NCBI RefSeq assembly: GCF_003334815.1
Contig: NZ_QOWO01000022.1
Length of the DNA stretch: 64,000 nt
Strand: one strand, 5' to 3'
Origin: Escherichia coli
GTDB taxonomy: Bacteria > Pseudomonadota > Gammaproteobacteria > Enterobacterales > Enterobacteriaceae
The translations under genes were made by a program, and so were the position numbers. This document shows positions 1 to 64,000 of this stretch, piece after piece (the first letter of the stretch is position 1; each line of letters starts with the position of its first letter). The notes below the pieces were generated by a model. The model was not told the origin of the DNA. It was given only the letters and a program-made list of their open reading frames with translations, and did no database searches.

Positions 1-38206: not shown

Positions 38207-41200
38207 TCATCGGCCGGGGCTGTGGGATTGTGCCTGTTGCAGAGTTTTTTCCTGCCTGTCCTCCGCCTTTTGGCTGTCAGACCACTCTTTCCAGGTCTGC
38301 TCAAAACCCAGAGAGCGGAAAAGCTTGTCCGGTTGCTCTTCCGGTTTGTGGATGGCGGCAAACAACGGGGAGTCCTGTTGCTTCAGGTGAAACTGCATTA
38401 TTTGTGGGGACGGACGCTGATGATTATTCTCATCATGGTTAACAGCTTCACCGTAACCGGCAAACTGCAGACCGTTATCCGTCAGGGCATTGATGACCAG
38501 CTGACGGTTGTCAGCTGACGGGGTGGCCAGTGCCGGGTAAAGGGTGCCGTTCAGGCGGACCACGCCCTGCAGATGATCATCTGCGCTGTGGACCAGCAGA
38601 AGATTCAACTGACGATTGTCCTTATCGGCAGAGGCGATGGCTGGTATCAGTTCATTGGGGGCATTACCAGCGAGGGGGAGTCGCATTGATTGATCCTGAG
38701 GTGCTGATGCAGGTTGCCTGTCTTCACCAATGTACAGATTATTGGGAGGATTTTTGGGGGAGCGAACTTCCTGCATTATCTGTGGCCAGTGTTGTTGCAT
38801 CTGTAACATCACCTGGCTGAATGTTGCCATCGGAAAATCCAGGATATGCTGACCAGCATGAGGATGGTCATTATCGACGGTAATGCCGTTACTGACAGGA
38901 GTCATGGCCCAGATATTACGGATACGATCCCGTGTTTCACCGGACAGCCGGAATGTTTCTCTCGCCTGCAGCGTCAGTGTGACGGGGTTGCCTTTCTGGT
39001 GGTTTTTGACCAGTTCTTCCAGGCCGTTTCCCCAGTATTCCCGTTTGCCACTGCGGTTGGTGAGCTCCACAAAAAAGCAGCGCCCTTTTCCGGGCGCATA
39101 CTCTTTTTCTCCGTAGTTTGTCAGGACGGCAGTCACACTTTCACCGGGTCTGAGTTTGCCGGGGGGCTCTTCCTCCGGTGTGTCGGGTTGCTGTGGCTGT
39201 GCACTGACAGCGACGTTTCCTGCTGACGATGACGGGGCGGCTGGTTGTTCCGGTGTGCCGGCCCGGGGGGCTTCAGCTTTTGCCGTGACCGGCGCTTCCG
39301 GATGCGGTGTTTCAGCCGTACTGCCTGCAGTTTGCTCTGTTTCTGCTTTCGGTGACACAGGGGGGGCCGGTTGTGCCATTGTTGTCTCTTCCGGTGACAG
39401 GCGGTTGAGTTCCGGCGTGGGTCTGTGGGTGACGATGGCATCATGCGCCATCCCTTTCTCCTGGCGGAGTTTTTCCAGCGCAGCCCTCTGGACCGGGAGT
39501 TTCATGCGAACCTTGATGTCATATTCGACAATCAGCTGCATGGCTTTTTGTTTAAAGGCATCACTGCCGGTCAGCTCGATAACGCCGCCATAGAAGTTGG
39601 TGGCCACAGCAAGGGCAGCCAGGACCTTTTTGTCATCAGTGCTGGCACCATCCACCATTTCCAGACGGTTGAGTTTATCCAGGAATGCCGGTTCGCCGTC
39701 GACGCGGCAGAGCGCAGTATTGTCGGGTAACTCATCGTATGTAAGATTTTTAATAATCTCGTCCAGGTTGTGCCGCTGCGGACTGTTGGGCCGGCGGGGC
39801 GCAAAGATAATCGTGTCCGGTTCTGCTGACGATGTGTCTTCCGGGCTGGTTTCAGGTGGTGACGGTGGTGCTGCGGCCTCTGTCGCAGTTTCGGCCTCCG
39901 TAAGCTTGTTCTCCTGAATAACGGGAGGTTCGGCGGTACGTGATTTTCCACCGGTCAGAAAACGGCGCAGGCGGCTGAAAAGCGATGCTGTTTCAGGGCG
40001 GGCTGTTTCATTCGCTGTGCTGGTCTCAGTGGCAGACACTGGACGCTCTTCCTTCGGTTTATCTTCTGCCGTTGGTTCAGGGGTTGCCTGCTGTACGGGC
40101 TGAATTTCTGCAGGTTCAGAAGGTGAGGCTGTTTCTGCTGTATCGGTGTGGTGAGCTGTGGTCATCACAGTAACATCAGCATTGAGGTCTTCCGCAACTG
40201 TGTCCAGGTCGTCATCGATAGCGGCAGCGGCACTCTCTTCACCTGTATCAGTGGCAGACATAACGCCCTCTTCCTGAGGTTTATTTTCTTCCGTTGGTTC
40301 AGGGGTTGCCTGTTGAACAGGCTGCATCCCGGCAGGTTCAGAAAGTGTCTTTGTCTCCGCGTTGTCGGTGCTGTGAACAGTGGCATTCCCCGGAGCATCA
40401 GCATTGAGGTCTTCCGCAAATGCGCTCCAGTCGTCAGCGCTGCCCATGGAGACCTGCTGTGGTTCTTCAGGTTGCGTTGTGGCGGTGTGCTGTGTCCCGG
40501 TTGCGTCGGAGACGGATGTTTCCGGTGTGTCGTAACTCCGGAGGGCAGTGGTGGCGGAAGAGGTGTTCTCTGCGTCATTATCAGTAGCAGACACTACGTT
40601 CTCCTGTGGTTTATCTTTAGCCGATGGTTCAGGACTGGCCTGCTGCACTGGCTGAATCTCTGCAGGTTCAGAAGGTGAATCTGTTTCTGCTGTGCCGGTG
40701 TCGTGAGCCGTGGTCGTAACTGTGGCGTCAGCATTGGGTTCTTGTGCTAATACATTTCGGTCGTCAGTGGTGGCGGCAGAGGTATTCTTTGCGTTGCTGT
40801 CAATGGCAGAAACAGCATTCACCTGCGGTTCATTCGGGGAGGCTGTCCCTGCAGTTACCGACTGCAGGGATGCATATGCTGCATAGTCATCTTCATATGC
40901 CTGATTGTCTGTCTCTTCTGCAGGGATGTCATAAGGATGATTCTGTTCCGACACTGCCGGTTCAGGGGCTGTGCTCTGTCTGTTTTCAGGGTACACTTGT
41001 GGCTTCTCATCTTTTACCGGTGTGAATATCAGGTTGCCGATCACGATAGCTTCACGGCGGTCAGTAGTGTCATTGTTGGGCGTGGGGATACCGATATATT
41101 CTAACTGTGCGTTCATGGCTCGCTGAAAGGCGTCTCGTCCCCTGCTGGCGTCCAGGTCATTGAAATCGGTCAGTCCCTGTGCTTTTTCCGCCTCCGTAAA

Positions 41201-42223
41201 GGCCGGAATAATGACTTCGCCATGCGTGCTTGCGGCAGCTTTTTGGGCACTTGAAACACCTTTGTTAATTTTCCGTTGATGGTCGTTGTCGGCACAGAAG
41301 ACAAAGGGGCTGTCAGTCCAGATTTGGCGGGCATTTTCTGCCACGTCAATCATATTGCCGGCATCAACTGTCATCAGAACCGGAAGGCCGGTGGCTTCGT
41401 GCAGGGAGGCTGCAGTTGCGTAACCTTCCGCAAATAACAGGGGACGGCCATTTTCCGGGGTTCCGAAGGTGAACCAGTTACCGGTTTTCTCTGAGTCTTT
41501 CAGAATGCGGGCATCCTTCCCGCCGGTGACAGGAATACGCTGGTATGAACGTATTTCTCCCCGGCTGTTACTGAAAGGGATGACGAGTTCATTCTTGTTA
41601 TTCAGACGGACGCCCGGTGCGGCAAGGATCCCTTTTCGGGTCAGGTATTCATGCTCTGTTGCCTGTGGTAACTGGTTAATATAGGAGCGGGCATACCGGG
41701 CCTGTTTGTTGTACTGTTGCTGCAGTTTACGTGCGTTATCATCGCGCTGTTGCTGAGCGAATGCCCGCAGATGCAGTCTGGCCAGAGGATCGTGTTGTTC
41801 TCCGCCGGAAAATACCCAGTTTGTGGGACTGTCATCGGCGCTCCGGTAGTCGCGGTACCAGCCGGCGGGGCGCCCATCAAGATAGGCCTTGTATGCGCCA
41901 CTTTTGGCCCCTTTTTTGTCATCCCGGGTGGCGACTCTGTGTATGGCGCCATCCATCTGTGGCAATCCCTGAATAACCAGTCCGGCGTTTTCCAGGACCT
42001 GAGCAAATTCGGTGACCGGATCGCCGGCATCCATCGACAGTTCCTGCGGCCGGGGTAACCAGCGCTCCAGCAGTGAAAGTTCGGTACCCGCCCGGGCATA
42101 CCAGAGTTTTTTTTCTGGATCCCATGCGACAGCTTTGCGGCCATTTAACGGGGGGACTGCATTTTTTACGGCTTCTGTCTCCTCAGGCGGGACAGCAAGC
42201 CAGGTACGATATCTGGACTTCAT
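38207..42223 (-). CDS. sog: Conjugative DNA primase (Sog-like; TOPRIM primase domain plus long repetitive acidic region)
   Basis: 1338 aa. N-terminal TOPRIM/DnaG-like signature LLFAEGYATAASLHEATGLPVLMTVDAGN...FVFCADNDHQ. Followed by about 700 aa of acidic Pro/Thr/Glu-rich repeats and a C-terminal domain. Confidence 0.75.
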   Translation of the reverse strand: MKSRYRTWLAVPPEETEAVKNAVPPLNGRKAVAWDPEKKLWYARAGTELSLLERWLPRPQELSMDAGDPVTEFAQVLENAGLVIQGLPQMDGAIHRVATRDDKKGAKSGAYKAYLDGRPAGWYRDYRSADDSPTNWVFSGGEQHDPLARLHLRAFAQQQRDDNARKLQQQYNKQARYARSYINQLPQATEHEYLTRKGILAAPGVRLNNKNELVIPFSNSRGEIRSYQRIPVTGGKDARILKDSEKTGNWFTFGTPENGRPLLFAEGYATAASLHEATGLPVLMTVDAGNMIDVAENARQIWTDSPFVFCADNDHQRKINKGVSSAQKAAASTHGEVIIPAFTEAEKAQGLTDFNDLDASRGRDAFQRAMNAQLEYIGIPTPNNDTTDRREAIVIGNLIFTPVKDEKPQVYPENRQSTAPEPAVSEQNHPYDIPAEETDNQAYEDDYAAYASLQSVTAGTASPNEPQVNAVSAIDSNAKNTSAATTDDRNVLAQEPNADATVTTTAHDTGTAETDSPSEPAEIQPVQQASPEPSAKDKPQENVVSATDNDAENTSSATTALRSYDTPETSVSDATGTQHTATTQPEEPQQVSMGSADDWSAFAEDLNADAPGNATVHSTDNAETKTLSEPAGMQPVQQATPEPTEENKPQEEGVMSATDTGEESAAAAIDDDLDTVAEDLNADVTVMTTAHHTDTAETASPSEPAEIQPVQQATPEPTAEDKPKEERPVSATETSTANETARPETASLFSRLRRFLTGGKSRTAEPPVIQENKLTEAETATEAAAPPSPPETSPEDTSSAEPDTIIFAPRRPNSPQRHNLDEIIKNLTYDELPDNTALCRVDGEPAFLDKLNRLEMVDGASTDDKKVLAALAVATNFYGGVIELTGSDAFKQKAMQLIVEYDIKVRMKLPVQRAALEKLRQEKGMAHDAIVTHRPTPELNRLSPEETTMAQPAPPVSPKAETEQTAGSTAETPHPEAPVTAKAEAPRAGTPEQPAAPSSSAGNVAVSAQPQQPDTPEEEPPGKLRPGESVTAVLTNYGEKEYAPGKGRCFFVELTNRSGKREYWGNGLEELVKNHQKGNPVTLTLQARETFRLSGETRDRIRNIWAMTPVSNGITVDNDHPHAGQHILDFPMATFSQVMLQMQQHWPQIMQEVRSPKNPPNNLYIGEDRQPASAPQDQSMRLPLAGNAPNELIPAIASADKDNRQLNLLLVHSADDHLQGVVRLNGTLYPALATPSADNRQLVINALTDNGLQFAGYGEAVNHDENNHQRPSPQIMQFHLKQQDSPLFAAIHKPEEQPDKLFRSLGFEQTWKEWSDSQKAEDRQEKTLQQAQSHSPGR
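40058..40750. repeat. Three imperfect tandem repeats (about 200-250 bp each) inside the primase gene
   Basis: Repeated DNA blocks ttcttccgttggttcaggggttgcctg...cagcattgaggtcttccgcaa at about 40058, 40281 and 40600. They encode SEPAEIQPVQQA(S/T)PEP... three times. Confidence 0.6.
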
Positions 42224-42286
42224 GTCGTTCTCCGGGGATTAAATATGAGGGCGTTGTGATACGCCGGGATGATGGACAAAAGAGGG

Positions 42287-42577
42287 CTATTCTGGTCCGT
42301 GCCATTCACGGGGTAATTCTGTGCGGTGTCGGTACCACCAGGGACGTCCCGATGCCTGCTTACCCTGAAGCAGGCTGTACAGACGTATACAGAGGGTGCG
42401 GACTGTCCAGCCGGAATATCCCAGGAGCATAAAAAACAGCAGAATGCCGCTGCACACCCAGAATGTCGTTTTTGACGGATACGGAAACAACAGCAGGTAA
42501 ATCATGGTAAACGGCAGGGGGACACCATAAATGTTGAGCGGTGGTGTTACATCCCGCCAGAAGCCTTCGCGTTTCAT
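42287..42577 (-). CDS. traK: Small type IVB membrane protein TraK
   Basis: 96 aa, hydrophobic; lies between traJ and sog with a 4-nt overlap to traJ. Confidence 0.45.
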   Translation of the reverse strand: MKREGFWRDVTPPLNIYGVPLPFTMIYLLLFPYPSKTTFWVCSGILLFFMLLGYSGWTVRTLCIRLYSLLQGKQASGRPWWYRHRTELPREWHGPE

Positions 42578-43722
42578 CGGGGGAACTCTCCGGCCGGGAT
42601 GAAGAGCGCTGCTTCTGATTTCTCAATGCGGTCGTTCTGATACATGGTCAGAACCTGATCCCTTATCCGCCGTTTTTCCTGACGAATGATTTCGTCAATG
42701 TAATGTCCCCATGTTGCATGGGATTGTCCGGAGAGCGTATTGCGCAGTTCGTCAGTTATGACGATGTATTCCCGGACAGCCTGCCTGCCGCCGTCATTTG
42801 TTCTGACCAGTACCTGCACCAGAATGAACTGTACGAGGGAAAGCGTGGCTGCAGCCATCGAATCCCTGATTTCAGGAGGAAACAATCCCAGCAGGCGGGC
42901 AAAGGTTTCTCCGGGTGATTTTGTGTGCATGGTGCCGATACAAAAGTGTCCGGTATTACCCGCCTGGACTGCGGCATCTGCTGTTTCATAATCCCTGATT
43001 TCACCGATACCAATGATGTCCGGATTACGGCGAACGGCAGAGCGAAGTCCTGCAGCAAAACTTTCCACATCGCGCCCGATTTCGGCCTGATGGGGAGGCA
43101 GAAGGTCATTCTCTCCGCCCAGAATGTATTCCACCGGATCTTCATAGGTCACTATTTTGCGATCGGGGAAATTTTTCAGAATGTGGCGATACAGTGCCGC
43201 CGCCAGTGTGGATTTCCCGGAGCCGGTTTCTCCGCAGATGAAGCCCAGGCCGGTTTTTCTGAGCATGGCATCCAGCAGATCCGGTTCAATATTCATAGTG
43301 AGGATGTCCGGAATATCTGACGGGATCACCCGCATGGTGACGGAAATGGCTTTTTCTTCTGTTGCCGATGTTCCCTGTATCAGGTGGCAGCGCAGGCGAA
43401 CACGCTGACCTCGCTGCAGGCCATAGCGGCCGGAGGCATCTCCGCTGACCTGAATGGTACGATCCACGGGATGACCTGACAGAACCCGGGGAAGAACCTC
43501 CCGCCCAAACAGCTCATCACTCAGTGCCATCATGATGGAAGACGGAAGGGGATTTACGGATGAGCGAACCCGCCGTCCAAAGCGACTGACGGATACCGGT
43601 GAACCGCCGGTCAGATCAATATCACTGACGCGGTGGCGGGCACACCAGGCAAAAAAATGGCGAAACTCTTCTGCCGTAAAACGGGAGAAGGGGAAGGTAC
43701 CGAAGTCATCTGGTGATATCAT
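42574..43722 (-). CDS. traJ: Type IVB ATPase TraJ (DotB, PilT/VirB11-like)
   Basis: Start at MISPDDFGTFPF gives 382 aa. Walker A FICGETGSGKSTL, then acidic and His boxes typical of secretion ATPases. Confidence 0.8.
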   Translation of the reverse strand: MISPDDFGTFPFSRFTAEEFRHFFAWCARHRVSDIDLTGGSPVSVSRFGRRVRSSVNPLPSSIMMALSDELFGREVLPRVLSGHPVDRTIQVSGDASGRYGLQRGQRVRLRCHLIQGTSATEEKAISVTMRVIPSDIPDILTMNIEPDLLDAMLRKTGLGFICGETGSGKSTLAAALYRHILKNFPDRKIVTYEDPVEYILGGENDLLPPHQAEIGRDVESFAAGLRSAVRRNPDIIGIGEIRDYETADAAVQAGNTGHFCIGTMHTKSPGETFARLLGLFPPEIRDSMAAATLSLVQFILVQVLVRTNDGGRQAVREYIVITDELRNTLSGQSHATWGHYIDEIIRQEKRRIRDQVLTMYQNDRIEKSEAALFIPAGEFPR

Positions 43723-44542
43723 TTTTCTCTCCTTCGGTGCTGACAAGAGGGCGCCAGCGCGATTTCTGCAGCGTAAATTCAGCATGTGTTTTCAGGCGGC
43801 GGACGCGATCGCCAGTGATGAGTTTTTGCCCGTTGCCGGTAACCGTCTGCATCTGCTCTGTGACATCTGGACGTGTGATCATGCCCTGACGCCACAGAAG
43901 GGCGTAAAGCATCATGCCCCGGTAATCACGGGTCAGGCGCTTCTGATTAGCTTCCAGTGTGAGATCTGCGTTGAGGCGCCCTTCCTGCCATCCCTGACGT
44001 AAGGCGTTTTCCCATAGTCTGCGTTGTGCCCGGTCTTCCGGCACAACCCGGCCTTCAGTGCCTGGTGTGGCGGTGGTTGAGAGTCCTTTCAGCAGCCAGT
44101 CACGCCATCCAGGTGGATTACTGACAAAGCGTTCCGGGCGGAGGATGGTCCAGACACGGGAGGCTGTTCTTATCTGGTCCGGTCTGATGTGTGCAACATC
44201 CTGCGCTTCATCGATAACAGGAGGCAGCCAGCCTTCCTTGCTGATGAGAGGCCGGAAATCATACAGGGCATTCAGGGTACTTTCCCGGGCATTCAGTGCC
44301 TGAATCAGTTCCCATGAGCGCTGTGCTTTTCCACCACGGAATCCCAGCGTTCTGCCGGCATCCGTGAGCATCTGACGACGGGTATCTGAAATACCATCAT
44401 CCTGGTTTCCGGAGGGCGTCAGCCATGCACGGATATCCGGGGGCGGTGCGTTTTCTGTCATGACGGCAGAAGAACGGTGATGCTGTCCGGCACAGCCTGT
44501 AAGCAGGAGAGCAGACAGCAGGAGACACAGGTGTGTTTTCAT
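43706..44542 (-). CDS. traI: Type IVB outer-membrane lipoprotein TraI (DotC-like)
   Basis: Signal peptide with lipobox MKTHLCLLLSALLLTGC; 278 aa. Confidence 0.6.
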   Translation of the reverse strand: MKTHLCLLLSALLLTGCAGQHHRSSAVMTENAPPPDIRAWLTPSGNQDDGISDTRRQMLTDAGRTLGFRGGKAQRSWELIQALNARESTLNALYDFRPLISKEGWLPPVIDEAQDVAHIRPDQIRTASRVWTILRPERFVSNPPGWRDWLLKGLSTTATPGTEGRVVPEDRAQRRLWENALRQGWQEGRLNADLTLEANQKRLTRDYRGMMLYALLWRQGMITRPDVTEQMQTVTGNGQKLITGDRVRRLKTHAEFTLQKSRWRPLVSTEGEKNDITR

Positions 44543-44991
44543 TTTTTCTCCGGCGTCATAAAAGACAGATGTAAACGCCCGGCTGACTGCGAGAGTGTTG
44601 CCCGCCAGGCAGTCTGGGCTTCAGTGATACGAAGGACATCAGCAAAGGTCATGTCGCGGACGTGCAGTGAGACGGGTAAGGGGAGACGGACGCCGCTGTA
44701 GCTGAACTGCTGGCCGCGCAGACGGGCCAGTTCGTTGAGCAATTCCAGGGCATCGCCTTCCCAGTCAAAGGAAACACGGTCGCTGTGAGCCTTCAGACTG
44801 CCGCCGGACTGACGCTCCGGAAGGGCTGCAGAGTAAATTCCCTGCCCCCATAGCTGATACTGCGCATGCCGGGCGACGGCGACATCAGAGGCAGCACCAT
44901 ACTTTCTGGTCGGAGCTGTATTATCCGGGGGGAGATGGCAGCCGTTCAGGCAGAGTACGGCGAGACATCCCGCAGGTATCATACGGTTCAT
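44539..44991 (-). CDS. traH: Type IVB lipoprotein TraH (DotD-like)
   Basis: 150 aa with lipobox LNGC; ATGA overlap with traI. Confidence 0.55.
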   Translation of the reverse strand: MNRMIPAGCLAVLCLNGCHLPPDNTAPTRKYGAASDVAVARHAQYQLWGQGIYSAALPERQSGGSLKAHSDRVSFDWEGDALELLNELARLRGQQFSYSGVRLPLPVSLHVRDMTFADVLRITEAQTAWRATLSQSAGRLHLSFMTPEKK

Positions 44992-45349
44992 GGTGTATTT
45001 TTCCTGAGCAGTGAAAGAAGAAAGCGTTGTGGGGAGGATTTACTGGTTCGTGTTTTTGCTGAATGGCTGGAGCACCTCAGAGGGAGACAGTGCTACCCGG
45101 ATACAAATATCGTTTGCTATCACGACATTACATTCGTTAGCTGTCGGATCCCGGAACGGTTCCACCATAAAGGCTTTGTTTTCGATATGCGTTTTATTTT
45201 TGTTAAACATGCATTTCCTCATGCGAAAATGATATGTCAGATAACAGCCAGATCAGAGGCAGCACTACAGGTCTGGCTGTGTCGTTTGATGGTCGGAAAA
45301 CGCGAGGATGCAGGTCTGGATACCCCGGTCAGTACCGGGGCAGAGATGA

Positions 45350-46552
45350 TCAGAATGTGAACTGCAGTTGTGCAACGGCACCGTAGTTGTTGTCTGTGCC
45401 TGCTATACCCGCCACATCAATATGGACGACATCAAATGGTGAGATACCCAGCCCGGCGGTGAACGCACTGCCATCATTGCTGGCCAGATTCTGGCGGTAG
45501 CCTGCACGTAACTGTGCCCATTTCCAGGCATTAAATTCAGCACCAATGGCAGCAAACTGACGTTTACTGTCTGATGTGAAGCCACTGGCCGGGGTCAGGT
45601 CAACATCCAGTGCTGTAGTGAACATGTCGTTGTGCCAGGAGACACCGGCAGTCACCTGCGGGCGGATCCTGAAAGTTTCTGTGACACCGTTCACTTCCTT
45701 TGTCTCAATACTGCGGGGGAGCAGGTTCTGTGCGACCAGACCCAGTGTCCAGTTGTCATCCAGGTCCATGCTGGCCCCGATATCAGCGTTAATGCCGTTT
45801 CTGGTGTTGTGGTAACGGTCGCCTTTGAAAGCGCTGCTGTCGTAATTTTTAACCAGCACGTTGTAGTTAAACAGGTCAACACGCTGGAATTTTGGTGTGA
45901 AGCCCAGAGACCACTTTTGTCCGGCCGTTTCCAGTTCAGTAGCCAGAGCAATACCCACATCGGTGACCAGTGCGGCACGGGCAAAAGCCTGAGAGGTCAG
46001 TCTGTCTTTATCCACATCCTGACCGTTACTGTTTGCAATGCTTTCCAGATAGTTCAGGTCGGCATCACTGACTTTACCGTCGACACTGATCGTACCGTAG
46101 CTTTTCAGCATCAGAGCGGCAGCGAGGGTGTCACCGGGAAGAGTCGCCACAGCAGATGTTCCCACCTGTGCGTCAGCATGTGTGTGACGGAAGTCCTGAA
46201 GTCGCGTCTTCAGACGTGCAGCAGTCTGCGACACGTTGCTCTGACTGTCGATGGCACGATCAAAGGCTTTCCAGTCATCACTGATTTTGTCTGCGTTGTC
46301 ACTGATATTACCCGGATCGGACAATTGCCCACCAACGGACGGAAGCAGAAGACTGAAGTCATCTTCCGGACCGGCTTTTGTCAGCAGGGCCGGGTTTGCC
46401 AGAGGTGCCACACCGTAGTGAGAGGAGGCTACCCCGGTTCCCCCCATTGCATCATTGCGGGCTTCAAAATATGAAGTTGCGGCTGTTGAATTAAAGGAAA
46501 ATAAAACAGCAGATGCGATGAGAGTTCGGGTAATGTGCATATTCATCATCAT
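45350..46552 (-). CDS. traF: Outer-membrane beta-barrel transfer protein (TraF-like)
   Basis: Signal peptide (MNMHITRTLIASAVLFSFNSTAA), alternating amphipathic strands and a C-terminal aromatic ending ...VAQLQFTF. Start codon ambiguous (46538-46552). Symbol assigned by synteny. Confidence 0.5.
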   Translation of the reverse strand: MMMNMHITRTLIASAVLFSFNSTAATSYFEARNDAMGGTGVASSHYGVAPLANPALLTKAGPEDDFSLLLPSVGGQLSDPGNISDNADKISDDWKAFDRAIDSQSNVSQTAARLKTRLQDFRHTHADAQVGTSAVATLPGDTLAAALMLKSYGTISVDGKVSDADLNYLESIANSNGQDVDKDRLTSQAFARAALVTDVGIALATELETAGQKWSLGFTPKFQRVDLFNYNVLVKNYDSSAFKGDRYHNTRNGINADIGASMDLDDNWTLGLVAQNLLPRSIETKEVNGVTETFRIRPQVTAGVSWHNDMFTTALDVDLTPASGFTSDSKRQFAAIGAEFNAWKWAQLRAGYRQNLASNDGSAFTAGLGISPFDVVHIDVAGIAGTDNNYGAVAQLQFTF

Positions 46553-46641
46553 TTCAGTTTCCTGGTTTGAGGTGTTTTGGGTACAGCAACGGTATGACAC
46601 GACTGTGCCATTAAAAATTTATTGGTTTTTTCTCTGCGTTA

Positions 46642-47463
46642 TTACCAGGGTAATAACGGTATACTGAATAACTCAGCAGGTAATATTTTTCCTGTCATCA
46701 GATATTCTGCCTGTGCCGGACGAAGCGTTACGGTCCGGACGGATGTCTTTGCATATAAATTGCGGGCAGTGTGAAACCAGTTTTCTTTTTCCTTATTCAT
46801 TCTTACAGGTGATAAAGAAAGTACAGGATAAATGATGGCTTTATTAATTTCTTTTTTCTTGCGGAACAGTACACCGCAATATTCCTGTGAATGAACACCG
46901 GCAAAAGGAAAACTGTGCCAGAGAATAATATCCACATTATCGCTGGCTGAAATAAGCTGGCAGAACGCATCCTGTGTTGCTGGCCACTCACCGGCACGGC
47001 TTAAAGGATAACGTACCCTGCCGTTCAGCCATTCCGGGTTGAGATAAAACCAGTCAGCCAGAGCCGTCAGAATCTCTCCTGTCAGATAATCTGCGAGTTT
47101 GTCCGGGTCACGGAAAACGGCAGGACGGATATTCCAGGGAGCCAGTAACGTTGTCATCGTTGTTACGCAGACATCATGTGCCTGCATGATGTGTTCTGTC
47201 CGGCAGATAAGACGGTGAACGATGTTTTCAGCCGGGAGAAACATTTCAGTTAATGCATCTTCGACCAGGATACGCGTCAGGTCGGATACAGAAAGGGAGA
47301 GTTGCTCGCTCATTATTCCGAGTGCTTCTCTGACGCCCTGCGGATAACGGATCTGCAGGGGAGTGGACTGCAACTGGCGGTTATTGAGCAGAGCTTCGCT
47401 AATCCGGGCCCTGTCAATGGAGAGCATCATGCGGGCAGCAATGCCTGTGCTGTTGGGTTTCAT
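46642..47463 (-). CDS. traE: Transfer protein TraE-like (273 aa)
   Basis: First ORF of the tra operon downstream of rci; assigned by position only. Confidence 0.4.
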   Translation of the reverse strand: MKPNSTGIAARMMLSIDRARISEALLNNRQLQSTPLQIRYPQGVREALGIMSEQLSLSVSDLTRILVEDALTEMFLPAENIVHRLICRTEHIMQAHDVCVTTMTTLLAPWNIRPAVFRDPDKLADYLTGEILTALADWFYLNPEWLNGRVRYPLSRAGEWPATQDAFCQLISASDNVDIILWHSFPFAGVHSQEYCGVLFRKKKEINKAIIYPVLSLSPVRMNKEKENWFHTARNLYAKTSVRTVTLRPAQAEYLMTGKILPAELFSIPLLPW

Positions 47464-47722
47464 TTCACCTCCGTGCGGTTCATATGTTAAGTCTAAAGAG
47501 CGTGTTTACTGAACGGAAACGAGTTATTTCGATCGTTATGATCGAGTGTGTTTCAAGAGTGCTTTTAACTCTGTTTTAAGCGTGAATGAAAAGGATTCGG
47601 ACAGGACGTGATTTAGCATGCCGCTGGTCTGGCATTATGCTGCAGAGCAGACGGAGTCAGGAGATTGAAAGTATTTCGTTATATAATCTTTTCCTTTTCG
47701 GGATGAAATCAACGAGGTTCGT

Positions 47723-48043
47723 ATGAAAATTAAACAGCATAAAGAAAAACTGGAGATTATAAGGGATATTATTCGAGAGACGCTGTTGGGTAATGCTGCT
47801 CTTATTGTTCTGGCAGCCATGGTTCCGGTTGTACTGGTGAAACCATGGGATTCGATGACATTTATTTTTATGGGGGCCGTGTGTGTTTCTTTTGCAGTCA
47901 TTCTGTTCTGGCTGGTTTATATAGTTTGTTTGTATATAGGAACGCTTGTAAAGAATATTTTTATAAGGATTTTTGCTTTTTCTATTTGGGCCCTTTCTGC
48001 TGAGGGGGCAATTATTTATAACATGATAAAGATATTATCATAG
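47723..48043 (+). CDS. Hypothetical small membrane protein (106 aa), AT-rich
   Basis: Plus-strand ORF with three hydrophobic segments between traE and rci. Confidence 0.35.
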   Translation: MKIKQHKEKLEIIRDIIRETLLGNAALIVLAAMVPVVLVKPWDSMTFIFMGAVCVSFAVILFWLVYIVCLYIGTLVKNIFIRIFAFSIWALSAEGAIIYNMIKILS

Positions 48044-48134
48044 AAAAGTTGTTTATATATTGGCTCTATGTAAAAAGAATGGTACCTCTGCCAGAGTCCC
48101 CGGCGTTATTTTTATGTGTTGGGGCCATGAATGT

Positions 48135-48455
48135 TTATTTGGCATCCCTTATCTCGCCCATCAGCAGGCGGATACGCAGCCAGGTGTCATGATCCAGAAC
48201 AGGTGATGGTGTTACCATGCAAGCACAGTGCCCGGTGACGAGCGTATCAAGGAAGCGTTTTGCATCGCTGGCACTTTCATATTCACCAGTATGGATCAAC
48301 ATCCACCTTTGCCCCAACGCTGATTCGGTGTGAATTGGTTGCGAGAATGCGATTGTGTAAACGTCTTCAATTGTAACGATACGATTATTATCCGCAGTGG
48401 CTGCACGGGAGGATAAGTGTTTCATAAAGGGTCTCATAGCGTTAATTTTGAACAA
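48135..48455 (-). CDS. Hypothetical protein (106 aa) immediately downstream of rci
   Basis: ORF 12 nt after the rci stop, same strand; no motif. Confidence 0.35.
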   Translation of the reverse strand: MFKINAMRPFMKHLSSRAATADNNRIVTIEDVYTIAFSQPIHTESALGQRWMLIHTGEYESASDAKRFLDTLVTGHCACMVTPSPVLDHDTWLRIRLLMGEIRDAK

Positions 48456-48466
48456 AAATTATTTGT

Positions 48467-49636
48467 TCAGGAGGAGGATATGAAAATACTGTTCGCTTTT
48501 GTCATGAACTGGCTGTTTGTTAACGGACAAATCATGACCCGTTCATCAATGTTTGCGGGTAGCTCGCCTGGTGTGGGGACGCGTTCACCCCGCTGAGCAG
48601 CCTGGGCCAGTGCGCGCAGCAACAATACGCTGGCGTGAGATATTGCCAGTTCCCGGGTTTCAGCACGGCTTTCAAGGTCGAAATCGTGCAGTGTCACAAT
48701 GAACACTCCGTTTCTGTTTCTGACAGTTGCAGGGTAGGGAACAAAATAAGGGGAAATTTTGCTGGTCTGTTTACGCCTTGCATCGAGTTTACTGACCAGG
48801 TGATATGCCCGGAGATGTGTGTACCGTTTCAACATGTTCAGGGAGCGGTGACCGGAAATGGCTGCAATCTCCATAACGTTCAGTGTGCCGAGCTCGAACA
48901 AACGGCTGATGGCCTCATGGCGGAGATCGTGAAAATGCAGATTTTCTATTTTCAGATCCAGAAGAGTGGTACGCCAGGCGCTTTTGAAACCGGACGAGGT
49001 GTAACTGAACACATTGCCGTTTATCTGTTGTGGCAGAATTTGCAGGTAGTTACGTGCTTTCCGGGAGAGTGGGACATCGCGTGGTGAGCCATTTTTCGTT
49101 TCAGGAAGATGCGCCACGCCGTGCTGCAAATCGAGGTGTTCCCAGCGTAATGAGAGAATTTCTCCCTGGCGCATTGCTGTTTCCAGAGCCAGATGGAAGA
49201 TAACGTAGAGCTGCGGATTTTTGTCCCTGAAATAGCGGGAAAGGCGGCGTTCTTCACCAGAAGTCAGTCGGCGGTCGCGGCCATTACTGATTTTCGGTTT
49301 TCGGACCAGTTCAACAGGATTCATACGGCATGTTCCCCATTCCACACGGGCGATATTGAATAATGATGATAAAAGGGCAAGTTCAAGACGGACGGTATTT
49401 CCGGTGATTTGACGCCCTGTTCGTGGGTTAATTTGAGCTAAACGCTGATCCCGGTAACTGGCGATATCAATGGTAGTGATTTCATCCATATAGCGATCGG
49501 CCATAGGGTGACGTTTAATCACATTGACGCGATAAAACTCCTGCAGATGACCTTTTTTATGGACGGAAACAGTCTTCAGGTATTTGTCCAGTGCCCGGCT
49601 GAGGGACATTTTGCGAGTTTTGTTTTTTTGAAACAT
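48467..49636 (-). CDS. rci: Shufflon-specific tyrosine recombinase Rci
   Basis: Start [29 protein letters not shown] with a GGAAGG RBS; the longer track ORF would run into sfx site S1. Tyrosine-recombinase catalytic motifs ([17 protein letters not shown]). Adjacent to the sfx repeats. Confidence 0.85.
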
Positions 49637-49698
49637 ATCTGCCTTCCACGATAAAAACGGGGAAGGTAGGAGGCTGGATACAGAAATGCAATACTTTC

Positions 49699-49717
49699 GT
49701 GCCAATCCGGTGTCTGG
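49699..49717 (+). repeat. sfx recombination site S1 (gtgccaatccggtgtctgg)
   Basis: Exact 19-mer shared with S2; followed by an 81-codon open frame in the PilV fusion frame. Confidence 0.7.
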
Positions 49718-49985
49718 CGGTCAACTGAAATTAAATTCACAACGCAGACCTATAACATCGGAAAAAATATTCGTAATTTCAGACTTGGTGTCCATGCATA
49801 TTGTGCATGGACGTATCTTAATGGTTCTCCTTTCGGTGGTTTTCAGCAGGTTTATTCCGATAAAAATAATGTCTGGTATGTCAATAATTATGCGTGGGGT
49901 AATTATGAGTCAGGTGGAACGATATCTGTTACGTGTCTCAATATACCTGGGGCCGGTATTTAATTAAGCGTCAGGCAGTAGCCAG

Positions 49986-50004
49986 CGTGCCAATCCGGTG
50001 TCTG
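49986..50004 (+). repeat. sfx recombination site S2 (gtgccaatccggtgtctgg)
   Basis: Exact 19-mer; followed by a 79-codon open frame in the PilV fusion frame ending at TAA 50242-50244. Confidence 0.7.
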
Positions 50005-50250
50005 GAAGAATAATATCAGCGATGCACTGGTTTTTGATTATTCGGCCTGTTATGACGCAGAAGAAGACTCCAGAAAACCGGTTTATGCGAACTGGGGTAG
50101 TGGCTCAAACGGCTTTGCCGTCTGTGACGGCAAAGCAGGCTATGGTGCGGCAGGATTCAGAGCGTACAGAGGTAAACCGGGGTATTCGGGAAGCATGGTC
50201 TGGGTCAAAATACGTTGCTGTAAGTTAAAAGTTAATACGCCTTAAATGCA

Positions 50251-51615
50251 TCAGCTTGCTTTGACGATGTAGTTAAAGGCAATGTTTTTGGGGCGCATTT
50301 CCGTTGTGCTTCCCTGGGCCCAGTAAGGCATACCGCTGTGATGCCCTTTCAGCCATCCCCCACGCTCATGATAGACACCGGATTGATCGGCCTGATAACT
50401 CAGGAGATGTCTGTTCCGATCTCCATCCAGCCCACGTCCGTTGTCCCAGCCACGGATAAAAACACCGCGCAAATCCGGCAGCTTACACCCGGGATAAGCA
50501 CGGGCAAGCTGAGGATACCGGGAACATGAAAATGACTGCCCGTTCATCACCAGGTAGCCTTGTGGAGGGGTGGCTGATGGCCACGGTATAGGGCTTCCGA
50601 CAGGGTAGGATTCAAAACCTGCCCACATACCGGATTGGCACGAAAGTATGGCCCCTGTACTGGTGCGGCCTACAAGTCCGTCCGGTGAACACTTTGTGCC
50701 TGCCGTAGCTGTTTTATCAAGCTGTAAATACTCCCCGGTTGAAAGACGACCGTCAGACCGGACTGTACCACCACTGACTTTCCCCCCTTTGATTTCCCCG
50801 GTGGTTGTGATGCCTTTGCCATTAACCGCGCGTATCCACTGGCTGTCCGTCATGGTGAATCCACCACCATGTGTGATATTCATCCATCCCTTATTGTTTC
50901 TGGTGATTAGCCAGCCGTCTTCACTCGTAATATCACCTTTCAGTGTGGCACTCTGACCATTGATATTGCCGGTGTTGTTTATGTTATTCCCGCCCATATT
51001 TATTGCAGTATGCATCTGATTCAGTTCAGGACGACCTGCTACCTGAAAACGGTAGAGACGGTCACTTTCCTGCAGGTCATCACCGCTCATGACGACGGCG
51101 ATGTGACCTGTCGAACAGGTAAGTCCGTAGTCTCCCGGTTTATCTGTCCAGGCTCCGAATGCGCCTGTTGCCGTTCCGTTTTTGCTGATAAATCCACCCA
51201 GCCCCGGCAACTGACCCGCCACACTACGCAGCCCTTCTTCTTTGATTGTCTGCCCTCCAGTTGAGCAGGTCAGGGCTTCCAGACGCCCGGTGGTCTGGTT
51301 ACGGCGGATACCGGTGATATAACTCTGACCAAACGGAGAATGGTTAAACCCCTGTTTCAGATATCCCTGACGAATCAGATCATCAGCCGTGAAATTTGCC
51401 GGAAGGCTGCCGCTATGCAGACGGGCATTGTTGTCGGCAATATAGTTTCTGGCTGCGGTATTGTAGGCATCTGCATGATATGCAGCACTCTGGTAAAGCT
51501 GCTCATTCAGCCAGTTTTCAATTTCTGAATAAATCATTGGTGTGGCGATACCGATCACAATCAGTCCGGCCAGAATTTCAAACAGAACAAAACCTTTATC
51601 GTCGTCTTTTTGCAT
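50251..51615 (-). CDS. pilV: Thin-pilus minor pilin/adhesin PilV (current shufflon isoform)
   Basis: Start MQKDDDKGFVLFEILAGLIVIGIA is a type IV prepilin-like N-terminus; the track ORF begins further upstream inside pilU. C-terminal 130 aa lie within the invertible region. Confidence 0.8.
   Translation of the reverse strand: MQKDDDKGFVLFEILAGLIVIGIATPMIYSEIENWLNEQLYQSAAYHADAYNTAARNYIADNNARLHSGSLPANFTADDLIRQGYLKQGFNHSPFGQSYITGIRRNQTTGRLEALTCSTGGQTIKEEGLRSVAGQLPGLGGFISKNGTATGAFGAWTDKPGDYGLTCSTGHIAVVMSGDDLQESDRLYRFQVAGRPELNQMHTAINMGGNNINNTGNINGQSATLKGDITSEDGWLITRNNKGWMNITHGGGFTMTDSQWIRAVNGKGITTTGEIKGGKVSGGTVRSDGRLSTGEYLQLDKTATAGTKCSPDGLVGRTSTGAILSCQSGMWAGFESYPVGSPIPWPSATPPQGYLVMNGQSFSCSRYPQLARAYPGCKLPDLRGVFIRGWDNGRGLDGDRNRHLLSYQADQSGVYHERGGWLKGHHSGMPYWAQGSTTEMRPKNIAFNYIVKAS
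50371..50389 (-). repeat. sfx-like site S3 (degenerate; cgatcaatccggtgtctat on the pilV strand)
   Basis: 13-bp core caatccggtgtct conserved, flanks diverged; encodes DQSGVY inside the current PilV tail. Confidence 0.45.
50623..50641 (-). repeat. sfx site S4 at the end of the PilV constant region (gtgccaatccggtatgtgg on the pilV strand)
   Basis: Right arm gtgccaatccggt identical to S1/S2; encodes CQSGMW in the pilV frame. Confidence 0.65.
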
Positions 51616-51619
51616 GGTG

Positions 51620-52255
51620 TTACCCTCCGGTGTGAAAAATGGCACCAGGAAAAAAAGTGAAAATGTACAGTGATGCACAGATAAACGGACCAAATGGGAT
51701 AGCGGCCCCTGTATTACTGCGCGGGAACAGCGACATACAGACCATGGTGCCGGTGGCGGCAATACCGATGATCCACGGAGTGCTGTTGGCAGATGACCAC
51801 ATGGCCACACCTGCAATCAGAAACACGTCCCCCAGTCCCAGCGTCTCCACTCCCTTGCGGTATGAGGTGTAGCGCCTCAGGAGATATAACAGGAGAAACC
51901 AGAACAGAGCACAGGCAAGCGCAATAGCAGCATCGCCCTGCCATAAACGAAACGCCACACCCAGCATCAGGAATGTGAGGGTGAAGGGACGGGGAAGACG
52001 GCAGGAGGTTGCGTCAGTTAGTGTCATCAGTGTCATGCAGCCTGCCATCAGCAACAGAAAGCAAAGTCCGGTAATGTCTGTCCCCCGGATGATGTGCGTA
52101 ATGGTGGCGGTGAGTGCCAGAACAACACAGAGCAGGGAGAGGTGACGTGGAAGCCGGAGGGTATGCACCTGCATGAGATAATGTCCGGCCACTCTGATGG
52201 CAAGTAACTGTATGGTCAGCGTAGCGGAGATCACGAGTAAGATGATGAGGAACAT
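51620..52255 (-). CDS. pilU: Prepilin peptidase PilU
   Basis: 211-aa polytopic membrane protein; position between pilT and pilV. Confidence 0.7.
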   Translation of the reverse strand: MFLIILLVISATLTIQLLAIRVAGHYLMQVHTLRLPRHLSLLCVVLALTATITHIIRGTDITGLCFLLLMAGCMTLMTLTDATSCRLPRPFTLTFLMLGVAFRLWQGDAAIALACALFWFLLLYLLRRYTSYRKGVETLGLGDVFLIAGVAMWSSANSTPWIIGIAATGTMVCMSLFPRSNTGAAIPFGPFICASLYIFTFFPGAIFHTGG

Positions 52256-52273
52256 GGCTCGTATTCTCCGTTA

Positions 52274-52747
52274 TTAACGTCCCTGCATATATGCGGCATA
52301 AATCAGCCGGGCATATTTCATTCTGCGGTGAGTGTTATTTTTATTAAATCCGGCGTTGTAGCTACCGAGACACTCCCAGTTCACACCACACTGCTGAAAA
52401 TGCCGGGCAAGGATCCATGCACCTGTCTGTATATTCAGGCAAACATTACTGAGCAGTTCATTTTCACTTCGGATAATTCCCATTCTTTTCAGTCCGGGAA
52501 TATGTGTGGAATTAATCTGCATCAGGCCATAATCTGTGCTGATAATTTTTCCGCTGGCATTTCTGTTATGATTGATGGCCCGGGGATTCAGGCTGCTTTC
52601 TTTACGGGCAATTACTTTCAGTAGTCCGGGATCGATGGAGTAACGTTTTCCTGCCTGAATAAAGCAGCTATCCAGTGTGTTACTGTTTACGGCGGCAGTC
52701 GCCGGGAGACAGAATAAGAAAAGAGATGAGAGATAAAACCATTTCAT
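52274..52747 (-). CDS. pilT: Lytic transglycosylase PilT
   Basis: Start at MKWFYLSSLFLFCLPATAA (signal peptide). Transglycosylase SLT-like motifs (ARKESSLNPRAINHN, GLMQINSTH, YNAG). Confidence 0.7.
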   Translation of the reverse strand: MKWFYLSSLFLFCLPATAAVNSNTLDSCFIQAGKRYSIDPGLLKVIARKESSLNPRAINHNRNASGKIISTDYGLMQINSTHIPGLKRMGIIRSENELLSNVCLNIQTGAWILARHFQQCGVNWECLGSYNAGFNKNNTHRRMKYARLIYAAYMQGR

Positions 52748-52800
52748 GATTATGTGCTCCGGGAAACAGCACCCCGGAGGGAGTGCTGTGTGGCAGGGCA

Positions 52801-53337
52801 TTAGCTGTTGGTTTCCAGCTTGATATTGTTTTTATCGCTACTGCAGACGGTAACGGGATCCACCGTGTTCGGGGCTGTGTTCATAATTTTGGTAAATATG
52901 GACGAACTGCGCAGGCTGTTAATCAGCTCAACACAGTTTGTTTTAGGAACATTATTACTGGTGATAATGTAGCCATATTTGTCTGCTGTGGCAGCAATCG
53001 TGACATCACCACCCCATGCGTTTTTGGCTTTGTTGCCTCCTGCAATCATATCAGCAGGCAATGCACCGCTTTCCGTCAGGGTTTTGATATAATCCGTTCC
53101 GGTATATCTTCCCTGGAACTTGTATTGCTTCATTTTGGTTGCAATTGTCTGCAGGTTTTTCAGTTCGCGCTGGTTGTCACTGGAGGCCATTGTGCTGGAC
53201 ATCTGGCTCATCGCGAGCGCGACAACTATTGCGATGATAATCATTGCGCCGGCAATTTCTAATAATGTTAAACCTTTATCATCTTCTTTATCTTTTTTTA
53301 AAGAAAAATAAGAAGACAGACGTGCTCTGAAGTTCAT
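52801..53337 (-). CDS. pilS: Type IVb prepilin PilS (major thin-pilus subunit)
   Basis: Leader plus GLTLLEIAGAMIIIAIVVALA prepilin N-terminus; 178 aa. Confidence 0.8.
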   Translation of the reverse strand: MNFRARLSSYFSLKKDKEDDKGLTLLEIAGAMIIIAIVVALAMSQMSSTMASSDNQRELKNLQTIATKMKQYKFQGRYTGTDYIKTLTESGALPADMIAGGNKAKNAWGGDVTIAATADKYGYIITSNNVPKTNCVELINSLRSSSIFTKIMNTAPNTVDPVTVCSSDKNNIKLETNS

Positions 53338-53410
53338 ATATGACTCCTGTATTAATGGTTATTACGTTAATGAAAGTATATTGAAGGGCGTTTTAGTGTG
53401 ACGGCAGGTA

Positions 53411-54511
53411 TTATTGCTTGAGCATATCGCTGATACTGTATATCGCGCTAATCATGTTAAGAATAAAAAAGAATACAAAACCTCCTGAAATACCGGTGAT
53501 AATTAATCCACTTTTTCTGACGCTATTTTTTGCATCTTCCAGCCACTGTCCGGCATAGGTATTCATTGCAGATACGCTGTCTTCCCTTTCAGAATTTAAG
53601 AGAAGTTTATTGATGCATATTTTTGAAGGAAAATCATAGTCAGAATTGCGCATGGCGGTGGCCAGATTCTGACCGGATAATACATTTTTTCTTATTGCCT
53701 GAATTCTCTCCTTTAACCATTTATTATGCTCTGCACTTTTTTCAATTCTGAGCAGCGCCTGTGAAAGCGGAATATTTATCTGCAGCATTGACGATATGCT
53801 GAACAGATAATTCACACCATGAAAAGTCTGATAGAGCGACCATGGTGGCAGTTTGTCAAGAAGCCTGCGTCCCGGGCCGGTATAGCGACTGAGTGAGAAG
53901 CGGATGATGATGACAAGCGTGATGATGGCACCACTGATCCACAGACCATAGCCGATGACAAGCTCTGACATGGCTGCAAGGACTTTCATCTGGAATGACC
54001 ATTTCTCCTCCGGTGCAAAAGCGCTGACAATGGGGATGAGGCGGGTATGTGCGTTGTACATATTCTCCACACAGAGTGAAAGCAGCAGAAGGGGATAAAG
54101 ACAGAGTGTGATGAGACTGCTCACCATTTCCCGCCGTGCTTTCATGGTTTTTGCGACCTGGAACAGGGCTTCGGCGATGTTCCCGCGTTCTTCACCGTTC
54201 CTGATCAGTGCCGCTTCTTCCGGGGGAACCCATGTGGGCAGGGCCCCCGACAGCATACCGCTGGCTTTCAGGGAGGCAATACATTCTCTGGCCAGAAAGT
54301 ACATGCCGGATGTTCCTTTTCGGGTGCCAAAGTCAGTTTCGACATTACAGATAAACTCCAGGGCGCGCAGTGACGGCGTTCCGTCACGTATCATTCCGCC
54401 GAGGGACTCATAGAACTCGGCACGCTTAAGACCGAAGGTTTTTCTGGCTGTCCAGCTGTTCAGGGCAGACAGATCCAGTTCAGTACTGTTGAGTTTTTCC
54501 AGAAATTTCAT
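53411..54511 (-). CDS. pilR: Pilus-assembly inner-membrane platform protein PilR (GspF/PilC-like)
   Basis: Start at MKFLEKLNSTELDL, 1 nt after the pilQ stop; polytopic, about 366 aa. Confidence 0.7.
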   Translation of the reverse strand: MKFLEKLNSTELDLSALNSWTARKTFGLKRAEFYESLGGMIRDGTPSLRALEFICNVETDFGTRKGTSGMYFLARECIASLKASGMLSGALPTWVPPEEAALIRNGEERGNIAEALFQVAKTMKARREMVSSLITLCLYPLLLLSLCVENMYNAHTRLIPIVSAFAPEEKWSFQMKVLAAMSELVIGYGLWISGAIITLVIIIRFSLSRYTGPGRRLLDKLPPWSLYQTFHGVNYLFSISSMLQINIPLSQALLRIEKSAEHNKWLKERIQAIRKNVLSGQNLATAMRNSDYDFPSKICINKLLLNSEREDSVSAMNTYAGQWLEDAKNSVRKSGLIITGISGGFVFFFILNMISAIYSISDMLKQ

Positions 54512-54512
54512 A

Positions 54513-56021
54513 TCAGCGCAGCAGCGTATAGCTGTCCTCATCAATGGGAGAGATGTAATGGGCCGCCAGAGGGTCAACCAGTCCGCTGTTGATTTTTCCC
54601 AGCAGATGCTGATTACGCGTCATTCCGCCCAGTTCCCTGTGCCAGTAGGTTTTGGCTTCGATACGGCCTTTTTCCCGGTATAACTGAAAAAATCTGGCGT
54701 CAGGAGAGATGACTTCTGCAATCACTGTACGCCCTGTGACACCACGCCAGCAGTGTGGACAGCCTTCATGGTTTCTCAGATATACCGCATCAGCATTACA
54801 GAAGGTTTCCACCAGATGTCGCTCATCCTTTGTACGACTGGATGCTACGTCATTCCATGGATGACGACAGTGGGGACATATCAGCTGAACCAGACGCTGA
54901 CTGAGCAGTCCGATGAACAACTGCGGGTCTGCAATCATCCTGGCCTGAACACCCTCCATCTCAAGGCGTTCGAGGATGTTAATCGGGTCGTTCGCATGGA
55001 TGGTGGTCAGCATCAGATGCCCGGTCATGGCGGCTTTTATTGCCGTAATGGCGGAATCGTGATCGCGGATTTCACCGTTCAGGATGCTGTCAGGATCAAG
55101 ACGCAGTGCTGACTTGATGGAGTCCACCCAGCCCCGGGTGGTATCCATAACGGCTGTCTGAATTGCTCCGGGGATACGGCCTTCCGGCGGGGATTCAATC
55201 GTGAACAACCTGCGCCGTGGCAGAAGAATACCGCCGGTGTTGTTGAAGCCGTATTGTTCAAGGTATGCCGCAGAGGCGGTTCTCAGCGTGGTGGATTTTC
55301 CCGAGCCGGTGGGGCCAGAGAGGGTGATAATGCCTTCAGGGCGTTGCAGGATACGGCGCAGGGTGCACTCCTGATCCGGGTGATAACCCAGCATACTGAA
55401 GGTCGGGATTTGCTGGCTGTCATCCTTGATCAGACGGAGAACAGCATAGAGGCCTCCCACGCAGGGGTAGTGGGAGTAGCGTGCGCCAAACAGGCCAGCC
55501 AGTTTCAGGTACTGTTCAGAGAGACGTGCGTCCTGTGGAACCCCGGGATCAAATTGTGTGCCCTTGATGACATCCGTCATGCCGGAATAGGTAGCCCCCA
55601 GTAATTCCAGACCTTCTTCTTTCCGGAGGATATCGAGCACTTCCAGTTCGCCATGAACCCGGGCTTCCACATAGGTGAAGTCTGTGTTGTCCCGCCCTGG
55701 CGTCATATGAAGGTCGGAGGCACCAAGGGAGGCAGAATGGCGGATATAGCCGAGCATTTTCTGCTGTATCGGGTTAATAGCGTTTTCATCGCCTGTCGTT
55801 GTGGCGTCCTGTCTGAGGCGGGCTATCACATCCAGCGTGGTGAACTCAAAGTCTCCCACACGCCCCTGATAGCGTGCGCGAAGGCGGGTCAGATATTCCT
55901 GGACGGCACGCAGATGTTTTTTTCCCTCAACAACCCTGATCCGCAGTTGTCCGGCGTTATCGGTGTCGATGGCCACATAATCCAGAATGTCATCCGGCGG
56001 CAGGTCTGCTGGATCCAGCAT
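54513..56021 (-). CDS. pilQ: Pilus-assembly ATPase PilQ (GspE/PilB-like)
   Basis: 502 aa with Walker A LSGPTGSGKSTTL and a C-terminal tetracysteine motif CPHCRH...CPHCW. Confidence 0.85.
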   Translation of the reverse strand: MLDPADLPPDDILDYVAIDTDNAGQLRIRVVEGKKHLRAVQEYLTRLRARYQGRVGDFEFTTLDVIARLRQDATTTGDENAINPIQQKMLGYIRHSASLGASDLHMTPGRDNTDFTYVEARVHGELEVLDILRKEEGLELLGATYSGMTDVIKGTQFDPGVPQDARLSEQYLKLAGLFGARYSHYPCVGGLYAVLRLIKDDSQQIPTFSMLGYHPDQECTLRRILQRPEGIITLSGPTGSGKSTTLRTASAAYLEQYGFNNTGGILLPRRRLFTIESPPEGRIPGAIQTAVMDTTRGWVDSIKSALRLDPDSILNGEIRDHDSAITAIKAAMTGHLMLTTIHANDPINILERLEMEGVQARMIADPQLFIGLLSQRLVQLICPHCRHPWNDVASSRTKDERHLVETFCNADAVYLRNHEGCPHCWRGVTGRTVIAEVISPDARFFQLYREKGRIEAKTYWHRELGGMTRNQHLLGKINSGLVDPLAAHYISPIDEDSYTLLR

Positions 56022-56105
56022 AAAGCCTCCTTACGGGCAGCGGTGCCCGGAAAATATGTCTTTCATCCTTTTATTTTTGACAGCCGCCAGTTACGGCGGC
56101 CGGTC

Positions 56106-56558
56106 TCATGGTCGCAGGGTTTTTCTGGTGCCAGACTGTTCCAGCACCACACTGTCCGGCGTGATTTTTTCCACGTGATAAGTGGTTCCGGGGATGTTCT
56201 GGCCCGCCTTCACATCGGAGATGCTTCCCCCCGGAAGTTCTATCCGGGCAGTCAGCTGAGGATGAACACCGAATATTGCTGTCAGGCGGGGGGATGGTAA
56301 TGCCTGTACATTTGTTGTAACTGCGGAAATGCTTTCCTGCTGACGTCCGGCCTCTGCGGGAACGCCCTGCTCAAGTGTTCGCAGTTCATGGCGGATCTTC
56401 TCTCTCGCCAGCATAGCTTCATACAGGGCTGTCTCTTCCTGTATCTGTTCAATCCTTATTTGCTGTGTGTTCTGTTGCTCTGCATTTCCGGTTGTGGCCA
56501 TTGCCGTGGCCGGTAACAGCAGGACTGAAAACAGAAGGGTTTTGGCTTTATCGGGCAT
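56106..56558 (-). CDS. pilP: Pilus-assembly protein PilP
   Basis: 150 aa with a signal peptide; 11-nt overlap with pilO. Confidence 0.55.
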   Translation of the reverse strand: MPDKAKTLLFSVLLLPATAMATTGNAEQQNTQQIRIEQIQEETALYEAMLAREKIRHELRTLEQGVPAEAGRQQESISAVTTNVQALPSPRLTAIFGVHPQLTARIELPGGSISDVKAGQNIPGTTYHVEKITPDSVVLEQSGTRKTLRP

Positions 56559-57843
56559 AATATTTACCTGTAAATTGATAGTGGAAACGACCGTTCTCCA
56601 GTTGCCGTGTGACAGAGATAAAACGGACAGAAGGCTCTTTCAGGCGTTCAGCCAGATGGTGTGCAGGGAGTGTGGTCTGCATCTGAAGGTCATACTCTTT
56701 CCATGGGGGCTGAATGATCTGTCCGTTCTCATCAGTGAGGCTGTTATTAACTTCCTGCCAGTCCAGTTTCAGTTGCATTGACTGAGCCAGCGAGGTCAGT
56801 CGTTCCTGCAGGACAGCGGTTTCCGGTAGTGCATCAACTGTGACGGCGTTTTCAGACAGCCGGAAGGTGACCGGCAGGCCAATGCCGCCGGTCTTTCCTT
56901 CCGGCATCACAATAAACGGTCGGCTGTCTGTCATATCACTGATGCGCCGGATGAAGTCAGTCACTGTCGCGCCCGCAGTATTGGTGTACGATGCGCGAAG
57001 ATTGCCGCTGCCACCGTCAGTCGAGCATTCTGCCAGCGAATAACGCCATCCGGCAGCAGACAGTGGCAGTGAAGTCCATATATCAGCACATCCCCGGATG
57101 AACGCGTCTGTTTCAGGGAGTCCGGGCCAGGGGGGAGTGATTCGTTCCTCTGTGGCCTGTCGGGCAACCGCTGCCTGCGCGGCTTTTTCTGTCTGCCAGC
57201 GTTCATAATACTGCCAGCCGTACCATGCAGTGCCGAGAAGGGCGATGATCAGAGAGACAGTGATGAACTGCGGTCCCCGGGATACCGGATTCAGGCGTGC
57301 GGCAGCCGGATGTTTACCAGAGCCAGTCAGGGAGGCCAGCGGCAGGTGCTGATTCTGATCGCCTGCTGAAAATGCCGCCGGTGCATAGTGTATCCAGCCC
57401 TGAGTTGGTTCGGTGTTGATGGAAAGAAAGGTATCCCGGGCTTCCCGAACCTCTTCCCCGCTTCCCACCAGGTCACTGACGAGAACACCGTCGACAACGG
57501 AAACAAAGCTATAGCGCGGTGTTTCTCCGGGTAACGTCAGTTCCGTGATGGCATAGCCGCCATGTTCAAGCAGTGGCAGGATCAGCAGGGCGAGGGAGAA
57601 GCACTGACGGGGTTTTCCGGGCAGTATGCGGCGACTGACAGTGGCTACCATGGTGTGGGTATCGGCATCTTCATTACTGAGATACTGACAGGCCAGGAAA
57701 AGGTCGGCTTTCTGTGCCCGGGCAAAGTCGCGGGCATGCCGGTACTGTGAGGGCAGTGTTTTCCATTCCAGACCGGCCAGAAACACATTGCGCCCTGCCG
57801 TCAGCGGAAACACCTGCCGCCCTGTCGGTGAAATATCCGTCAC
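56548..57843 (-). CDS. pilO: Pilus-assembly protein PilO
   Basis: 431 aa with one transmembrane segment; between pilN and pilP. Confidence 0.55.
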   Translation of the reverse strand: MTDISPTGRQVFPLTAGRNVFLAGLEWKTLPSQYRHARDFARAQKADLFLACQYLSNEDADTHTMVATVSRRILPGKPRQCFSLALLILPLLEHGGYAITELTLPGETPRYSFVSVVDGVLVSDLVGSGEEVREARDTFLSINTEPTQGWIHYAPAAFSAGDQNQHLPLASLTGSGKHPAAARLNPVSRGPQFITVSLIIALLGTAWYGWQYYERWQTEKAAQAAVARQATEERITPPWPGLPETDAFIRGCADIWTSLPLSAAGWRYSLAECSTDGGSGNLRASYTNTAGATVTDFIRRISDMTDSRPFIVMPEGKTGGIGLPVTFRLSENAVTVDALPETAVLQERLTSLAQSMQLKLDWQEVNNSLTDENGQIIQPPWKEYDLQMQTTLPAHHLAERLKEPSVRFISVTRQLENGRFHYQFTGKYYAR

Positions 57844-57863
57844 GATCGTCCTCCTTGTGCAAA

Positions 57864-64000: not shown

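Follow-up and report, generated by a model that had tools for sequence, protein, structure and literature searches.

The minus-strand gene at positions 38207-42223 of the window (the whole 64,000-nucleotide stretch of Escherichia coli DNA analysed here, GCF_003334815.1 NZ_QOWO01000022.1) is the sog DNA-primase gene of a conjugative, resistance-type IncK2/Z plasmid (I-complex, MPF_I/Dot-Icm-like). Plasmids of the I-complex are major carriers of ESBL and AmpC genes. All the data together are best explained by a modular Sog protein with an old triplication in its linker, probably produced as two isoforms, in which the acidic linker would act as a tether; we give this reading as a whole a probability of about 0.8. 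The gene is of a known kind, and the first-pass annotation had read it correctly.

Identity and module order of the sog gene

The open reading frame begins with an ATG, encodes 1338 amino acids and has the bounds at which it had previously been placed. A BLASTP alignment with SogL of the IncI1 plasmid R64 extended over the full length at 53% identity (1283 bits, 1351 columns); the N- and C-terminal parts are conserved, and the middle cannot be aligned. The gene lies between traK/icmT and traL/traM in the MPF_I (Dot/Icm-like) transfer operon, a synteny also kept in distant homologues, and copies on IncK2/Z plasmids that are 100% identical carry the annotation DNA primase or LPD7 domain protein. 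Together with the Toprim domain, its EGYATA motif and the PHROG primase match reported below, these results bear out the earlier proposal of a Sog-type primase. The features of the gene are the following.

42230-42233, minus strand: Shine-Dalgarno sequence GGAG, 6 nt ahead of the SogL ATG, read from the sequence
38207-42223, minus strand: sog (SogL-type) coding sequence, 1338 aa, 146 kDa, pI 4.8, assigned by R64 SogL homology and IncK2/Z plasmid identity
42053-42208, minus strand: DUF5710 domain, aa 6-57 (Pfam PF18974, E 8.6e-9)
41096-41788, minus strand: primase catalytic region, aa 146-376 (PHROG 2249 DNA primase, E 2.5e-55)
41132-41434, minus strand: Toprim_3, aa 264-364, inside the primase region (Pfam, E 2.4e-5)
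41411-41428, minus strand: EGYATA motif, aa 266-271, inside Toprim_3
39809-41008, minus strand: acidic Ala/Thr/Glu/Pro/Ser-rich linker, aa 406-805 (composition; AlphaFold pLDDT <50 over aa 410-~800)
39458-39826, minus strand: folded alpha/beta domain with LPD7, Pfam match at aa 840-922, folded over aa ~800-922 (PF18821, E 1.4e-10; pLDDT >90)
39176-39448, minus strand: second linker, Ala/Pro/Thr-rich, predicted to be disordered, aa 926-1016
38210-39169, minus strand: C-terminal region, aa 1019-1338, beta-rich, with putative OB-fold-like barrels and a helix at the end

These assignments show the order of the modules: DUF5710 and TOPRIM primase (aa 1-~400), an acidic linker of ~400 aa, the LPD7 domain, a short second linker predicted to be disordered, and a C-terminal region that is rich in beta structure and has putative OB-fold-like barrels. 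The fusion of LPD7 to a primase within one large protein is that of the polyvalent proteins of conjugative elements, and the Sog C-terminal region is recognised by its sequence conservation with R64 and by the presence of LPD7. An NCBIfam scan of the whole protein matched no family, and neither the N-terminal 405 aa nor the C-terminal 533 aa matched a sequence in the PDB.

In addition to homology and operon position, SogL/SogS of R64 and ColIb-P9 share with the protein described here the order primase–acidic linker–LPD7–C-terminal domain. Unlike in R64 and ColIb-P9, traK and sog of the window are not separated by a nuc (PLD) gene; moreover, the window protein carries a 73-aa unit in triplicate and exceeds R64 SogL by 83 aa. 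The sogLS gene of pMS7163B (IncB/O backbone, IncZ replicon; PMC10286972) is likewise of the IncB/O/K/Z type, with three units and the linker motif DDWSAFAEDL, but differs in its ~90% nucleotide identity, its length of 1353 aa, its two 12-aa micro-repeats and the ATG at codon 410. The RefSeq name of the IncB/O/K/Z protein is currently only 'LPD7 domain-containing protein', and the comparison with R64 aids its annotation.

An old triplication in the acidic linker

Three long imperfect repeats in the acidic linker had been described at 40058-40750, and Tandem Repeats Finder, a repeat search, alignment and composition all confirm them. Specifically, Tandem Repeats Finder reported an array of 222-bp period at 40026-40436 (score 534), of which it alone counts just 1.9 copies because the insert of the second unit (U2) separates the first (U1). 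The repeat search returned a 209-nt unit three times, at 40050-40258, 40272-40480 and 40602-40810. A blastp self-comparison of the linker gave zero off-diagonal matches, after which global alignment, a unit HMM and shuffle tests were used to define the units. At the protein level, the linker has three tandem units, in frame and 219, 330 and 222 bp long, which span 40058-40828 and are followed by a partial fourth.

40610-40828, minus strand: repeat unit U1, aa 466-538, 73 aa, 219 bp
40280-40609, minus strand: repeat unit U2, aa 539-648, 110 aa, 330 bp
40436-40546, minus strand: 37-aa insert inside U2, aa 560-596
40406-40435, minus strand: acidic-aromatic motif DDWSAFAEDL, aa 597-606, inside U2
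40058-40279, minus strand: repeat unit U3, aa 649-722, 74 aa, 222 bp
40004-40057, minus strand: head of a partial fourth unit, PKEERPVSATETSTANET, aa 723-~740

The lower bound proposed for the array was thus exact and the upper one about 78 bp too short; a uniform size of about 200-250 bp does not hold. The peptide by which the repeats had been recognised occurs three times, as SEPAEIQPVQQASPEP (aa 518), SEPAGMQPVQQATPEP (aa 628) and SEPAEIQPVQQATPEP (aa 702).

The similarity between the units lies far above chance, with z-scores against shuffled sequences of 16-26 for protein local alignments and 39-61 for DNA. The units are 56-62% identical in amino acids and 72-74% in nucleotides, the longest exact repeat shared within the gene is 24 nt, and the length of every unit is divisible by three. 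Comparing the units with one another gives dS values of 0.44-0.73 and omega values of 0.2-0.5; comparing alleles gives an omega of 0.45-0.55 for the repeats and of 0.15 for the primase domain. In its second half, each unit carries a scattered pattern, LNAD..H.T.TAET....EPA..QPV.Q...E.T.EDK, conserved across units and alleles. In a linker search of 5.8 billion proteins, which listed partial E. coli/Shigella Sog fragments but no full-length proteins, no relatives of the repeat unit were found outside Sog. In conclusion, these data show that the three units arose long ago by in-frame duplication of a ~73-aa segment of the first linker and have since diverged.

A probable internal start at codon 410

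The proposal of an in-frame internal start downstream of the TOPRIM domain, giving a short isoform as in IncI plasmids, led us to compare the primase/linker boundary with that of R64. SogS of R64 comprises 844 of 1255 aa (PMC6112013) and therefore starts at Met412; SogS coordinates are not given in the annotated IncI records consulted and were taken from PMC6112013 and PMC4288162. The corresponding features of the window are a codon aligned with that start and the product predicted from it.

40996-40994, minus strand: in-frame GTG, codon 410, aligned with the R64 SogS start Met412, with GAGAA at 7-nt spacing
38207-40996, minus strand: predicted SogS-type short isoform, 929 aa, 100.5 kDa, pI 4.6, comprising the whole linker and the C-terminal domains

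The start codon lies at the homologous position in the two plasmids, as a GTG preceded by GAGAA in the window and as an ATG preceded by GAGGA in R64. Codon 410 is ATG in the sister alleles, and Val at this codon occurs only in a single subclade of the window-like allele. Among 25 homologues, 21 have a Met at the primase/linker boundary, 26-53 aa after a DFNDx motif and usually within the context E-E/K-x-T-M; of the other four, three have Val at or close to this position, encoded by GTG in the two checked at the DNA level. In seven distant homologues inspected as DNA, the boundary codon is ATG or GTG and its Shine-Dalgarno sequence is in the top 1-16% of positions of the gene. The conservation of this boundary supports the proposed internal start, and sog probably also makes a shorter protein from GTG410. 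No promoter match above chance was found upstream of GTG410, and a separate transcript is therefore not indicated.

Several other codons were considered as internal starts and rejected. GTG544, ATG655 and GTG729 have good Shine-Dalgarno-like sequences, which derive from the Gln-Glu codons heading each unit, and are not conserved in the sister alleles; M370 and V394 are without conservation or a Shine-Dalgarno sequence.

GTG usually initiates less efficiently than ATG, and the Shine-Dalgarno pairing at GTG410 is weak (-2.7 kcal/mol, about the median of the gene). This combination of start codon and ribosome-binding sequence suggests that the short form may be less abundant, or even scarce, in the window allele. 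Taken further, it raises the alternative that the window allele makes the full-length protein only, the change from Met410 to Val and a degraded Shine-Dalgarno sequence having silenced the internal start; the restriction of the Val variant to one subclade is compatible with this. However, the same weak GAGAA precedes the ATG of the sister alleles, one of which, the conjugation-proficient pMS7163B, requires sogLS for conjugation (TraDIS log2FC -4.08; PMC10286972 S1 Table). Transfer of the IncI1 plasmid pESBL requires the SogS-coding part, whereas insertions are tolerated in the part specific to SogL (PMC4288162). In addition, two distant homologues have a GTG with a strong Shine-Dalgarno sequence at this boundary, and the GTG410 site falls in a 60-nt segment that is among the least structured of the mRNA (92nd percentile, compared to the 99th in R64 and in the homologue L005). 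We therefore regard the loss of the short form as unlikely, though not negligibly so. The step from ATG to GTG is a mere transition (Met to Val), and retained start capacity is, taken alone, weak evidence.

Some other plasmids have large primase genes that yield a C-terminal product from an internal in-frame start; one is traC of IncP RP4, which unlike sog belongs to a different transfer system. The pri gene of IncM pCTX-M3 has the same arrangement, although its product shows only distant similarity to SogL (30%/23%; PMC6112013).

The linker in transfer and the stability of its repeats

Primase activity with dnaG suppression, as well as export through the T4SS to the recipient, are known for ColIb-P9 and R64 only (PMC6112013, PMC8406263), and the requirement for conjugation described above was shown for the pMS7163B allele and the SogS part of pESBL, rather than for the exact window allele. 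By homology to R64 and ColIb-P9, the long form would prime complementary-strand synthesis, and a shorter form without primase would start at GTG410 and be translated from the same mRNA. Both would be exported through the T4SS into the recipient, in which the C-terminal part of Sog would act on the incoming single strand.

The linker (aa 406-805) contains 78 Asp and Glu against 19 Lys and Arg residues, with a net charge of -59 and a pI of 4.05. AlphaFold pLDDT is below 50 over aa 410-~800 except in a helix at aa 596-607, and this confidence profile and the composition predict that the ~400-aa linker is disordered. The R64 linker has a near-equal net charge (-57), even though its sequence cannot be aligned and has no internal repeat (z 0.4-0.5). 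Across 22 full-length family members, the middle region varies from 115 to 732 aa and is net negative in all; strong internal repeats are present in eight of the 22 and are unrelated in sequence and period. Within the Sog family, acidic linkers of variable length thus recur, often with unrelated repeats. Composition and family comparison suggest that the linker would be mainly an acidic flexible tether, that selection would preserve its charge and disorder rather than its sequence, and that duplication would simply be the way in which such linkers lengthen. The conserved pattern in the second half of the units is not needed by a pure spacer model and counts against the tether reading.

The sole predicted helix of the linker is DDWSAFAEDL, which is invariant in all K/Z alleles and duplicated in a four-unit allele. 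It has a counterpart in R64, DKDWREFEAEL (shared motif DW..F..EL), and is recognisable in the distant homologues P0028 and P0036; by this comparison it would be the only linker element conserved between plasmid groups. Bacterial SSB, T7 gp2.5 and RPA-type ssDNA-binding proteins with acidic tails likewise combine OB-fold-like barrels with a disordered acidic segment bearing an acidic-aromatic motif, a likeness that is to be read as an analogy only.

Both this helix and the unit pattern would be expected if the repeats were an array of sequence-specific docking motifs, binding multivalently to a partner, or in cis to the OB-fold region, with unit number tuning export or activity. Candidate partners would be the T4SS coupling complex (TrbA/DotM-like, TrbC/DotL-like), a chaperone or a recipient protein. 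The low omega between paralogous cores despite their dS is consistent with such a role, and a DotM C-terminal domain was identified in the plasmid's TrbA (E 3.3e-47). In Legionella, DotM binds effector signals that are rich in Glu (PMC8740702; bioRxiv 10.1101/2024.05.09.593423), although those described so far are C-terminal, not internal. Moreover, only one unit of the three has the aromatic DW..F version, the repeats have an omega three times as high as the folded domains, the repeat-free linker of R64 supports the same function, and other family members have unrelated repeats or none. On balance, docking by the repeats appears improbable. Quite improbable, in our estimation, is the further proposal that the linker is a regulatory or recognition element, in which the Glu/Asp-rich repeats and DDWSAFAEDL would serve as an internal export signal for the DotM-like TrbA, or as an intramolecular mimic of ssDNA occupying the OB-fold region until the transferred strand is met.

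The repeats had also been suspected of varying in copy number and of being prone to assembly collapse. Among the sampled K/Z-type alleles at 90-100% nucleotide identity, every one has three units. Four units are found in one rare allele (NZ_OQ534116-119, 1463 aa), whose two long units share a 98-nt exact run, so that variation occurs; the common length changes are nevertheless small indels and a 36-bp (12-aa) micro-repeat present in one to three copies in sister alleles. P0005 could be read either as a four-unit allele or as a gene-converted three-unit one, and the NZ_OQ534119 sequence shows four units. At least 23 independently deposited plasmid records in PLSDB carry a sog gene 100% identical to that of the window (29 carry one of 99% identity or more), the exact 1338-aa protein is found on at least 1000 contigs of up to 151 kb, and the listed members of its cluster differ in length by only 2-8 aa. 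These data show that the unit count is nearly fixed at three and stably inherited in nearly all IncB/O/K/Z-type alleles; neither the near-identical units nor the copy-number variation of a hypervariable or contingency repeat locus was found. With units so diverged and exact runs so short, assembly collapse is therefore no concern for the window allele. Many draft assemblies contain contigs of 0.5-1.5 kb that start and end within the linker; the intragenic repeats of the window allele are too short to account for this fragmentation, and co-resident I-complex plasmids are our guess at its cause. That the region is unstable, or its three-unit structure an assembly artefact, is hardly credible: the four-unit allele, the micro-repeat and the broken draft contigs would fit it, but the divergence and in-frame lengths of the units and the many identical copies do not.

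For assemblers and typers, the repeat region can thus be trusted in the window allele. The finding in itself leaves the understanding of conjugation unchanged. Sog of the IncB/O/K/Z plasmids departs from the R64 model only in its triplicated acidic linker, predicted to be disordered. Few proteins are known to pass a conjugation T4SS in hundreds of copies, and Sog is one of them (PMC8406263); its alleles, with three or four units, one to three micro-repeats, an ATG or GTG start and one conserved helix, form a natural series for questions on the linker and the isoforms. If the linker were indeed a regulatory or recognition element, unit number (three or four) and start codon (ATG or GTG) would be natural dials for the amount and the form of Sog that is exported.

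Identity and context of the sog gene

The first-pass annotation had described a Sog-like primase gene in this region. Our data indicate that this gene is sog, since the encoded protein aligns with SogL, the long Sog primase of the IncI1 reference plasmid R64 (1255 aa), over its full length and with 53% identity (BLASTP), and the gene maps between traJ-traK(icmT) and traL-traM(dotI)-traN(dotH), which is the position of sog in R64. Conservation is strong over the N-terminal ~405 and the C-terminal ~540 residues, with a middle region that is essentially unalignable. The domain assignments listed below, in particular Toprim_3, the EGYATA motif and the PHROGs match, support the same identification.

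38207-42223, minus strand: sog coding sequence, 4017 bp, ATG start, 1338 aa, calculated mass 146 kDa
aa 6-57, minus strand: DUF5710 (Pfam)
aa 146-376, minus strand: DNA-primase family (PHROGs, 2.5e-55)
aa 264-364, minus strand: Toprim_3 (Pfam)
aa 266-271, minus strand: EGYATA motif
aa 840-922, minus strand: LPD7 (Pfam)

The gene is widespread and has been annotated before. At least 23 E. coli plasmids in PLSDB, typed IncK2/Z, MOBP and MPF_I, carry it at 100% identity (29 at 99% or more), and the exact protein occurs on at least 1000 contigs. Its nearest known relatives are the sog gene of R64/ColIb-P9 and 'sogLS' of pMS7163B (31023-35084), which was needed for conjugation in a TraDIS analysis (log2FC -4.08; PMC10286972, S1 Table). 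The latter is an IncB/O/K/Z-type allele carrying the same three linker units and an ATG at codon 410. Compared to R64 sog, the window gene shows a triplicated linker unit, a GTG/GAGAA internal start, and the absence of nuc, the phospholipase D (PLD) family nuclease gene, from between traK and sog; traK (42287-42577, minus strand) is here separated from sog by 63 nt (42224-42286). A literature search found no paper describing repeats in the Sog linker.

Within the coding sequence, a terminator-like hairpin (39080-39097) with a perfect 6-bp GC-only stem (GCGCCC-loop-GGGCGC) and T-runs on both strands sits where the OB-like region begins; overall, matches of this kind are no commoner than in shuffled sequences. 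Elsewhere, the window carries the following features.

9352-9441, minus strand: AgrB-family antisense RNA (Rfam, 49.3 bits, above the gathering score)
11357-15520, minus strand: 1387-aa autotransporter with a TIGR01414 beta-barrel (aa 978-1387), cargo adjoining the transfer region
17820-19376, plus strand: 518-aa phosphoethanolamine-transferase-like protein, with weak CptA/EptA matches far under the family cut-offs
19890-20046, plus strand: sok antitoxin RNA (Rfam, 124.5 bits, above the gathering score)
20334-21920, minus strand: 528-aa protein with a sigma-70 region-4-like HTH (aa 132-200) and a TnsA-like endonuclease domain (aa 332-440)

Repeat units of the acidic linker

The middle region of the protein (aa 406-805) contains 78 acidic and 19 basic residues, with a net charge of -59 and a pI of 4.05. 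An AlphaFold model of aa 410-1338, built on a 64-sequence alignment, gave pLDDT values below 50 from aa 410 to ~800, except for one short helix (aa 596-607), and above 90 for the LPD7-containing alpha/beta domain (aa ~800-922). A second, Ala/Pro/Thr-rich linker (aa 926-1016, below 50) precedes a beta-rich part (aa 1019-1338, above 90).

Tandem Repeats Finder reported an array with a period of 222 bp at 40026-40436, and a repeat search found three copies of a 209-nt unit (40050-40258, 40272-40480 and 40602-40810), spaced by 222 and 330 nt. At the protein level these correspond to the units U1 to U3.

40610-40828, minus strand: U1, aa 466-538, 73 aa
40280-40609, minus strand: U2, aa 539-648, 110 aa, with head and tail as in the other units plus a 37-aa insert
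40058-40279, minus strand: U3, aa 649-722, 74 aa
aa 723-~740, minus strand: head of a partial fourth unit (PKEERPVSATE...)

The units share 56–62% identity in protein and 72–74% in DNA, far above chance when compared to shuffled sequences (z = 16–26 and 39–61, respectively). The three long imperfect repeats previously proposed for an acidic linker are therefore real; of the span then assigned to them, 40058-40750, the lower coordinate is exact and the upper one falls about 78 bp short. Between paralogous unit cores, dS is 0.44–0.73 and omega 0.2–0.5, noisy values as they derive from 47 codons each. Between the primase domains of the window allele and the ~90%-identical sister allele L005, by comparison, dS is 0.22; the duplications are thus older than the split between the IncB/O/K/Z sog alleles.

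Probable internal start and short Sog form

R64 also produces SogS, a short form of 844 aa initiated inside the sog frame (PMC6112013), which places its start at Met412 of the 1255 residues; published pESBL coordinates are consistent with an equivalent start (PMC4288162). When the two proteins are aligned, Met412 falls opposite codon 410 of the window gene, a GTG (40996-40994, minus strand). This codon is ATG in the sister alleles L003-L006, L008, L013 and L014 and in pMS7163B, with an upstream ggtaaaagatGAGAAgccacaa identical to that of the window; R64 shows GAGGA instead, likewise spaced by 7 nt. In all K/Z alleles the Shine–Dalgarno (SD) sequence pairs weakly with the anti-SD, at -2.7 kcal/mol, which is near the median for the gene; the R64 value is -6.1. 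The 60 nt around this codon rank among the least structured stretches of the transcript, at the 92nd percentile in the window allele and the 99th in both L005 and R64.

The strongest support for the internal start comes from the wider family. Specifically, among 25 homologues (two close ones and 23 cluster representatives that are 20–60% identical in their C-terminal domain), 21 carry a Met 26–53 residues past DFNDx, the motif at the end of the primase domain. This Met usually lies in an E-E/K-x-T-M context, the codons of which provide the SD. Three of the other four have a Val at or near this position. In seven distant homologues analysed at the DNA level, the codon at the boundary is either ATG or GTG and its SD ranks in the top 1–16% of positions of its own gene; of the Val cases, the two accessible to this check have GTG with a strong SD (-7.1 and -10.3 kcal/mol). 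Judged from these sequences, a nested short isoform is ancestral in the Sog family, with GTG as a used alternative start. The suggestion of an in-frame start past the TOPRIM domain has thereby gained a well-placed candidate, and the window allele quite probably makes the predicted 929-aa form, with a calculated mass of 100 kDa. That this allele, with its GTG and weak SD pairing, has lost the short isoform appears unlikely.

Three other in-frame codons were considered as internal starts and rejected.

40594-40592, minus strand: GTG544 (SD pairing -7.4 kcal/mol)
40261-40259, minus strand: ATG655 (-6.3 kcal/mol)
40039-40037, minus strand: GTG729 (-5.7 kcal/mol)

The unit heads read KPQE(E/N).V(V/M)SATD, and their Gln-Glu codons resemble an SD (CAGGAG/GGAAGAGG) and precede a start codon in the same frame. 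These combinations are not conserved in sister alleles and are probably fortuitous.

Role, stability and evolution of the linker

The only predicted helix of the ~400-aa disordered linker is an acidic-aromatic motif in U2.

40406-40435, minus strand: DDWSAFAEDL, aa 597-606

Every K/Z allele carries it unchanged, and of all linker elements it alone can be recognised in R64 (DKDWREFEAEL) and in two more remote homologues (DDWNAFAEDL in P0028, QDWQHFEEEM in P0036); U1 and U3 carry the non-aromatic versions DDRNVLAQEP and DDDLDTVAEDL. This DW..F helix, together with a pattern conserved over the latter half of every unit, would fit units acting as sequence-specific docking motifs. In addition, TrbA of this plasmid (7920-9209, minus strand) bears the DotM C-terminal cytoplasmic domain (PF23127, E 3.3e-47), and the DotM module of Legionella binds Glu-rich effector signals (PMC8740702). 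However, R64 manages without repeats, its linker showing no internal repeat (z 0.4–0.5) at a net charge of -57, compared to -59 in the window, and we regard such a docking role as improbable.

The repeats had also been suspected of assembly collapse. Exact direct repeats within the window gene do not exceed 24 nt, a length that cannot misdirect either read mapping or de Bruijn assembly, and identical copies occur in many independent assemblies, which removes this concern for the window allele; the first-pass annotation was otherwise largely right. Variation in copy number, which it had likewise anticipated, exists mostly on a smaller scale. With a unit HMM, all alleles sampled, to as low as ~90% nucleotide identity (L003-L008, L014 and pMS7163B), proved to have three units, and R64-type sog genes none. 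Allele lengths of 1338–1365 aa differ through small indels, chief among them a 36-bp (12-aa) micro-repeat, EENASVATADTG, at the U2 head. The common copy-number variable is this micro-repeat and not the ~220-bp unit, with three copies in L003 (601-4698), two in L004 (601-4662) and in pMS7163B, one in L005 (601-4626) and one diverged copy in the window allele. Whole-unit variation is rare: starting from P0005, a partial protein of draft genomes, we traced a four-unit gene in NZ_OQ534116-119 (4392 bp, 1463 aa; 1111-5502 in L013, NZ_OQ534119.1) in which the long U2 type, and with it DDWSAFAEDL, is doubled. Over their central ~190 nt these copies match at ~98%, and one 98-nt stretch is exactly the same in both, pointing to a recent unequal crossover.

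Between alleles, the linker is the most diverged part of sog (78% nucleotide identity versus 93–98% in the flanks), with a higher dS than the flanks and an omega of 0.45–0.55 versus 0.15 in the primase domain. Between the window and L005, dS drops from 0.40–0.51 in the repeat units to ~0.22 in the parts encoding primase and LPD7 and to 0.057 over the last 323 codons, and this unevenness suggests a mosaic history with recombination between sog alleles. As a separate observation, many NCBI/Logan drafts (proteins P0001-P0026) have contigs of 0.5–1.5 kb with both ends inside the sog linker, so this is a place where assemblies from short reads sometimes break. The intragenic repeats of the window allele are too short to be the cause; co-resident I-complex plasmids are our guess. 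That the repeat locus is unstable or an artefact is hardly credible.

In conclusion, the best-supported reading, to which we assign a probability of about 0.8, is that sog makes SogL and, by homology, probably a SogS-type form of 929 aa from GTG410, and that the repeats are old, stable duplications in a disordered acidic segment that would tether the primase to the LPD7/OB-like C-terminal part. By analogy with ColIb-P9/R64, where these activities are known for IncI1 (PMC6112013, PMC8406263), the Sog proteins would be exported to the recipient, the primase priming the complementary strand and the C-terminal part acting on single-stranded DNA.

When the full library was searched with the C-terminal 533 aa, 219 representatives came up at E <= 1e-3. 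Among 22 full-length proteins with recognisable primase motifs, window and R64 included, the middle region spans 115–732 aa and is net negative in every case (-11 to -66); eight of them have strong internal repeats (z > 10), unrelated in sequence and with periods of 14–185 aa. What selection appears to maintain in the Sog linker is thus its acidity, its disorder and a rough length, and not the sequence itself, and duplication seems to be a recurrent route for building acidic linkers.

Follow-up and report, generated by a model that had tools for sequence, protein, structure and literature searches.

The two small genes between traE and rci probably occupy a recombination-prone accessory slot of an IncK2/Z conjugative plasmid (IncB/O/K/Z group, I-complex) and represent two unrelated modules, an ArtA-like membrane accessory and a relic ORF (hereafter S), neither of them part of the shufflon or pilus. 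The window, that is, the whole 64,000-nucleotide stretch that was analyzed, carries both ORFs at the coordinates given in Table 1 (ORF listing). A preliminary description had placed two genes in an AT-rich gap beside the recombinase, and coordinates, adjacency to rci, and base composition agreed with this, with a GC fraction of 0.37–0.42 across 47450–48200 against 0.50–0.57 in traF/traE and ∼0.50 in rci. It had also called the genes orphans, a label that did not survive homology searches, which placed the plus-strand ORF in the ArtA family and identified the minus-strand ORF as a putative derivative of a secretion ATPase core. Annotations of more than 100 complete plasmids list the two ORFs as hypothetical proteins, and the exact protein sequence of each is found on at least 1000 contigs. 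Searches of NCBIfam, Pfam, PHROGs, PADLOC, and Rfam returned nothing usable for either ORF, for traE, or for an antisense 88-aa ORF at 47635–47901; matches to DUF818 and phrog_13717 (E 0.078–0.22) were treated as noise. Rci had weak matches to XerC/XerA-type NCBIfam models, and the sfx-like repeat at 50623–50652 falls inside pilV.

Table 1. Features of the traE–rci interval and its borders in the window.
Feature	Coordinates	Strand	Basis or remark
traE, 273 aa, left slot border	46642..47463	-	ORF; 100%-identical records give the product as "conjugal transfer protein TraE"
traE upstream region, conserved backbone (not cargo)	47464..47620		common to all I-complex variants examined
Variable accessory segment, ~901 bp, two independent modules	47614..48514		blastn breakpoints vs L003, L004, L006, L007, L008, L012
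artA-like gene, 106 aa, ATG	47723..48043	+	family comparison with F-type ArtA
S module: S, flanks, 15-codon rci extension	48096..48514	-	present or absent as a unit
S, 96 aa from conserved ATG (MKHLSS...)	48135..48425	-	start kept in homologues and used by RefSeq
rci 3' extension, 15 codons + stop	48467..48514	-	only in S-module plasmids
rci, shufflon tyrosine recombinase, right slot border	48467..49636	-	"site-specific integrase" in identical plasmid records
Shufflon, three sfx-like repeats	49688..50652		49688-49717 and 49986-50005 direct; 50623-50652 inverted

The slot would lie where the pil/shufflon/rci block meets the traE–traJ block, with each module gained or lost separately. Of this interval, ∼300 plasmids share with the window only 47478–47621, and an alignment of five plasmids was near-invariant to ∼47607–47620 and divergent afterwards. 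This conserved traE upstream region contains the palindrome TTCGATCGTTATGATCGA (47528–47546; hairpin scan), and traE itself had a dN/dS of ∼0.2 between lineages. The right end of the variable segment coincides with the ancestral rci stop codon. Between these borders, related plasmids showed six alternative slot states, carrying both genes, either gene alone, other cargo such as a 181-aa ORF or an IS3 element, or ∼47 bp without genes. pECOED has the membrane gene without S, p1106 has S without the membrane gene, and pESBL3156 and pSTEC636_2 have S but no intact membrane gene, which in pSTEC636_2 is reduced to an unannotated ArtA-like stretch. In pSH262-2, ∼47 bp replace the 901 bp and neither gene is present, as is the case in the IncI1 plasmid pESBL, whose traE–rci gap is 150 bp (PMC4288162). 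The 181-aa ORF of pESBL3156 had no family match and thus gave no functional hint. In pYZLc23-1, the traE next to the artA–S–rci segment of the window comes from another lineage (dS 0.69). Conservation in related elements, the lack of which had been named in the preliminary description as counting against its own suggestions, was therefore partial: both genes are kept in a subset of plasmids (∼130–200 records) and are missing from many close relatives.

Like the cargo hot spots known from I-complex plasmids, the slot has sharp homology breakpoints at the backbone, alternative unrelated inserts, and low GC. Unlike them, it is only 0.9 kb long and lacks resistance or virulence genes and recognizable mobile-element ends, and in some plasmids one of its modules is flanked by a duplication of the rci 3' end, seen in L004 and L008 as an 87-bp copy of window positions 48515–48601 just past the S module.

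This mosaic occupancy argues that the two genes are independent cargo modules rather than shufflon or pilus parts. The preliminary description had left the choice between shufflon- or pilus-associated accessories and unrelated cargo open; our data favor cargo. A role for both genes as accessories of the shufflon or thin pilus, for example, S as an Rci cofactor and the membrane protein as a helper of pilus assembly, would fit the position of the slot next to the pil operon and the fact that S always lies directly 3' of rci, 11–41 nt after its stop codon and together with a particular rci 3' end. However, pECOED, pSH262-2, and IncI1 pESBL all have rci, shufflon segments, and pilV, so that plasmids with an intact rci, a multi-segment shufflon, and pilV exist without S, without the membrane gene, or without both. 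ArtA homologues are also present in F-type and VirB-type systems lacking both a shufflon and a type IVb pilus, and rci is under strong constraint, unlike the neutrally evolving S. The distribution largely refutes the accessory role, which we regard as hardly plausible. In a TnSeq study of IncI1 pESBL, traE, traF, and rci were scored as not required for transfer (PMC4288162). Both genes of the slot are likely non-essential for transfer; related I-complex plasmids that are conjugative do without the artA-like gene.

The plus-strand ORF had been described as a 106-aa membrane protein, and this description held, with a hydrophobic product and an AF2 model of three helices (residues 2–39, 44–75, and 79–105; pLDDT 82). 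Judged from its sequence, the product is a small hydrophobic membrane-spanning member of the ArtA family. BLASTP against F-type ArtA gave 35% identity over 91 aa (E 2e-13), and tblastn linked the two in both directions. The family alignment had 11 invariant positions (I13, R14, I16, I17, L22, G23, N24, A26, W63, Y71, and W89) and an N-terminal motif, KEKLEIIRxIIRE[T/S]LLGNAA. Two segments are strongly hydrophobic (∼22–39 and 45–72; Kyte-Doolittle maxima 2.7–3.0), and the third helix is more amphipathic. The protein would thus be a small inner-membrane protein of three long helices, probably with its N-terminus inside and its C-terminus outside. A fold search of the model against AFDB50 recovered only family members, all remaining matches being generic helical proteins at E ≥0.4. 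Pfam gave no domain even at E ≤10, and neither Pfam nor NCBIfam holds a model for the ArtA family. A phage origin of the membrane protein was also considered and rejected, as tblastn against 50,697 phage records gave no match with the cutoff relaxed to E ≤1.

The resemblance to ArtA of the F plasmid ("anti-tra", located between trbA and traQ, ∼104 aa) includes size (104–113 aa), three hydrophobic helices, the N-terminal motif, W63/Y71/W89, and a transfer-region locus antisense to transfer genes. The two differ in that identity is only 35%, that the transfer system here is an I-type (Dot/Icm-like) rather than an F-type T4SS, that the gene lies between traE and rci instead of within a long tra operon, and that not all members of its own plasmid group carry it. 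UniRef and AFDB already list the identical protein under the name ArtA or Toxin ArtA. Salmonella ArtA, the secreted A subunit (∼240 aa) of the ArtAB ADP-ribosylating toxin, has a pertussis-toxin-S1-like ADP-ribosyltransferase domain. It shares the name alone with the window protein, which is a 106-aa polytopic membrane protein with nothing resembling a pertussis-like ADP-ribosyltransferase. The "toxin ArtA" label is an annotation artifact arising from confusion with the Salmonella enzyme.

The word "toxin" in these records, together with the adjacency of a small hydrophobic and a small soluble protein in AT-rich DNA, could point to a paired system, with a membrane toxin or abortive-infection effector kept under the control of its small soluble neighbor. 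We find such a pairing barely credible: natural plasmids carry either gene alone, the two are convergent and not co-transcribed, PADLOC and PHROG matches and phage homologues were lacking, and the toxin name itself is the mix-up just described, the features of the Salmonella toxin being absent. A terminator scan of the interval found hairpins in coding sequence only and no convincing bidirectional terminator between the convergent genes.

The artA-like gene is clearly coding and under purifying selection (dN/dS 0.22–0.53), most strongly in the N-terminal helix (first 27 codons, pS 0.47 versus pN 0.03), and a GAGG Shine-Dalgarno sequence lies 6 nt 5' of its ATG. It is opposite in strand to both traE and rci. 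In F-like plasmids, ArtA-like genes are antisense between traQ and trbA/traF, and in a VirB-type plasmid such a gene is antisense between virB5-like and virB4 genes. An orientation opposed to transfer genes was seen in four contexts, spanning three MPF types, out of five examined. The exception is pSTEC640_3, where the ArtA homologue is co-oriented with non-transfer genes; an "anti-tra" placement is therefore not universal. The recurrent orientation would be expected if the locus acted by transcription, with an anti-oriented promoter that insulates or attenuates pil/rci read-through into traE (or, in F, read-through within the tra operon) and an incidental ORF. This is very improbable in our view, as the protein is under purifying selection that is very strong in the N-terminal helix, with synonymous sites saturated between families, and as a consensus scan found no promoter or terminator and the pSTEC640_3 homologue is co-oriented with its neighbors.

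We instead favor an accessory protein whose invariant, putatively cytoplasmic amphipathic N-terminal helix (KLEIIRxIIRE[T/S]LLGNAA) would be the selected, functional part. As its transcription runs against the neighboring transfer genes, the gene presumably has a promoter of its own and an expression that does not depend on tra and pil transcripts. The sigma-70 consensus scan gave no promoter upstream of 47723; a TATAAT is present at 47682–47687, without a properly spaced −35 element. In F, artA reportedly has its own promoter and is expressed independently of the tra operon, and artA insertion mutants are said to transfer normally. Our literature searches on F ArtA gave no functional study beyond citations of Kathir and Ippen-Ihler (1991). 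Given that members of the family occur in transfer regions of the MPF-I, MPF-F, and MPF-T types, the protein may work via a partner that many plasmids share or that belongs to the host, and it is more likely an accessory than a structural component of the T4SS, pilus, or shufflon.

S belongs to a separate module. The length of 106 aa originally assigned to it holds from a TTG at 48455 (48135–48455), while the conserved ATG gives 96 aa; a further alternative ATG lies at 48437. Homology to the S module begins at 48096 in L004 and L008 and at 48131 in L003, and in plasmids without S (L006, L007, and L012), it resumes exactly at 48515. Acquisition of the module is also visible in the recombinase gene, which encodes 389 aa here and 374 aa (ending ...MICPLTN) in pECOED and pSH262-2, where comparison showed the rci homology breaking at the ancestral stop codon. 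S, an ORF attached to the rci 3' end, would encode a soluble protein derived from the RecA-like core of a VirB11/CpaF-type ATPase.

Evidence for this descent came from profile comparisons. S aligned to the Asp-box/Walker-B/His-box stretch of TraJ (residues 185–277; RIVTIED..., ...GE..., TGH...), and a deep HMM search with the S profile recovered homologues P0052 and P0056 in T4SS loci, where these distant relatives adjoin virB10 or virB11 genes. The family was very rare among the 1.84 billion representative proteins searched. The top matches in that search (P0043–45, P0053–55, and P0058), repeat proteins of 1.6–5 kb with 17–54 matched stretches, were rejected as repeat-summed artifacts on account of these multiple stretches; P0053, the one repeat protein that was read, is a cadherin-like tandem-repeat protein. 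Against the PDB, profile A3, which includes P0056, matched CpaF (1.2e-4), PilT (9e-3), and VirB11 (0.035), with secretion ATPases making up eight of nine matches; for profile A4, built without P0056, secretion ATPases were the sole matches (CpaF, 0.039). An hhalign comparison of A4 with the ATPase alignment A7 gave a probability of 91% (E 1e-6). The E. coli S alleles alone had no PDB match and a non-significant hhalign probability of 29%. S thus appears, via the intermediates P0052 and P0056, to be a degenerate derivative of a VirB11/CpaF/TraJ-type ATPase core. Recent duplication of the TraJ or PilQ gene of the plasmid itself was rejected as its source, both scoring ∼3 bits against the S profile.

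Compared with secretion ATPases (T2SSE, PF00437: VirB11/CpaF/PilT/TraJ(DotB)), which have 320–500 aa, S has only 96 aa, and although homology to the core region is detectable, it lacks the N-terminal domain, Walker A, and ∼17 residues between Asp box and Walker B, and catalytic Asp-box and Walker-B residues are not conserved among its alleles. No S allele has Walker A; the ORF starts directly after its position. The Asp box reads RIVTIED in the window allele and RIVTGRD in others, and Walker B reads TGE versus TGN. A GEIRD at the C-terminus was considered as a displaced Walker B and rejected, since it is not conserved among alleles. In the His box (TGHxxCMVTPSP), all alleles keep the first His, and Pro takes the place of the second. 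Without Walker A and with unconserved catalytic residues, S should be unable to hydrolyze ATP.

Selection on S differed sharply from that on its neighbor. In the same plasmid pairs, dN/dS was 0.79–1.19 for S versus 0.09–0.13 for rci (Fisher test, p = 5e-8), and S did not differ from neutral expectation (p = 0.66). Given this neutral rate, S is most likely a hitch-hiking relic, or a protein under weak selection at best, and would not be needed for shufflon inversion. The frame was open in all six complete alleles compared, with an in-frame indel; an open frame was retained by chance in 21% of simulations, which makes this retention only weakly improbable. Some observations argue for more than pure decay. 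S, P0052, and P0056 lie in three unrelated genomic contexts and have their N-terminal boundary in common, as well as one derived His-box change (TGHxxC/S..TPP/SP). Between S and P0052, dN/dS was ∼0.4, with 0.1–0.2 in the first 18 codons and 1.0–1.3 in the middle. The shared boundary, the His-box change, and the low N-terminal dN/dS favor some function over pure decay.

These features would fit a functional, fast-evolving pseudo-ATPase miniprotein imitating the protomer surface of hexameric secretion ATPases, which would modulate TraJ or PilQ of its own plasmid or VirB11 of a co-resident plasmid (fertility inhibition) and whose variable middle would reflect diversifying selection. The small architecture recurring in three contexts, two of them beside VirB10/VirB11 genes, the intact alleles, the contrast between N-terminal and middle codons, and a promoter-like site just upstream (only a 9/12 sigma-70 consensus match) are in line with such a protein. 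Nonetheless, overall dN/dS is indistinguishable from 1, more than 160 contigs carry truncated alleles (disrupted alleles P0077 and P0080 on 149 and 18, respectively; P0046, P0048, and P0051 are likewise truncated or frameshifted), the Shine-Dalgarno sequence is weak, the family is very rare, and the AF2 model, built from a 9-sequence alignment, was not confident (pLDDT 38.6) and unusable. A functional S is, on balance, rather unlikely. More improbable still would be its membership in an undescribed family of catalytically dead VirB11-like pseudo-ATPase miniproteins that move between T4SS loci and poison or regulate hexameric ATPases, for example, in fertility inhibition of co-resident plasmids, with a hypervariable middle under diversifying selection. 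S-family sequences were found 3' of rci, beside virB10/virB11 in plasmids from metagenomes, and near traX in a Serratia plasmid, there as a fragment.

The value of these results lies mainly in annotation: hundreds of IncB/O/K/Z records say "hypothetical protein" for these genes, and some carry the misleading "toxin ArtA". Current understanding of the mechanisms of the shufflon or I-type conjugation is unchanged. The traE–rci junction is marked as a recombination breakpoint, which is useful for typing IncK/B/O/Z backbones. The artA-like gene ties I-complex plasmids to the family of ArtA, a 35-year-old protein that is now found in transfer regions of three T4SS classes and whose sharply conserved, putatively cytoplasmic helix is a target for mutagenesis. 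S, in turn, appears to illustrate how part of a secretion ATPase gene can survive as a short reading frame joined to rci, and a functional S would represent a new kind of T4SS modulator.

The region 46600–49800 matched dozens of complete E. coli plasmids of type IncK2/Z at 99–100% identity. These plasmids fall in the "I-complex" or IncB/O/K/Z group (MPF-I, MOBP), and the order in the matching records (traF, traE, a plus-strand hypothetical gene, a minus-strand hypothetical gene, a site-specific integrase, the shufflon and pilV) was identical to that of the window. Both open reading frames that the preliminary description had placed between traE and rci were confirmed, as was its AT-rich gap, with GC of 0.37–0.42 over 47450–48200 versus 0.50–0.57 to both sides. 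The 106 aa that it gave for the minus-strand ORF (S) hold with a TTG start, but not with the ATG at 48425, which is kept in homologues, is used by RefSeq and yields 96 aa.

Coordinates of features in the window and in loci of related plasmids (L numbers)
Feature	Sequence	Coordinates	Strand	Remark
traH–traF gap	window	44991-45350		358 bp
60-aa ORF in this gap	window	45040-45222	-	RefSeq: 56 aa of it, hypothetical
traE	window	46642-47463	-
traE upstream region	window	47464-47620		157 bp
Palindrome	window	47528-47546		TTCGATCGTTATGATCGA
88-aa ORF	window	47635-47901	-	antisense to artA-like gene
artA-like ORF	window	47723-48043	+	106 aa
Small ORF (S)	window	48135-48455	-	106 aa from TTG
rci extension region	window	48467-48601
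rci	window	48467-49636	-	shufflon recombinase, annotated site-specific integrase
sfx-like repeats	window	49688-49717 and 49986-50005 (direct); 50623-50652 (inverted, within pilV)		shared core GTGCCAATCCGGT
87-bp rci 3' duplicate	L004; L008	2858-2944; 4627-4713
181-aa ORF	L003; L020	2251-2796; 2931-3476
Genes labelled "toxin ArtA"	L008; L015	4001-4222; 4001-4315		also many records from the F-type ArtA reverse search
107-aa ArtA-like ORF	L013	3998-4321		unannotated
P0056	L017	1746-2066		S relative
38-aa S-like fragment	L010	5031-5147

The whole 1-kb interval was common to only ~130 plasmid records, while a further ~300 matched only 47478–47621, in the traE upstream region. Six interval states were seen among related plasmids: both genes (this window); the membrane gene alone, at 48% identity (pECOED); a frameshifted membrane gene with the small ORF (pSTEC2018_553-a); an unrelated 181-aa ORF with a small ORF of 61% identity (pESBL3156, p1106); an IS3 element; and an empty state, with ~47 bp left between the rci end and the conserved region upstream of traE (pSH262-2). 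In IncI1 pESBL, a gap of 150 bp separates the traE end at 17905 from the rci start at 18056. In some plasmids, the loss extends to rci and the shufflon. Breakpoints from blastn put the left backbone end at ~47613–47669 and the right one exactly at 48515, where the 374-aa rci of plasmids lacking the small ORF has its final sense codon; therefore, both genes lie in a 901-bp accessory segment (47614–48514) of two separable modules. Recombination reassorts these modules. In pYZLc23-1, the artA-S-rci segment of the window (0–1 synonymous differences) is fused to a traE at dS 0.69, and pESBL3156 combines the window's traE (99.7%) with a different rci and small ORF and lacks the membrane gene.

Given that the artA-like gene and S are convergent and each is found alone, they are not a pair, and since the shufflon and pilus systems both occur without them, they are components of neither. 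Of the options in the preliminary description, unrelated cargo is thus favored over shufflon or pilus accessories, the two genes being cargo items independent of each other at a small hot spot of recombination. In a TnSeq study of IncI1 pESBL, traE, traF and rci were classed as not required for transfer (PMC4288162).

The S module also changes the end of the recombinase: Rci has 389 aa, the final 15 module-encoded, in plasmids with the small ORF, and ends in ...MICPLTN in those without it. Two plasmids, pSTEC636_2 and pSTEC2018_553-a, carry a second copy of 87 bp from the rci 3' end (window 48515–48601, 93% identity) just past the small ORF, so that the S module there sits between direct repeats, a pattern that would be expected after single-crossover insertion or a replication slip. 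In P0047, a protein from the deep HMM search described below, an S-like N-terminus is fused to this displaced rci tail.

Several neighboring features were also recorded. The traE upstream region is almost unchanged among I-complex lineages with traE dS of ~0.7 and contains a perfect-looking palindrome; it may be a promoter or operator of traE. Consensus scanning did not establish a promoter or terminator, and Rfam gave no family match. The 181-aa ORF, which in some IncK2/Z plasmids takes the position of the artA-like gene but is encoded on the other strand, had no Pfam or NCBIfam match, and the 88-aa antisense ORF, with no family match, is probably an artefact of AT-rich sequence. Between traH and traF, IncI1 pESBL has a 195-aa TraG, which is absent from the window plasmid, and the compact shufflon (49688–50652) has three sfx-like repeats.

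The preliminary description had called both genes orphans; homology searching led from the plus-strand gene to ArtA and from S, by a transitive link, to the core of secretion ATPases. A word-indexed search returned only 11 S clusters, all from E. coli (58–94% identity), conserved at the N- and C-terminus and divergent in the middle, with a 3-codon indel. An exhaustive HMM search of 1.84 billion representatives added fragments and two distant full-length relatives, P0052 (83 aa, E 6e-10), directly 3' of a TrbI/VirB10 gene, and P0056 (106 aa, E 2e-4), which overlaps the 5' end of a T4SS-cluster gene encoding a VirB11-like (T2SSE) ATPase. Several large high-scoring proteins were rejected as artefacts whose scores summed many short matched stretches; P0053, on reading its sequence, is a tandem-repeat protein. 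P0056 aligned with the adjacent ATPase over the stretch between Asp box and His box inclusive (E 2e-7) and alone matched Pfam T2SSE (7.7e-4). Against PDB, the S-family profile with P0052 and P0056 matched CpaF (1.2e-4), PilT (9e-3), VirB11 (0.035) and PilU (0.2), the sole remaining match being a terpene synthase (E 1); without P0056, all six matches were secretion ATPases, including CpaF (0.039), VirB11 (0.25) and PilT (0.44). In hhalign, the S family matched a TraJ, PilQ and VirB11-like alignment with 91% probability (E 1e-6, 72 columns). With the E. coli alleles alone, the ATPase match was below significance in both PDB profile search and hhalign, and therefore the link is transitive, though consistent. 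On these profile comparisons, S is identified as a putative descendant of a secretion-ATPase core. Given that it starts just past the Walker A position, the P-loop is absent; neither the acidic residues of the Asp box nor the Walker-B Glu are constant from allele to allele, another residue stands in place of the second His-box His, and S is predicted to be unable to act as an ATPase. A recent copy of the plasmid's own TraJ or PilQ was ruled out as its source. P0056 carries a Walker-A-like tail, RLNVILRGKTGKGKTS, after the His-box region, an order that is permuted in comparison with the neighboring VirB11-like gene and hints at an origin through partial duplication. In an F-like plasmid of Serratia marcescens, a 38-aa fragment resembling the N-terminal half of S (60% identity) immediately precedes traX.

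With rci and traE from each plasmid pair serving as internal controls, dN/dS was 0.09–0.13 for rci, ~0.2 for traE and 0.79–1.19 for S, a ratio different from that of rci (Fisher p = 5e-8) and not from the neutral expectation (p = 0.66). Between the window and pYZLc23-1, S had no synonymous and five non-synonymous changes; by region, dN/dS from small counts was 0.1–0.2 (codons 1–18), 1.0–1.3 (19–63) and 0.6–1.1 (64–96). After 62 random substitutions, 21% of simulated S sequences remained open, and thus frame retention is weak evidence of coding constraint. Disrupted alleles were common, with two 60-aa forms on 149 and 18 contigs and several frameshifted clusters, and the AlphaFold2 model was not confident (pLDDT 38.6). 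The main rival to a relic is a pseudo-ATPase that regulates or inhibits secretion ATPases. The S, P0052 and P0056 lineages share an N-terminal boundary and a derived His-box change, and dN/dS between S and P0052 is ~0.4, all against pure decay. Given these points, a relic or near-neutral passenger is somewhat more likely than a functional, fast-evolving miniprotein; S would then be a catalytically dead derivative of the ATPase core, hitch-hiking on rci.

The plus-strand ORF, with GAGG 6 bases 5' of its ATG, is by its sequence matches an ArtA homologue. Beyond the I-complex copies, tblastn gave weaker matches in F-like plasmids, to a gene with the annotation "toxin ArtA" or "protein ArtA" that is flanked by traQ and trbA/traF and runs counter to the tra operon. 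BLASTP against F-type ArtA gave 35% identity (E 2e-13, pairwise), and the reverse search recovered the IncK2/Z genes among 1475 plasmid records. Another tblastn match, in a 39-kb MOBP VirB-type E. coli plasmid, is placed between virB4 and a virB5-like gene, again on the opposite strand, and thus ArtA relatives occur in three MPF classes. The family alignment (n = 7) has the N-terminal motif KLEIIRxIIRE[T/S]LLGNAA, followed by variable hydrophobic sequence, with I13, R14, I16, I17, L22, G23, N24, A26, W63, Y71 and W89 invariant. AlphaFold2 modeled three long helices (2–39, 44–75, 79–105; mean pLDDT 82), and an N-in, three-span topology was inferred from hydropathy and charge distribution. Significant AFDB50 structural matches were ArtA family members only, among them a 100% identical Salmonella entry named "Toxin ArtA", and UniRef names the exact sequence ArtA. 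Pfam, NCBIfam, PHROG and PADLOC had no family covering ArtA, and a phage search gave no carrier. Many truncated ArtA-like entries, the majority labelled partial, were present in the protein database.

The label "toxin ArtA" is attached to F-type and IncK-type membrane proteins in GenBank, RefSeq and UniProt. It seems to arise from the name shared with the ArtAB ADP-ribosyltransferase of Salmonella, and a Pfam search found no ADP-ribosyltransferase domain in the plus-ORF protein. Wu and Ippen-Ihler reportedly named F artA in 1989 from its anti-tra orientation, and the F artA insertion mutants of Kathir and Ippen-Ihler in 1991 are said to be transfer-proficient. In a comparative study, some of the F-like plasmids had artA together with trbA and trbG (PMC5102898). 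The ArtA assignment is already in automatic annotation, under a misleading name, and we found no discussion of it in the searched literature; the ATPase ancestry of S and the mosaic map are apparently new and of specialist interest.

The artA-like gene is under purifying selection (dN/dS 0.22–0.53 where dS is unsaturated). In its N-terminal 27 codons, pS was 0.47 and pN 0.03 between the window and pECOED, and 0.86 and 0.20 against F ArtA; therefore, the cytoplasmic helix is the constrained part of the protein. We propose that its product would be an accessory protein of the inner membrane, expressed independently of the transfer operons and not essential for DNA transfer, whose conserved cytoplasmic helix may contact a partner shared across plasmid types or a host partner.

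Follow-up and report, generated by a model that had tools for sequence, protein, structure and literature searches.

Three sfx Sites and Three Alternative PilV Ends in a Very Probably Active Shufflon of an IncK2/Z Escherichia coli Plasmid

Since 1986-87 the shufflon has been a textbook case of multiple inversion, and the locus described here raises the question of how many alternative ends such a system can give to the mating-pilus adhesin PilV, through which crossover sites, and whether it still inverts. We analyzed a 64,000-nt stretch of Escherichia coli DNA (the window). Its 46-54 kb interval carries, on the minus strand, the distal part of a type IVb thin-pilus operon and then a recombinase gene, in the order major pilin, lytic transglycosylase, prepilin peptidase, pilV, and rci. 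The 3.3 kb from 48400 to 51700 (3301 nt) are 100% identical to dozens of deposited E. coli plasmids, and the plasmids that match are typed as IncK2/Z, MOBP, and MPF_I (for example, NZ_CP027600.1). The shufflon locus is already known, being annotated by PGAP and published in 2013 for pO26-CRL125 and pO111-CRL115. Our analysis leaves us highly confident that the interval is a working Rci/sfx shufflon with three sites and two segments, carried by a conjugative E. coli plasmid of the I-complex (IncK2/Z), and this shufflon very probably swaps the tip of PilV among three alternative ends. The features on which the argument rests are collected in Table 1.

Table 1. Positions of the shufflon sites, PilV tails, recombinase gene, and neighboring pil genes in the window
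Feature	Position	Strand	Description
rci	48467-49636	-	Shufflon-specific tyrosine recombinase, 389 aa; R64 Rci similarity, Pfam, annotation
sfx1 left arm	49687-49698	+	tgcaatactttc
sfx1	49699-49717	+	Perfect site GTGCCAATCCGGTGTCTGG, rci-proximal
T1	49699-49963	+	Silent PilV C-terminal cassette; 81 codons after sfx, stop ending at 49963; predicted fusion product 412 aa
sfx2	49987-50005	+	Perfect site, identical to sfx1; left arm gcagtagccagc
T2	49987-50245	+	Silent PilV C-terminal cassette; 79 codons after sfx, stop ending at 50245; predicted fusion product 410 aa
Pseudo-sfx ("sfx3")	50371-50389	-	CGATCAATCCGGTGTCTAT, in frame within T0
sfx4	50623-50641	-	Perfect site GTGCCAATCCGGTATGTGG, ends PilV constant region; left arm ggccatactttc
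T0	50251-50641	-	Expressed PilV C-terminus, 130 aa including sfx-encoded CQSGMW; phage-tail-collar-type domain
Outer invertible unit	49699-50641		sfx1 to sfx4, 943 bp
Inner invertible segment	49987-50641		sfx2 to sfx4, 655 bp
pilV	50251-51615	-	454 aa
pilV constant region	50642-51615	-	974 nt (324 codons + 2 nt); Pfam Shufflon_N, PGAP
Upstream pil operon block	51620-53337	-	ORF list and annotation
Prepilin peptidase	51620-52255	-	Upstream pil operon gene
Lytic transglycosylase	52274-52801 (as ORF)	-	Upstream pil operon gene
Major pilin	52801-53337	-	Upstream pil operon gene

The sites themselves were located by searching the whole 64 kb for the sfx consensus GTGCCAATCCGGTNNNTGG, with up to three mismatches allowed. 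This search returned three perfect sites, sfx1, sfx2, and sfx4, and even at three mismatches no further sfx appeared in the 64 kb. An exact match to the 16 specified bases has a computed chance expectation of ~3e-5 per 128 kb, and so the three clustered copies are not a product of chance. In an sfx site, a 7-bp core separates a left arm of 12 bp, which varies, from a right arm of 12 bp, which is conserved (PMC11852207, PMC9045228). In the window, the core GTGCCAA and the right arm TCCGGTNNNTGG are repeated in both orientations, with sfx1 and sfx2 on the plus strand and sfx4 on the opposite one, as is characteristic of a shufflon. The plus-strand copies can be extended to identical 20-mers starting at 49698 and 49986. 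We also considered whether the left arm of sfx1 (gcaatactttc, which is also how the constant region of R64 pilV ends) is a duplicated fragment of pilV, and rejected this reading because the similarity stops at 11 nt and the corresponding position of a sister plasmid reads agaaatgcaata.

The recombinase gene adjoins the invertible region and lies immediately downstream of pilV, which is the position of an Rci-family gene in a shufflon. Its product (WP_000486835.1, annotated as a site-specific integrase) shares 75% identity with R64 Rci over 373 aa, a stretch that takes in the motifs HxxR and RYTH as well as the C-terminal extension, and it matches the Pfam family Phage_integrase (E = 1.8e-24). 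By analogy with the literature on R64, pCT, and TP114, this protein would catalyze the sfx inversions at the locus, and the end carried by PilV would set recipient specificity in liquid mating.

On the other side of the invertible region, the constant part of PilV gave two matches to Shufflon_N (PF04917; E = 1e-61 and 5e-45). The family spans residues 34-329 of PilV, with CQSGMW encoded by sfx4 at the boundary, and PGAP labels the gene product as shufflon system pilus tip adhesin PilV. The reading of the interval as a PilV shufflon, with which the original prediction began, was thus borne out by the adjoining recombinase and by the constant region. The constant region, in phase 2 at its end, reads into its own sfx as G/TGC CAA TCC GGT, which encodes CQSG; we accordingly read the tail frames as G/TGC CAA TCC GGT NNN TGG. 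The tail that is currently joined to the constant region, T0, matches the Phage Tail Collar family (Collar, PF07484; E = 6.7e-12).

Two further tails follow the plus-strand sites. After the 19-mer, T1 and T2 remain free of stops for exactly the numbers of codons that the original prediction had given for two silent tails, and their frame agrees with that in which the constant part of pilV runs into its sfx, as is expected of shufflon cassettes; they are real alternative C-termini of PilV. The open reading frames that the ORF list reports here (49686-49967 and 49998-50228) lie in another frame (mod 3 = 0, versus 2 for the tails), as had also been foreseen. The T1 frame contains no in-frame start codon and the only ATG in the T2 frame is at 50195, from which we infer that both are silent cassettes expressed solely by fusion to pilV. 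A scan of 49400-50800 for promoters and terminators found none exceeding the shuffled expectation.

If the three sites are used as their orientations suggest, inversion between sfx4 and sfx2 would flip the inner segment, which bears the convergent tails T0 and T2, and inversion between sfx4 and sfx1 would flip the entire outer unit and bring T1 to pilV. Four DNA isomers would be formed, and they would encode three PilV proteins, of 454 aa (T0, collar-type), 412 aa (T1, R64-like), and 410 aa (T2).

We constructed the predicted isomers in silico and then sought them in public plasmids. The sfx1 x sfx4 isomer of 48400-51700 is an exact substring (3301/3301 nt) of CP057335.1, a plasmid of 119,787 bp. 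The same inverted orientation is present in CP057348, and the window orientation is present in the 119,787-bp sister records CP057341, CP057343, and CP057346 from the same study. The sfx2 x sfx4 isomer, in which 49987-50641 is flipped, is an exact substring of NZ_CP074980.1; CP027379.1 carries this isomer too, colinear and within a T1-bearing shufflon. Both inversions that had been predicted are therefore represented by natural isomers, in CP057335.1 and NZ_CP074980.1, with 0 mismatches. In both isomers the left arms stay fixed while the right arm and the tail relocate, which places the crossover within a short stretch with the 7-bp core inside it, as the literature describes for Rci. Natural records, which are consensus assemblies, thus show use of every perfect site and fusion of each of the three tails to pilV. 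Three of the four predicted DNA isomers were observed, and the fourth was absent from the six PLSDB records that express T1. We conclude that DNA inversion from sfx to sfx, the defining property of a shufflon, occurs at this locus.

How often each orientation is found was assessed by counting junctions in databases; these censuses rest on consensus assemblies and not on read-level data. In PLSDB, the junction of the constant region with T0 was present at >=99% identity in 86 records, versus 6 records for the junction with T1. The junction with T2 was found at 100% identity in 0 records of the close lineage, whereas about 10 plasmids carry it in a sister lineage that has a different allele of the constant region. 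Among RefSeq complete E. coli genomes, the counts were 101 for T0, 0 for T1, and 1 for T2. Overall, the T0 orientation accounts for ~93-99% of close relatives, and public assemblies are heavily skewed to the orientation seen in the window. The skew may mean that switching is slow or that T0 is favored, for instance by selection during culture; weaker left arms or shared ancestry may also lie behind it.

A skew of this size is also what would be seen if the locus were largely a frozen relic, with intact sites at which inversion is very rare, so that PilV is in effect fixed in the T0 form and the isomers are historical or arose by RecA-mediated exchange between inverted repeats of 20-30 nt. The outer sites do lie within a 30-nt, 90% inverted repeat, and a relative that has no rci has locked T0. 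We nevertheless regard a frozen locus as unlikely. The rci gene is intact and conserved, and the two orientations coexist among the same-study 119,787-bp records described above, which are 100% identical over 3301 nt; this coexistence implies that switching was recent. The position of the crossovers, in the interval with the core, is what Rci would give. For RecA, 18-27 nt of homology is very short, and taken together with the position of the crossovers it makes RecA-mediated inversion unlikely. An active three-site shufflon, with Rci as its probable recombinase, accounts for these observations.

The number of sites in this shufflon was a point on which our results departed from the original prediction, which had counted four and had given the identical plus-strand 19-mers as lying at 49699 and 49986. 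The identity of the two 19-mers held, with 49986 off by one relative to 49699, and three of the four sites (49699, 49987, and 50623) proved to be perfect. The fourth, at 50371, matches sfx at 13/19 positions. If 50371-50389 were a working sfx, the shufflon would be nested, and recombination would yield chimeras of the N-terminal part of T0 (T0N) with T1 or T2, as well as a short isoform from which 50390-50622 is dropped. The pseudo-site has an exact 13-mer, CAATCCGGTGTCT, in common with sfx1 and sfx2, in the same frame and in the correct orientation; an exact 13-mer is expected by computation ~0.002 times per 128 kb, and a chance origin of this identity is unlikely. Rci homologues, moreover, tolerate some variation in their sites (PMC11852207).

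However, the mismatches in the pseudo-site fall where sfx sites do not vary. Its core, CGATCAA, agrees with GTGCCAA at 3/7 positions and differs at 4/7, and its right arm, TCCGGTGTCTAT, has lost the terminal TGG of the conserved arm and ends in TAT. Both elements are invariant in all known sfx, the core being the same in R64, IncK2, IncI2, and the present locus. A Shigella sonnei IncI-gamma/K1 plasmid that has lost both rci and the entire shufflon still carries the identical 19-mer. The pseudo-site also lies within one continuous tail-collar-type domain, and the DQS that it encodes is conserved in collar-type tails of Salmonella. T0 is homologous over its full length, on both flanks of the pseudo-site, to the C-termini of enterobacterial phage tail-fibre proteins, and likewise to "tail fiber protein" cassettes in Salmonella.

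The products of recombination at the pseudo-site were sought in public records. Among 413 T0-bearing PLSDB records, the T0N-T2 junction was found in none (0/413) and the T0N-T1 junction in no true case. CP027379.1, the single T0N-T1 match at >=80%, at first resembled a recombinant at this site; it was rejected because the match is assembled from two pieces that are not colinear in the record, which is an ordinary sfx2 x sfx4 isomer. When the DNA junction of the constant region with the C-terminal part of T0 (T0C, the "drop" form) was used as a query, the matches listed were all native two-piece arrangements, with the pieces 252 bp apart on one strand, which made this query uninformative. A search with the junction peptide found zero proteins that join the constant region to T0C, which is a weak test, as full-length PilV was also unlisted.

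We treat 50371-50389 as a pseudo-site within the T0 coding sequence and not as a working crossover site, and we consider a nested shufflon with four sites to be very unlikely. Of the several PilV isoforms that had been predicted, the three proteins listed above stand, and the forms that keep or drop 50390-50622 are unsupported, with zero junctions at the pseudo-site in the 413 PLSDB records. There is a similarly slim chance that the pseudo-site is a secondary Rci site of low efficiency that rarely recombines with sfx1 or sfx2. If it is, it would produce chimeric adhesins (the N-terminal part of the collar-type tail joined to T1 or T2) or a truncated tail, and it would add a second, slower layer of PilV diversification. 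The pseudo-site could also be the footprint of the capture of a phage tail-fibre module into the shufflon.

The least probable reading, marginally behind the last, is the 2013 view of a single invertible segment with two C-termini, in which the 943-bp T0/T1 flip operates alone and T2 and sfx2 are inert: Venturini et al. described one invertible fragment and annotated the T1 and T0 ends alone, with no T2 entry in their Table S1 (PMC3817090), and in PLSDB the close lineage expresses T0 and T1 and never T2, but sfx2 is perfect and identical to sfx1, T2 is in frame and stop-free, the sfx2 x sfx4 isomer of the window exists exactly in NZ_CP074980.1 and recurs in the T1-bearing shufflon of CP027379.1, and T2 is expressed by sister plasmids that lack T1.

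A shufflon of three sites and three tails can therefore be set beside those already described. The "unique shufflon" of the IncZ plasmids pO26-CRL125 and pO111-CRL115 (Venturini et al., 2013; PMC3817090) is the same locus. In NC_022996.1 and NC_022992.1, T1 lies at the equivalent position, on the equivalent strand, with 99.5% identity over 218 nt, which fits the arrangement in the window, and the rci, T1-end, T0-end, and pilV N-terminus features of Table S1 correspond one-to-one with those that we found. What that description does not contain is the third perfect sfx (49987), the third in-frame tail (T2), and the natural sfx2 x sfx4 isomer. T2 and sfx2 are functional, and the published description of two C-termini should therefore read three. 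The addition of sfx2 and T2 is a small, correct refinement of the 2013 description and the sole new point of this analysis, with an exact natural isomer behind it.

R64 (IncI1; NC_005014), the prototype of the Rci/sfx system, resembles the window in the consensus of the core and right arm, the CQSGxW frame, and the order pilV, shufflon, rci. It contains seven perfect sfx sites with the same consensus and reading frame as those of the window. The two differ in scale, with 7 sites, 4 segments, and 7 tails over 1.94 kb in R64 and 3 sites, 2 segments, and 3 tails over 0.94 kb in the window. T1 is identical to one of the R64 tails at 68/77 positions (88%), whereas the collar-type tail T0 and T2 have no R64 counterpart. 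In the isomer present in the window, unlike R64, T1 is a cassette with one ORF between directly oriented sites.

Closer in plasmid background are the IncK2 shufflons (Seiffert et al., 2017; PMC5350095) and that of the IncK plasmid pCT, which share with the window the plasmid complex and the 7-bp core. The number of sites in IncK2 shufflons ranges from 2 to 8 among near-identical backbones (PMC5350095), and the gain and loss of shufflon segments are documented (PMC5430464). The repeat variants of IncK2 and pCT are tcg, atc, gtg, and ttg, whereas the variable triplets at the perfect sites of the window are GTC (twice) and ATG. The pilV/rci switches of Salmonella Typhi SPI-7 and S. Hadar ICESe4 resemble the window in having few sites; compared by description only, a single segment with two ends is reported for them, and the window has an extra cassette. 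According to Venturini et al., the rci gene of this locus is closest to that of ICESe4, with 92% nucleotide identity (PMC3817090). A fusion of PilV with a phage tail collar under programmed inversion has been described in CP084655.1 (Milman et al., 2023; PMC9881135). This fusion and the T0 isoform both combine Shufflon_N (PF04917) with Collar (PF07484), a likeness of architecture.

The value of these results as a discovery is small, as the locus was already annotated and published. They do bear on how its relatives are compared, in that assemblies of such plasmids may legitimately differ by inversions of 655 bp or 943 bp and by the presence or absence of a 288-bp cassette, and differences of this kind are not evolutionary distance. 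IncK2/Z plasmids are common in Shiga toxin-producing E. coli (STEC; O26, O111) and carry resistance genes. That the dominant PilV isoform has a receptor-binding end of the phage-tail-collar type is relevant to predicting the range of recipients that these plasmids may reach.

The T1 cassette, one of the two silent alternative PilV C-terminal cassettes, is a 288 bp indel (window 49699-49986) whose exact borders are the direct repeats formed by sfx1 and sfx2. Once the cassette is taken out of the window, two relatives that lack T1, NZ_CP075699.1 and CP027378.1, are colinear with it over 766 nt at 99.6% and 98.4% identity. Strain 2013C-4404 is represented by two records, one with T1 (CP027379.1) and one without it (CP027378.1). 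The indel possibly arose by excision across the direct sfx repeats; the Rci recombinase of R64, the prototype IncI1 shufflon, reportedly disfavors excision between sites in this arrangement.

The outer sites, sfx1 and sfx4, lie within a 30 nt inverted repeat of 90% identity (window 49688-49717 and 50623-50652), which extends around them because the left arm of sfx1 (tgcaatactttc) resembles that of sfx4 (ggccatactttc). Conservation of the left arms of sfx sites is not expected. The end of the pilV constant region in R64 (ggcaatactttc) also shares 11 of 12 nt (gcaatactttc) with the left arm of sfx1 in the window. The likeness of the two arms might tune the rate of recombination between sfx1 and sfx4.

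The convergent T2 and T0 tails are only 5 nt apart (window 50246-50250), as the T2 stop codon ends at 50245 and the T0 stop codon occupies 50251-50253. We found no terminator-like structure above shuffled expectation between pilV and rci, and so the expression of rci may depend on read-through across the shufflon. Two small ORFs that lie between rci and traE are both conserved among related plasmids. One encodes a hydrophobic product of 106 aa, and the other, also of 106 aa, is annotated as a 96 aa hypothetical protein (WP_000681898.1).

Small ORFs in the interval between rci and traE
Feature	Coordinates	Strand
Small ORF	47723-48043	+
Small ORF	48135-48455	-

In plasmid pMRY16-002_3 (NZ_AP017613.1), which is 99.9% identical, a frameshift splits pilV, and the T0 end carries its own annotation, "tail fiber protein"; the frameshift is either a sequencing error or the mark of a pseudogene. 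In an IncI-gamma/K1 record from Shigella sonnei (NZ_OP038271.1), the end of pilV is of the T0 tail-collar type, and a traE-like gene comes immediately after it. The plasmid has neither rci nor further cassettes, and its pilV is therefore a T0 isoform locked in nature. The query joining the pilV constant region to T0 matched 59 Shigella records.

Close relatives deposited as public assemblies share the T0 orientation of the window in more than 90% of cases. IncI1 shufflons have been reported to rearrange constantly, and in comparison with them this uniformity is unusual. Slow Rci, selection, or shared ancestry may account for the skew.
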